Sequence record: OV876900 | Strand: one strand, 5' to 3' | DNA length: 64,000 bases | Source: Escherichia phage UGKSEcP2 | Shown here: one piece after another, positions 1 to 64,000 of the stretch | Layout: every line of letters begins with the position of its first letter | Numbering within the stretch: position 1 is the first letter of the stretch | Translations under genes and position numbers: made by a program | The notes under the pieces: model-generated | The model's database searches: none | The model's input: only the letters and a program-made list of their open reading frames with translations | Told to the model about the DNA's origin: nothing

Positions 1-1202
1 GAGATATAGAAGCACTAGCACAGATCAGTGTTAATAAAAATGACATATCAAATTTAAAGACACTTACTAATGAACACACTGATATATTAACTGGAACTAA
101 TAATACAGTTGACAAAATTATTGCTGATATAGGTCCATTTAATGATGAAGAAAACTCTGTTTACAGAACAATTAGAAATGATTTATTGTGGATTAAACAG
201 GAATTAGGACAATATTCTGATCAAGACATTAACGGTCTTCCTGTTGTTGGTAATGCTAGCACAGGAATGAAACACAGAATAATAACAAATAGTACGTTAT
301 TATCTTCACAAGGCATTCGTTTAAGCGAATTAGAAACTAAATTTACTGAATCTGACGTAGGATCATTAACTGTTGAAGTTGGTAAATTACGCGATGAACT
401 TGGTAATAAACCGGTAGATTTTGGGCCAAATATTTATAATAGATTAAACACCATAGATGATAAACAAACTTTAATAAATTCTGATATAGCAGAAATTAAA
501 TCTTCTATTGGATACCCAGAAAATGTTTCTATAATAACAGAAATTAATAATAACAAAAGTAGCATTGAAGCTATTAATAATGAATTAAATCAGAGTGAAG
601 GTGTTAAACAGCGCTTAACGGCTATTGAAACTTCTATAGGTTCAGATGATATTCCTTCTAGTATTAAAGGAAAAATTAAAAATCACACAACTTCTATTGA
701 GTCTTTAAATGGAATTGTCGGTGAAAACACTTCGTCTGGTTTAAGAGCAAATGTTTCATGGTTAAATCAAATTGTTGGAACTGACTCCAGCGGAGGACAA
801 CCGTCTCCTTCTGGATCTCTATTAAATAGAGTTTCAGTGATTGAAGGAGAAGTTTCAGTTTTAAACAATAATGTTCAAAATATACAAGTTGAAATAGGAA
901 ATAATAGAACAGGAATTAAAGGTCAAGTTATTGAACTTACTTCACTTATAAATGGAAATAATCCTGACGGATCAACTGTTGAAGAACGAGGATTAACTAA
1001 TTCTGTAAAAACGAATGAAACTAACATTGCGGCAGTCACACAGGAAGTAAATACAGTTAAAGAAAATATATCCTCTTTACAGAGTAGCGTTCAAGATCTA
1101 CAAGAAGCAGGTTATATTCCTGAAGCTCCAAAAGATGGCCAAGCTTACGTTCGTAAAGACGGCGAATGGGTATTGCTTTCTACCTTTTTATCACCAGCAT
1201 AA
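1..1202 (+). CDS. wac: fibritin (whisker/neck fibre), 5' end truncated by window edge; frame open from nt 3
   Basis: Reading frame open from nt 3 to stop at 1200-1202; C-terminal foldon motif [27 protein letters not shown]; coiled-coil heptad-rich body; lies immediately upstream of gene 13 as in T4. Confidence 0.9.
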
Positions 1203-1204
1203 CA

Positions 1205-1222
1205 TGGGGCCGCAAGGCCCCA
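1205..1222 (+). other. GCAA-tetraloop hairpin between wac and gene 13
   Basis: tggggcc-gcaa-ggcccca, 7-bp stem; no U-run follows, so more likely an RNA-stability or processing structure than a terminator. Confidence 0.5.
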
Positions 1223-1233
1223 AAGGATTTTAA

Positions 1234-2935
<1,702 letters not shown>

Positions 2936-2976
2936 TAAATATTATAAACTAATTAAAGCCCAGATTAGGAGAAATC

Positions 2977-6117
<3,141 letters not shown>

Positions 6118-6145
6118 TATTAAAGCATATTAAAGAGGATTAAAA

Positions 6146-8125
6146 ATGACTTTATTATCTCCGGGCATTGAGCTCAAAGAAACTACGGTTCAAAGCACCG
6201 TGGTTAATAACTCTACTGGTACAGCAGCTTTGGCCGGTAAATTCCAGTGGGGTCCTGCTTTTCAAATTAAACAGGTTACAAATGAAGTAGATTTAGTTAA
6301 TACTTTTGGTCAACCTACAGCTGAAACTGCTGACTATTTTATGTCTGCAATGAATTTCTTACAATACGGAAATGATTTGCGAGTTGTGCGTGCTGTCGAT
6401 AGAGATACCGCTAAAAACTCATCTCCGATTGCCGGTAATATTGAATACACTATTTCTACCCCAGGTAGTAACTACGTGGTTGGAGATAAAATCACGGTTA
6501 AGTATGTTTCAGAAGATGTTGAAACAGAATGTAAAGTTACCGAAGTAGATGCTGATGGAAAAATTAAGAAAATTAATATTCCCACCGCAAAAATTATCGC
6601 TAAAGCAAAAGAAGTAGGCGAATATCCAGCATTAGGTTCTAATTGGACCGCGGAAATTTCTTCGTCTTCCTCTGGTTTAGCTGCAGTAATAACTCTTGGA
6701 AAAATTATTACTGATTCTGGTATTTTATTAGCTGAAATTGAAAATGCCGAAGCTGCTATGACAGCTGTTGACTTTCAGGCAAATCTCGAAAAATATGGAA
6801 TTCCTGGAGTAGTAGCTCTTTATCCAGGCGAGTTGGGCGATAAAATCGAAATTGAAATCGTATCTAAAGCTGACTACGCAAAAGGTGCTTCTGCATTACT
6901 TCCAATTTATCCAGGTGGCGGAACACGCGCATCTACTGCTAAAGCGGTGTTTGGATATGGACCGCAAACTGATTCACAATACGCTATCATAGTTCGTCGC
7001 AATGATGCTATTGTTCAAAGCGTTGTTCTTTCAACGAAGCGTGGTGAAAAAGATATTTACGATAGTAACATCTATATTGATGACTTTTTCGCAAAAGGTG
7101 GTTCAGAATATATTTTCGCAACTGCGCAAAACTGGCCAGAAGGCTTCTCTGGAATTTTAACTCTGTCTGGTGGATTATCATCAAATGCTGAAGTAACAGC
7201 AGGAGATTTGATGGAAGCTTGGGACTTCTTTGCTGACCGCGAATCTGTTGACGTTCAGTTGTTTATTGCGGGTTCTTGTGCCGGTGAATCTTTAGAAACA
7301 GCATCTACTGTCCAAAAACACGTCGTTTCAATTGGAGATGCTCGCCAAGATTGCTTAGTATTGTGCTCACCACCGCGTGAAACTGTTGTTGGAATTCCTG
7401 TAACTCGTGCTGTTGATAACTTAGTCAATTGGAGAACCGCATCAGGTTCATACACTGATAATAACTTTAATATCAGTTCAACCTACGCAGCAATTGATGG
7501 TAACTACAAGTATCAGTATGACAAATATAATGATGTAAATCGTTGGGTTCCATTAGCAGCTGACATTGCTGGTTTATGCGCGAGAACTGATAACGTTTCT
7601 CAGACTTGGATGTCTCCAGCTGGTTATAATCGTGGCCAGATTCTTAACGTTATTAAACTTGCTATTGAAACTCGCCAAGCTCAGCGCGACCGTTTATATC
7701 AAGAAGCTATCAACCCAGTAACTGGTACAGGTGGTGATGGTTACGTATTATATGGTGATAAAACAGCTACTTCTGTTCCTTCTCCATTTGATCGTATTAA
7801 CGTTCGTCGTCTGTTTAATATGTTGAAAACGAATATCGGACGTAGTTCAAAATATCGTTTGTTCGAATTAAACAACGCGTTTACTCGTTCATCGTTCCGC
7901 ACAGAAACTGCCCAATACTTACAGGGAATTAAAGCTCTCGGTGGAATTTATGAATATCGTGTAGTTTGCGATACAACAAATAACACTCCGTCAGTAATTG
8001 ATAGAAATGAGTTTGTTGCAACATTCTACATTCAACCGGCTAGAAGCATTAACTACATTACCTTAAACTTCGTAGCAACTGCTACTGGTGCAGATTTCGA
8101 TGAGTTAACTGGTCTTGCAGGTTAA
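6146..8125 (+). CDS. 18: tail sheath protein gp18
   Basis: 659 aa, T4 gp18 length; late promoter TATAAATA just upstream. Confidence 0.95.
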   Translation: MTLLSPGIELKETTVQSTVVNNSTGTAALAGKFQWGPAFQIKQVTNEVDLVNTFGQPTAETADYFMSAMNFLQYGNDLRVVRAVDRDTAKNSSPIAGNIEYTISTPGSNYVVGDKITVKYVSEDVETECKVTEVDADGKIKKINIPTAKIIAKAKEVGEYPALGSNWTAEISSSSSGLAAVITLGKIITDSGILLAEIENAEAAMTAVDFQANLEKYGIPGVVALYPGELGDKIEIEIVSKADYAKGASALLPIYPGGGTRASTAKAVFGYGPQTDSQYAIIVRRNDAIVQSVVLSTKRGEKDIYDSNIYIDDFFAKGGSEYIFATAQNWPEGFSGILTLSGGLSSNAEVTAGDLMEAWDFFADRESVDVQLFIAGSCAGESLETASTVQKHVVSIGDARQDCLVLCSPPRETVVGIPVTRAVDNLVNWRTASGSYTDNNFNISSTYAAIDGNYKYQYDKYNDVNRWVPLAADIAGLCARTDNVSQTWMSPAGYNRGQILNVIKLAIETRQAQRDRLYQEAINPVTGTGGDGYVLYGDKTATSVPSPFDRINVRRLFNMLKTNIGRSSKYRLFELNNAFTRSSFRTETAQYLQGIKALGGIYEYRVVCDTTNNTPSVIDRNEFVATFYIQPARSINYITLNFVATATGADFDELTGLAG

Positions 8126-8160
8126 TACGGTGCATTCTAAAGGCCTGTTTCGGCAGGCCA

Positions 8161-8168
8161 TATAAATA
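8161..8168 (+). promoter_or_regulatory. late promoter TATAAATA (18-19 intergenic, distal)
   Basis: Exact TATAAATA. Confidence 0.5.
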
Positions 8169-8219
8169 CACTATATCCTTAATTCTTTAATTCTATATGC
8201 CCTAGGTTAAACATAGGGA

Positions 8220-8227
8220 TATAAATA
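8220..8227 (+). promoter_or_regulatory. late promoter TATAAATA for gene 19
   Basis: Exact TATAAATA 15 nt upstream of ATG. Confidence 0.6.
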
Positions 8228-8241
8228 CTACAGAGGCTAAT

Positions 8242-8733
8242 ATGTTTGTAGATGATGTAACACGAGCGTTTGAATCTGGTGATTTTGCTCGACCTAACTT
8301 ATTCCAAGTAGAAATTTCTTATCTTGGACAAAATTTTACGTTTCAATGTAAAGCCACTGCTTTACCAGCTGGTATTGTAGAAAAAATTCCAGTCGGTTTT
8401 ATGAACCGTAAAATTAACGTAGCAGGCGATCGTACATTCGATGACTGGACTGTTACAGTAATGAACGATGAGGCACATGATGCTCGCCAGAAGTTTGTTG
8501 ATTGGCAAAGCATTGCTGCTGGGCAAGGGAACGAAATTACTGGTGGAAAACCAGCAGAGTATAAAAAGAGTGCTGTTGTTCGCCAATATGCTCGTGACGC
8601 TAAAACTGTAACAAAAGAAGTTGAAATTAAAGGCCTGTGGCCTACTAACGTGGGTGAACTTCAATTAGATTGGGATTCAAACAATGAAATCCAAACCTTT
8701 GAAGTAACTCTCGCTCTCGATTATTGGGAATAA
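8242..8733 (+). CDS. 19: tail tube protein gp19
   Basis: 163 aa, T4 gp19 length; two TATAAATA motifs upstream. Confidence 0.95.
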   Translation: MFVDDVTRAFESGDFARPNLFQVEISYLGQNFTFQCKATALPAGIVEKIPVGFMNRKINVAGDRTFDDWTVTVMNDEAHDARQKFVDWQSIAAGQGNEITGGKPAEYKKSAVVRQYARDAKTVTKEVEIKGLWPTNVGELQLDWDSNNEIQTFEVTLALDYWE

Positions 8734-8765
8734 AATGAATGGGGAGAAATCCCCATCCTGCTTAA

Positions 8766-10390
<1,625 letters not shown>

Positions 10391-10391
<1 letters not shown>

Positions 10392-10630
10392 TGGAAGGTT
10401 TAATTGAAGCTATTAAATCAAACGACCTCGTAGCCGCTCGTAAATTATTTGCTGAAGCCATGGCTGCAAGAACGATTGATTTAATTAAAGAAGAAAAAAT
10501 CGCTATCGCTCGTAATTTCTTAATCGAAGGTGAAGAACCTGAAGATGAAGATGACGAAGATAGCGATGATAAAGACGACAAAAAAGACAAAGACTCTGAT
10601 GAAGATGACGAAGACGAGGATGATGAATAA
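10391..10630 (+). CDS. 67: prohead core protein gp67 (acidic C-terminal tail)
   Basis: 79 aa, D/E-rich tail; TAATG overlap with gene 20 stop; synteny 20-67-68-21. Confidence 0.85.
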
Positions 10631-11055
10631 TGCTTCTGATCCCTGAAACTCATGAATTAGTTCTCGAGAATGTCGAAGCACTTATTCCTGAAGCACAGGG
10701 TCGCTTTGACGAATTGTCTTCTGCTTTAAATAAAGACGATATAAATACAATTGTCGAGAATATGCTTGATGATGAAACTGATTTAGCGGTTGCATTAGCT
10801 TCTATTAATGAAGATATGCCGCTAAATGAATTCATCGTTAAACATGTTTCTGCTCGTGGTGAAATTACACGTACCAAAGACCGCAAAACGCGTGAACGTA
10901 ATGCATTTCAAACCACCGGGCTGTCTAAAGCAAAACGTAGACAAATTGCTCGCAAAGCTACCAAAACGAAGATTGCCAATCCAGCAGGTCAATCTCGTGC
11001 TCAGCGTAAGCGTAAAAAAGCTCTTAAACGCCGTAAAGCATTAGGATTAAGCTAA
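10630..11055 (+). CDS. 68: prohead core protein gp68
   Basis: 141 aa; start overlaps gene 67 stop; basic C-terminus. Confidence 0.85.
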
Positions 11056-11693
11056 TGAATGAACCCCAATTACTAATTGAAACTTGGGGTCAACCTGGCG
11101 AAATTATTGATGGCGTGCCAATGCTTGAATCTCATGATGGAAAAGACCTAGGTTTAAAACCCGGTTTATACATCGAAGGAATATTCATGCAAGCGGAAGT
11201 CGTCAATAGAAATAAACGTCTTTATCCAAAACGCATATTAGAAAAAGCGGTAAAAGACTATATCAATGAGCAAGTTTTAACTAAACAAGCTCTCGGAGAA
11301 TTAAATCATCCTCCACGCGCTAATGTTGACCCGATGCAAGCCGCTATCATTATAGAAGATATGTGGTGGAAAGGAAATGACGTATACGGACGAGCTCGTG
11401 TTATTGAAGGTGACCATGGTCCTGGAGATAAATTAGCAGCTAATATTCGTGCCGGATGGATTCCAGGAGTTTCTTCTCGTGGATTAGGTTCATTGACTGA
11501 CACAAATAAAGGTTATCGTATCGTAAACGAAGGATTCAAATTAACTGTAGGTGTTGATGCAGTATGGGGTCCAAGTGCTCCAGATGCATGGGTAACTCCT
11601 AAGGAAATTACCGAATCACAGACGGCGGAAGCCGATACAAGTGCCGATGACGCCTATATGGCTCTCGCAGAGGCCATGAAAAAAGCGTTATAA
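11055..11693 (+). CDS. 21: prohead core protease gp21
   Basis: 212 aa, T4 gp21 length; TAATG coupling to gene 68. Confidence 0.92.
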   Translation: MNEPQLLIETWGQPGEIIDGVPMLESHDGKDLGLKPGLYIEGIFMQAEVVNRNKRLYPKRILEKAVKDYINEQVLTKQALGELNHPPRANVDPMQAAIIIEDMWWKGNDVYGRARVIEGDHGPGDKLAANIRAGWIPGVSSRGLGSLTDTNKGYRIVNEGFKLTVGVDAVWGPSAPDAWVTPKEITESQTAEADTSADDAYMALAEAMKKAL

Positions 11694-11696
11694 ATA
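11689..11696 (+). promoter_or_regulatory. late promoter TATAAATA for gene 22
   Basis: Exact TATAAATA overlapping gene 21 stop. Confidence 0.6.
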
Positions 11697-11723
11697 TTAT
11701 TATCTAAACAACAGGACTACAAA

Positions 11724-12533
11724 ATGCTTAAAGAACAACTGATTGCTGAAGCGCAAAAAATTGATGCTTCCGTTGCTCTTGATAGTATTTTCGAATCAGT
11801 TAATATTTCTCCGGAAGCAAAAGAAACTTTCGGCACTGTATTCGAAGCTACCGTCAAGCAGCACGCCGTTAAATTAGCTGAATCTCATATCGCTAAAATT
11901 GCTGAAAAAGCAGAAGAAGAAGTAGAAAAAAATAAAGAAGAAGCCGAAGAAAAAGCTGAGAAGAAAATCGCTGAGCAAGCTTCTAAATTCATCGACCATC
12001 TTGCGAAAGAATGGCTCGCTGAAAATAAATTAGCAGTTGATAAAGGCATCAAAGCCGAACTGTTTGAATCCATGCTTGGTGGATTAAAAGAGCTCTTTGT
12101 TGAACACAACGTTGTTGTTCCAGAAGAATCAGTTGATGTTGTAGCTGAAATGGAAGAAGAGCTGCAAGAACATAAAGAAGAATCAGCTCGTCTGTTCGAA
12201 GAACTCAATAAGCGTGACGCATATATCAATTATGTGCAGCGTGAAGTGGCATTGAGCGAAAGTACTAAAGATCTGACTGAGTCTCAAAAAGAAAAAGTCT
12301 CTGCTCTGGTCGAAGGTATGGATTATTCAGATGCATTCTCAAGTAAATTGAGTGCCATCGTAGAAATGGTGAAGAAGTCTAATAAAGATGAAAGCACTAT
12401 TACTGAGGGTATAAATACTCCTGATACTGAAGCAGCCGGACTGAATTTCGTCACTGAAGCTGTAGAAGATAAAACTGCACCTGGTGCAGAAGATATTGTA
12501 AGTGTATATGCGAAAGTCGCATCTCGTTTCTAA
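11724..12533 (+). CDS. 22: prohead scaffold core protein gp22
   Basis: 269 aa, E/K-rich coiled-coil composition; T4 gp22 length. Confidence 0.92.
   Translation: MLKEQLIAEAQKIDASVALDSIFESVNISPEAKETFGTVFEATVKQHAVKLAESHIAKIAEKAEEEVEKNKEEAEEKAEKKIAEQASKFIDHLAKEWLAENKLAVDKGIKAELFESMLGGLKELFVEHNVVVPEESVDVVAEMEEELQEHKEESARLFEELNKRDAYINYVQREVALSESTKDLTESQKEKVSALVEGMDYSDAFSSKLSAIVEMVKKSNKDESTITEGINTPDTEAAGLNFVTEAVEDKTAPGAEDIVSVYAKVASRF
12410..12417 (+). promoter_or_regulatory. late promoter TATAAATA for gene 23, inside 3' end of gene 22
   Basis: Exact TATAAATA about 135 nt upstream of gene 23 ATG; T4 P23 is known to lie in gene 22. Confidence 0.55.
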
Positions 12534-12551
12534 TTTTAAAGGTTAACACAA

Positions 12552-14117
12552 ATGACTATCAAAACTAAAGCTGAACTTTTGAACAAATGGAAGCCATTAC
12601 TGGAAGGTGAAGGTTTACCGGAAATTGCTAATAGCAAACAAGCGATTATCGCTAAAATCTTTGAAAACCAGGAAAAAGATTTCCAGACAGCTCCAGAATA
12701 CAAAGACGAAAAAATCGCTCAGGCGTTCGGTTCTTTCTTAACAGAAGCTGAAATCGGTGGTGACCACGGTTACAACGCTACTAACATCGCTGCTGGTCAG
12801 ACTTCTGGCGCAGTAACTCAGATTGGCCCAGCTGTTATGGGTATGGTACGTCGTGCTATTCCTAACCTGATTGCTTTCGATATTTGCGGTGTTCAGCCGA
12901 TGAATAGCCCGACTGGCCAGGTATTCGCACTGCGTGCAGTATATGGTAAAGACCCAATCGCTGCTGATGCTAAAGAAGCATTCCACCCAATGTATGGTCC
13001 AGATGCAATGTTCTCTGGTCAGGGTGCTGCTAAGAAATTCACTGCTTTAACTGCTGGCGCTACTACTGTCAAAGGTGACATCTATACTTATTTCTTCCAG
13101 GAAACTGGTACTGTATATCTGCAGGCTTCCTCTGTAGTAACAATTAGTTCAAGTGCTGATGATGCAGCTAAATTAGATGCTGAAATTAAGAAACAAATGG
13201 AAGCTGGTGTACTGGTAGAAATCGCTGAAGGTATGGCTACTTCTATCGCTGAACTTCAGGAAGGTTTCAACGGTTCTACCGATAACCCATGGAATGAAAT
13301 GGGCTTCCGTATCGATAAACAAGTTATCGAAGCTAAATCTCGTCAGCTGAAAGCTGCTTACTCTATCGAATTAGCACAAGACCTCCGCGCTGTTCACGGT
13401 ATGGATGCTGATGCTGAACTGTCTGGTATTCTGGCTACCGAAATCATGCTGGAAATCAACCGCGAAGTTGTTGATTGGATTAACTACTCAGCTCAGGTTG
13501 GTAAATCTGGTATGACCCTGACTCCGGGTTCTAAAGCTGGTGTATTTGACTTCCAGGATCCGATTGATATTCGTGGTGCTCGCTGGGCGGGTGAATCCTT
13601 TAAAGCTCTGTTGTTCCAGATTGACAAAGAAGCAGTTGAAATTGCTCGTCAGACCGGTCGTGGTGAAGGTAACTTCATTATCGCTTCCCGTAACGTAGTT
13701 AACGTTCTGGCTTCAGTTGATACTGGCATTTCTTATGCTGCACAGGGTCTGGCTACCGGCTTTAACACTGATACTACCAAGTCAGTATTTGCTGGTGTTC
13801 TGGGTGGTAAATACCGTGTATATATCGACCAGTATGCTAAACAGGATTATTTCACTGTAGGTTATAAAGGTCCGAACGAAATGGATGCTGGTATTTACTA
13901 CGCTCCATATGTAGCTCTGACTCCGCTGCGTGGTTCCGATCCGAAGAACTTCCAACCGGTAATGGGATTCAAAACTCGTTACGGTATCGGTATCAACCCA
14001 TTTGCAGAATCCGCTGCTCAGGCTCCGGCTTCTCGCATCCAGAGCGGTATGCCTTCTATTCTGAATAGCCTTGGTAAAAACGCTTACTTCCGCCGTGTAT
14101 ATGTTAAAGGTATCTAA
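12552..14117 (+). CDS. 23: major capsid protein gp23
   Basis: 521 aa; N-terminus MTIKTKAELLNKWKPLLEGEG and body match recalled T4 gp23; strong terminator hairpin follows. Confidence 0.97.
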   Translation: MTIKTKAELLNKWKPLLEGEGLPEIANSKQAIIAKIFENQEKDFQTAPEYKDEKIAQAFGSFLTEAEIGGDHGYNATNIAAGQTSGAVTQIGPAVMGMVRRAIPNLIAFDICGVQPMNSPTGQVFALRAVYGKDPIAADAKEAFHPMYGPDAMFSGQGAAKKFTALTAGATTVKGDIYTYFFQETGTVYLQASSVVTISSSADDAAKLDAEIKKQMEAGVLVEIAEGMATSIAELQEGFNGSTDNPWNEMGFRIDKQVIEAKSRQLKAAYSIELAQDLRAVHGMDADAELSGILATEIMLEINREVVDWINYSAQVGKSGMTLTPGSKAGVFDFQDPIDIRGARWAGESFKALLFQIDKEAVEIARQTGRGEGNFIIASRNVVNVLASVDTGISYAAQGLATGFNTDTTKSVFAGVLGGKYRVYIDQYAKQDYFTVGYKGPNEMDAGIYYAPYVALTPLRGSDPKNFQPVMGFKTRYGIGINPFAESAAQAPASRIQSGMPSILNSLGKNAYFRRVYVKGI

Positions 14118-14130
14118 TCTTTGACGATTT

Positions 14131-14163
14131 AAGGGACCTTCGGGTCCCTTTAGTTGTTTTTAT
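14131..14163 (+). terminator. rho-independent terminator after gene 23
   Basis: gggacc-ttcg-ggtccc hairpin followed by T-rich tract. Confidence 0.75.
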
Positions 14164-14165
14164 GG

Positions 14166-14173
14166 TATAAATA
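14166..14173 (+). promoter_or_regulatory. late promoter TATAAATA for gene 24
   Basis: Exact TATAAATA. Confidence 0.6.
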
Positions 14174-14200
14174 AATCATATAAACCAAAAGGAAAGCGCA

Positions 14201-15484
14201 ATGGCTAAAATCAACGAACTTCTGCGCGAATCAACCACAACGAATAGCAACTCAATCGGTCGCCCAAATCTCGTTGCTTTGACTCGCGCTACCACTAAAT
14301 TAATATATTCTGACATTGTAGCAACGCAAAGAACTAATCAACCTGTTGCTGCTTTTTATGGTATCAAATACCTTAACCCGGATAACGAATTTACATTTAA
14401 AACTGGTGCTACTTACGCCGGCGAAGCTGGGTATGTAGACCGAGAACAAATCACAGAATTAACAGAAGAGTCTAAATTAACTCTCAATAAAGGCGATTTA
14501 TTCAAATATAATAATATCGTTTATAAAGTATTAGAAGATACACCATTTGCTGATATTGAAGAAAGCGATTTAGAATTAGCTCTTCAGATTGCAATTGTTC
14601 TTTTAAAAGTTCGTCTATTTTCTGATGCTGCAGTAACAAGCAAATTTGAAAGCTCTAATAGTGAAATTGCGGATGCTAGATTCCAGATTAATAAATGGCA
14701 AACCGCAGTTAAATCTCGTAAACTTAAAACTGGCATCACAGTCGAATTAGCACAAGATTTAGAAGCAAATGGATTCGATGCTCCTAATTTCTTGGAAGAT
14801 TTGCTTGCAACTGAAATGGCGGATGAAATCAATAAAGATATTCTACAGTCTTTGATTACAGTATCAAAACGCTATAAAGTTACAGGAATTACTGATACTG
14901 GATTCATTGATTTGAGTTATGCATCTGCACCTGAAGCTGGTCGTTCATTATACCGAATGGTGTGTGAAATGGTTTCACATATCCAAAAAGAATCAACTTA
15001 TACAGCAACGTTCTGTGTTGCTTCAGCTCGTGCCGCTGCGATTCTTGCTGCATCAGGTTGGTTAAAACATAAACCAGAAGATGACAAATATCTTTCACAA
15101 AATGCCTACGGGTTCTTAGCTAATGGTTTACCGCTTTATTGCGATACCAACAGTCCATTAGATTATGTAATCGTTGGCGTAGTAGAAAATATTGGTGAAA
15201 AAGAAATTGTTGGATCAATTTTCTATGCTCCGTATACAGAAGGTCTTGACTTAGATGACCCTGAACATGTAGGTGCATTTAAAGTTGTAGTTGATCCAGA
15301 AAGTTTGCAGCCATCTATCGGTTTATTAGTTAGATATGCTTTATCTGCAAATCCTTACACTGTAGCAAAAGATGAAAAAGAAGCAAGAGTAATTGATGGT
15401 GGAGACATGGATAAAATGGCGGGTCGTTCAGATTTGTCTGTTTTATTAGGTGTTAAGTTACCAAAAATTATCATTGATGAATAA
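14201..15484 (+). CDS. 24: capsid vertex protein gp24
   Basis: 427 aa, T4 gp24 length; TATAAATA 28 nt upstream of ATG. Confidence 0.95.
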   Translation: MAKINELLRESTTTNSNSIGRPNLVALTRATTKLIYSDIVATQRTNQPVAAFYGIKYLNPDNEFTFKTGATYAGEAGYVDREQITELTEESKLTLNKGDLFKYNNIVYKVLEDTPFADIEESDLELALQIAIVLLKVRLFSDAAVTSKFESSNSEIADARFQINKWQTAVKSRKLKTGITVELAQDLEANGFDAPNFLEDLLATEMADEINKDILQSLITVSKRYKVTGITDTGFIDLSYASAPEAGRSLYRMVCEMVSHIQKESTYTATFCVASARAAAILAASGWLKHKPEDDKYLSQNAYGFLANGLPLYCDTNSPLDYVIVGVVENIGEKEIVGSIFYAPYTEGLDLDDPEHVGAFKVVVDPESLQPSIGLLVRYALSANPYTVAKDEKEARVIDGGDMDKMAGRSDLSVLLGVKLPKIIIDE

Positions 15485-15513
15485 AACAAAGGGACCGAAA
15501 GGTCCCTTTTTAT
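15485..15513. terminator. bidirectional terminator between gene 24 and rnlB
   Basis: gggacc-gaaa-ggtccc hairpin flanked by A-run and T-run. Confidence 0.7.
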
Positions 15514-16518
15514 TTAACTTACCAATTCAATCCAAGCCGGACGAAGTACATCTTGTACCATTTTAACTAATTCCTTCTTAATCAAAGAAGGATTATCCGC
15601 TTGAGTTAGAGTAATACCTTCACGAGAAGTTTCTTCCAAAATATCTTGAACAGTTAGTCCCATCACCTTTCCAAAATCTTTTGGACCAATTTCACCAATT
15701 TTAGAAATAACGTTATTTACTCGGTTCAGTGTAACGTAACAAGCTAAAATTCCAACCAATTTGTTATCAGCTTCTGACAGTTCAACTTTAGCTTTAATAG
15801 GCTTATCAGACTTTTTCTTTTCACTAAATTTAGAGTTCTTGTATTTGATAGCTACGCGATTGCCATTAGGCATCCAAGAAGGATAACAAGGTTTCAATAC
15901 ATATCCTTCAGCGGTAAATACTTCGCCTTTTGCTTCAGCATTCCAAACGCATTTATTTGCATCAACTAATCCAGCATGGTCTACCGTAAAATTATAATCC
16001 TGGACGACAGAATCTAAATCATTTGGCAATTTAATAAGCTCTTCAAATTTACCGCGACCTAAAAGTGGAGCCATTTTAAATTTAAATGTATTGCAGAATG
16101 ATTCCATCATATAATCATCGACATAAGTCACATCACCACTTTCTGTAGTAACAATAATGTCAAATACATAAAAATCTTTATCGCCATAATCGACATTCTT
16201 CTGAATGCCAGGTCCGGCGAATTCACCGAAGACTTGATAAGATACAACTGCTGAAGTTTCCATAATATCTTGTACTGCTTTAATGGAATCAGAGTAATTC
16301 TTCAAAATAATTTCATACCCAAAGAAATCTTCAGCAGGAAGAATAAGACCAGTGCGTTTAGCACAAGTTACTTTATCACGCTCAATAATTAATGAGAAAT
16401 TTGTGCCATGAATCTTTTCACGAGCTACCCATTCGCCGCCAGTCAATCCTAAACTGTAAAGTTTTTCAATGAATTTAGAATTGTAATGATTTTCAAGACT
16501 GCTATACTTTTTAAACAT
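15514..16518 (-). CDS. rnlB: RNA ligase 2 (Rnl2)
   Basis: 334 aa; N-terminus [14 protein letters not shown] and nucleotidyltransferase lysine motif region EKIHGTNF match recalled T4 Rnl2. Confidence 0.9.
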
Positions 16519-16527
16519 AATTAATCC

Positions 16528-16806
16528 TCAAAATGTAATTTCTAACCAATCACCATCACGCTGATCACTATTGACTTTAAAACTAAATCCTTCTTTTCTC
16601 AGCCAATCACCAATTTCTTCAGTAATCAATTTATCGCGAGCAGTACAATAATAACTAAAATATGTTTTACCTTGTTCAGCTGCTTTATTAGCAAGTTCCG
16701 AAAAATCTTTAATAAAACACTCTAGCTTAAACTGTTTACTTTTAAGTGCTTTTTCGCGTAATCGATTAGCAAAAGATTCATTTTCATAAAGATCATACTG
16801 TTCCAT
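16528..16806 (-). CDS. hypothetical protein (position of T4 24.2)
   Basis: 92 aa ATG ORF, tight spacing with neighbours on minus strand. Confidence 0.6.
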   Translation of the reverse strand: MEQYDLYENESFANRLREKALKSKQFKLECFIKDFSELANKAAEQGKTYFSYYCTARDKLITEEIGDWLRKEGFSFKVNSDQRDGDWLEITF

Positions 16807-16809
16807 TTT

Positions 16810-17007
16810 TCACCTTTTATTAATATGTCTTTTTCTATAGACAACTTTTTCTCGAGTTTCAAATTTATTCTTAGCAGTCATAGCTCGAGCCCATAATACA
16901 GCCACTTCTTTCGCCTGTAAGTTTAATTCACGAGCAATTTCAATGAATGACTTTCCAGACTCATGAAGAGTAAACACCACAACCTCAGTTCTCATAATCA
17001 ATCTCAT
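16810..17007 (-). CDS. hypothetical small basic protein, possible helix-turn-helix (position of T4 24.3)
   Basis: 65 aa ATG ORF; segment SFIEIARELNLQAKEV resembles an HTH; start could also be the internal ATG 12 nt downstream. Confidence 0.5.
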   Translation of the reverse strand: MRLIMRTEVVVFTLHESGKSFIEIARELNLQAKEVAVLWARAMTAKNKFETREKVVYRKRHINKR

Positions 17008-17067
17008 GTTATCGAGTTGATGCCATTATATACATCATTTTCTGAGTATGTTTTGTGTGCTTTCAAA

Positions 17068-17092
17068 ATGAAGAAAGGGGCCGAAGCCCCTT
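17068..17092 (-). terminator. terminator hairpin downstream of hoc
   Basis: ggggc-cgaa-gcccc with U-rich tract on minus strand; same hairpin motif recurs at 37901..37917. Confidence 0.55.
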
Positions 17093-17102
17093 ATGATTAT
17101 GA

Positions 17103-18815
17103 TTATGGATAGGTATAGATGATACCAGTTTCTAAAGCAGTTTTATGAATGATGTATCCATTACGTGATTCTTGAACATCAACTTCTGGATAGTCTTTCA
17201 TCATCTTCTGAAGAGTGTAACGATGCAGGTAGTATTTACTGTCTGGATCTTCAGTTTTCCAATCTTTACCTTCTTCGGTCATTTTTTGGATTTCATCCAT
17301 AACCCACCAACCGCACCAGATATAAGCTGAAGTACGATGTGGAAGAGGATGAACATAAGGCAATTCACCTTCTGGTTCCGGAGCAACTTTATCAGTTACC
17401 TGAACTTGGCCTGTTGCTTTAACTGTTTTACTATCATAGTCGGTTGCTGTAACGACAGCAGTAACTTCAATAGTTTGACTTCCAATAGATGAGGTGTCAA
17501 CGGTGTATACGTTAGTTGACCCTTCTACAGGAGAAGAATCTTTCTTCCATGAATAAGTAATTTGTGCTGCTTCAGGTGCTCCAGTAACATTAGCCGTAAA
17601 TGTAGCCGAAGCATCTTGCTGAACGTTAATAGAAGGAGGAGTCAATGTAACCTGTGGATTCATTGTCTTCTTATTAACTGTCAATGATACTTCATTAGAA
17701 GTAACTTCCTTTTCATTGTAATTTTCAGCCGTTACTTGGGCTACACACTTAACTGTTTTAGCTCCAACTGTGGTAGGAGTATAGTTAAATGTAGTAGTAG
17801 TTTCTCCATCGACCAGAGAACCGTCAACATACCACTGATACGTAGCAGACGCTCCTGGTGGCTGTGAAGCCAAGGCAGCAGTAAATTGAACTGGGGTTCC
17901 AATTACCCCGGCAGCAGGATTAGCAGGAGTTACGGCTAACGTAGTTGTCTGTGTTTTCTTATTAACTGTTAATGATACTTCATTAGAAGTAACTGTTTTT
18001 GCGTCATAATCTGTTGCTGTTACTTGCGCTACGCATTTAATTCTTTTTACTCCACTTGCAGTTGGAGTATAGCTAAATGTAGCAGAAGTCGCTTCACCAA
18101 TTTGAGAATCATCTACATACCACTGATACGTAGCAGATGCCCCATCAGGTTGAGAAGCTAAGGCAGCAGTAAATTCAACGGCTGTTCCAATCACTCCAGC
18201 TGGAGGACTATCAGGAGTTACTGCCAAGGTAGTCGTCTGCGTCTTTTTATTAACAGTCAATGATACTTCATTAGAAGTAACGCTTAGTGCATCATAATCT
18301 GCCGCAGTTACTTGAGCTACACACTTGATTTTTTTAACTCCGCTTGTGTCAGGAGTGTAATTGAATGTAGCGTCAGTTGCTTCGTCTACAGGAGAACCGT
18401 CAACGTGCCATTGATACGTAGCGTTTGCACCTGATGGCTGTGAAGCTAAGGCAGCGGTAAATTCAATTGGAGTTCCAATCACGCCAGCATCAGGGCTACC
18501 AGGAGTTACAGCTAAAGTAGTTGTTTGTGTCTTATTTTGAACTGTGATAGTTGTCGTAGTTTCTGCTGTTTCAGGTTCAGCTTCAGATTCTGGAACTGTA
18601 TTTGTTGCAACTACTTTAATAGTCTTTTGACCTGCAGGTCCTTTTAGTACATAGCTAAAAGTTGCTTCAGCTCCATCCTGTGGAACATTATCTACACTCC
18701 AAGCATAGGTAATAGTTCCACCTTCAGTTTGACCACTGGGTGTAGCAGTAAACTGCTTGGTTTCATCAATAACTCCTGTTGGGGTTTTAGGAGTTATATC
18801 AACTGTAAAAGTCAT
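17103..18815 (-). CDS. hoc: Hoc outer capsid decoration protein, extended form with three tandem Ig-like repeats
   Basis: 570 aa; N-terminus MTFTVDITPKTPTGVIDETKQF and C-terminal capsid-binding region match recalled T4 Hoc; three tandem 96-aa units between. Confidence 0.9.
   Translation of the reverse strand: MTFTVDITPKTPTGVIDETKQFTATPSGQTEGGTITYAWSVDNVPQDGAEATFSYVLKGPAGQKTIKVVATNTVPESEAEPETAETTTTITVQNKTQTTTLAVTPGSPDAGVIGTPIEFTAALASQPSGANATYQWHVDGSPVDEATDATFNYTPDTSGVKKIKCVAQVTAADYDALSVTSNEVSLTVNKKTQTTTLAVTPDSPPAGVIGTAVEFTAALASQPDGASATYQWYVDDSQIGEATSATFSYTPTASGVKRIKCVAQVTATDYDAKTVTSNEVSLTVNKKTQTTTLAVTPANPAAGVIGTPVQFTAALASQPPGASATYQWYVDGSLVDGETTTTFNYTPTTVGAKTVKCVAQVTAENYNEKEVTSNEVSLTVNKKTMNPQVTLTPPSINVQQDASATFTANVTGAPEAAQITYSWKKDSSPVEGSTNVYTVDTSSIGSQTIEVTAVVTATDYDSKTVKATGQVQVTDKVAPEPEGELPYVHPLPHRTSAYIWCGWWVMDEIQKMTEEGKDWKTEDPDSKYYLHRYTLQKMMKDYPEVDVQESRNGYIIHKTALETGIIYTYP
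17667..18530 (-). repeat. three tandem 288-bp direct repeats inside hoc, each encoding one 96-aa Ig-like unit
   Basis: Protein units TQTTTLAVTP...NEVSLTVNKK repeated three times; DNA unit boundaries at 18242/18243 and 17954/17955. Confidence 0.85.
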
Positions 18816-18824
18816 AAGTTATCC

Positions 18825-19505
18825 TTATTTTAATGTTACGAAAGAAGAATTGCGTGTTTCACGAATTAGAACTGATCCGTCACGATTAATGTAGTAAATT
18901 AAGCTAAATAAAGTTTGATGCGCAGACGCATGTTCAAAACTGGTTGGGCGAGATTTCCAATCTGGAGTTTCAGCAATCCATTGGTAAATCCACCAAGGAA
19001 CAGTGCAGAATCCTGGATTTTTTCCAATCAGCTGAAGATTTGGGCTAAAGTTTTCCGGAAGAGTAAATACAGACGGCTTTTCAGATTCAATAATCTCAGC
19101 TACAGCCTGCTCGAATTTTTCTTCAACAAAAGGAGTATCTTCAATCAAAACATCAGTATTTTCAGGAATTTTATCCATTTCTACTACTTCAATTTTAATG
19201 TCAGATTTAACCGGAGAATCAATCAGAAGTGCTGCCTCTGGATTGACTTCTTCATCGTCATATTTTAATCCGTCTGCGGCATCAGCAGCATCGATTAAGT
19301 CTTTAATAGATAACCCATCAGTCTCTGGCATAGGTTCACTAGCGAGCTTCTGGAGGGCTTCTTCAATATCATTAACGATATTATCAAAAGATTTATTCTT
19401 TTTGACCTTTATACCAAACTGTTCAGCATATTCAGCTAATTTAGCTTTAGCTTCTTTATTATCATCAAGAGCCTTCAGCTCTGCAATATAATCTTTATCT
19501 ATCAT
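18825..19505 (-). CDS. inh: inhibitor of prohead protease (Inh)
   Basis: 226 aa; position between hoc and uvsW as in T4. Confidence 0.7.
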   Translation of the reverse strand: MIDKDYIAELKALDDNKEAKAKLAEYAEQFGIKVKKNKSFDNIVNDIEEALQKLASEPMPETDGLSIKDLIDAADAADGLKYDDEEVNPEAALLIDSPVKSDIKIEVVEMDKIPENTDVLIEDTPFVEEKFEQAVAEIIESEKPSVFTLPENFSPNLQLIGKNPGFCTVPWWIYQWIAETPDWKSRPTSFEHASAHQTLFSLIYYINRDGSVLIRETRNSSFVTLK

Positions 19506-19518
19506 AATATTTCCTCAG

Positions 19519-19526
19519 TATAAATA
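19519..19526 (+). promoter_or_regulatory. late promoter TATAAATA for uvsW
   Basis: Exact TATAAATA about 30 nt upstream of ATG. Confidence 0.6.
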
Positions 19527-19555
19527 TAGATATATTTATTACATGGTATTTAGAC

Positions 19556-21067
19556 ATGACTGACATTAAAGTACATTTTTATGATTTTAGTCACGTGAGA
19601 ATTGATTGTGAAGAAAGTACATTTCATGAACTCCGTGATTTCTTTAGCTTTGAAGCTGATGGGTATCGTTTTAATCCGAAGTACAAATATGGTCACTGGG
19701 ATGGACGAATTCGTCTTTTAGATTATAATCGCCTTCTTCCATTCGGTTTAGTCGGGCAAATTAAAAAGTTCTGTGATAACTTTGGCTATAAAGTCTGGAT
19801 TGACCCGCAAATTAACGAAAAAGAAGAATTATCAAGAAAAGATTTTGATGAATGGCTTTCTAAATTAGAAATCTATTCAGGAAATAAAAGAATTGAACCG
19901 CATTGGTATCAAAAAGATGCAGTGTTCGAAGGATTAGTTAATCGTCGTAGAATTCTTAATCTTCCAACATCCGCAGGTAAATCTTTAATTCAAGCTTTGC
20001 TTGCTCGGTATTATTTGGAAAATTATGAAGGCAAAATTCTTATCATTGTTCCAACAACTGCTCTGACAACTCAAATGGCTGATGACTTTGTTGACTATCG
20101 TTTATTCAGTCATGCAATGATAAAGAAAATCGGCGGTGGAGCATCAAAAGATGATAAATATAAAAATGATGCACCAGTCGTTGTTGGTACATGGCAAACT
20201 GTAGTAAAACAACCAAAAGAATGGTTCTCACAGTTTGGAATGATGATGAATGATGAATGTCATCTTGCTACAGGAAAAAGTATTTCATCTATCATATCAG
20301 GTTTAAATAACTGTATGTTTAAATTTGGTTTGTCTGGTTCATTGCGCGATGGCAAAGCTAATATCATGCAGTATGTTGGAATGTTCGGTGAAATATTTAA
20401 GCCAGTAACGACCTCTAAATTAATGGAAGATGGACAAGTAACTGAGTTAAAAATTAATAGTATTTTTCTTCGCTATCCCGATGAGTTCACTACTAAATTA
20501 AAGGGAAAAACTTACCAAGAAGAAATAAAAATTATTACTGGGCTCAGTAAAAGAAATAAATGGATCGCTAAATTAGCTATTAAGCTTGCGCAAAAAGATG
20601 AAAATGCTTTTGTCATGTTTAAACACGTATCGCACGGTAAAGCTATTTTCGATTTAATTAAAAATGAATACGATAAAGTTTATTACGTATCAGGGGAAGT
20701 TGATACCGAAACCCGCAATGTAATGAAAACCTTAGCTGAAAACGGTAAAGGAATAATTATAGTAGCTAGTTATGGTGTATTTTCTACTGGTATTTCAGTT
20801 AAAAATCTGCATCACGTTGTTTTAGCACACGGTGTTAAATCTAAAATTATTGTATTGCAAACAATAGGTCGCGTATTACGTAAGCATGGTTCTAAAACAA
20901 TCGCAACAGTCTGGGACCTCATAGATGATTGCGGTGTTAAGCCAAAATCTGCTAATACGAAAAAGAAATACGTTCATTTGAACTATCTTTTAAAACACGG
21001 CATTGATCGTATTCAGCGCTACGCAGATGAAAAATTTAATTACGTAATGAAAACAGTTAATTTATAA
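19556..21067 (+). CDS. uvsW: UvsW RNA-DNA / DNA helicase
   Basis: 503 aa; helicase motifs (NLPTSAGKS Walker A, DECH box); matches recalled T4 UvsW. Confidence 0.93.
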   Translation: MTDIKVHFYDFSHVRIDCEESTFHELRDFFSFEADGYRFNPKYKYGHWDGRIRLLDYNRLLPFGLVGQIKKFCDNFGYKVWIDPQINEKEELSRKDFDEWLSKLEIYSGNKRIEPHWYQKDAVFEGLVNRRRILNLPTSAGKSLIQALLARYYLENYEGKILIIVPTTALTTQMADDFVDYRLFSHAMIKKIGGGASKDDKYKNDAPVVVGTWQTVVKQPKEWFSQFGMMMNDECHLATGKSISSIISGLNNCMFKFGLSGSLRDGKANIMQYVGMFGEIFKPVTTSKLMEDGQVTELKINSIFLRYPDEFTTKLKGKTYQEEIKIITGLSKRNKWIAKLAIKLAQKDENAFVMFKHVSHGKAIFDLIKNEYDKVYYVSGEVDTETRNVMKTLAENGKGIIIVASYGVFSTGISVKNLHHVVLAHGVKSKIIVLQTIGRVLRKHGSKTIATVWDLIDDCGVKPKSANTKKKYVHLNYLLKHGIDRIQRYADEKFNYVMKTVNL

Positions 21068-21092
21068 GGGCTTCGGCCCTTTGGAGAAAAAG

Positions 21093-21323
21093 ATGTTACT
21101 AGAATTTAAACAATTTCTTTATGAAGCTTCTATTGATGAATTTATGGGTAAAATTGCCTCTTGTCAAACAATAGAAGGTCTAGAAGAACTTGAAGCTTAT
21201 TATAAGAAAAGAGTTAAAGAAACTGAATTAAAAGATACTGATGACATCTCAGTCAGAGATGCTTTGGCAGGAAAAAGAGCTGAATTAGAAGATTCAGACG
21301 ATGAAGTAGAAGAAAACTTTTAA
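21093..21323 (+). CDS. uvsW.1: UvsW.1 small acidic protein
   Basis: Track start is TTG at 21081; ATG at 21093 with GGAG 6 nt upstream gives 76 aa. Confidence 0.7.
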   Translation: MLLEFKQFLYEASIDEFMGKIASCQTIEGLEELEAYYKKRVKETELKDTDDISVRDALAGKRAELEDSDDEVEENF

Positions 21324-21378
21324 ATTAAAAAAGGCCCAACCAAAAAGGAAGGGCCAAAACTATAGACTAAAGGTCACA

Positions 21379-21546
21379 CTATAGCAAAAGTTGTGTTTCA
21401 TTTAATTGTTCTTCCGAACTTTCTGAAACTGGTAGTTCTTTAATGTAATTATAACAAGGCCCAGGATGTACAGGACCTTTGTCTGTTTCAACAACCAATG
21501 CAGAATCGATTGGAGTTTTACAGACAACACAAATCTTATCTGACAT
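21379..21546 (-). CDS. small Cys-containing protein (CxxC...C), 55 aa; position of T4 uvsY.-2
   Basis: Not in ORF track (below 60 aa); ATG 21546-21544 to TAG 21381-21379; translation MSDKICVVCKTPIDSALVVETDKGPVHPGPCYNYIKELPVSESSEEQLNETQLLL. Confidence 0.5.
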   Translation of the reverse strand: MSDKICVVCKTPIDSALVVETDKGPVHPGPCYNYIKELPVSESSEEQLNETQLLL

Positions 21547-21574
21547 GATTGTCTCCTCTAAATTATATATCTAT

Positions 21575-21799
21575 TTATATAACTCTCATATGCATATCAA
21601 TGCCCATATCTTTGGAATAAAAATATTCATCAAGATATCCGGCAAATTTTCCTTTAACATAAAGTACATCTTCACCACATGGATGATCGGCCAGGATACG
21701 AATATCCTGACGCTTGAGATTATACTTTTTCATTAAGAATTGAATTTCCGTTTCGAATTCTTCTTCATAATTAAAAGCATCATCAATGCTATATTTCAT
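21575..21799 (-). CDS. hypothetical protein (position of T4 uvsY.-1)
   Basis: 74 aa ATG ORF; its start overlaps the uvsY stop by 1 nt. Confidence 0.65.
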   Translation of the reverse strand: MKYSIDDAFNYEEEFETEIQFLMKKYNLKRQDIRILADHPCGEDVLYVKGKFAGYLDEYFYSKDMGIDMHMRVI

Positions 21800-22212
21800 T
21801 ATTTTCCAGCCTCAAATGCTCGCATGTCTTGAATATGCTTAATAGCAAATCCGCGTGATTTAATAGCATCAAGAGCTCCGCTACAGAAATCCAATAAAAT
21901 TCCCCAATACTGCAATGAAGTATCAACTTTTAAAACATCCTTATCAGCTGATAGAACTGTCTTCATTTCTGATTTCTCATAACGGTCCATACTAAATTCA
22001 TCACCATCTCCTCGTCCCGAGTAGTAGTCTAATTTAGCTTTAAGAGCAACTTTTTTCTGTGCTTCAATTCTAAGCATTTCCTTTTTAATACTTGAATGCT
22101 TATTGAGCCATTTACTATATAACATCACATTATTAGCTGCTTCATACTGTAATTTAGTCGAATCTATAAACACATCTTTCTTCAATTCTTCTTGAAGATC
22201 TTCTAATCTCAT
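21799..22212 (-). CDS. uvsY: UvsY recombination mediator
   Basis: 137 aa, T4 UvsY length; MotA-box middle promoter upstream. Confidence 0.9.
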   Translation of the reverse strand: MRLEDLQEELKKDVFIDSTKLQYEAANNVMLYSKWLNKHSSIKKEMLRIEAQKKVALKAKLDYYSGRGDGDEFSMDRYEKSEMKTVLSADKDVLKVDTSLQYWGILLDFCSGALDAIKSRGFAIKHIQDMRAFEAGK

Positions 22213-22252
22213 ATTGTTCTCTATTCAATTGTTATTGGATGGACTTAGATTC

Positions 22253-22278
22253 ATTATACCACGTTTATACGTGAAGCA
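22253..22278 (-). promoter_or_regulatory. MotA-dependent middle promoter for uvsY
   Basis: Minus-strand TGCTTCA (MotA box) followed 13 nt later by TATAAT, about 40 nt upstream of uvsY ATG. Confidence 0.6.
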
Positions 22279-22677
22279 TTATACTCTGTTACTGGAAGCC
22301 AGTTGTAGTTTTATCTGCTCAATATCATCAGGGTTATCGATGACTGAAAAGCGTATTTCTACTATCAGAGTATAATCATCATAAACCGGTATTACATTAA
22401 CTGCTAATTTATCAATACGTGGCTCGTAGTTTCTTACTGCGCTTTCAATGTTACGCTCAACAGTATCAGCAGTAAGAGGAGTCATATTCTCAAAAAGCTG
22501 ATCAGATAAATCGCATCCAAATTCTGGGTCAAATGGCCTTGACCCTTTCCTGGTTGTAATAATTCCTAAAAGGCTATTTTTAATTGACCTTAATCCAAGA
22601 GATCTTGAAACATCTTTGTCCCAATCCATTTTCATTTCTGGGTCAATGTCAGAATAAAGCTTATTAATATTTGCCAT
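22279..22677 (-). CDS. 25: baseplate wedge protein gp25
   Basis: 132 aa, T4 gp25 length; coupled to gene 26 stop. Confidence 0.92.
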   Translation of the reverse strand: MANINKLYSDIDPEMKMDWDKDVSRSLGLRSIKNSLLGIITTRKGSRPFDPEFGCDLSDQLFENMTPLTADTVERNIESAVRNYEPRIDKLAVNVIPVYDDYTLIVEIRFSVIDNPDDIEQIKLQLASSNRV

Positions 22678-23303
22678 TACAATAGCTCAAAGAATTCTTT
22701 GAGTCCTCTTATTACATGAGCGTGAGTTTTTCCACACTCTGGACACTTAATTGGAACAGCCAAATAAACAGTAGGCTTTAAAAGCATATCTTTTATAGCT
22801 ACAATATCTGGCTCTGTGATGATAGAATATAAATCTTCCAGTTCTTTTTCATTTAAGTCTTCAACTGGAATGCTTTCACCGTTAGCATGAATCGTTTCTA
22901 TGCATGATACTATCATGTGGGCTATATTTTTATCATCAAAAATTTTAGGGTAATGGAACTTAATTTTAATGTCACCCAGTGTATACCAGAGGTCTTCTGG
23001 TGCATCTATTTGTGTATGTAATAGATTTATATGGGTTGGTATTTCAGTTCCACAGGTGCACTTCCAGGAGTTTTCATGATTAACTTCTCCAAGAGAATGC
23101 GCCCATAAATGAATCAGCAGTAGTTCTGATTCTTGACGGTTTAAATCTTTTGCATTTGTGCATTCTTTGATTAGCTTTTTAACGATCTCTTCTACTGAAC
23201 CGTTCTTTTTAGCAGTAATAAGCTCTAGATATTCTTTAAGAGTAAATGCGCGACAGTTGATTATTTTAGAACCAACTCTCACATCAAATTTGTATTCATA
23301 CAT
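22677..23303 (-). CDS. 26: baseplate hub protein gp26
   Basis: 208 aa, T4 gp26 length; divergent from gene 51. Confidence 0.9.
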
Positions 23304-23324
23304 ATTTAGCTCCTTTATTTATCA

Positions 23325-23336
23325 TATTTATAAATA
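23325..23336. promoter_or_regulatory. overlapping divergent late promoters for genes 26 (minus) and 51 (plus)
   Basis: Palindrome-like tatttataaata contains TATAAATA on both strands. Confidence 0.6.
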
Positions 23337-23353
23337 GAATAAAAGGAGCATCT

Positions 23354-24106
23354 ATGGCAAACATTATTCGTTGTAAATTACCAGATGGTGTTCATCGTTT
23401 TAAACCATTTACGGTAGAAGATTATCGAGATTTTTTGTTAGTTCGAAACGATATAGAACATCGGTCACCACAAGAACAAAAAGAAATAATTGCTGATTTA
23501 ATTGCCGATTATTTTGGAGACTATCCGAAGACTTGGCAACCATTTATATTTTTGCAGGTATTTGTAGGGTCAATAGGTAAAACTAAAGTACCGGTCACAT
23601 TTGTATGTCCAAAATGCAAAAAAGAAAAGACAGTTCCATTTGAAATATATCAAAAAGAATTAAAGGAACCTATTTTTGACGTAGCTAATGTTAGAATTAA
23701 ATTAAATTTTCCTTCTGAGTTTTATGAAAATAAAGCAAAGATGATTACTGAAAATATTCATTCTGTTCAAGTAGATGAAATATGGTATGATTGGAAGGAA
23801 ATTAGTGAATCAAGTCAAATAGAACTTGTTGACGCCATTGAGATAGAAACATTAGAAAAAATTCTCGATGCAATGAATCCTATTAATTTAACACTGCATA
23901 TGTCGTGTTGTAATAAGTATGTAAAAAAATACACTGATATAGTAGATGTGTTTAAGCTATTAGTTAATCCAGATGAGATATTTACTTTTTATCAAATTAA
24001 TCACACACTTGTAAAAAGTAATTATAGCTTAAATTCAATAATGAAAATGATTCCTGCTGAGCGCGGATTCGTATTAAAACTGATTGAGAAGGATAAACAA
24101 CAATGA
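23354..24106 (+). CDS. 51: baseplate hub assembly catalyst gp51
   Basis: 250 aa; synteny 26/51/27/28/29. Confidence 0.9.
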
Positions 24107-25278
24107 GTATGTTGCAACGCCCCGGATATCCAAATCTCAGCGTTAAATTATTTGAGAGTTATGACGCTTGGAGTAATAATAGATTTGTTGAATTAGCTGC
24201 TACTATTACCACATTAACTATGCGGGATTCTCTTTATGGTCGAAATGAAGGAATGCTGCAGTTTTATGATTCTAAAAATATCCATACAAAAATGGATGGA
24301 AATGAAATAATTCAGATTTCTGTAGCTAATGCAAACGATATTAATAATGTTAAAACACGAATTTATGGATGTAAGCACTTTTCCGTATCGGTAGATTCAA
24401 AGGGTGATAACATCATTGCTATTGAATTGGGAACTATTCATTCTATAGAAAATCTTAAATTTGGCAGACCGTTTTTCTCTGATGCAGGTGAATCTATAAA
24501 GGAAATGCTTGGTGTCATTTATCAGGATCGCACGTTATTAACTCCAGCAATAAATGCTATAAATGCTTATGTTCCTGATATTCCATGGACTAGCACATTT
24601 GAAAACTATTTGTCGTATGTCAGAGAAGTTGCTCTAGCTGTAGGAAGTGACAAATTTGTATTTGTATGGCAAGACATCATGGGAGTTAACATGATGGACT
24701 ATGATATGATGATAAATCAAGAACCGTATCCAATGATTGTCGGTGAGCCATCTTTAATAGGTCAATTTGTTCAAGAATTAAAATATCCATTAGCATATGA
24801 TTTCGTTTGGTTGACTAAATCGAATCCTCATAAACGCGACCCAATGAAAAATGCTACTATCTATGCGCATTCATTTTTAGATTCTTCATTGCCAATGATT
24901 ACTACAGGAAAGGGCGAAAACTCTATTGTAGTGTCAAGGTCAGGTGCTTATTCTGAAATGACTTATAGGAATGGATATGAAGAAGCTATTCGTCTTCAAA
25001 CTATGGCGCAATATGACGGCTATGCTAAATGTTCTACTGTCGGTAATTTTAACTTGACTCCTGGCGTTAAAATTATTTTTAATGATAGTAAAAACCAATT
25101 TAAAACAGAATTTTACGTTGATGAAGTTATCCATGAATTATCCAATAATAATTCAGTAACTCATCTATATATGTTCACTAATGCAACGAAACTGGAAACA
25201 ATAGACCCAGTTAAGGTTAAAAATGAATTTAAATCTGATACTACCACTGAAGAAAGTAGTTCTTCCAATAAGCAATAA
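24103..25278 (+). CDS. 27: baseplate hub protein gp27
   Basis: 391 aa, T4 gp27 length. Confidence 0.92.
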
Positions 25279-25756
25279 AGAAGTTTCTATTCCTAAAATG
25301 GGTCTTAAACATTATAACATTTTAAAAGATGTTAAAGGTCCTGATGAAAATTTAAAACTTCTTATTGATTCTATTTGTCCGAATTTATCACCAGCAGAAG
25401 TTGATTTCGTTTCCATTCATTTATTGGAATTTAATGGAAAGATTAAATCCCGTAAAGAAATAGATGGTTATACTTATGACATTAATGATGTTTATGTGTG
25501 CCAAAGATTAGAATTTCAATACCAAGGAAATACATTTTATTTTAGACCTCCTGGAAAATTTGAGCAATTTTTGACAGTAAGCGATATGTTATCTAAATGC
25601 TTGCTTAAGGTCAATGATGAAGTTAAAGAAATTAATTTTCTTGAGATGCCAGCATTTGTATTAAAATGGGCAAATGATATTTCTACAACTTTAGCAATTC
25701 CTGGCCCTAATGGTCCAATAACTGGAATTGGCAATATTATTGGATTATTTGAATGA
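25223..25756 (+). CDS. 28: baseplate hub distal protein gp28
   Basis: 177 aa; overlaps end of gene 27 in another frame. Confidence 0.88.
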
Positions 25757-27525
25757 AAAAGCCACAAGAAATGCAAACGATGCGTAGAAAAGTTATTTCA
25801 GATAATAAACCAGTTCAGGAAGCGGCTAAATCCGCTTCTAACACTTTATCTGGGCTTAATGACATTTCTACAAAATTGGATGATGCTCAAGCTGCTTCTG
25901 AATTAATAGCTCAAACCGTTGAAGAAAAATCGAATGAAATAATTGGAGCAATTGACAATGTAGAAAGCGCAGTGAGTGATACTACTGCTGGTTCTGAGTT
26001 AATTGCTGAAACTGTAGAAATTGGCAACAATATTAATAAAGAAATTGGCGAATCGCTCGGAAGTAAATTAGATAAATTAACGAGTTTACTAGAGCAAAAA
26101 ATTCAAACAGCTGGAATTCAACAGACAGGAACCAGCTTAGCTGTAGTCGAAAGTGCTATTCCCGTTAAAGTTGTTGAGGATGATACAGCTGAATTTGTTG
26201 GTCCATTATTACCAGCTCCTGAAGCAGTTAATAATGATCCTGACGCTGATTTTTTCCCTGCCCCTCAACCAGTTGAACCTAAGCGAGAGTCACCGGAAGA
26301 AAAACAGAAAAAAGAAGCATTTAATTTAAAATTATCTCAAGCTTTAGATAAATTAACAAAGACTGTTGATTTTGGATTTAAAAAATCCATTTCAATTACT
26401 GATAAAATATCAAGCATGCTATTTAAGTATACTGTCAGTGCTGCTATTGAAGCTGCTAAAATGGTTGCATTAATAATGGCTGTTGTTATTGGAATAGACC
26501 TACTGATGGTTCATTTTAAATATTGGTCAGATAAATTTTCAAAAGCCTGGGATTTGTTTAGCACTGATTTTAAAACTTTTTCAAGCGAAACCGGAACTTG
26601 GGGTCCTTTATTACAGAGCATCTTTGAATCTATTGATGAAATTAAAAAGTTCTGGGAAGCGGGAGATTGGGGCGGTTTGACGGTAGCTATTGTAGAAGGG
26701 CTTGGAAAGGTTCTTTATAATTTAGGAGAACTTATTCAGCTTGGAATGGCTAAATTATCAGCAGCAATTCTTCGAGTTATTCCTGGTATGAAAGATACTG
26801 CTGACGAAGTAGAAGGAAGAGCACTGGAAAATTTCCAAAATTCTACTGGAGCATCTCTCAATAAAGAAGACCAGGAAAAAGTTGCGAATTATCAAGATAA
26901 ACGAATGAATGGAGACCTTGGTCCGATAGCAGAAGGACTAGACAAAATTGCGAACTGGAAAACTCGTGCATCTAACTGGATTCGTGGTGTTGATAATAAA
27001 GAAGCATTGACAACTGATGAAGAACGCGCAGCAGAAGAAGAAAAATTAAAGCAGCTTTCACCAGAAGAAAGAAAAAATGCTTTAATGAAGGCTAATGAAG
27101 CCCGTGCCGCGATGATTCGTTTTGAAAAATATGCTGATTCAGCTGATATGAGTAAAGACTCAACGGTTAAATCAGTTGAAGCTGCCTATGAAGACCTTAA
27201 AAAACGGATGGATGACCCGGATTTAAATAATTCACCGGCAGTTAAAAAAGAACTTGCTGCTAGATTTTCTAAAATTGATGCTACTTATCAAGAGCTCAAG
27301 AAAAATCAGCCTAATGCCAAACCTGAAACTTCTGCTAAATCGCCAGAAGCAAAACAAGTCCAGGTAATAGAAAAGAACAAAGCACAGCAAGCTCCTGTTC
27401 AACAAGCATCTCCTTCAATCAATAATACTAATAATGTTATTAAGAAAAATACTGTCGTTCATAATATGACACCCGTAACGAGCACAACTGCTCCTGGTGT
27501 ATTTGGCGCGACTGGAGTTAATTAA
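25753..27525 (+). CDS. 29: baseplate hub / tail length determinator gp29
   Basis: 590 aa, T4 gp29 length. Confidence 0.92.
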   Translation: MKKPQEMQTMRRKVISDNKPVQEAAKSASNTLSGLNDISTKLDDAQAASELIAQTVEEKSNEIIGAIDNVESAVSDTTAGSELIAETVEIGNNINKEIGESLGSKLDKLTSLLEQKIQTAGIQQTGTSLAVVESAIPVKVVEDDTAEFVGPLLPAPEAVNNDPDADFFPAPQPVEPKRESPEEKQKKEAFNLKLSQALDKLTKTVDFGFKKSISITDKISSMLFKYTVSAAIEAAKMVALIMAVVIGIDLLMVHFKYWSDKFSKAWDLFSTDFKTFSSETGTWGPLLQSIFESIDEIKKFWEAGDWGGLTVAIVEGLGKVLYNLGELIQLGMAKLSAAILRVIPGMKDTADEVEGRALENFQNSTGASLNKEDQEKVANYQDKRMNGDLGPIAEGLDKIANWKTRASNWIRGVDNKEALTTDEERAAEEEKLKQLSPEERKNALMKANEARAAMIRFEKYADSADMSKDSTVKSVEAAYEDLKKRMDDPDLNNSPAVKKELAARFSKIDATYQELKKNQPNAKPETSAKSPEAKQVQVIEKNKAQQAPVQQASPSINNTNNVIKKNTVVHNMTPVTSTTAPGVFGATGVN

Positions 27526-27533
27526 GGAATAAT

Positions 27534-28628
27534 ATGGCAATTGTTAAAGAAATAACTGCTGATTTAATTAAAAAGTCCGGTGAGAAAATTTCAGCCGGAC
27601 AGAGTACTAAATCAGAAGTAGGAACTAAAACATACACAGCCCAGTTTCCAACTGGGCGTGCTAGTGGGAATGACACTACAGGGGACTTCCAGGTAACAGA
27701 TCTATATAAGAATGGATTATTATTTACTGCATACAATATGTCATCTAGGGATTCTGGAAGTCTCAGAACGATGAGATCTAACTACTCTTCTTCATCTTCT
27801 AGTATTTTACGTACAGCCAGAAACACTATCAGTAATACAGTATCAAAACTATCAAATGGATTAATATCAGATAATAATTCAGGAACAATAAGTAAAGTTC
27901 CTGTTGCAAATATTCTTTTACCGAGATCTAAATCCGATGTTGATACATCATCACATAGATTTAACGATGTTCAAGATAGTCTTATTACAAAAGGTGGAGG
28001 TACTGCTACTGGCGTGTTAAGCAATATGGCTTCAACTGCAGTATTTGGAGCACTGGAAAGTATAACACAAGGTATAATGGCTGATAATAATGAACAGATT
28101 TATACGACAGCCAGAAGTATGTATGGTGGTGCTGAGAATAGAACTAAAGTGTTCACTTGGGATTTGACTCCGCGTTCCACAGAAGATTTAATGGCTATTA
28201 TTAATATCTATCAATATTTTAACTATTTTTCTTACGGTGAAACGGGTAAATCTCAATATGCTGCTGAAATAAAAGGATATCTAGATGAGTGGTATCGCTC
28301 TACTTTTATTGAGCCATTAACTCCAGAAGATGCAGTTAAAAATAAGACGTTATTTGAGAAAATGACATCGAGTTTAACTAACGTTCTTGTAGTTTCAAAC
28401 CCGACAATTTGGATGGTTAAAAACTTTGGCGCAACTTCTAAATTTGACGGAAAAACAGAAGTGTTTGGACCGTGTCAAATTCAAAGTATTAGATTTGATA
28501 AAACTCCGAATGGTAATTTTAACGGATTAGCTATTGCTCCAAACCTCCCTAGTACATTTACTCTTGAGATTACTATGAGAGAAATTATCACGTTAAATCG
28601 TGCTTCTTTATATGCGGGGACTTTTTAA
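27534..28628 (+). CDS. 48: baseplate tail tube cap gp48
   Basis: 364 aa, T4 gp48 length. Confidence 0.92.
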   Translation: MAIVKEITADLIKKSGEKISAGQSTKSEVGTKTYTAQFPTGRASGNDTTGDFQVTDLYKNGLLFTAYNMSSRDSGSLRTMRSNYSSSSSSILRTARNTISNTVSKLSNGLISDNNSGTISKVPVANILLPRSKSDVDTSSHRFNDVQDSLITKGGGTATGVLSNMASTAVFGALESITQGIMADNNEQIYTTARSMYGGAENRTKVFTWDLTPRSTEDLMAIINIYQYFNYFSYGETGKSQYAAEIKGYLDEWYRSTFIEPLTPEDAVKNKTLFEKMTSSLTNVLVVSNPTIWMVKNFGATSKFDGKTEVFGPCQIQSIRFDKTPNGNFNGLAIAPNLPSTFTLEITMREIITLNRASLYAGTF

Positions 28629-29593
28629 TGTATTCTTTAGAGGAATTTAATAATCAAGCAATAAACGCAGATTTCCAACGTAATAATATGTTTAGCTGCG
28701 TTTTTGCGACAACTCCATCAACTAAAAGCTCTTCGTTGATAAGTTCAATTAGCAACTTTTCTTATAATAATTTGGGTCTAAATTCAGACTGGTTAGGATT
28801 GTCTCAAGGCGATATTAATCAGGGAATTACCACGCTAATTACTGCTGGCACACAAAAACTGATAAGAAAATCAGGGGTTAGTAAATATCTTATTGGTGCC
28901 ATGAGTCAACGTACAGTTCAAAGTTTATTGGGCTCATTTACAGTTGGTACATATTTAATTGACTTCTTTAACATGGCATATAACTCATCTGGGTTGATGA
29001 TATATTCTGTAAAAATGCCAGAGAATAGATTATCCTATGAAACTGACTGGAACTATAATTCTCCTAATATTCGTATAACTGGGAGAGAATTAGACCCTTT
29101 GGTTATTTCATTTAGAATGGATTCAGAAGCTTGTAACTATCGTGCAATGCAAGACTGGGTTAACGCTGTTCAAGACCCAGTAACTGGACTGCGTGCTTTG
29201 CCACAAGATGTCGAGGCAGATATTCAGGTTAATCTTCATGCTCGTAATGGATTACCTCATACTGCGGTGATGTTCACCGGATGCATTCCAGTGTCAGTGA
29301 GCGCTCCTGAGTTATCATATGATGGAGATAACCAAATAACTACATTTGATGTTACTTTTGCGTATAGAGTCATGCAGGCTGGAGCAGTTGATAGACAAGC
29401 TGCCCTTGAATGGCTTGAATCTGCTGCTATAAACGGTATTCAAAGCGTTCTCGGAAATAGTGGAGGCGTTACTGGATTATCTAATTCGCTTTCACGACTT
29501 AGTAGATTAGGGGGAACTGCTGGAAGCATTTCAAACATTAATACTATGACAGGAATTGTCAATTCGCAAAGTAAAATATTAGGAGCAATATAA
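28628..29593 (+). CDS. 54: baseplate tail tube initiator gp54
   Basis: 321 aa; start overlaps gene 48 stop. Confidence 0.92.
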   Translation: MYSLEEFNNQAINADFQRNNMFSCVFATTPSTKSSSLISSISNFSYNNLGLNSDWLGLSQGDINQGITTLITAGTQKLIRKSGVSKYLIGAMSQRTVQSLLGSFTVGTYLIDFFNMAYNSSGLMIYSVKMPENRLSYETDWNYNSPNIRITGRELDPLVISFRMDSEACNYRAMQDWVNAVQDPVTGLRALPQDVEADIQVNLHARNGLPHTAVMFTGCIPVSVSAPELSYDGDNQITTFDVTFAYRVMQAGAVDRQAALEWLESAAINGIQSVLGNSGGVTGLSNSLSRLSRLGGTAGSISNINTMTGIVNSQSKILGAI

Positions 29594-29595
29594 CA

Positions 29596-29625
29596 ATGGG
29601 GACCGAAAGGTCCCCATATTTTTAT
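29596..29625. terminator. bidirectional terminator between gene 54 and the alt region
   Basis: ggggacc-gaaa-ggtcccc followed by tatttttattt. Confidence 0.7.
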
Positions 29626-29912
29626 TTACGGAATGAAATAAAAGCAGCAACTGAAGCGACTAAACTGTCTTCAATATAAACTTCAATTTTTACCGGAGCT
29701 TCTGACTCAAATTTACCTGTTACTACACCTTGGAAAATGCTTTCAGTCTGTTCTGGCTTTGAAAAATTTTCAGAAGGAAAAATTCCGAACTTTTTATCTG
29801 TTCCAAAAATTTTGATAAATTCATCATAAACTGCTTCATTAAAAGCGTTATCAGCAGGAATAACGCCTTCAACTACAAGTTCTTGACCTAAAAAGCGTAA
29901 AGAAGATTTCAT
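29622..29912 (-). CDS. hypothetical protein (position of T4 alt.-3)
   Basis: 96 aa ATG ORF preceded by early promoter and GAGGA. Confidence 0.6.
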   Translation of the reverse strand: MKSSLRFLGQELVVEGVIPADNAFNEAVYDEFIKIFGTDKKFGIFPSENFSKPEQTESIFQGVVTGKFESEAPVKIEVYIEDSLVASVAAFISFRK

Positions 29913-29920
29913 TTTGTGTT

Positions 29921-29973
29921 CCTCATGTTATGTCAGTAAGATTATTATAACACAGCACGAGGGACTTGTAAAC
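29921..29973 (-). repeat. 53-bp early promoter/leader cassette, copy 1 (copy 2 at 45437..45489, 52 of 53 identical)
   Basis: cctcatgttatgtcagtaagattattataacacagcacgagggacttgtaaac compared with the copy upstream of alc, one mismatch. Confidence 0.8.
29944..29973 (-). promoter_or_regulatory. T4-type early promoter (GTTTAC-N18-TATAAT with TG extension)
   Basis: Minus-strand GTTTACAagtccctcgtgctgtgtTATAAT upstream of 96-aa ORF. Confidence 0.6.
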
Positions 29974-32030
29974 TACATCTTGAACTTTTTAGACATTCCG
30001 TTGATGTTAACCAAAGAAGCCAAGATTTGAGAAACTTCGTTTTCCTCTTCTTTTGATTCTTCTACAAGGAATTGATTAAACCCAGCCATTGGACGAACTT
30101 CACCAGTTTCCATTAGATGATCGCCATCATATACCGATTCTTCTAATTGTTCAGAAGGAGGAACGATTGTGCCTTCGATTAGATACTTGTTATAAGCAGT
30201 TTCTTTCATCATGTACGTGCTTACTTTATTAATCTTCAGCAAAATTCCACGCGGTAGAATAACTTCAGCTTCTGATGGAAATCCTGATAAATGACCTGGA
30301 ACGATAACTTTGATTCGCTCAGCCCCTTTAATTACCATACCTACGCTAGTTTCAGCATCTTCATTCGCATAAGCAGAATGACTGCCCATATGCATTAAAT
30401 CTTCAGCATCAACAGAACCTTCTCCTTCACCAGAAAATACTGCGCCGGAATCATCTAGAGCCATATAGTTTTTACCATGCTCACCGAAGATATTTGGTTT
30501 AAGCGATGTTGATACGAAGTTCTTGAAATAGAACATTTTATTTTCAATATTATGGCGTAAAGTTTTAAAAGTAACTTCTTGACCACGATAAAGCGTAGTT
30601 CCCGGAGGAAGAACTGATCCTTTGGCGAATGCAGAATCCATTGTCTCGATGTGTTTAATAGCTCGTTCCATGTATTCTTCACGGGTAGAATCCGGTTTAC
30701 CTAAAAGGAACGAGTTCATTTCAACATATGAATCTGCACAATAATCTTCAATTACATCAGACTCAGCCTGAGTTAATCCTTTTGGAGTTACTTCGGTGCT
30801 TGCGTATTCATATGCCTGAGCAGCAGATTCATTAATCAATTTATAAATGCTATTCATGACAAATTGAATAATAGCTACTTTTTCGTCTGGCGTGGCTTTA
30901 GAACCTTTAACTAAATCATTGATAATTTTCTTAATAACATCAAAGCTATTAGAAATATTAATGTCAGCGAGATCGCTCAAAATTTTATCGGTTTTATAAT
31001 CAAAGAATTCTTTATTCTTTAAATATTCTTGAGAACCTTGATATGTTATATCGCTCTGCAGTCTGATAGACGGATCACGTAAACGTGCATGGGCCAATGC
31101 AATATGATTTCGGAAGCTTTCTAGTTCATAATCGTTAGATTTAAAACGAGAAGCACTTCTCATACCACCGATAGCTCCTTTGCTGAAGTTTGAACCAATC
31201 TGAATAACGCCAGAGTTCATTGGTCCTTCTGCTTTATATACTGGAACTTTAGATTCAAACTCTTGATATTTCTTAGCAGCGAAGCTATCGCCCTGGAGTG
31301 AAGCATCGACAGTAGAATATTGAGCTTGTGCTGCTAATCGACGACTAATTTTAGTTTTCTGAATAACAGCTTGATCCGTGCGCTTATCATTTTCTAAAGC
31401 AATAGAAGCAGCAACAGCAACAGCTTTAGGAACAGCATTACCTGTTTTAACATCTACATAAACATCACCAACCTTTGATTCAACTTTTGTGAATAACTCA
31501 GTTGAAATAGGAGGTACACCTGGAATGTCTTCTAAATTGGCATTTTTACGGTAAACCATAATATATGCATACTTTTTATCATAATCCCAGATTTCCTTTA
31601 AAAGAACATATCGACCTGCTCCTTTAGTACGTACTAAACGGTCAGCAATAACTTGCATCTGACGAGCAGCGCCATTTGTTTTACTTTTTAGTACGCGGAA
31701 TAGGCATGCGTCAATTTTATACTGTTTCATTGTTTGAAGAGCAGTATCAAAAACCGCATTAATGACACCAATTGGATTTCCACCCAAGTTTTTAAGTTTA
31801 ACTAATGATAGTTTCTCATTAACACCTATCATTACGATATGCATCATTTTATCGCCTGGCTTAACGTTTTTATTTGTATCACCGCCAGAGGTGTATGTAC
31901 AAAATCTAAATCCAGGAAGCACGCTTTCTTCACCGGCTTGAATAGCAAAAATTTGAGGTATTTTATGCTTAGGATTTAAGTTAACAACCGGCGCCGAAGC
32001 GCCGTCAAATAATTCTGTAATAAGTTCCAT
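29973..32030 (-). CDS. alt: Alt-family ADP-ribosyltransferase, paralog A (685 aa)
   Basis: N-terminus MELITELFD; C-terminal R-S-EXE motifs (YRGQ, FVSTSL, EAEVILPRG); T4 Alt is about 682 aa. Confidence 0.85.
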   Translation of the reverse strand: MELITELFDGASAPVVNLNPKHKIPQIFAIQAGEESVLPGFRFCTYTSGGDTNKNVKPGDKMMHIVMIGVNEKLSLVKLKNLGGNPIGVINAVFDTALQTMKQYKIDACLFRVLKSKTNGAARQMQVIADRLVRTKGAGRYVLLKEIWDYDKKYAYIMVYRKNANLEDIPGVPPISTELFTKVESKVGDVYVDVKTGNAVPKAVAVAASIALENDKRTDQAVIQKTKISRRLAAQAQYSTVDASLQGDSFAAKKYQEFESKVPVYKAEGPMNSGVIQIGSNFSKGAIGGMRSASRFKSNDYELESFRNHIALAHARLRDPSIRLQSDITYQGSQEYLKNKEFFDYKTDKILSDLADINISNSFDVIKKIINDLVKGSKATPDEKVAIIQFVMNSIYKLINESAAQAYEYASTEVTPKGLTQAESDVIEDYCADSYVEMNSFLLGKPDSTREEYMERAIKHIETMDSAFAKGSVLPPGTTLYRGQEVTFKTLRHNIENKMFYFKNFVSTSLKPNIFGEHGKNYMALDDSGAVFSGEGEGSVDAEDLMHMGSHSAYANEDAETSVGMVIKGAERIKVIVPGHLSGFPSEAEVILPRGILLKINKVSTYMMKETAYNKYLIEGTIVPPSEQLEESVYDGDHLMETGEVRPMAGFNQFLVEESKEEENEVSQILASLVNINGMSKKFKM

Positions 32031-32033
32031 GAT

Positions 32034-34130
32034 TTATCCTTGAACGAACTTGTAAGGCATGTTTGCAATATCTATGCAAGATGCAATAATTCCAAGAGAT
32101 GATTCTACTTTTTGTTTAACATTTGATGAAACAAATGATGCAAAGTCAACTCTGTCTTCTATTTCAATATCATCTGTCATTGCAACTACTTCACCAGTTT
32201 CCATTAGACGGTCACCGTCATAAATTACCGATTCGGTGAGTTCTTCCGTAGTCATAACTTCAGCTTGAATGAGTTTTGTATTATTAGATGTTGTTCCGTC
32301 ATTATTAGAAGCATCAGTTATTTTATTAACTTTGACCATCAATCCGCGTGGTAGAATAACTTCAGCTTCTGTTGCTATTCCGAGACTTCCTGGATATACA
32401 ACATTAACTTTATGAGCTCCATCAATTGCCCATCCTATTTGAACTTTAACGTATTCAGGATTTTCTTTATACGCTCTTATTTCATTTGGATTAATAGTTA
32501 TTCCTTCTTCATTTTTATCAACTGTTAATTCATTACGAGCTTCTGGTTCTAAAAGACCAATACCAGCATGCGTAATTCCAAAACGTCCAAAAATGATAGG
32601 AGTTAAAGAAGTAGATACAAAATTTCTGAAATAGAACACTTTATTTTTAACTAGTGCTTCGTATATAGGAGCAGTCATGCTTTGAGCACGATAAACTGTA
32701 ATGCCTTCTGGTATACGGTCACCATTTTCAAAGGCTGAATCTAAATTATTTATCGCAGATTCAATTTCTTTTTCACTCATTACCTCATATCGTTCTGGAT
32801 TGTAGCGACCTAAAAGAAGATTATTGATGTCAGTATATCCTGAACCACAATACTCTCTAATGCCGCGCTTTTGTGATGGAGTATATTTAGAACCATCACG
32901 AGCAATAGTAATATCAATCATTGGACCTGCACCAATTCCAGAAAAACTATAAATCATTCTTTTGAGGAATTTAGTTTTTGCTGCATTCCAGGAATTTTTA
33001 GTTATTTCTTCCCAGACTTCATCTGTCTGTCCTTTACGAGTTTTATTATGTTTATCAAGCCAGTTATCTTTATATTCTTCAAATAATTGATTAACAACTG
33101 TTGCGTATTTCTCTAAACATTTTATTGAAGTAGTTGGTTCATTTTTAATCGCATTAAGAATTACATCTTTAATTTTTTCAGAAACTTCATTAACCTCACT
33201 TTTTGAAAAGAATTTATAGTCATAATGAAGTTCATCTGCAGTTCCTTCAGCAATAATTTTTGCTGCCTTAGTTTTAGAAGCTAATGAATTAATTCCAAGC
33301 TTCATTTCTTCTGCTTCGGGAATTAAAGGAGCTGTAGCAGGTTTATTGAAATTAGCTGCGGTAGATTCATACTTCTGGAATAATTCACTTTCAAATCTAG
33401 AAGATTCCAATGATTGACTTTGTGCAATTGCTCTACGGGAAATTTTAACTTTAACGATTACAGCTTGGTCAGAACGTTTATCATTTTCTTGTGCAATAGA
33501 TGCTGCAATTGCCTCATTTTTAGTTACTTGAGCTCCAGTATCTTTATTGATATAAACATCACCGACTTTCGATTCAACTTTAGTAAAGAGCTCGGTACTA
33601 ATTTCTGGAACTCCTGGAATGTCTTCTAATGATACATTTTTGCGATGTATAAGAATATATGCGTACTTTTTATCGTAATCCCAGAGTTCCTTAAGAAGGA
33701 CGTATCTGCCACCTGAACGACTGCGGATAAGTCTATCAGCAATAAGTTGAATTTGTCGAGCTTGACCAGCAGTTTTAGACTTAAGAATACGGAGCATACA
33801 GGCATCAATTTTATACTGACGCATCGTTTGCATTGCAACTGTAAAAACTGAATTGATATAATTAATTGGGCTTGGACCGAGACCTTTTAATTTAGCAATT
33901 GAACCTTTAGCAGTTAATGTAAAAGGAACAATATGCATCATTTTATCGCCCATCTTTAAATCGCGATTAGTATCACCTCCAGATGTATAGGTACATAAAC
34001 GAAAGCCTGGTTGTTCAATTGCGTCATCAACATGAACTGAAAAAATTTGCGGTATTTTCTTCTTTGGATTTAAGTTTGTAATCGGAAGAGTAGTATCTTC
34101 GTCAAATAATTCTGTAATGAGTTCCATCAT
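32034..34130 (-). CDS. Alt-family ADP-ribosyltransferase, paralog B (698 aa)
   Basis: N-terminal 230 aa about 70 percent identical to paralog A; C-terminal YRAQ, FVSTSL, EAEVILPRG motifs; own TATAAATA late promoter. Confidence 0.85.
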   Translation of the reverse strand: MMELITELFDEDTTLPITNLNPKKKIPQIFSVHVDDAIEQPGFRLCTYTSGGDTNRDLKMGDKMMHIVPFTLTAKGSIAKLKGLGPSPINYINSVFTVAMQTMRQYKIDACMLRILKSKTAGQARQIQLIADRLIRSRSGGRYVLLKELWDYDKKYAYILIHRKNVSLEDIPGVPEISTELFTKVESKVGDVYINKDTGAQVTKNEAIAASIAQENDKRSDQAVIVKVKISRRAIAQSQSLESSRFESELFQKYESTAANFNKPATAPLIPEAEEMKLGINSLASKTKAAKIIAEGTADELHYDYKFFSKSEVNEVSEKIKDVILNAIKNEPTTSIKCLEKYATVVNQLFEEYKDNWLDKHNKTRKGQTDEVWEEITKNSWNAAKTKFLKRMIYSFSGIGAGPMIDITIARDGSKYTPSQKRGIREYCGSGYTDINNLLLGRYNPERYEVMSEKEIESAINNLDSAFENGDRIPEGITVYRAQSMTAPIYEALVKNKVFYFRNFVSTSLTPIIFGRFGITHAGIGLLEPEARNELTVDKNEEGITINPNEIRAYKENPEYVKVQIGWAIDGAHKVNVVYPGSLGIATEAEVILPRGLMVKVNKITDASNNDGTTSNNTKLIQAEVMTTEELTESVIYDGDRLMETGEVVAMTDDIEIEDRVDFASFVSSNVKQKVESSLGIIASCIDIANMPYKFVQG

Positions 34131-34150
34131 ATCCTCTCTAGTGTTTATTC

Positions 34151-34158
34151 TATTTATA
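34151..34158 (-). promoter_or_regulatory. late promoter TATAAATA for Alt paralog B
   Basis: Minus-strand TATAAATA about 21 nt upstream of ATG 34130. Confidence 0.55.
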
Positions 34159-34179
34159 AAATTAAAGGCCCGAAGGCCT

Positions 34180-34368
34180 TTAATAATCTATTGGTAAGAG
34201 AGTACGATATATTTCAAACTTTGGACCTTTTTCATAGGCATCAAATGTTTCTGTGAATTTATTATAAGCATATGCATCTATAAATTCAATCATAATTTGT
34301 GATACAGAAGTAGAAACATCTCCACCTTCTTTTTGAGCCACGACAATTGTTTCTAAGTAAGCTTTCAT
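34180..34368 (-). CDS. hypothetical protein, 62 aa
   Basis: ATG overlaps ligase stop (ATGA); stop lies inside a UUCG hairpin. Confidence 0.5.
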   Translation of the reverse strand: MKAYLETIVVAQKEGGDVSTSVSQIMIEFIDAYAYNKFTETFDAYEKGPKFEIYRTLLPIDY

Positions 34369-35825
34369 AGACCAGTTACCTCATGAAAATCACCAAATAC
34401 ATCCTCGAATGTATTAGCTTTAGTTTTATCTTCACGTAAACGAATCGCAATCGGAAGAAATAATTTAACGTAATCAGTGCGGCCATCAGATTTTAACCAA
34501 CCGTTGCATTCGCACTCTAGAATTTTTCCAATATAATAATTTTGGTTTTCCATAATGCGAGTACGGTCAAGTTCATGCGATTTTACACCGGCTTTATCTT
34601 TTAAGCCTGAACCAGCATTTACTTTAATTTTTCCACACTCTGATTCAAGAATAAATCCACCTGCTTTAGTAGGGTCTTTACGGTGAGGATAAATTCCTAC
34701 AATTTTTAAATCAACATCAATTACTTCTTTAAATTTATAAAGATTTTTTGAACGAGCATTTTCCCACAATCCATCGGTATTTTTGAGAATAATACCTTCA
34801 AGACCTTGGTCAATATACTTTTTATAAATTACCTTAGCTTCATCTAGGTTATTTACTACCTGGTTTTCAATTAAAATTACTTTATCATATCCTGATGTCA
34901 TTTGTTCTAGTTTAGAAAAACGTACATCATATTTTAAACGAAACGCCGGAAGACCGTATATTTCTACCAACGGGACATAATCCCAGACCTGAAACTTCAT
35001 GCATTGAGCTTCTTTTTCTGAAATAGTTCCCTTTAAAGATTTATTGGCGATTCCATTAGAAGCAGTACGCGATTCAGCTACTTCGGAAAACTCTTTAGCT
35101 TTACTGATTTCAGGAGCATCAAAAAGAAAATCTAGGCCTTCTGGCTCCTTTTCAACCTGCTCATGGTATACCAATTCGCCATCAATTAACACGCCTTCTG
35201 GATGAATCTGGCGAGCTTCAGCAGTCATTTTGATTAACTCTTCCTTAAGAAGATCTAATCCTAGATATTCATTACCAGCTCGTGATAAAAGACGAACATC
35301 ATCTAATTCATCACCTCGGACTTCAGCAAAACACCGAGCTCCATCTGCTTTTAACTGTGCAAAAGCTGGAAATTTGATATTCTTACTAATGCCTTTTTCA
35401 TCATAAGAACTTGCCAGCATTTGAGGCTGTTCAGGAATTAAACCTGGCCAAACTTTATTTGCGATAGATACTGAAGCACCGCATTCAAGATCTCGCATCA
35501 TAACTCGACGCAAAACTTCAACATCATCCTTTTTACCATCAGTGATATATCCAGTTAATTCCTCAATTGCAGCATTTCCAGTCAATTTCCGAGTAGCTAA
35601 CGTGAATTCAATGAAGTCAAGCATATCGGTAATAGTCAGCATTCCAAAACTCTGGGTAGCAATACCAGGTTTAGGCCATTTCTTGATATAATACTGTAAC
35701 CCACGAGAATAAGTCAGACGATATACTCGTTTAAGCAATTCATTATCTTTATTCTTTTCAAGAATTGCTTGCTTCTGCTTAGTTGATCCAATAGATGCTA
35801 TTTCATTCAGAATTTTAAGAATCAT
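34365..35825 (-). CDS. 30: ATP-dependent DNA ligase gp30
   Basis: 486 aa; N-terminus MILKILNEIASIGSTKQKQ and adenylation lysine motif AQLKADGARC match recalled T4 DNA ligase. Confidence 0.95.
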   Translation of the reverse strand: MILKILNEIASIGSTKQKQAILEKNKDNELLKRVYRLTYSRGLQYYIKKWPKPGIATQSFGMLTITDMLDFIEFTLATRKLTGNAAIEELTGYITDGKKDDVEVLRRVMMRDLECGASVSIANKVWPGLIPEQPQMLASSYDEKGISKNIKFPAFAQLKADGARCFAEVRGDELDDVRLLSRAGNEYLGLDLLKEELIKMTAEARQIHPEGVLIDGELVYHEQVEKEPEGLDFLFDAPEISKAKEFSEVAESRTASNGIANKSLKGTISEKEAQCMKFQVWDYVPLVEIYGLPAFRLKYDVRFSKLEQMTSGYDKVILIENQVVNNLDEAKVIYKKYIDQGLEGIILKNTDGLWENARSKNLYKFKEVIDVDLKIVGIYPHRKDPTKAGGFILESECGKIKVNAGSGLKDKAGVKSHELDRTRIMENQNYYIGKILECECNGWLKSDGRTDYVKLFLPIAIRLREDKTKANTFEDVFGDFHEVTGL

Positions 35826-36091
35826 TGCTCATCCTTCAAGGTTTGGTTTACAGCTCTATTATAAATCAATTCATCATTAAGCTCAGGCAAAGACCTATGA
35901 TATGTAGTTCTAACTTTATTTCCTTGCATCCAGTGCTTAACGTAAATGAAACCTTGCTCTACACATTTTTTAAAAATTCGTTCGTCTTTTTGAGCTCGGA
36001 ATTCTGGATTACATCTAAAAAATTGATTTACGTGACCGTAATCACGTGTAGTATTACCTTCATTTTCATAAATAGTGTGAACGACAAACAT
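35822..36091 (-). CDS. hypothetical protein (position of T4 30.1)
   Basis: 89 aa; ATGA overlap with ligase start; the antisense plus-strand ORF 35825..36094 has low-complexity F/I/L/S composition and is rejected. Confidence 0.6.
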   Translation of the reverse strand: MFVVHTIYENEGNTTRDYGHVNQFFRCNPEFRAQKDERIFKKCVEQGFIYVKHWMQGNKVRTTYHRSLPELNDELIYNRAVNQTLKDEQ

Positions 36092-36930
36092 TAGAATGCT
36101 CCTTGGAAAATATTATCACCGCTAGTAGGTCTATTATACAAATACTCTATGCCACCAGGTTTAATATAGTTCCATGTCTGAAATGGATGTGTCTGATATG
36201 GATGATATAGATGATTATAAGGATTAAATCCAGGCGTTCTCCAGGTAGTGTTCCAAGTAAAAGAATCGTTTTTAACCATCTTCTCAATTAAATCTTTTAT
36301 AGCTTTTTCACTATCAAAACTTTCTTTATTTTCCTTCGGCGAAAAAAGCTTATTTTCTACATCATTCCATGTATAAACTCGCTGGGCAGTTTTTGGAATA
36401 TTGTCACGCTCTCCTCGAGCCATCCAATAAACTGGAACATTTAATATTTCACTCGCATGATCGCAGTGGTGAGCGAGATCGTCAATATAACAAATTACGT
36501 TATATTTCTCTTTTGCCTTTTTGAACAGCTCTTCTTTTGAAGAATCATGACCACACATCATTACTTCTGAGAAGGCACCAGGAAAAAGAGCATTCAAATT
36601 AAATTGACGATTCAGCAGAGCGTCAATAGAATCACCCAATGCTGTAACAGCTACAAAATTATAATCTTCTTTTAATTTATTAATTACACACAGGGCATCT
36701 TTATATGGAGACAAGTAACGAATAAAATCTGATCGATTATATTTTTCAATTAGCTTGACACCGAGTTCTTCATCACAATTAAAGAGTTTACCTGGAGAAA
36801 TAAATTTCTCATCTTGGATCATTTTTAAAATATGTTCTAACGGAAGATTATATTTCTGAGCAAAATAAGGAAGACCTGATTGCCAGCTTAAACATACTCC
36901 ATCAATATCAGTTAAAATAGTAGGCTTCAT
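36091..36930 (-). CDS. HAD-superfamily hydrolase-like protein (position of T4 30.2)
   Basis: 279 aa; N-terminal DIDGV motif typical of HAD motif I. Confidence 0.65.
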   Translation of the reverse strand: MKPTILTDIDGVCLSWQSGLPYFAQKYNLPLEHILKMIQDEKFISPGKLFNCDEELGVKLIEKYNRSDFIRYLSPYKDALCVINKLKEDYNFVAVTALGDSIDALLNRQFNLNALFPGAFSEVMMCGHDSSKEELFKKAKEKYNVICYIDDLAHHCDHASEILNVPVYWMARGERDNIPKTAQRVYTWNDVENKLFSPKENKESFDSEKAIKDLIEKMVKNDSFTWNTTWRTPGFNPYNHLYHPYQTHPFQTWNYIKPGGIEYLYNRPTSGDNIFQGAF

Positions 36931-37385
36931 AGAGAGTCTCTTAATAGGTTTAACACATCAATAAATTCAGCTTCGGTTAGTATTGTATCATCTTTTGTTA
37001 GACCACTAGCCATGCTGTGCTTCAAAACTTTTCCTTTCGAGGCTTGTAATGCATCACGAAAGCCCCTGTTTTGGAACGCTGCTTCAAAATATGCATTTGT
37101 GTATAATTCTTTCCACGCTGGAGAGTATCTTGAAAACGGAACTCCAAGCCAGAAGAGGGTCCCACGGTCCTGAGCTCTAGCATAAGCTCGTCCAGCTTGT
37201 TGGGCGGCAAGCCCGGATAACCCAAATATACGATGTTGCTGTTCAACATTTTTCACCTTGCATCCTTGGAGGAATCCTTCGAGACCTCCAAATTGGATAC
37301 CATCCATAACAAAAGGCCATTGGGCGAAATTACTTAATGCACATGATGGCCATCTAAAATTGCTTCTAATCTCTAACTCAGACAT
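36927..37385 (-). CDS. NADAR (YbiA-like, DUF1768) family protein (position of T4 30.3)
   Basis: Track start is TTG at 37391; ATG at 37385; motif LSNFAQWP...DG...EGFLQGCK resembles YbiA FSNFAAWP...EHYFQAQK from memory. Confidence 0.6.
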   Translation of the reverse strand: MSELEIRSNFRWPSCALSNFAQWPFVMDGIQFGGLEGFLQGCKVKNVEQQHRIFGLSGLAAQQAGRAYARAQDRGTLFWLGVPFSRYSPAWKELYTNAYFEAAFQNRGFRDALQASKGKVLKHSMASGLTKDDTILTEAEFIDVLNLLRDSL

Positions 37386-37593
37386 TTTCAATACTTATAA
37401 TTTCAACATCAGCCCAATGACCGTAACTTGGTAAACGGTCTTCAATAGATAATCCGCCATCATATTTAAGCATTTTAATTGTCATAATATATGGCTCTAA
37501 ATGGTCTTCAGTGAGCGGAGAGACATCAGTCACACGATAAGTAACTTCGACCATTTCCGTGCCCAGTAATTTCTTGATTAATTTCTTAAACAT
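37378..37593 (-). CDS. hypothetical protein, 71 aa
   Basis: ATG ORF overlapping stop of upstream gene. Confidence 0.5.
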   Translation of the reverse strand: MFKKLIKKLLGTEMVEVTYRVTDVSPLTEDHLEPYIMTIKMLKYDGGLSIEDRLPSYGHWADVEIISIENV

Positions 37594-37597
37594 TTTA

Positions 37598-37885
37598 TTA
37601 GAACCTCATCTGAAAACCGTGCGATTTAACACTACCGCCGCCAATATCAGAAATATTAATTTCACGCGCAATTGAAGGGTCAATGTCAATTTCACGATTG
37701 AGTTTAGTGATAGCTAAAGTATCGCGGCCATTTACAGTACGGAACTCTAAAGGGCAGACTACATTAACATAGTTTTTAATCGATTCACTGGTAGGTTGCA
37801 AATGAGCAGGAAGGTCTTTAGGCGCCTTAGAGAAAACCACTTCACAGAAATTTTTGCGGGTGTCAAAATAAGTAGTCATAAACAT
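37598..37885 (-). CDS. hypothetical protein, 95 aa
   Basis: ATG ORF with GAGGA upstream. Confidence 0.55.
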   Translation of the reverse strand: MFMTTYFDTRKNFCEVVFSKAPKDLPAHLQPTSESIKNYVNVVCPLEFRTVNGRDTLAITKLNREIDIDPSIAREINISDIGGGSVKSHGFQMRF

Positions 37886-37926
37886 AGTATTTTCCTCAGT
37901 AAGGGGCCGAAGCCCCTCATTTTATT

Positions 37927-38292
37927 TTAAATATCAAATTCGTTAAGAACTACATCAAAGATTGCTTCAAGATGCTCAGGTTTAGCTCTGTTACTCAGAA
38001 TATGACGAATCCAAGTTTTAACCAGAAGCTTGCGATTAACGCCATTCCAGCAAGGATGAGTCCCTAAATCGCGTTGACGAAAATCATCATCCAAAGCGAT
38101 TTTGAAGTTGGAACCTTCCATTGTGATTGAAACCGTGATGCCATTTTCAAATCGCATATAAACGTAGTTAGGAGTCATATACTGTTCAATTTCGCATACT
38201 GATCCATTTTGATGTTTCCAAAGGCAAATAGTATCAATAGAACCTGCAATACCGTTAGAAACATATTTACGTTCAAAGTTGATGTAGTTCAT
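37927..38292 (-). CDS. hypothetical protein, 121 aa
   Basis: ATG ORF downstream of an early promoter with stem-loop. Confidence 0.55.
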   Translation of the reverse strand: MNYINFERKYVSNGIAGSIDTICLWKHQNGSVCEIEQYMTPNYVYMRFENGITVSITMEGSNFKIALDDDFRQRDLGTHPCWNGVNRKLLVKTWIRHILSNRAKPEHLEAIFDVVLNEFDI

Positions 38293-38318
38293 TTTTATTC
38301 TCCGAGATGTTTAATTGC

Positions 38319-38358
38319 GGTACAGGTATATAATATCATATCCTGTACCAAAGTAAAC
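38319..38358 (-). promoter_or_regulatory. early promoter with -10 inside a stem-loop (PeSL-like)
   Basis: GTTTAC-N17-TATTAT; inverted repeat ggtacagg / cctgtacc flanks the -10. Confidence 0.5.
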
Positions 38359-38360
38359 AA

Positions 38361-38693
38361 TTATTTTACTACTTTCCAGTGCTGCATGTCAAGTTTACCA
38401 ACTTTTTTCATCTTCTCAATTAAGCGTTCGGCGCGTTGGCGAGCTGTAACATAATACCATTCACCCAATTCATTTTGTTCAATTTTTCCAACGATTACTG
38501 TATTCAATTCATAAATCCAACCAGTAAAGAAATTATGAACTTGAATTGTAAAGGTGAAATCTGTTCCCATACCTTCTGTTGTTTCTACTTCAATAATATC
38601 ACCTTCAACTGCCATTAAGAACCACATAGTTTCATCATATTTACCGTTGAAGCATTTAGTTTTAACTGCAGCGTTCAGATTAATTGTTTTCAT
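38361..38693 (-). CDS. hypothetical protein, 110 aa
   Basis: ATG ORF with GGAG upstream, downstream of early promoter. Confidence 0.55.
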   Translation of the reverse strand: MKTINLNAAVKTKCFNGKYDETMWFLMAVEGDIIEVETTEGMGTDFTFTIQVHNFFTGWIYELNTVIVGKIEQNELGEWYYVTARQRAERLIEKMKKVGKLDMQHWKVVK

Positions 38694-38701
38694 TTTATTC
38701 T

Positions 38702-38750
38702 CCTTTGTTTGTGTAAGATAATACTATCACAAAGGAACTATACTGTAAAC
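38702..38750 (-). promoter_or_regulatory. early promoter with stem-loop (PeSL-like)
   Basis: GTTTAC-N18-TAGTAT; inverted repeat cctttgt / acaaagg flanks the -10. Confidence 0.5.
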
Positions 38751-38770
38751 AACTTTGTGCAATCTTTGGA

Positions 38771-38798
38771 AAATAAAAAAGGACTCCCGAAGGAGTCC
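38771..38798 (-). terminator. terminator downstream of small basic protein gene
   Basis: ggactcc-cgaa-ggagtcc hairpin followed by U6 on minus strand. Confidence 0.65.
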
Positions 38799-38803
38799 TC
38801 AAC

Positions 38804-39022
38804 TTATGCTTTCTGCTTACCAAAACGAGAAGCATCATCTCGAAGAACCGCACGTGCTCGGCGCATGATCTTCTCAACAGTTTGATTGATACGAGAGTTC
38901 GACCCACGCTTGTAACCAGCGCGTTTAGAATCACCAACTTTCTTTTCAACTGCTTTCTTTGCTTTAGCTTGTTTTGCCATTATAAATTCTCTTTTAAATG
39001 AAAATGCAGGACTTATTGGCAT
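38804..39022 (-). CDS. small highly basic protein (58-72 aa depending on start)
   Basis: Lys/Arg-rich; alternative ATG at 38980 gives MAKQAKAKKAVEKK...; terminator hairpin directly downstream. Confidence 0.5.
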   Translation of the reverse strand: MPISPAFSFKREFIMAKQAKAKKAVEKKVGDSKRAGYKRGSNSRINQTVEKIMRRARAVLRDDASRFGKQKA

Positions 39023-39100
39023 TGCCTGCGCAAGCCCTCAAGGGGAACATAGGTTTTTGAATATTTAACGACCAGGATAACCATAAACCCGTCATCATAC

Positions 39101-39349
39101 TTACTTCAGTGTTACCACAAAATGACGAACTGCTTTTCGTGCAGCAGAAGCCAGTGGCTTAGCATATTTAAGTTCATCTTTTTCCTGAAGCTCAGCAGCT
39201 AATGCAGTTTGAGCAGGATTTAGATGTTTGAAATAACGCAGGATTTCAAGAGCTTCGGCTTCAACATCAATAGATGCGCCATAGTTTTCGTGACCATTAT
39301 TCCATGCGTTTCGTTGCAGTTCAAGAGCGTGTTGTAATTGTTTAATCAT
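39101..39349 (-). CDS. rIII: rIII lysis inhibition accessory protein
   Basis: 82 aa, T4 rIII length; position next to gene 31. Confidence 0.8.
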   Translation of the reverse strand: MIKQLQHALELQRNAWNNGHENYGASIDVEAEALEILRYFKHLNPAQTALAAELQEKDELKYAKPLASAARKAVRHFVVTLK

Positions 39350-39496
39350 TTAAAAATTCTCGTTAGAGATTAAAACTCGGTAGTCACGTTCTTCTGAATT
39401 TCATCTTCTTTCGACAGATCTCTCAGTTGTAGACTACCACATAGAATTGTTCGGTTAACTTATTATTCCGACACCCAATTCATATTATTATTTATA

Positions 39497-39832
39497 TCAC
39501 TTATAAAGACACGGAATAGCTTTATAGTGACAGGTAACGAATTTTTGTTTAATTTCTTTTGGCTGCTTAAGACCCAGAGCTACAAAAGGATGCGGAACGT
39601 TTCGAATTTGACCAACTGGAAGAGAAGTCAAATCACCAACTTCGCAGAAACCTTCAGGAACATCAGGACCAACGGAGTGAACTACACACAGTTCAGGAAC
39701 TTCACCTTGAACACGTTTACCGATAATAAGTCCTGATTCTGTAACTTCTTCATCACCGGCTTGTGCAGGTTCAGAAACTAAAATAACATATTCACCGACA
39801 GCACGAATTGGTAGCTGTTGTACTTCAGACAT
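39497..39832 (-). CDS. 31: co-chaperonin gp31 (GroES analogue)
   Basis: 111 aa, T4 gp31 length; N-terminus [19 protein letters not shown]. Confidence 0.92.
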
Positions 39833-39888
39833 CGTTTTTCCTTTTTGTTAACAGATGAATTAATAATAACAAATAATTCTTAAAGCAT

Positions 39889-40197
39889 TTATTTACCAAT
39901 AAATTGAAGCAAATGCTCAGCTTTCATACCATTAACGGAAATCAATTTGTCAATAGAAAAACCTCGCCATGCACCAAGCTCAACATCAAATACTGGAATC
40001 ATATCAGTAGATTCTTTCCGAGCAGATTCAGTCAATTTACCAGTTTGCATGGTTGGCATAAAGTCCGCATCACGAGTGCCTTTCATAGTACGAATAGTAC
40101 CATCAGACTTTTCAAAAACTACGTTTGAAATCCCCATGGACAATTTAGTTTTCAAAATTTCACGAATTGCTACTTTTTGTTCAGTCGTTAGTTTCAT
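39889..40197 (-). CDS. hypothetical protein (position of T4 31.1)
   Basis: 102 aa ATG ORF. Confidence 0.6.
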   Translation of the reverse strand: MKLTTEQKVAIREILKTKLSMGISNVVFEKSDGTIRTMKGTRDADFMPTMQTGKLTESARKESTDMIPVFDVELGAWRGFSIDKLISVNGMKAEHLLQFIGK

Positions 40198-40434
40198 TTA
40201 TTTACCTATTACAGTTTTAATATGGGTTGTTCCACGTTCTTTAAGAGTGGAAAGCAATTTTTGGCATTTTTCTAAATCAGATTTCCAACTATACGGCCTA
40301 TCAATACTAGTCCAATCAGTTTTATAATACTGTTTCCATTTAGAGAAAAAATACTTCTTATACTCTACAGCAAATGAAATGTTCTCATTAGAATAAGAAC
40401 TAATTGCTGTGAGCTGTACCAAACGAAATTTCAT
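40198..40434 (-). CDS. hypothetical protein (position of T4 31.2)
   Basis: 78 aa ATG ORF; start overlaps cd stop. Confidence 0.6.
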   Translation of the reverse strand: MKFRLVQLTAISSYSNENISFAVEYKKYFFSKWKQYYKTDWTSIDRPYSWKSDLEKCQKLLSTLKERGTTHIKTVIGK

Positions 40435-41015
40435 TATTCACCACAGAATTCGTTGATGTTTTCCCAGTTTAACTTATTCAAGTTTTTCTTAGGAACATTA
40501 AACACTTCAATACCTGCATTTCGCAGAATATCATCCCAGCCAGGTTTATTTTTATCGTATGTTTCGCAATAAACCAGCTTTTTAATACCAGATTGAGCTA
40601 TCGCTTTTGCACAATCTGGGCAAGGAGAAAGTGTTACATACATAGTAGCACCTTCAATTGAAGAACCGTTTCGTGCAGCAAACAAAATCGCATTTAGTTC
40701 AGCATGAATTTCATTTTTAGACGACCATTCAGAGTGCGCGCTACGGTGTTCTTTCGCCAAGACAAAACGATCAGTTGAACCAAATGATACGCATTCAGGC
40801 TTATGACCTTGAATGATAGTATGTTTAGGCTTATTCAGCAACCAACCTTGCTCAGCAGCATAATCACAGCAATTCACACCACCTGCAGGTGAACCATTAT
40901 ATCCGGTAGAAATAATACGTCCATTCTTTTCAATTACTGCTCCTACCTTCCAGGAGCAACATTTTGATTCTTGCGATACTAAATATGCAATTTGAAGTAC
41001 TGTACTCGCTTTCAT
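40434..41015 (-). CDS. cd: dCMP deaminase
   Basis: 193 aa; zinc-binding HAE and PCxxC deaminase motifs (HAELNAILF, SPCPDCAKAI). Confidence 0.93.
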   Translation of the reverse strand: MKASTVLQIAYLVSQESKCCSWKVGAVIEKNGRIISTGYNGSPAGGVNCCDYAAEQGWLLNKPKHTIIQGHKPECVSFGSTDRFVLAKEHRSAHSEWSSKNEIHAELNAILFAARNGSSIEGATMYVTLSPCPDCAKAIAQSGIKKLVYCETYDKNKPGWDDILRNAGIEVFNVPKKNLNKLNWENINEFCGE

Positions 41016-41350
41016 TTCATAATCACCAAATAAGCAGATTTAGCAGTTTCAACACGATAAATTTCGTGACGAAGTTTAGTTATACTTTTAATAACAGAAC
41101 TAATTATATTCTGCCCATCTTTAAAGCGGTTTTTCTTATCAATAAAAATTGCGCCAACCATCTTTTTGTGAAGCTCAACTGGATACTTCGTCACAATAAT
41201 AGCATCATACACAGAAGGATGAATACTATTCACTAGAGTGTCATTCATTAAAGTTATTCTAATAAACTGTGCTGTTTCAGAGTCAAGCGCTCTATGATCG
41301 CCAGTATCATTTTCAAGACAATTATCAATTATATCAGTTAAATTCATCAT
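41012..41350 (-). CDS. hypothetical protein, 112 aa
   Basis: ATG ORF, ATGA-type coupling. Confidence 0.55.
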   Translation of the reverse strand: MMNLTDIIDNCLENDTGDHRALDSETAQFIRITLMNDTLVNSIHPSVYDAIIVTKYPVELHKKMVGAIFIDKKNRFKDGQNIISSVIKSITKLRHEIYRVETAKSAYLVIMK

Positions 41351-41583
41351 AGTACGCCATACACCCTTTGTGCTTCAACTAATCCATCAAAATCCAATTT
41401 GAGATGTGTTATTTGGTCACCATCACCTGGATTCACAATTACTAATACTGAACGAGGAGTTTCGGTAATAACGCGAACCGATGTTTCTGGAAATCGTTCA
41501 GAAACCTTATTTACCAATTCCTGAGCAAATAGTTTAACTTTTTCTTGGAATTCTTTAACAGTAATTGGTTTTTCACTTAGCAT
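41347..41583 (-). CDS. hypothetical protein, 78 aa
   Basis: ATG ORF, coupled. Confidence 0.55.
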   Translation of the reverse strand: MLSEKPITVKEFQEKVKLFAQELVNKVSERFPETSVRVITETPRSVLVIVNPGDGDQITHLKLDFDGLVEAQRVYGVL

Positions 41584-42107
41584 GTTGATCCCAGCTCCTT
41601 ACTTTCAACGTTTTTAACTAATTTAACAGAAACTAATTCAGCATCTTGTGTAATCATTACCGGGCCTTCTTCATACTCTTCAAGATATTCTAGAGCTTTC
41701 TTTTTAGCTTCTTCCTTCGTATCAGTTTGAGCATAGATATAAAACATGCAACCACCAGTAATACCTACTACTTTCCACTTAATTTCTTTATCAGTTTTAA
41801 TTTCAAATTTACTGACAGAATCATCTTTTTGAACTTCTTCGAAAAAAGAATATTCTAACATATAAGCAATTGAAAATAACGGGCTAACTTTATAAGATTC
41901 GCCCATTACATCAACAGCTTTATACCAGCGGTCATCAATTTCGCGTTTAATGCTAATAACATTTTTCGCAGGATCTATTTTTACTTTAAATGAATTTTCC
42001 CCAATAAACTGGGCAATTCGTTTATTAGCACCACAGGTTTCATTAAAAATATCTTTATATCCAGCTTTAAAGCGATAAACCTTATCTTCTTCAAACCATT
42101 CGCTCAT
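41577..42107 (-). CDS. hypothetical protein, 176 aa
   Basis: ATG ORF downstream of early promoter with stem-loop. Confidence 0.55.
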   Translation of the reverse strand: MSEWFEEDKVYRFKAGYKDIFNETCGANKRIAQFIGENSFKVKIDPAKNVISIKREIDDRWYKAVDVMGESYKVSPLFSIAYMLEYSFFEEVQKDDSVSKFEIKTDKEIKWKVVGITGGCMFYIYAQTDTKEEAKKKALEYLEEYEEGPVMITQDAELVSVKLVKNVESKELGSTC

Positions 42108-42127
42108 TTCAATTTCCTCATTTGTTT

Positions 42128-42166
42128 TGGTAGAGCTATAATATCACAACTCTACCGTAAAGTAAA
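42128..42166 (-). promoter_or_regulatory. early promoter with stem-loop (PeSL-like)
   Basis: GTTTAC-N18-TATTAT; inverted repeat ggtagag / ctctacc flanks the -10. Confidence 0.5.
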
Positions 42167-42169
42167 CTA

Positions 42170-42445
42170 TTAAAATGCTTTGAATTCTGATGTCTGCGAT
42201 TCAAAGCAAATATCGCCTTTGATGACTAGCTCAGCATCAAGACCAAATACGACAATGATATGCGCAGAACCTGGATACAACGTAATGGCAATAGAATCCA
42301 CCTGGTCTGGAAGCAAAGTGTTCAATACATGAGTCACTTGAGCATGAATTCGAAGCTCGGCAGCGTTATCAAGCTTTTCAAACATATTATTAGCAATAAT
42401 TTGGCTAAACACTACTTCTACGATTTTAGAATAAGTCGGAAACAT
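42170..42445 (-). CDS. hypothetical protein, 91 aa
   Basis: ATG ORF. Confidence 0.55.
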   Translation of the reverse strand: MFPTYSKIVEVVFSQIIANNMFEKLDNAAELRIHAQVTHVLNTLLPDQVDSIAITLYPGSAHIIVVFGLDAELVIKGDICFESQTSEFKAF

Positions 42446-42447
42446 AT

Positions 42448-42648
42448 TTACCTCACATAATTTTCTTCAAGCCAATCAATAACATCCAACGCATTATCAA
42501 AAGTTGAACCATCTACTTTGTCTTCTGTTTCATAATCAAGAACATCTAAGCCTACTCTTCCATCAACAATAGGCCATAAACAAAATAGATATTTCTTTTC
42601 TTTTTCAATTTTATCACAAAGCCGATAAATCTTTTCTATGTTATTCAT
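42448..42648 (-). CDS. hypothetical protein, 66 aa
   Basis: ATG ORF. Confidence 0.5.
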   Translation of the reverse strand: MNNIEKIYRLCDKIEKEKKYLFCLWPIVDGRVGLDVLDYETEDKVDGSTFDNALDVIDWLEENYVR

Positions 42649-42834
42649 AAGTTTTCCATGGTAAAGGCAGTTTAGTTTTCTTTACTGTTAGTTCAACATC
42701 AGGATTCTTTTCTCTTAATTTAAGGCATTCCTCCCAAGCTCTGATTTCACTAGTGAATACACAAAATTGCCCATTACTAGTACCAACTAAACCGCTATTT
42801 ACAATAATAGCCCAAGTTTCATGATGCCACGCCA

Positions 42835-42835
<1 letters not shown>
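42641..42835 (-). CDS. hypothetical protein, about 64 aa
   Basis: Track ORF runs to 42865, overlapping pseT by 30 nt; internal ATG at 42835 forms TAATG coupling with pseT stop, so shorter form preferred. Confidence 0.45.
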
Positions 42836-44060
<1,225 letters not shown>

Positions 44061-44063
44061 TTA

Positions 44064-44288
44064 TTATTTCTCAACCAATGATTGAATATAATCATGTAAG
44101 TCTTTAGATGCTTTACCCCACTTATTTTGGTATTCATTTTTAAGATTAGCACGAGATTGAGCTAATAAAACATCATTAGTTGGAGGTAAAGATTCTAACC
44201 GCTGAATCTGGCGTCCGTAAATCATTGCAGCCATCTCGGATTCATAAATCAATCCTTTGAGATGTTCAAATTGATGCCATGAAATCAT
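44064..44288 (-). CDS. hypothetical protein, 74 aa
   Basis: ATG ORF. Confidence 0.5.
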   Translation of the reverse strand: MISWHQFEHLKGLIYESEMAAMIYGRQIQRLESLPPTNDVLLAQSRANLKNEYQNKWGKASKDLHDYIQSLVEK

Positions 44289-44584
44289 TTACATTTATCC
44301 TCTTTTAACTCTTGACGATAATAACATATCATAGTTTTCTGATCATGTACATATCGTTTTACATCATTAAGCCAAATACGAAATTCCTGGGAATCTTCGA
44401 ATGGCATACCGACCCAAGCTTTACCATCAATAACTTTAACTTGCCAAGATAGTTTAGCTTCATCGTATGACTTTATTTGTACAGGCCAATTAGGATGAAC
44501 TGTTTCTTTCTTTACTTCTAGAGGCTTTGTCGAACAACCAACTAGAATACCAATAGATAATATTACTGCTGATAGTTTAATCAT
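44285..44584 (-). CDS. outer-membrane spanin lipoprotein (o-spanin; T4 pseT.2-like)
   Basis: 99 aa; signal peptide with lipobox LVGC (MIKLSAVILSIGILVGCS); start overlaps end of i-spanin. Confidence 0.7.
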   Translation of the reverse strand: MIKLSAVILSIGILVGCSTKPLEVKKETVHPNWPVQIKSYDEAKLSWQVKVIDGKAWVGMPFEDSQEFRIWLNDVKRYVHDQKTMICYYRQELKEDKCK

Positions 44585-44934
44585 TTAGAAAGGTCCTGGA
44601 TGTCTTCTGCGAACTTGTTGAAGGAGTTGTTGATTTGTTTTTCAACCAATCCTGGCTTATGAGCCACCACATCCGCCTTCTTTGCGTCTTTGCGCAGTTT
44701 TTCATTTTCACGCTCAATAGCAGCAATTGCCTCACGATTTTTATTATTCATCGCATCAATATAATTATACTGAATTCGCAAATTATTTAATGCTAAAGCG
44801 TTTTCATTGGCCGTTTTTGTAATTTCTATAACAGACGTTTCTAATCTTTCAATTTTATTTTTTAAAATTAAAGAAGTTCCGCCCAATGCAATTACAATTA
44901 ATAACAAGCCTGTTGTCGTATTACTTAATTGCAT
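44581..44934 (-). CDS. inner-membrane spanin (i-spanin; T4 pseT.3-like)
   Basis: 117 aa; N-terminal transmembrane helix TTGLLLIVIALGGTSLIL followed by coiled-coil. Confidence 0.7.
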   Translation of the reverse strand: MQLSNTTTGLLLIVIALGGTSLILKNKIERLETSVIEITKTANENALALNNLRIQYNYIDAMNNKNREAIAAIERENEKLRKDAKKADVVAHKPGLVEKQINNSFNKFAEDIQDLSK

Positions 44935-45428
44935 AAAGTTTTAATAACCTCTATAATATCGTCTTGAGAAAGACCGTTAATTAAAATATGATGTTCAGCC
45001 GGAGATTTAGAAATTTTAAAGCATGCCTCAACATCTTCTGCCATATCTGATGCGCTACGATTTGGATTACTAATTCCAAGACGATGTTTTCCCGTTAAAG
45101 GATTAACGATGATATAGCATTTACAGTTGTTAATATGAACATTAGGTTGAGTCTGATTAATGAACACATCACAATCATATTTCGCAAGCTGATTTTCTAA
45201 AAAGACTTTCATCTCCTCAACCGCATCAGGAAGCATATCACGGGCTTGCTCAAGACGACGATTTCGATATTCTTTAATGGTCGTTTTCCGCTTGACTTGC
45301 TTAGCTAAATCTTTCTTAAGATCGGTGATATATCCAACTCGACGATTTCCTTTAAATACAGAAATCCCATCTGTAGTATCACCGTATGCTTCAACGACCA
45401 TCTCAGTAGTAATAAGCTGCAAATCCAT
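44925..45428 (-). CDS. alc: Alc, inhibitor of host transcription on cytosine DNA
   Basis: 167 aa, T4 Alc length; position between spanins and rnlA; early promoter upstream. Confidence 0.8.
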   Translation of the reverse strand: MDLQLITTEMVVEAYGDTTDGISVFKGNRRVGYITDLKKDLAKQVKRKTTIKEYRNRRLEQARDMLPDAVEEMKVFLENQLAKYDCDVFINQTQPNVHINNCKCYIIVNPLTGKHRLGISNPNRSASDMAEDVEACFKISKSPAEHHILINGLSQDDIIEVIKTLCN

Positions 45429-45436
45429 TATAAAGT

Positions 45437-45489
45437 CCTCATGTTATGTCAGTAAGATTACTATAACACAGCACGAGGGACTTGTAAAC
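45437..45489 (-). repeat. 53-bp early promoter/leader cassette, copy 2
   Basis: Near-identical to 29921..29973; lies between rnlA stop and alc start. Confidence 0.8.
45460..45489 (-). promoter_or_regulatory. T4-type early promoter upstream of alc
   Basis: Minus-strand GTTTAC-N18-TATAGT. Confidence 0.55.
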
Positions 45490-45492
45490 AGC

Positions 45493-47080
<1,588 letters not shown>

Positions 47081-47107
47081 AATAAAATGGGCCTTGCGGC
47101 CCACTCC
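47081..47107 (-). promoter_or_regulatory. structured translation initiation region of denA: hairpin between Shine-Dalgarno and AUG
   Basis: mRNA uaaGGAGu-GGGCCGCAAGGCCC-auuuuauu-AUG; the hairpin would shorten a 23-nt SD-AUG spacing to about 9 nt. Confidence 0.5.
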
Positions 47108-48286
47108 TTAAAAATATTTTTTAAAACTCATCATAACTTTATCATCAACATCATTATCAATCTGTGCTACAAGATAAGATGACAGTTCTACTTCTTGTGG
47201 CGCGGATTGAACATTATCAGAATTAAGATATTCACGAATCCAAGGATACGGATGTTTAACCGGAGCATCGGTAATTGGGCATGGAAGACCACACTGTTTC
47301 ATACGAGATACAGTTAAGTAATCAATAAAGTTCCACATGCTATTTGTATTTAATCCAGGAACATCGCCATCTTTAAATAAATGAACTGCCCAGTCTTTTT
47401 CTTGACGGTTAACTTCCATGAAAATATCAACTGCTTCTTGTTCACACTCTTGGGCGATTTTAACCCATTCATCACCATCAGTGCCAAGTTGAAGTTGACG
47501 AATAATATATTGGGTGCCTTTAAGGTGAAGCTGCTCATCACGTGCAATGAACTTCATAATCTTGGCATTACCTTCCATGATTTCCATGTTCTTATGGAAG
47601 TTAAAGGTACATGCGAAAGATACATAAAAACGAATAGCTTCCAATGCGTTGATTACATGCAGACAAAGGTAAAGAGAACGCATTAGTTCGTATTTGCATT
47701 CTTCTACATGCATAAGGCTATTTGAATATGCGTCCAAATCATATTCATTCTCTGAAAAACACCTAAAAATTTCTTTTGCGTTTTCCCATTCACGAGTTTT
47801 CTCAATAACATCATCATAATAACGACCAATAGATTCAGCACGTTTCATGATAGCTTTATCTAATACAATCTCATCAAATACCTTTGACGGATCAGTATAA
47901 AGATTTCGCATGATATGAGTATATGAACGACTGTGAATAGTTTCGCTAAAAGTCCATGTAGCAACCCATGTATCAAGGCTTGGATCTGAAATTAATGACA
48001 TAAGTACAGCAGACGGTGCACGACCCTGAATGCTATCCAAAAGTGATTGATACTTCAGGTTATTAGTAAAAATATCTTGCTGATACTGGGGAAGCTTGTT
48101 AAATTGTGCAGCATCCATCATCAAGTTTACTTCTTCAGGACGCCAGAAAAATGACAACTGCTTTTCGGTTAAATCTTCAAAAACTTTATGACGTTGAATA
48201 TCATAACGCGCAATACCAAGACCTGAACCGAAGAACATAGGTTCTTTTAAAACATCAACTGGATTTGTATTAAAAACTGTGCTCAT
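47108..48286 (-). CDS. nrdB: ribonucleotide reductase small subunit
   Basis: 392 aa continuous ORF (no intron); di-iron ligand regions. Confidence 0.95.
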   Translation of the reverse strand: MSTVFNTNPVDVLKEPMFFGSGLGIARYDIQRHKVFEDLTEKQLSFFWRPEEVNLMMDAAQFNKLPQYQQDIFTNNLKYQSLLDSIQGRAPSAVLMSLISDPSLDTWVATWTFSETIHSRSYTHIMRNLYTDPSKVFDEIVLDKAIMKRAESIGRYYDDVIEKTREWENAKEIFRCFSENEYDLDAYSNSLMHVEECKYELMRSLYLCLHVINALEAIRFYVSFACTFNFHKNMEIMEGNAKIMKFIARDEQLHLKGTQYIIRQLQLGTDGDEWVKIAQECEQEAVDIFMEVNRQEKDWAVHLFKDGDVPGLNTNSMWNFIDYLTVSRMKQCGLPCPITDAPVKHPYPWIREYLNSDNVQSAPQEVELSSYLVAQIDNDVDDKVMMSFKKYF

Positions 48287-48337
48287 AAATTTTCCGCTTA
48301 GTTAATAGATAGTGACTCGTCCGTGAGTCAAATTATA

Positions 48338-50602
48338 TCATAATTTACAGGATGAACAATCTTCAGCTTTTGGAGTTTCTATTTCATAATCATCAGTACC
48401 AGAACCGTCACGGGTATTATGATAATAGAAATTTTTTCCGCCAAAATACCAAAAATACAAAAGGTCATCAATCATTATTGACATTGGAACCTTTCCTTTT
48501 GGAAAAATCTGCGGGTCATAATATGTATTCGCTGAAGCTGATTGACACACCCATTTCAGCATAATAGCTACTTGCGTAAGATAAGGTTTATTGCCTTTCT
48601 TAGCTAATTTCCATGTATAATCATAGAGGTCTATGTTGTGCTCAATATTGGGCACGACTTGATTAAAGGAGCCCTCTTTTGATTCTTTAACAGAGACTGG
48701 TCCACGTGGAGGCTCGATACCGTTTGTACTGTTAGAAACTTGGGAAGATGACTCACATGGCATAAGTGCTGATAATGTGCTATTACGGATGCCAAAGAGC
48801 TTAAGGTCTTCCCGCAGCGACGACCAGTCACAAACGTATTTTGGAGCTGCGATTTGGTCAATCTTTTTATTGTACCAGTCGATAGGTAATTCGCCTCGAG
48901 ACCAACGAGTGTCTGAATAATATTCGCAAGGTCCTTTTTCTTTGGCGAGCTTAATGGATGCTTTAATGAGTCCATACTGTAGTCTCTCAAATAGTTCATG
49001 TGTTAAATCGTTAGCATCTTCATAAGAAGCAAAATTACTTGCCAGCCAAGCTGCATAGTTAGTAACACCTACGCCAAGGTTTCGACGTTTTTTAGCTTTT
49101 TCTGCTTCAGGAACTGGATATCCTTGGTAATCCAAAAGATTATCAAGAGCACGAACTTGGACTTCTGCCAATTCATTAATTTTATCTTGGTCTTGCCAAT
49201 CGAAGTTATCTAACACAAATGCAGATAACGTACACAATCCAATTTCAGCATCAGGACTATTCACATCATTTGTTGGAATAGCAATTTCACAACACAAGTT
49301 GCTCTGACGAATAGGTGCCTTTTCACGAATAAACGGAGTATAGTTATTCGTATTATCAATGAACTGTACATAAATCCTTGCTGTTCCTGAGCGTTCAGTC
49401 ATGAGCAATTCAAACAGTTCACGGGCTTTAATACGCTTTTTACGAATATTAGGGTCTTTTTCTGCAGCTTCGTATAATTCACGGAAACGGTCTTGGTCTT
49501 TAAAATAAGAATAGTAAAGTTCGCCACCCATTTCATGCGGACTGAACAAAGTAATGTAATCATTCTTTCCAAATCGTTCCATCATCAAATCATTCAGCTG
49601 GACGCCATAATCCATATGACGGATACGGTTTTCTTCTACACCTTTGTTATTTTTCAAAACGAGAAGATTTTCAACTTCCAAATGCCAAATAGGATAATAA
49701 GCAGTAGCAGCGCCGCCACGAATTCCACCCTGTGAGCATGATTTAACAGCAGTTTGAAAATGTTTCCAAAAAGGAATAACACCAGTATGACGTACTTCAC
49801 CTGTGCCAATCTTAGAACCTTCGGCACGAATCATACCAACGTTAATACCAATTCCAGCGCGTTTGGAGATATATTCAACAATTGAAGCGGAAGCCTTATT
49901 GATAGACTTTAATGAATCACCTGCCTCAATAACAACGCATGAACTAAACTGCCGAGTTGGAGTACGGCAACCGGCCATAATAGGAGTTGGCAGTGAAATC
50001 TGTCGAGTAGATACTGCTTCATAAAAACGAATAACATGTTTTAATCTATCAACAGGTTCATCTTGATGCAATGCCATTCCAATAGTCATAAATGCAAACT
50101 GTGGAGTTTCATAAATTTGACCAGTGGTTTTATCTTTAACTAGATATTTTTCTTTTAATTGCATCGCCCCGGAATAAGTAAATTCCATATCCCGTTCGTG
50201 CTTAATTTTTGATTCTAAAAATGTAATTTCTTCTGCTGAATATTTTGACAACAATTCAGGGTCGTATTTACCTTCATTTACACAGTAAGAAATATGGTCA
50301 ATAAATGAACGTGGTTCATACTGCCCGTAAACATGCTTACGAAGAGCGAACATTAAGCAGCGTGCAGCTACATATTGATAATCAGGCTCTTCAACTGAAA
50401 TAGAATTCGCAGCAGCCTTAATTACAATGGTTTGAATGTCATCAGTTGTCATTCCATCACGGAGATATGATTTAATATTTTCATATAATTCATAAGGATC
50501 TACAGATGTTCCTTCAGCTGCCCAAGATAAAACTTTAATAATTTTTTGTGGGTCAAAGCTCTGAGAAACACCACTACTTTTGATAACATTAATTAATTGC
50601 AT
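48338..50602 (-). CDS. nrdA: ribonucleotide reductase large subunit
   Basis: 754 aa, T4 NrdA length. Confidence 0.95.
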   Translation of the reverse strand: MQLINVIKSSGVSQSFDPQKIIKVLSWAAEGTSVDPYELYENIKSYLRDGMTTDDIQTIVIKAAANSISVEEPDYQYVAARCLMFALRKHVYGQYEPRSFIDHISYCVNEGKYDPELLSKYSAEEITFLESKIKHERDMEFTYSGAMQLKEKYLVKDKTTGQIYETPQFAFMTIGMALHQDEPVDRLKHVIRFYEAVSTRQISLPTPIMAGCRTPTRQFSSCVVIEAGDSLKSINKASASIVEYISKRAGIGINVGMIRAEGSKIGTGEVRHTGVIPFWKHFQTAVKSCSQGGIRGGAATAYYPIWHLEVENLLVLKNNKGVEENRIRHMDYGVQLNDLMMERFGKNDYITLFSPHEMGGELYYSYFKDQDRFRELYEAAEKDPNIRKKRIKARELFELLMTERSGTARIYVQFIDNTNNYTPFIREKAPIRQSNLCCEIAIPTNDVNSPDAEIGLCTLSAFVLDNFDWQDQDKINELAEVQVRALDNLLDYQGYPVPEAEKAKKRRNLGVGVTNYAAWLASNFASYEDANDLTHELFERLQYGLIKASIKLAKEKGPCEYYSDTRWSRGELPIDWYNKKIDQIAAPKYVCDWSSLREDLKLFGIRNSTLSALMPCESSSQVSNSTNGIEPPRGPVSVKESKEGSFNQVVPNIEHNIDLYDYTWKLAKKGNKPYLTQVAIMLKWVCQSASANTYYDPQIFPKGKVPMSIMIDDLLYFWYFGGKNFYYHNTRDGSGTDDYEIETPKAEDCSSCKL

Positions 50603-50919
50603 AAGTCCTCAACTTGAAAATCGTCTTTAAACAATCGGTTAACTATATGAGCTATTATATCACCATGACACGGCTTTGGTTTACATGTGCATCCTAGCCT
50701 CATTCCACGTAAAGGCTCTAAATGTGCTTTAGTTATTTCTCCGGATTTAATTCGACGTATAAAATCTTTTTTGAATAATTCAATGGCAGCCTCCCGGCTG
50801 CCAGCATCTTTACCGACGTAATTTCCCCAAAATGTACCACGGTGAATATTAACATCAAAGTCGGATTTATATTTATTCACTACCTGGCATAGACGGCCCG
50901 CGCGGTGATAATTCGTCAT
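50593..50919 (-). CDS. hypothetical Cys/His-containing protein, 108 aa (position of T4 nrdA.1)
   Basis: ATG ORF; motif [13 protein letters not shown]. Confidence 0.55.
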
Positions 50920-51136
50920 ATTGTTTTTCCGTTAAAACAGTAATATCATAATAACAGTCAGAAGAAGTTTTAACTGTGGAAATTTTATTATCAAAATACT
51001 CACGAGTCATTTTATGAGTATAATATTTTTTGCCATAAATGATAATAGGCTGATTTGGTCCTGGAACTTCTAACTCGCTTGGATTAGGAAGTGTAAAAAG
51101 AACTACACCAGAAGTATCCTTAAATCGTAAAATCAT
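50873..51136 (-). CDS. hypothetical protein, about 87 aa (position of T4 nrdA.2)
   Basis: Track start is TTG at 51148; ATG at 51136 with GAGGA; 3' end overlaps next ORF by 47 nt. Confidence 0.5.
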
Positions 51137-51159
51137 ATATCCTCTCAATTAAATTAAAA

Positions 51160-52019
51160 TTACACCGCCATCTTTCCTTTAATTGGCGGGTGAGATACAT
51201 AGTTGTTAAGAACAAAATTATGCGGCTTTGCGAATTGACTCAACCAAAATACCTGCGATTCTGTGTCCCATTCATCAAATTCATCTGGAAATTTTAATTG
51301 TAATTCGCATAAATCCATAGGTTCACGACGCAAAATTTCTTTACATTGTTCTACGTGATTCATATAGATATGAGTATTACCACCAGAAAATATCAAATCT
51401 CCAGGAATAAGTTTACACATCTTAGCTACAATATGAACTAACGTAGCATATGATGCAATATTAAATGGAAGACCGAGGAAAACATCTACCGAACGTTGAT
51501 ACCACTGCAAATCCAAATAGCCATTACGCACATTAAATTGATAGAACATATGACAAGGTGGTAATGCCATTTGCTTGAGTTCAGCTGGATTCCATGCTGA
51601 AACAATTTGACGTCTATCATTTGGCAGTTTTTTAATACGATCAACAACTTCTATAATTTGGTCTACACCACCAAAATCACGCCACTGTTTTCCATAAATT
51701 GGACCAAGTTCACCACTATGGTATCCTAAATCTTTTGCTTGATTTTCGTAATTTTCATCCCAGACTGTTTTGCCTTGAATTAATGAATCATGTTGAATTA
51801 ATCGCAAATCATTGACATTTGTGCTTCCCGATAAAAACCATATTAGCTCAGCAATGCAAGCTTTCCAGGCAAGCTTCTTAGTCGTTACTGCAGGAAAACC
51901 TTTAGTTAAATCCCAGCGTAATTTAGTACCGAACAAAGCAATTGTTCCTGTGCCTGTTCGGTCATCGGTTTCATAACCGTTTTCCAGGATATCTTTAATT
52001 AAAAATTGGTATTGTTTCA

Positions 52020-52020
<1 letters not shown>
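51160..52020 (-). CDS. td: thymidylate synthase
   Basis: 286 aa from ATG (MKQYQ...); track start is TTG at 52032; continuous ORF, no intron. Confidence 0.95.
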
Positions 52021-53049
<1,029 letters not shown>

Positions 53050-53057
53050 ATTATCTC

Positions 53058-53393
53058 CTAATATAAAGGATCGGGAACATATCCACTGGCTTTAATCATT
53101 TTGATTAACGTTAGCAGTCCTTTATTAACTGCTTGTGAGATTTCATTAAAAACTTCATCACTAAAAAGTTCTAACACTCCCTTCTGAACTTTTAATTTAC
53201 AACCAACAATTTCATCATCGCCTATAGTAAATTCGTTTCCGCCAATTCCACCGAAAAACTTAATTACACCAGTTAACTGTGTTCCACGAGAATATGGGTC
53301 GTGTGATAAAGTAATATGAGTCACCCCAGGTACAGTTTTAAATTGGCAGCGAATGTTTACTTGGGAAATTCCAGTTACATGAATGTCAGACAT
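53058..53393 (-). CDS. hypothetical protein, 111 aa
   Basis: ATG ORF. Confidence 0.55.
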   Translation of the reverse strand: MSDIHVTGISQVNIRCQFKTVPGVTHITLSHDPYSRGTQLTGVIKFFGGIGGNEFTIGDDEIVGCKLKVQKGVLELFSDEVFNEISQAVNKGLLTLIKMIKASGYVPDPLY

Positions 53394-53403
53394 AATATTT
53401 TCC

Positions 53404-53646
53404 TCAAACAGACTTTTTCACAATTTTCCAATCAGCTTTAAACTGATCAACGTCAGAATGGTAAATCCAGAATCCTGCGCTTTCTCCATCCTCATAAAGA
53501 GGGCATCCATCGCATTCATCTTCCCATCCCATATCACGCAAAAGATGTTCAGCTTTTTCAACAAGTTCAGAATCTTTACCGATGATATTAAAATACCATT
53601 TACCTCTAACTTCTGAATCTTTAATGCTCTGACGTTGTAATCTCAT
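53404..53646 (-). CDS. hypothetical protein, 80 aa
   Basis: ATG ORF with GGAG upstream. Confidence 0.55.
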   Translation of the reverse strand: MRLQRQSIKDSEVRGKWYFNIIGKDSELVEKAEHLLRDMGWEDECDGCPLYEDGESAGFWIYHSDVDQFKADWKIVKKSV

Positions 53647-53749
53647 TTTATTCTCCTTAGCAAGCTTTAATCAAAAGGTATAAGCAAACTAACATAACTG
53701 CTGCCATAATATAAGGTGCGAACATTTTCTTTTCTCCATTAGTTTTGAT

Positions 53750-53785
53750 AGGGTAATAGTATCACACTACTACCCTTCTGTAAAC
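53750..53785 (-). promoter_or_regulatory. early promoter (GTTTAC-N18-TACTAT)
   Basis: Motif match; short inverted repeat agggta / taccct around the -10. Confidence 0.45.
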
Positions 53786-54171
53786 TACTTTTTGAAAGTT
53801 TTTCGCAAAAGTTCAATGATTTCATCTACATTGTTTTCGTCAACAATGCAGTGAATTTTTGTCACGCCAGAAACTATACCTTCATTAGCGGATTGAGGCT
53901 TTTCTAAAGTTACCTCAGTAAAGTATTTGAATTCTTCAGAGTAAATCTCAAAATACGTCTCAAGTGGGCCACCTGCCATGTATTCAGTGCCATCTTCCAT
54001 AGTTACACGTACCACACATTCACCAGCGTAATCATCACTTTCCATTTCATCTACAACAAAACTAGGCCCGTGCTTCTCTATTAAATTTAGCATCATTACA
54101 TTGCAACAGCACTCGTTAGCAAAGTCATTTTTAAATAAAGGGTTAATGATATAAGTTTTTCCAACTTCCAT
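53785..54171 (-). CDS. hypothetical protein, 128 aa
   Basis: ATG ORF. Confidence 0.55.
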   Translation of the reverse strand: MEVGKTYIINPLFKNDFANECCCNVMMLNLIEKHGPSFVVDEMESDDYAGECVVRVTMEDGTEYMAGGPLETYFEIYSEEFKYFTEVTLEKPQSANEGIVSGVTKIHCIVDENNVDEIIELLRKTFKK

Positions 54172-54217
54172 TTTGATTTCCTCATTTTAACGGGGCTGTA
54201 ATAGCCCCCTTTGATAA

Positions 54218-54445
54218 TTATTGTTCAATCAGTCCCATGTAAAATTCTACGTCTTCAGAATCCATACCGTCACAATACTCATTAGCCATAAAGCGGGTAA
54301 GGTCTTCAAGAGGACCTTCAATAACGATTTGAATACTCCAAAACTTAGAATCTTGCACACTTGTGATACTAAGTTCAGGATAACGATTACGAACAATTTC
54401 TTCAATGTATTCAAAATCAACGATGTCAATATCAACTTTAGCCAT
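54218..54445 (-). CDS. hypothetical acidic protein, 75 aa
   Basis: ATG ORF downstream of early promoter. Confidence 0.55.
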
Positions 54446-54488
54446 ATCATTTTCCTCTTTAATTATCAGTAGTATTGCCGATAGTTGT

Positions 54489-54518
54489 ATAGTACCACAG
54501 AAGAACAGGGGTGTAAAC
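54489..54518 (-). promoter_or_regulatory. early promoter (GTTTAC-N18-TACTAT)
   Basis: Motif match upstream of 75-aa ORF. Confidence 0.45.
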
Positions 54519-54540
54519 AGTTTTGTGAAAAAATTTTTAA

Positions 54541-54568
54541 AATAAAAAAGGGGACCTCTAGGGTCCCC
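54541..54568 (-). terminator. gene 32 terminator
   Basis: ggggacc...ggtcccc hairpin followed by U-run on minus strand, directly after gene 32 stop. Confidence 0.7.
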
Positions 54569-54590
54569 AATTAATTAGTAATATAATCTA

Positions 54591-55499
54591 TTAAAGGTCA
54601 TTCAAAAGGTCATCCAGGTCCGTGTCATCAGCACTAGATGAACTGCCAGAGCTTGAGCTCATAAAATCATCTTCAGTTTTTGTATTGAAGTCATCAACAT
54701 TGAATGCATCCAAATCATCAGCAACTTTATCAGCTTTCTTAGCGGCAGTCGCTGCGGCACCACCCATAGCAGCAGTTCCCATAACTTGACTGAACTTAGT
54801 GCTCAGTTCTTCAAACGATTTGAATTTATCTTTAGAAGTCATTTCAGAAAGGTCAACCATTTGTTCAAACAGTTCTTTCTGGAAAGATTCATCATCGATG
54901 TTTGGAATCGCAGATTGATTCAGGAATTTAGATTCGTCGTAGTTACTAAAACCAGAAACTTGTTTAACTTTCAGTACAAAGTTAGCACCTTCCCACGGAC
55001 AAGTTACATCAACCGGAGTTTCACCCATTTCAACATCAACTGCAATCATTGCATTGATTTTATCCCAGATTTTCTTACCGAAACGGTATTTAAATACTTT
55101 ACCTTCATTTTCTGGAGCAGCTGGGTCTTTTACTACAAGAATGTTAGCCCAGTAAGAAGTTTTACGTTTAACAAGACCATATTCTTTATTGTCAGTGTTG
55201 TACAAATCATTTTTACTGATGTACTGACATACTGGACAGGAATCGTAATCACCGTGGGTAGATGAACAGTTTTCAATATACCATTTACCATTTTTCTTGA
55301 AACCGTGATTTACAAGAATTGCAAATGGCGCTTGTTCATCATTTTTAGACGGAAGAAAACGAATTACTGCTTGACCGTTACCCGCATTATCGAGTTTCAG
55401 TTTCCACTCGCCTTTATCTTCAGAAGAAAAACCACCTTTATTTCCAGCCAGTTTAGCCATTTGCGCAGCGAGTTCAGCAGTAGATTTACGTTTAAACAT
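54591..55499 (-). CDS. 32: single-stranded DNA-binding protein gp32
   Basis: 302 aa; [17 protein letters not shown]... and acidic C-terminal tail match recalled T4 gp32. Confidence 0.95.
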
Positions 55500-55566
55500 T
55501 TTTATTTCCTTTTTAATTTAATTAACAGTTGGTGCTATGACGATGTATGACCTCATAGCTGGTCAG
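55500..55566 (-). promoter_or_regulatory. gene 32 autoregulatory translational operator: leader pseudoknot plus AU-rich tract
   Basis: mRNA sense tgaccagctatgaggtcatacatcgtcatagc forms interleaved stems (tgacc/ggtca and gctatga/tcatagc), followed by ttaattaaattaaaaaggaaataaaa-ATG. Confidence 0.65.
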
Positions 55567-55582
55567 TGAGATAATTATAATC

Positions 55583-55590
55583 TATTTATA
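55583..55590 (-). promoter_or_regulatory. late promoter TATAAATA for gene 32
   Basis: Minus-strand TATAAATA upstream of gene 32 leader. Confidence 0.55.
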
Positions 55591-55598
55591 ATAAGCAA

Positions 55599-56252
55599 TT
55601 AATACTTGCAAGATTTCACAGTTTCAATAAAAACACTTTTAGCTTTCTGTGAATCAATATTTAAAATTTTTCTATAAGCCTTTAACTTTATAGAATAATT
55701 ATTCCAGACTAAATTATCAGTCTGTTCATCATGTTTATCGATTATATTTAAAAACGAATCAAGCAAGATAAACGTTTCAAACGAAATTATATTCGATTGA
55801 AGTAGTTTAAAAATATAACTTGATTGGACTTTTGGATTATACTCAAAGATTTCTTTAAAAGCAGAAACTTCAACTTTTTTACTAAAATAATAAATGTTGC
55901 GAATATCTTCTTCAAACTTAAATTTAATTTGCTTTAAGCGTCCGATATATTCACGATAAAACACAAGTGCATCAGCGTCAGAGATGTCACCAATCCAAGC
56001 ATCTTGGTTAGCAACAAGATTGCTTATAAAGATTAAAGCAAGTTCCTTTAATTTATATTTTTCTGATAACTTCTGGAAAAAATACTTATCCCTTCGCTTT
56101 TGATAAGCGGCATCAGACACCCGCATGCACCAATTATACTTAATTACATCATACTTTCCATTCATATGTTGTTTTATCATTAAGTATAATTTATAAACTG
56201 ATTTACCATCAATGTATCTTTCACCACCAGCAGGCATGCGGAGTTTAATCAT
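55599..56252 (-). CDS. 59: helicase loader gp59
   Basis: 217 aa, T4 gp59 length. Confidence 0.93.
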   Translation of the reverse strand: MIKLRMPAGGERYIDGKSVYKLYLMIKQHMNGKYDVIKYNWCMRVSDAAYQKRRDKYFFQKLSEKYKLKELALIFISNLVANQDAWIGDISDADALVFYREYIGRLKQIKFKFEEDIRNIYYFSKKVEVSAFKEIFEYNPKVQSSYIFKLLQSNIISFETFILLDSFLNIIDKHDEQTDNLVWNNYSIKLKAYRKILNIDSQKAKSVFIETVKSCKY

Positions 56253-56587
56253 AGTAGAAAATCTAATGTATTAGTTTTTTCACAACGAACAACAGAAGGA
56301 CGTAAAAGATTTTCGTCAATAGCTTCTGACTGAATTTTTTCAATTATACCCGAAGGAATAAATTTAGCAAATTGAGTTTCAGGAATAGAATTTTCTTCTA
56401 AGAATGCTGTTGTAGCTTCAAGATAACTCATTCCAAACTCTTCTACCATTTTTTCAATAATAAATCCATTTTCTTGACGATCAAGAAGCTTTGCAATTTC
56501 ATCTTTTTCTTTCTTAATTGAAAGTTCTTTTTCTGAAAGACCGGTCTCATCGACCGGACGAATATCATTTAGAGAAAACTGTGTCAT
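56249..56587 (-). CDS. 33: late transcription co-activator gp33
   Basis: Track start is TTG at 56596; ATG at 56587 gives 112 aa MTQFSLNDIRPVDE. Confidence 0.9.
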   Translation of the reverse strand: MTQFSLNDIRPVDETGLSEKELSIKKEKDEIAKLLDRQENGFIIEKMVEEFGMSYLEATTAFLEENSIPETQFAKFIPSGIIEKIQSEAIDENLLRPSVVRCEKTNTLDFLL

Positions 56588-56834
56588 AAAGTTCAACTAC
56601 CTCTTCAGTTTCAGCTTCAAACACATCACGGTTATCTTTATGATACAAAGCTAACAGACGATTAAACATCTTGCCATCAACGCCAAGTTCATCTTTGGCA
56701 CGAATTCGAATATCTTTAATCAATTCATTATAACCAGAAATTTTCAGTTTATGATCAGATGCTTCTTTAATAAATTTAGCCAAATCTTCGCCATGGATAG
56801 CTTCATCAAATTCAACCATTTCTTTTTTAGCCAT
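56565..56834 (-). CDS. dsbA: DsbA, double-stranded DNA-binding protein
   Basis: 89 aa; 3' end overlaps gene 33 start. Confidence 0.85.
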   Translation of the reverse strand: MAKKEMVEFDEAIHGEDLAKFIKEASDHKLKISGYNELIKDIRIRAKDELGVDGKMFNRLLALYHKDNRDVFEAETEEVVELYDTVFSK

Positions 56835-56842
56835 TATTCACC

Positions 56843-57760
56843 TCAAAATTCATTAATGCTATTAGTTAATTTAGAAAGACCCGCTTTTACAAAATATGAA
56901 TAAATTTTGCCACGCGGTGGTAATTTATATGAATTATAGTAATTCACAATGTTTGAAGCAATATTATCAGGAATATAATCAAAATCAATTAGAACTAAAT
57001 TTTCTTTATATCGATTATATTCAGATTCGGTAAGAAGCACCTTAGCTTGCTCACGGTCATTAGCAATAGCTTCAACAATAGAGGTTTTCATTGAAGGAGT
57101 TCGTTCACCTTCAACTCTAGTAAACCAAAAGTCAGATCGTACTTTAACTGAAGCAACGTTATCCTTTTTGTCGCCTTTAAGGATTTTAGTCATACAGTCA
57201 ATTTCAGCAGAACCGCTTTTAATTTTAACCCATTTCTTGTGCATCGGTGACCATTGCTTAACATTTGGGTATTTGTGAAGTTGAGTAAAGTCACCATCCG
57301 ACGAAATGATTAAAATCTTGTGTCCTTCTAAAGAGAACTTTTTAACAAGAACAGCGATATGATCATCTGCTTCATACTTATCAATATCCATAACGATGTA
57401 TGGCATATAAGCTTTCAATTCATCTATAACTTTATGACTGGATTCAAAATAACCTTCCCAGTCCCAAGTAGATTCTTCTCGTGCTTTTCCGCGGTTTTTC
57501 TTATAATAATAAGCGAAATCACGACGCCAGTATCCAGATTTCGCGTTATCAATACACAATACAATTTTAGTGTATCCAAGAGTTTTTGCTTTTTTAACAT
57601 TGAACTTAATTGAGTTCAATATCAAATGACGAACCATTGATAAATTAATTTTTTCTTTATCTGGGAAGTTTACCAGAGCAGTTGAAAGCGCAATCTGACT
57701 AAAGTCAATTAAGCAAATTCCTTCTTTGTAATCTTCATCCAGCATCATTTCTAAATCCAT
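56843..57760 (-). CDS. rnh: RNase H (5'-3' exonuclease / flap endonuclease)
   Basis: 305 aa from ATG (MDLEMMLDEDYKEG); track start is TTG at 57775. Confidence 0.93.
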   Translation of the reverse strand: MDLEMMLDEDYKEGICLIDFSQIALSTALVNFPDKEKINLSMVRHLILNSIKFNVKKAKTLGYTKIVLCIDNAKSGYWRRDFAYYYKKNRGKAREESTWDWEGYFESSHKVIDELKAYMPYIVMDIDKYEADDHIAVLVKKFSLEGHKILIISSDGDFTQLHKYPNVKQWSPMHKKWVKIKSGSAEIDCMTKILKGDKKDNVASVKVRSDFWFTRVEGERTPSMKTSIVEAIANDREQAKVLLTESEYNRYKENLVLIDFDYIPDNIASNIVNYYNSYKLPPRGKIYSYFVKAGLSKLTNSINEF

Positions 57761-57822
57761 ATGAACCTCGTTCAATTAGTGAGATTTCTATTATATACTA
57801 TCTAAATCTTAAAGTAAACAAG

Positions 57823-57830
57823 TATAAATA
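57823..57830 (+). promoter_or_regulatory. late promoter TATAAATA for gene 34
   Basis: Exact TATAAATA about 35 nt upstream of ATG. Confidence 0.6.
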
Positions 57831-57864
57831 CTTATTATTGAAAACACAATAGGAGCCCGGGAGA

Positions 57865-60800
57865 ATGGCCGAGATTAAAAGAAAGTTCAGAGCAGAAGAT
57901 GGTCTGGACGCAGGTGGCGATAAAATAATCAACGTAGCTTTAGCTGATCGTACCGTAGGAACTGACGGTGTTAACGTTGATTACTTAATTCAAGAAAACA
58001 CAGTTCAACAATATGATCCAACTCGTGGATATTTAAAAGATTTTGTAATCATTTATAATAATCGTTTTTGGGCAGCAACGGATAATATTCCAAAACCTGC
58101 TGGAAGTTTTAATAGAATTCGTTGGAAAGCATTACGTACTGATGCTGTATATACAACCGTATCATCTGGACCGTATCAATTAAAATCCGGAGAAGCAATT
58201 TCAGTAGATACATCAGTTGGTAATGACATTGAGTTTACTTTACCACCTTCTCCGCTCGATGGAGAAACAGTAATAATTCAAGATATCGGTGGAAAACCTG
58301 GTATAAATCAGGTTAAAATAAGTTCTTCAAATCAGAGCATTGTTAATTTTAGAGGTGAACAAGTACGTTCAGTTTTAATGACTCATCCAAAGTCACAGAT
58401 GATATTCATTTTTAATAATCGTTTGTGGCAAATGTATGTTGCTGATTATAGCAGAGAAGCTGCAATTGTTACTCCATCGACTGCATATCAAGCACAATCT
58501 AATGATTTTATCGTGCGTAGATTTACTTCCGCAGCGCCGATTAATATTAAACTTCCGAGATTTGCTAATCATGGCGATATTATTAATTTCGTTGATTTAG
58601 ATAAATTAAATCCACTTTATCATACAATTGTCACGACATATGATGAAACAACTTCAGTACAAGAAGTTGGAACTCATTCCATTGAAGGCCGTACATCGAT
58701 TGACGGTTTCTTGATGTTTGATGATAGTGAAAAATTATGGAGATTGTTTGACGGGGATAGTAAAGCACGTTTACGCATTATAACGACTAATTCAAACATT
58801 CGTCCAAATGAAGAAGTTATGGTATTTGGTGCGAATAATGGAACAACTCAAACAATTGAGCTTCAGCTTCCAACTAATATTTCTGTTGGTGATACTGTTA
58901 AAATTTCCATGAATTACATGAGAAAAGGACAAACAGTTAAAATCAAAGCTGCCGGTGAAGATAAAATTGCTTCTTCAGTTCAATTGCTGCAATTCCCAAA
59001 ACGCTCAGAATATCCACCTGAAGCTGAATGGGTGACTGTTCAAGAATTAGTTTTTAACGGTGAAACTAATTATGTTCCAGTTTTACAGCTTGCTTATATT
59101 GAAGATTCTGACGGAAAATACTGGGTTGTACAGCAAAACGTTCCAACTGTTGAAAGAGTCGATTCTTTAAATAATTCTACTAGAGCAAGATTAGGCGTAA
59201 TTGCTTTAGCTACACAAGCCCAAGCTAACGTCGATTTAGAAAATTCTCCACAAAAAGAATTAGCAATTACTCCAGAAACATTAGCTAACCGTACTGCTAC
59301 AGAAACTCGTAGAGGTATCGCAAGAATAGCAACTACTGCTCAAGTAAATCAGAACACTACATTCTCTTTTGCTGATGACCTTATCATCACTCCTAAAAAG
59401 CTGAATGAAAGAACTGCTACAGAAACTCGCAGAGGTGTTGCTGAAATTGCTACGCAACAGGAAACTAATGCAGGTACTGATGATACTACAATCATCACTC
59501 CTAAAAAGCTTCAAGCTCGACAAGGTTCTGAATCATTATCTGGTATTGTAACCTTTGTATCTACCGCAGGAGCTACTCCAGCTTCTAGTCGTGAATTAAA
59601 TGGTACAAATGTTTATAATAAAAATACTAATAATTTAGTTGTTTCGCCTAAAGCACTGGATCAGTATAAAGCTACTCCAACGCAACAAGGTGCAGTAATT
59701 TTAGCAGTTGAAAGTGAAGTAATTGCTGGACAAAGCCAAGAAGGATGGGCAAATGCGGTTGTAACACCAGAAACGTTACATAAAAAGACATCAACTGATG
59801 GAAGAATTGGTTTAATTGAAATTGCTACGCAAAGCGAAGTTAATACAGGAACTGATTATACTCGCGCAGTCACTCCTAAAACTTTAAATGACCGTAGAGC
59901 AACTGAAAGTTTAAGTGGTATAGCTGAAATTGCTACGCAAGTTGAATTCGACGCAGGCGTCGACGATACTCGTATCTCTACACCATTAAAAATTAAAACT
60001 AGATTTAATAGTACTGATCGTACTTCTGTTGTTGCTCTATCTGGATTAGTTGAATCAGGAACTCTCTGGGACCATTATACCCTTAATATTCTTGAAGCAA
60101 ATGAGACACAACGTGGTACACTTCGTGTAGCTACACAAGTTGAAGCTGCTGCAGGAAAATTAGATAATGTTTTAATAACTCCTAAAAAGCTTTTAGGTAC
60201 TAAATCTACCGAATCGCAAGAAGGTGTTATTAAAGTTGCAACTCAGTCTGAAACCGTGACTGGAACGTCAGCAAATACTGCTGTATCTCCAAAAAATTTA
60301 AAATGGATTGTGCAGAGTGAACCTACTTGGGCAGCCACTCCAGCCATAAGAGGATTTGTTAAAACTTCATCCGGTTCAATTACATTCGTTGGTAATGATA
60401 CAGCTGGTTCTACGCAGGACTTAGAGCTATACGAGAAAAATAGTTATGCAGTATCACCATATGAATTAAACCGTGTATTAGCAAATTATTTGCCGTTAAA
60501 AGCAAAAGCTGCTGACGCAAATTTATTAGATGGTCTAGATTCATCTCAGTTCATTCGTAGGGATATTGCCCAGACAGTTAATGGTTCACTAACCTTAACC
60601 AAACAAACGAACCTGAGTGCCCCTCTTGTATCATCTAGTACTGCTACGTTTGGTGGATCAGTTTCAGCAAATAGTACACTAACTATTTCTAATACTGGAA
60701 CGGCAACTCAATTAATTTTTGAGAAAGGACCTCAAACTGGAACAAACCCGACTCAAACAATGACTGTAAAAGTGTGGGGAAATCAATTTAGTGGGGGGTC

Positions 60801-61734
60801 AGACACAACACGTTCTACTGTATTTGAAGTTAGTGATGAAACTTCTAGTCATTTTTATTCTCAGCGTAATAAAGCTGGTAATATAACATTTAATATCAAC
60901 GGTACAGTAACACCGATAAATGTGAATGCTTCAGGAACATTGAATGCGAATGGCGTTGCAACATTTGGTAATTCAGTCACTGCAACTGGTGAAATTATTT
61001 CTCGAAGCGCAAATGCTTTCCGTGCTATTAATGGAAATTACGGTTTCATTATTCGTAATGACGGGTCAGTAACGAATTTTATGCTTACTGCATCAGGCAA
61101 TCAAACTGGTGGATTTAATGGATTGCGTCCATTGTCCATTAATAATCAATCTGGGCAGGTCACAATTGGTGAAAGCTTGATCATTGCTAAAGGTGCTACT
61201 ATAAATTCAGGTGGTTTAACTGTTAACTCGAGAATTCGTTCTCAAGGTGTTAAAACATCTGATTTATATACCCGCGCGCCGACATCTGATACCGTAGGAT
61301 TCTGGTCAATCGATATTAATGATTCAGCCACTTATAACCAGTTCCCGGGTTATTTTAAAATGGTTGAAAAAACTAATGAAGTTACTGGACTTCCATACTT
61401 AGAACGTGGCGAAGAAGTTAAATCTCCTGGTACATTGACTCAGTTTGGTAACACACTTGATTCACTTTACCAAGATTGGATTACTTATCCAACGACTCCA
61501 GAAGCACGTACCACTCGCTGGACACGTACATGGCAAAAAACTAAAAACTCTTGGTCAAGTTTTGTTCAGGTATTTGATGGAGGTAACCCTCCTCAACCTT
61601 CGGATATAGGAGCAATTCCATCTGATAATGGAATAATAGGTAATCTTACTATTCGTGATTTCTTACGAATTGGTAATGTTCGCATTATTCCTGACCCAGT
61701 GAATAAAACTGTTAAATTTGAGTGGATTGAATAA
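57865..61734 (+). CDS. 34: long tail fibre proximal subunit gp34
   Basis: 1289 aa, T4 gp34 length; late promoter upstream. Confidence 0.95.
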   Translation: MAEIKRKFRAEDGLDAGGDKIINVALADRTVGTDGVNVDYLIQENTVQQYDPTRGYLKDFVIIYNNRFWAATDNIPKPAGSFNRIRWKALRTDAVYTTVSSGPYQLKSGEAISVDTSVGNDIEFTLPPSPLDGETVIIQDIGGKPGINQVKISSSNQSIVNFRGEQVRSVLMTHPKSQMIFIFNNRLWQMYVADYSREAAIVTPSTAYQAQSNDFIVRRFTSAAPINIKLPRFANHGDIINFVDLDKLNPLYHTIVTTYDETTSVQEVGTHSIEGRTSIDGFLMFDDSEKLWRLFDGDSKARLRIITTNSNIRPNEEVMVFGANNGTTQTIELQLPTNISVGDTVKISMNYMRKGQTVKIKAAGEDKIASSVQLLQFPKRSEYPPEAEWVTVQELVFNGETNYVPVLQLAYIEDSDGKYWVVQQNVPTVERVDSLNNSTRARLGVIALATQAQANVDLENSPQKELAITPETLANRTATETRRGIARIATTAQVNQNTTFSFADDLIITPKKLNERTATETRRGVAEIATQQETNAGTDDTTIITPKKLQARQGSESLSGIVTFVSTAGATPASSRELNGTNVYNKNTNNLVVSPKALDQYKATPTQQGAVILAVESEVIAGQSQEGWANAVVTPETLHKKTSTDGRIGLIEIATQSEVNTGTDYTRAVTPKTLNDRRATESLSGIAEIATQVEFDAGVDDTRISTPLKIKTRFNSTDRTSVVALSGLVESGTLWDHYTLNILEANETQRGTLRVATQVEAAAGKLDNVLITPKKLLGTKSTESQEGVIKVATQSETVTGTSANTAVSPKNLKWIVQSEPTWAATPAIRGFVKTSSGSITFVGNDTAGSTQDLELYEKNSYAVSPYELNRVLANYLPLKAKAADANLLDGLDSSQFIRRDIAQTVNGSLTLTKQTNLSAPLVSSSTATFGGSVSANSTLTISNTGTATQLIFEKGPQTGTNPTQTMTVKVWGNQFSGGSDTTRSTVFEVSDETSSHFYSQRNKAGNITFNINGTVTPINVNASGTLNANGVATFGNSVTATGEIISRSANAFRAINGNYGFIIRNDGSVTNFMLTASGNQTGGFNGLRPLSINNQSGQVTIGESLIIAKGATINSGGLTVNSRIRSQGVKTSDLYTRAPTSDTVGFWSIDINDSATYNQFPGYFKMVEKTNEVTGLPYLERGEEVKSPGTLTQFGNTLDSLYQDWITYPTTPEARTTRWTRTWQKTKNSWSSFVQVFDGGNPPQPSDIGAIPSDNGIIGNLTIRDFLRIGNVRIIPDPVNKTVKFEWIE

Positions 61735-61742
61735 GAGGTATT

Positions 61743-62858
61743 ATGGAAAAATTTATGGCAGAGTTTGGACAAGGATATGTCCAAACGCCATTTTTATCGG
61801 AAAGCAATTCAGTAAGATATAAAATAAGCATAGCGGGCTCTTGCCCGCTTTCTACTGCAGGGCCATATGTTAAATTTCAGGATAATCCCGTTGGAAATCA
61901 AACATTTAGTGCAGGTCTTCATTTAAGAGTTTTTGACCCTTCTACGGGAGCATTAGTTGATAGTAAGTCATATGCTTTTTCTGCTTCAAACAATACAACA
62001 TCTGCCGCTTTTGTCAGTTTTATGAATTCTTTGTCAAACAATAGACTTGTTGCTATATTAACTAGCGGAAAGGTTAATTTTCCTCCTGAAGTGGTATCTT
62101 GGTTAAGGGGAGCAGGAACTTCAGTTTTTCCATCAGATTCAGTATTGTCAAGATTTGACGTATCATATGCTGCTTTTTACACTTCTTCTAAAAGAGCTAT
62201 TGCATTAGAGCATGTTAAACTAAGTAATAGAAAAAGCACAGATGATTATCAAACTATTTTAGATGTTGTATTTGATAGTTTAGAAGACGTCGGAGCTACG
62301 GGATTTCCTAAAAGAACATATGAAAGTGTCGAGCAATTTATGTCAGCGGTTGGTGGAACTAACAACGAAATTGCGCGATTGCCAACTTCAGCTGCTATAA
62401 GTAAACTATCTGATTATAATTTAATTCCTGGTGATGTTCTTTATCTTAAAGCACAGTTATATGCTGATGCTGATTTACTTGATCTTGGAACTACAAATAT
62501 ATCTATCCGTTTTTATAATGCATCAAATGGATATATTTCTTCAACACAGGCTGAGTTTACTGGGCAAGCTGGGTCATGGGAATTAAAGGAAGATTATGTA
62601 GTTGTTCCTGAAAATGCAGTCGGATTTACTATATATGCGCAGAGAACTGCTCAAGCTGGTCAAGGCGGACTGAGGAATTTAAGCTTTTCTGAAGTATCAA
62701 GAAATGGCGGCATTTCAAAACCTGCCGAATTTGGCGTCAACGGTATTCGCGTTAATTATGTCTGTGAATCGGCTTCACCTCCAGATATAATGGTACTTCC
62801 TACACAAGCCTCTTCTAAAACTGGCAAAGTGTTTGGGCAAGAATTTAGAGAAGTTTAA
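61743..62858 (+). CDS. 35: long tail fibre hinge gp35
   Basis: 371 aa; synteny 34-35-36-37. Confidence 0.92.
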   Translation: MEKFMAEFGQGYVQTPFLSESNSVRYKISIAGSCPLSTAGPYVKFQDNPVGNQTFSAGLHLRVFDPSTGALVDSKSYAFSASNNTTSAAFVSFMNSLSNNRLVAILTSGKVNFPPEVVSWLRGAGTSVFPSDSVLSRFDVSYAAFYTSSKRAIALEHVKLSNRKSTDDYQTILDVVFDSLEDVGATGFPKRTYESVEQFMSAVGGTNNEIARLPTSAAISKLSDYNLIPGDVLYLKAQLYADADLLDLGTTNISIRFYNASNGYISSTQAEFTGQAGSWELKEDYVVVPENAVGFTIYAQRTAQAGQGGLRNLSFSEVSRNGGISKPAEFGVNGIRVNYVCESASPPDIMVLPTQASSKTGKVFGQEFREV

Positions 62859-62861
62859 ACT

Positions 62862-62890
62862 GAGGGAGCCTTCGGGTTCCCTTTTTCTTT
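62862..62890 (+). terminator. terminator after gene 35
   Basis: gggagcc-ttcg-ggttccc hairpin followed by tttttcttt. Confidence 0.65.
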
Positions 62891-62897
62891 ATAAATA
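62890..62897 (+). promoter_or_regulatory. late promoter TATAAATA for gene 36
   Basis: Exact TATAAATA 24 nt upstream of ATG. Confidence 0.6.
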
Positions 62898-62920
62898 ATA
62901 TTAAAATAAAGGGGCATATA

Positions 62921-63571
62921 ATGGCTGATTTAAAAGTAGGTTCAACTGTGGGTGGATCTGTCATTTGGCATCAAGGAAATTTTCCATTGAATTCAGCCGG
63001 TGACGATGTACTCTACAAATCATTTAAAATATATTCAGAATATAATAAACCACAGGCAGCTGATAACGATTTCGTTTCTAAAGCTAATGGTGGTACTTAT
63101 ACCGGTCCAATTACTATTAATTACGGGGTAAATAGTTATCTTCAATTAAGTAATAATGAAACCCCCATTCGAATTCGTTCTGGTGGCGGTACCGGCAATA
63201 CTCTTGTAGTTGGCGGCTCTTCTGGCGGTATTAGTTTTAGACCTGCAGGTAGTGAAATCACTATTGGACAAATTACTATTACGCCAGAAGGTTTGACAAC
63301 ATTTACCAGGGCTGTAACGGCTCCATCTGTAACTGTTACATCTACTCCTTCAGCAGCATCTGATGTTACTCGTAAAGATTATGTCGATGGAGCAATAAAT
63401 ACTGTTACGGCAAATGCGAATTCTAGAGTTTTGCGTAAAGGTGACACCATGACAGGTAATTTAACAGCGCCAAACTTTTTCTCGCAGAATCCTGCATCTC
63501 AACCCTCGCATGTTCCACGATTTGACCAAATCGTGATTAAGGATTCTGTTCAAGATTTCGGCTATTATTAA
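62921..63571 (+). CDS. 36: long tail fibre distal connector gp36
   Basis: 216 aa; TATAAATA upstream. Confidence 0.92.
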
Positions 63572-63579
63572 GAGGACTT

Positions 63580-64000
63580 ATGGCTACTTTAAAACAAATA
63601 CAATTTAAAAGAAGCAAAACTGCAGGTCAACGTCCTGCTGCTTCAGCATTAGCCGAAGGTGAATTGGCTATTAATTTAAAAGATAAAACAATTTTCACAA
63701 AAGATGACTCAGGCAGTGTTATAGAATTAGGTTTAAAATATGGAGGAACAATTGATGGTTCTTTAACTGTTAATGGAAATATAATTGGAAATTTAACAGG
63801 TAACGCTGCAACTGCAACGAAATTGCAAACACCTAGGAAAATTAACGGTATATCTTTTGATGGGTCAAAGGACATTACCTTAACTCCATCTGACATAAAT
63901 GTCAATAGCACAACATTTATAAAAAATAACGGCGAATTACCTGTTGACGCTAATTTAGATGAGTATGGACCCACTGAAGAGTATCTTGGTGTTTGGTCGA
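63580..64000 (+). CDS. 37: long tail fibre distal subunit gp37, 5' portion only (3' end beyond window)
   Basis: Frame open from ATG 63580 to window end; N-terminus [13 protein letters not shown]...AGQRPAA...[12 protein letters not shown]. Confidence 0.9.

Follow-up and report, generated by a model that had tools for sequence, protein, structure and literature searches.

Translation initiation regions in which the Shine-Dalgarno (SD) motif and the initiation codon are held apart by a folded helix (split, or noncontiguous, initiation regions) have been documented for two genes of phage T4, genes 38 and 25 (PMC3014915), and reviews of 2010 and 2020 name these two genes alone (PMC3014915; PMC7297116). 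In T4 gene 38, the SD lies 22 nt from the AUG and is brought near it by a hairpin between the two, with an effective spacing reported as 5 nt (Gold 1988; PMC3014915, PMC7297116). The split site of gene 25 was studied by Nivinskas et al. (1999) and by Malys and Nivinskas (2009) (reviewed in PMC3014915), and was shown experimentally to enhance initiation (PMC3014915; PMC7297116). These two natural sites are usually quoted to show that a stable helix placed between the SD and the initiation codon can be tolerated by the 30S subunit, and a third case, phylogenetically broad and accompanied by covariation, would strengthen this principle.

The stretch of DNA analysed here (64,000 nt; 'the window') comprises a region of a Tequatrovirus (T4-like) genome in which nrdB, denA and rnlA follow each other in this order on the minus strand, as judged from the list of open reading frames (ORFs) and from megablast searches. 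The 761 nt around the nrdB-denA junction share 97.6% identity with T4 and as much as 99.6% with other T-even isolates. The nrdB gene (47108..48286, minus strand; assigned from the ORF list and by megablast to annotated T4-like phages) encodes the ribonucleotide reductase small subunit of 392 aa, is intronless here, and ends in AAA AAA TAT TTT TAA, with the TAA stop codon at 47110-47108. The denA gene (46670..47080, minus strand) encodes endonuclease II (EndoII), a GIY-YIG protein of 136 aa when read from the ATG at 47080-47078, and the intergenic spacer between the two genes is exactly the 27-nt interval 47081-47107. Read on the minus strand, the junction is AAAAAATATTTT TAA GGAG T GGGCC GCAA GGCCC ATTTTATT ATG AAA GAA.

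The junction consists of three parts, all on the minus strand. A Shine-Dalgarno-like AAGGAG (47109-47104), recognised by sequence and by the energy of its duplex with the anti-SD (-8.8 kcal/mol), overlaps the nrdB stop codon (UAAGGAG). It is followed by the hairpin GGGCC-GCAA-GGCCC (47102-47089), identified by folding and covariation, with a 5-bp GC stem (5' arm GGGCC, 47102-47098; 3' arm GGCCC, 47093-47089) and a GNRA tetraloop (GCAA, 47097-47094). Between the hairpin and the AUG lies a U-rich tail, AUUUUAUU (47088-47081), which resembles the U-tract of a terminator and has no complementarity to the anti-SD (duplex energy +2.8 kcal/mol). The gap from AAGGAG to the ATG is 23 nt, which is reduced to 9 nt by subtracting the 14-nt hairpin and to 7 nt if U47103 and A47088 pair as well. 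An earlier note on this DNA had named AAGGAG as the only good SD ahead of the denA ATG at 47080, 23 nt away, and had proposed that closure of a perfect 14-nt hairpin would bring the two to about 9 nt; the coordinates and the anti-SD energies agree with the former statement, and every number in the latter was found to be right when the sequence was re-read.

The validated split site of gene 25 is present in the same window, at the gene 26/25 junction (22677..22714, minus strand), where the sequence is TAATAAGAGGA-CTCAAAG-AATT-CTTTGAG-CTATTGTA-ATG; gene 38 was not met in the 64,000 nt. Written with the hairpins in brackets, the layouts are TAA-TAA-GAGG-A-(CUCAAAG-AAUU-CUUUGAG)-CUAUUGUA-AUG for gene 25 and UAA-GGAG-U-(GGGCC-GCAA-GGCCC)-AUUUUAUU-AUG for denA. 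At both sites, the stop codon of the preceding gene shares bases with the SD (TAATAAGAGG and TAAGGAG, respectively), which is followed by 1 nt, a hairpin with a 4-nt loop, an SD-free tail of 8 nt, and the AUG. The raw spacing is 27 nt in gene 25 and 23 nt in denA, and the effective spacing about 9-11 nt and 7-9 nt, respectively; the 5 nt given for T4 gene 38, whose arrangement is otherwise like that of denA, is a comparison taken from the literature. Both sites are kept in T-even phages and missing in more distant relatives. The two stems differ in kind, that of gene 25 being AU-rich, 7 bp long (-6.4 kcal/mol) and not terminator-like (d = -36; see below), whereas that of denA is rich in GC, carries a GNRA or UUCG tetraloop, is followed by a U-tract, and has the look of an intrinsic terminator (d about +40). 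They differ also in the kind of evidence behind them, reporter, mutational and DMS experiments for gene 25 and sequence comparison for denA.

The denA junction has the traits by which split regions are recognised: an SD beyond conventional reach (more than about 15 nt from the start codon; 23 nt here), no alternative SD at conventional spacing, a stable stem-loop whose closure gives a spacing within the range of the class (about 5-11 nt; 7-9 nt here), and a structure that is conserved with compensatory changes. On comparative grounds, the nrdB-denA junction probably represents a third split region for translation initiation in T4-type phages, one carried by a terminator-like hairpin, and it is this terminator-like character of the spacer helix that sets the denA site apart among the split regions. 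The structured spacer that the earlier note mentioned for a few T4 genes corresponds to the split sites of genes 38 and 25 (PMC3014915). Its reading of denA as such a site stands in part, in that the comparative evidence favours it, while the terminator and coupling aspects treated below had been left out.

How often such a layout occurs in the window was assessed in two ways. All 2,479 ATGs were scanned for an SD followed by a hairpin, 4-11 nt and the ATG, without an SD nearby; six ATGs matched, and only two of them, those of denA and gene 25, open frames of at least 100 codons. GC-rich tetraloop hairpins number 17, relative to 2.4 ± 1.3 expected from dinucleotide-frequency simulations, and are therefore a selected feature of this genome. 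Hairpins with C(UUCG)G or GNRA tetraloops are said to have been described by Tuerk et al. in 1988 as typical of T4 intercistronic regions, and the denA hairpin is like these in its short GC stem, its extra-stable tetraloop and the U-rich tail, right after a stop codon. Five further junctions of the window place a hairpin ahead of a gene (ATGs at 1234 and 21093 on the plus strand, and at 37885, 34130 and 54171 on the minus strand); in these, the tail is 11-30 nt long and an ordinary SD precedes the next gene, 3' of the hairpin, whereas the denA AUG follows the stem by 7-8 nt and the sole SD is 5' of it. Judged by these counts, the layout of the nrdB-denA junction is not chance.

Junctions from related phages were taken from GenBank (17 phage loci) and IMG/VR (36 loci), giving 26 distinct nrdB-denA junction sequences from about ten Tevenvirinae genera (Tequatro-, Mosig-, Dhaka-, Gelderland-, Winkler-, Gapriver-, Jiaoda-, Karam- and Roskildevirus, plus unclassified contigs), with DenA identities to the window of about 60% to 100%. 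The hairpin, whose conservation in relatives the earlier note had put forward as a check, recurs across this set with covariation and within a common layout: a TAA stop, AAGG(A) or a close variant, 0-3 nt, a GC stem of 4-7 bp, a tetraloop, a tail of 6-10 nt, and the ATG. An AAGG(A)-type motif follows the stop codon directly in nearly all of the 26 junctions (AGAG or GAGAGG in three). The loop is GCAA or GUAA in Tequatrovirus and UUCG in almost all other junctions, the exceptions being one UUUG and two 5-nt loops (UUCGG and CUUGA). The intergenic length is 26-28 nt in 24 of the 26 junctions and varies modulo 3, and the spacer is therefore not coding. The GG of the SD precedes the AUG by 24-29 nt in every junction and by 24-25 nt in 22 of the 26, and 23 have a distance of 8-11 nt when the hairpin is left out of the count. 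Predicted pairing with the anti-SD ranges from -3.9 to -9.3 kcal/mol 5' of the hairpin, and in no junction does the tail do better than -0.1 kcal/mol. What stays constant among the relatives is the SD, the helix and the spacing, while the U-tract varies; the N-terminus of DenA is also kept (M-K/N-x-I/F-A). The one piece of evidence that the upstream motif serves as the SD of denA is the conserved GG after the stop codon.

Departures from the layout were found outside this set of junctions. In Krischvirus E26, a different gene lies upstream, and the hairpin is followed by a tail of 27 nt with an ordinary SD (GAGGAAAGGA). An upstream SD with a short SD-free tail in one arrangement, and a downstream SD with a long tail in the other, is the pattern expected if the helix acts as a spacer. 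Locus L042 has neither hairpin nor SD, the TGA of nrdB overlapping the ATG of denA (ATGA) in a classical coupling junction, and Aeromonas and Slopekvirus relatives have overlapping or near-adjacent nrdB/denA junctions without a hairpin.

The stem changes between relatives in a compensatory manner, the variants observed being GGGCC/GGCCC, GGGAC/GUCCC, GGGGC/GCCCC, GGGAGAC/GUCUCCC, AGGGC/GCCCU, CAGGGC/GCCCUG and GAGGGC/GCCCUC. In an alignment of 24 sequences, 95.6% of the cells were paired and 22 cells had both sides changed, with double changes in four of the six pairs; none of 500 shuffles gave as good a covariation score, and controls with slid partners were only 19-70% paired. The free energy calculated for the window hairpin in isolation is -10.0 kcal/mol, and including the U47103-A47088 pair lowers it to -11.6 kcal/mol; an 81-nt context folds with z = -2.84 relative to shuffled sequences, doing better than 199 of 200 shuffles. 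No curated Rfam family was reached (best hit L20_leader, 25.9 bits relative to a gathering threshold of 58.7; all others E > 1). The minimum-energy fold also contains an outer AU-rich helix between the denA AUG and the 3' codons of nrdB, which was set aside, the upstream partner sequence not being conserved in relatives.

The start codon of denA bears directly on whether the hairpin is a spacer at all. In the T4 GenBank record AF158101.6, denA begins at an in-frame GTG (47104-47102 in the window, minus strand), giving 144 aa, while most records use the ATG and 136 aa. If the GTG were the true start, EndoII would be a 144-aa protein and the hairpin would be coding sequence; this frame is the longest ORF, and in-frame starts at -24 occur in three of 22 junction types (GTG in Tequatrovirus and in phage 92A1, and ATG in Dhakavirus). 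However, three other junction types have an out-of-frame ATG upstream and 16 of the 22 have no upstream start; there is no SD upstream of the GTG because AAGGAG overlaps it; the substitutions in the spacer, the length of which is not a constant multiple of three, track RNA pairing rather than codons; and the crystallised EndoII construct (PDB 2WSH) consists of a His tag followed by MKEI. The GTG being neither conserved nor served by an SD, and the changes following RNA pairing, ATG 47080 is therefore taken as the start. The GTG of the T4 record is unlikely to be real, and a 144-aa EndoII initiated there seems to us scarcely credible. The earlier note had likewise judged the GTG an unlikely start, which holds; its placing of the codon wholly inside the hairpin does not, since the SD ends on the first G, the T can pair with A47088, and the stem begins only with the last G. 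The search for another start with a normally spaced SD, which that note had named as a possible refutation, yielded no SD fitting the GTG and a tail without anti-SD pairing.

Initiation at the ATG could in principle make use of a different motif, in that melting of the hairpin would free an AAGG spanning loop and 3' arm (47095-47092), which, 11 nt ahead of the AUG, might act as a conventional weak SD. The spacing would be acceptable, and the record of phage Ge15 (PP359696) annotates a ribosome-binding site (RBS) at the matching AGG. The GG of this motif is buried in a stem of -10 kcal/mol, however, and the motif needs the GCAA or GUAA loop of Tequatrovirus, since the UUCG followed by G/C in the other genera leaves no SD there, which makes such use of the melted 3' arm highly improbable.

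The same hairpin has the sequence characteristics of a Rho-independent terminator, as UGGGCC-GCAA-GGCCCA followed by UUUUAUU is found 5 nt past the nrdB stop. The approximate d score of d'Aubenton-Carafa was about +40 (nT = 4.77) for this hairpin, -36 for the gene 25 hairpin and about +48 for the best terminator-like hairpin elsewhere in the window, the absolute values being rough as d was computed with modern energy parameters. Among the relatives, d was above 0 in 17 of 22 junction types and at or below 0 in Mosigvirus and in loci L033, L035, L047 and L048. A terminator is annotated under the junction stretch in seven of the 60 phage records listed; two records that were inspected put it on the nrdB-denA hairpin, and the call in ATK47 was made with ARNold. 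The promoter and terminator scan of the window did not list the hairpin, which we attribute to its stem being extended through G-U pairs into the U-tract. A similar hairpin of T4, in mobE, terminates 30-50% of transcripts in vivo (PMC2790892).

The position of the helix would also tie denA expression to read-through. With the MotA-box/-10 pattern, no middle-promoter-like site was seen in the 3' part of nrdB, and the only nearby match lies after denA, although the pattern is barely enriched in the window (35 matches relative to 25 expected) and is weak evidence either way. Between hairpin and AUG, no promoter was seen and there is no room for one. The AUG being 7-8 nt past the stem and the 3' part of nrdB having no promoter, denA would be translated only from transcripts that read through the hairpin. 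In published omics data, nrdB RNA is early and denA RNA is middle, and the DenA protein has been detected. In the full-text literature searched, experiments addressing the translation of denA or the 3' ends of transcripts at this junction were not found, nor was a T4 3'-end mapping study.

These observations raise the question of whether the hairpin could be solely a terminator or stability element, with denA translated by termination-reinitiation coupling and/or by SD-independent entry on the AU-rich unstructured tail, and no bridging by the helix. Because the SD shares bases with the nrdB stop codon, ribosomes that terminate there are already at the site, and translational coupling is therefore a live alternative; a ribosome that stops at the UAA covers the SD and has to open the 5' arm, which means that reinitiation could contribute or suffice. 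The strong terminator-like score, the terminator calls of other annotators, and the AU-rich tail and surroundings fit such a reading, as do the ATGA or near-overlap junctions without a hairpin in L042 and in the Aeromonas and Slopekvirus relatives; since L042 indicates that denA is expressible with neither SD nor hairpin where stop and start overlap, coupling is favoured as a sufficient mechanism. The window resembles junctions of the ATGA type in that denA comes directly after nrdB, with an SD overlapping the stop codon and a natural variant having the overlap, but differs from them in that stop and start are 27 nt apart, which is not typical, with a stable hairpin between. A distance of 27 nt containing a hairpin of -10 kcal/mol is long for simple reinitiation, and AAGG(A) is kept directly 5' of the hairpin in essentially every junction while the neighbouring codons and the tails diverge. 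In loci L047 and L048, where the tail is G/AUAAAGCU, and in Mosigvirus, the U-tract is poor and yet the hairpin and the upstream SD-like motif are retained, which argues that the helix is maintained for more than termination. The geometry is moreover identical to that at gene 25, a validated site with a hairpin that does not resemble a terminator. A hairpin that ends or protects nrdB transcripts and does nothing for denA, the main rival reading, therefore strikes us as rather unlikely, though it deserves to be taken seriously.

A further reading starts from the predicted accessibility of the SD. With ViennaRNA, the T4-type stem is lengthened by pairing between GGAGU and AUUUU, giving -15.6 kcal/mol relative to -11.6 kcal/mol for the stem of 6 bp (U-A and five GC pairs), and most of the SD of the window would be paired by this model (P(unpaired) about 0.2, with single bases at 0.01-0.34). 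If GGAG is bound up with the U-tract in this way, the hairpin could be inhibitory, or the site weak or partly inhibitory. On such an account, the extended helix GGAGU-GGGCC...GGCCC-AUUUU would sequester the SD and limit EndoII, and expression would need melting by ribosomes finishing nrdB; the mean SD accessibility is low in many relatives, and low expression is plausible for a nuclease that acts on host DNA. The extension consists of weak G-U and A-U pairs, however, and is not conserved in register, the flanks in Mosig-, Dhaka- and Winklervirus being unable to pair in this way, and predicted SD accessibility ranges from 0.04 to 0.88 among the relatives. The anti-SD duplex (about -9 kcal/mol) would also outcompete an extension worth about 4 kcal/mol, and the same folding model predicts a similar partial pairing at the gene 25 site, where the hairpin nevertheless enhances translation (PMC3014915). 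We regard a mainly inhibitory structure as distinctly improbable.

The reading that we prefer assigns the hairpin a dual role, as leaky terminator and stabiliser of nrdB and as structured spacer in a split initiation region of denA, with a probability of roughly 0.55. The GC stem, the GNRA loop and UUUUAUU would act as a leaky Rho-independent terminator and as a 3'-end stabiliser of nrdB mRNA, and terminated RNAs would end just short of the denA AUG. On mRNA from read-through, the folded hairpin would form the structured spacer of a noncontiguous initiation region, in which the 30S subunit would pair with the UAAGGAG overlapping the nrdB stop and the closed helix would bring the SD to an effective distance of 7-9 nt from the denA AUG, as was shown for genes 25 and 38 of T4. 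A ribosome that finishes nrdB at the UAA would sit on this SD, and reinitiation may contribute too; termination, together with the weak and optional pairing of GGAG with the U-tract, would hold synthesis of a toxic nuclease low. We infer from the sequence that termination occurs at the hairpin and, as the earlier note had proposed, that denA translation needs it, so that EndoII synthesis would depend on RNA folding. A bolder form of the dual-role reading is held more tentatively and is, in our estimate, somewhat doubtful: the hairpin would be truly bifunctional, ending nrdB transcription and being required as the SD-AUG bridge for denA on read-through transcripts, finishing ribosomes would be handed across the helix, and termination and folding together would set the dose of the nuclease in all Tevenvirinae.

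No description of a split site at denA was found in the full-text literature searched, although the denA arrangement or an nrdB terminator may be mentioned in older primary papers; with the reviews naming genes 38 and 25 only, the denA site is thus new or at least not widely recorded. If the dual role holds, terminator hairpins would be reusable as spacers of ribosome-binding sites, which bears on gene calling and on the prediction of RBS strength in compact phage genomes; the T4 GenBank record seems to misplace the start of denA (GTG, 144 aa), and certain automatic RBS annotations seem likewise to be in error. Such an arrangement also suggests how T-even phages may hold a potentially toxic nuclease at a low dose.

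Two other functions of the junction were considered and rejected. Bypassing of the gene 60 type came into view because UUU precedes the nrdB stop and UUU occurs again in the tail, but the last codon of nrdB varies among the relatives (UUU, UUC, CUC, CUA, UUA, UUG) and no matching codons are found in the tails. Cleavage of GGAG by RegB as a conserved function was set aside as well, the window sequence GGAGUGGGCCG missing the consensus for strong sites (GGAGRAYARAA, unpaired); the 3' context is a GC stem and not A-rich, and other genera carry GGAC, GGAA or GGUA in place of GGAG.

The nrdB-denA site and the split SD-hairpin-AUG site at the gene 26/25 junction (22677-22714, minus strand; TAATAAGAGGA-CTCAAAG-AATT-CTTTGAG-CTATTGTA-ATG), the latter experimentally validated, were near-identical in geometry. 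GC-rich hairpins with a 4-nt loop were enriched about seven-fold across the whole window (17 relative to 2.4 expected), for example at 1205-1222, 14131-14150, 15488-15509, 21066-21081 and 29596-29617 on the plus strand, and at 34161-34184, 37902-37917 and 38780-38799 on the minus strand. Many of them had UUCG or GNRA tetraloops, and many were directly preceded by gene ends. In the alignment of relatives' nrdB-denA junctions (A1, columns 29-32), Tequatrovirus had a GCAA hairpin loop, with a single GUAA, and almost every other genus had UUCG, the same UUCG/GNRA tetraloop exchange that is known from rRNA helices.

Upstream of the site, nrdB (47108-48286, minus strand) is a continuous 392-aa ORF in the window, whereas T4 nrdB is interrupted by a group I intron carrying I-TevIII. 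Among natural variants of the junction, an IMG/VR locus (L042; IMGVR_UViG_2974786931_000001, near position 601) had neither intergenic hairpin nor SD, and its denA ATG was overlapped by the nrdB TGA (ATGA); pure translational coupling can therefore serve denA. In the Winklervirus Serratia phage X20 (L006), an out-of-frame ATG at the hairpin foot, in the spacer ahead of position 401, opens a 10-codon mini-ORF, the TGA of which overlaps the denA ATG (CAATGA); this mini-ORF was conserved in no other relatives.

The T4 reference record (GenBank AF158101.6; L001, 1817-2251) begins denA at a GTG corresponding to window 47102-47104 (minus strand), giving 144 aa. This GTG is probably an annotation error, since comparative data and the construct of PDB 2WSH favour the ATG start (136 aa). 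In phage Ge15 (PP359696; L002), an automatically annotated ribosome_binding_site at 627-629 (window 47092-47094, minus strand) falls on an AGG across the hairpin loop and 3' arm, and the same record carries a terminator at 618-640.

The AU-rich denA start region, AUUUUAUUAUGAAAG (47070-47090, minus strand), resembles RegA operator-like sequences such as AAAAUUAUGUAC and AAAUUAUGAUU (PMC3014915), and from this resemblance repression of denA by RegA is conceivable. An Rfam L20_leader match that covers the hairpin together with the end of nrdB (47073-47199, minus strand; E = 0.012) scored 25.9 bits, below the gathering score of 58.7, and was regarded as chance.

Immediately 3' of the denA stop, TGCTTCCACATGGAGTGTGGTACTAT (46644-46669, minus strand) resembles a MotA box plus -10 of a middle promoter ahead of rnlA, which starts at ATG 46617 (minus strand; SD AAGAGGA) or, as an extended alternative from the ORF lister, at GTG 46653. 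With this candidate promoter, rnlA would be independent of read-through of the nrdB hairpin.
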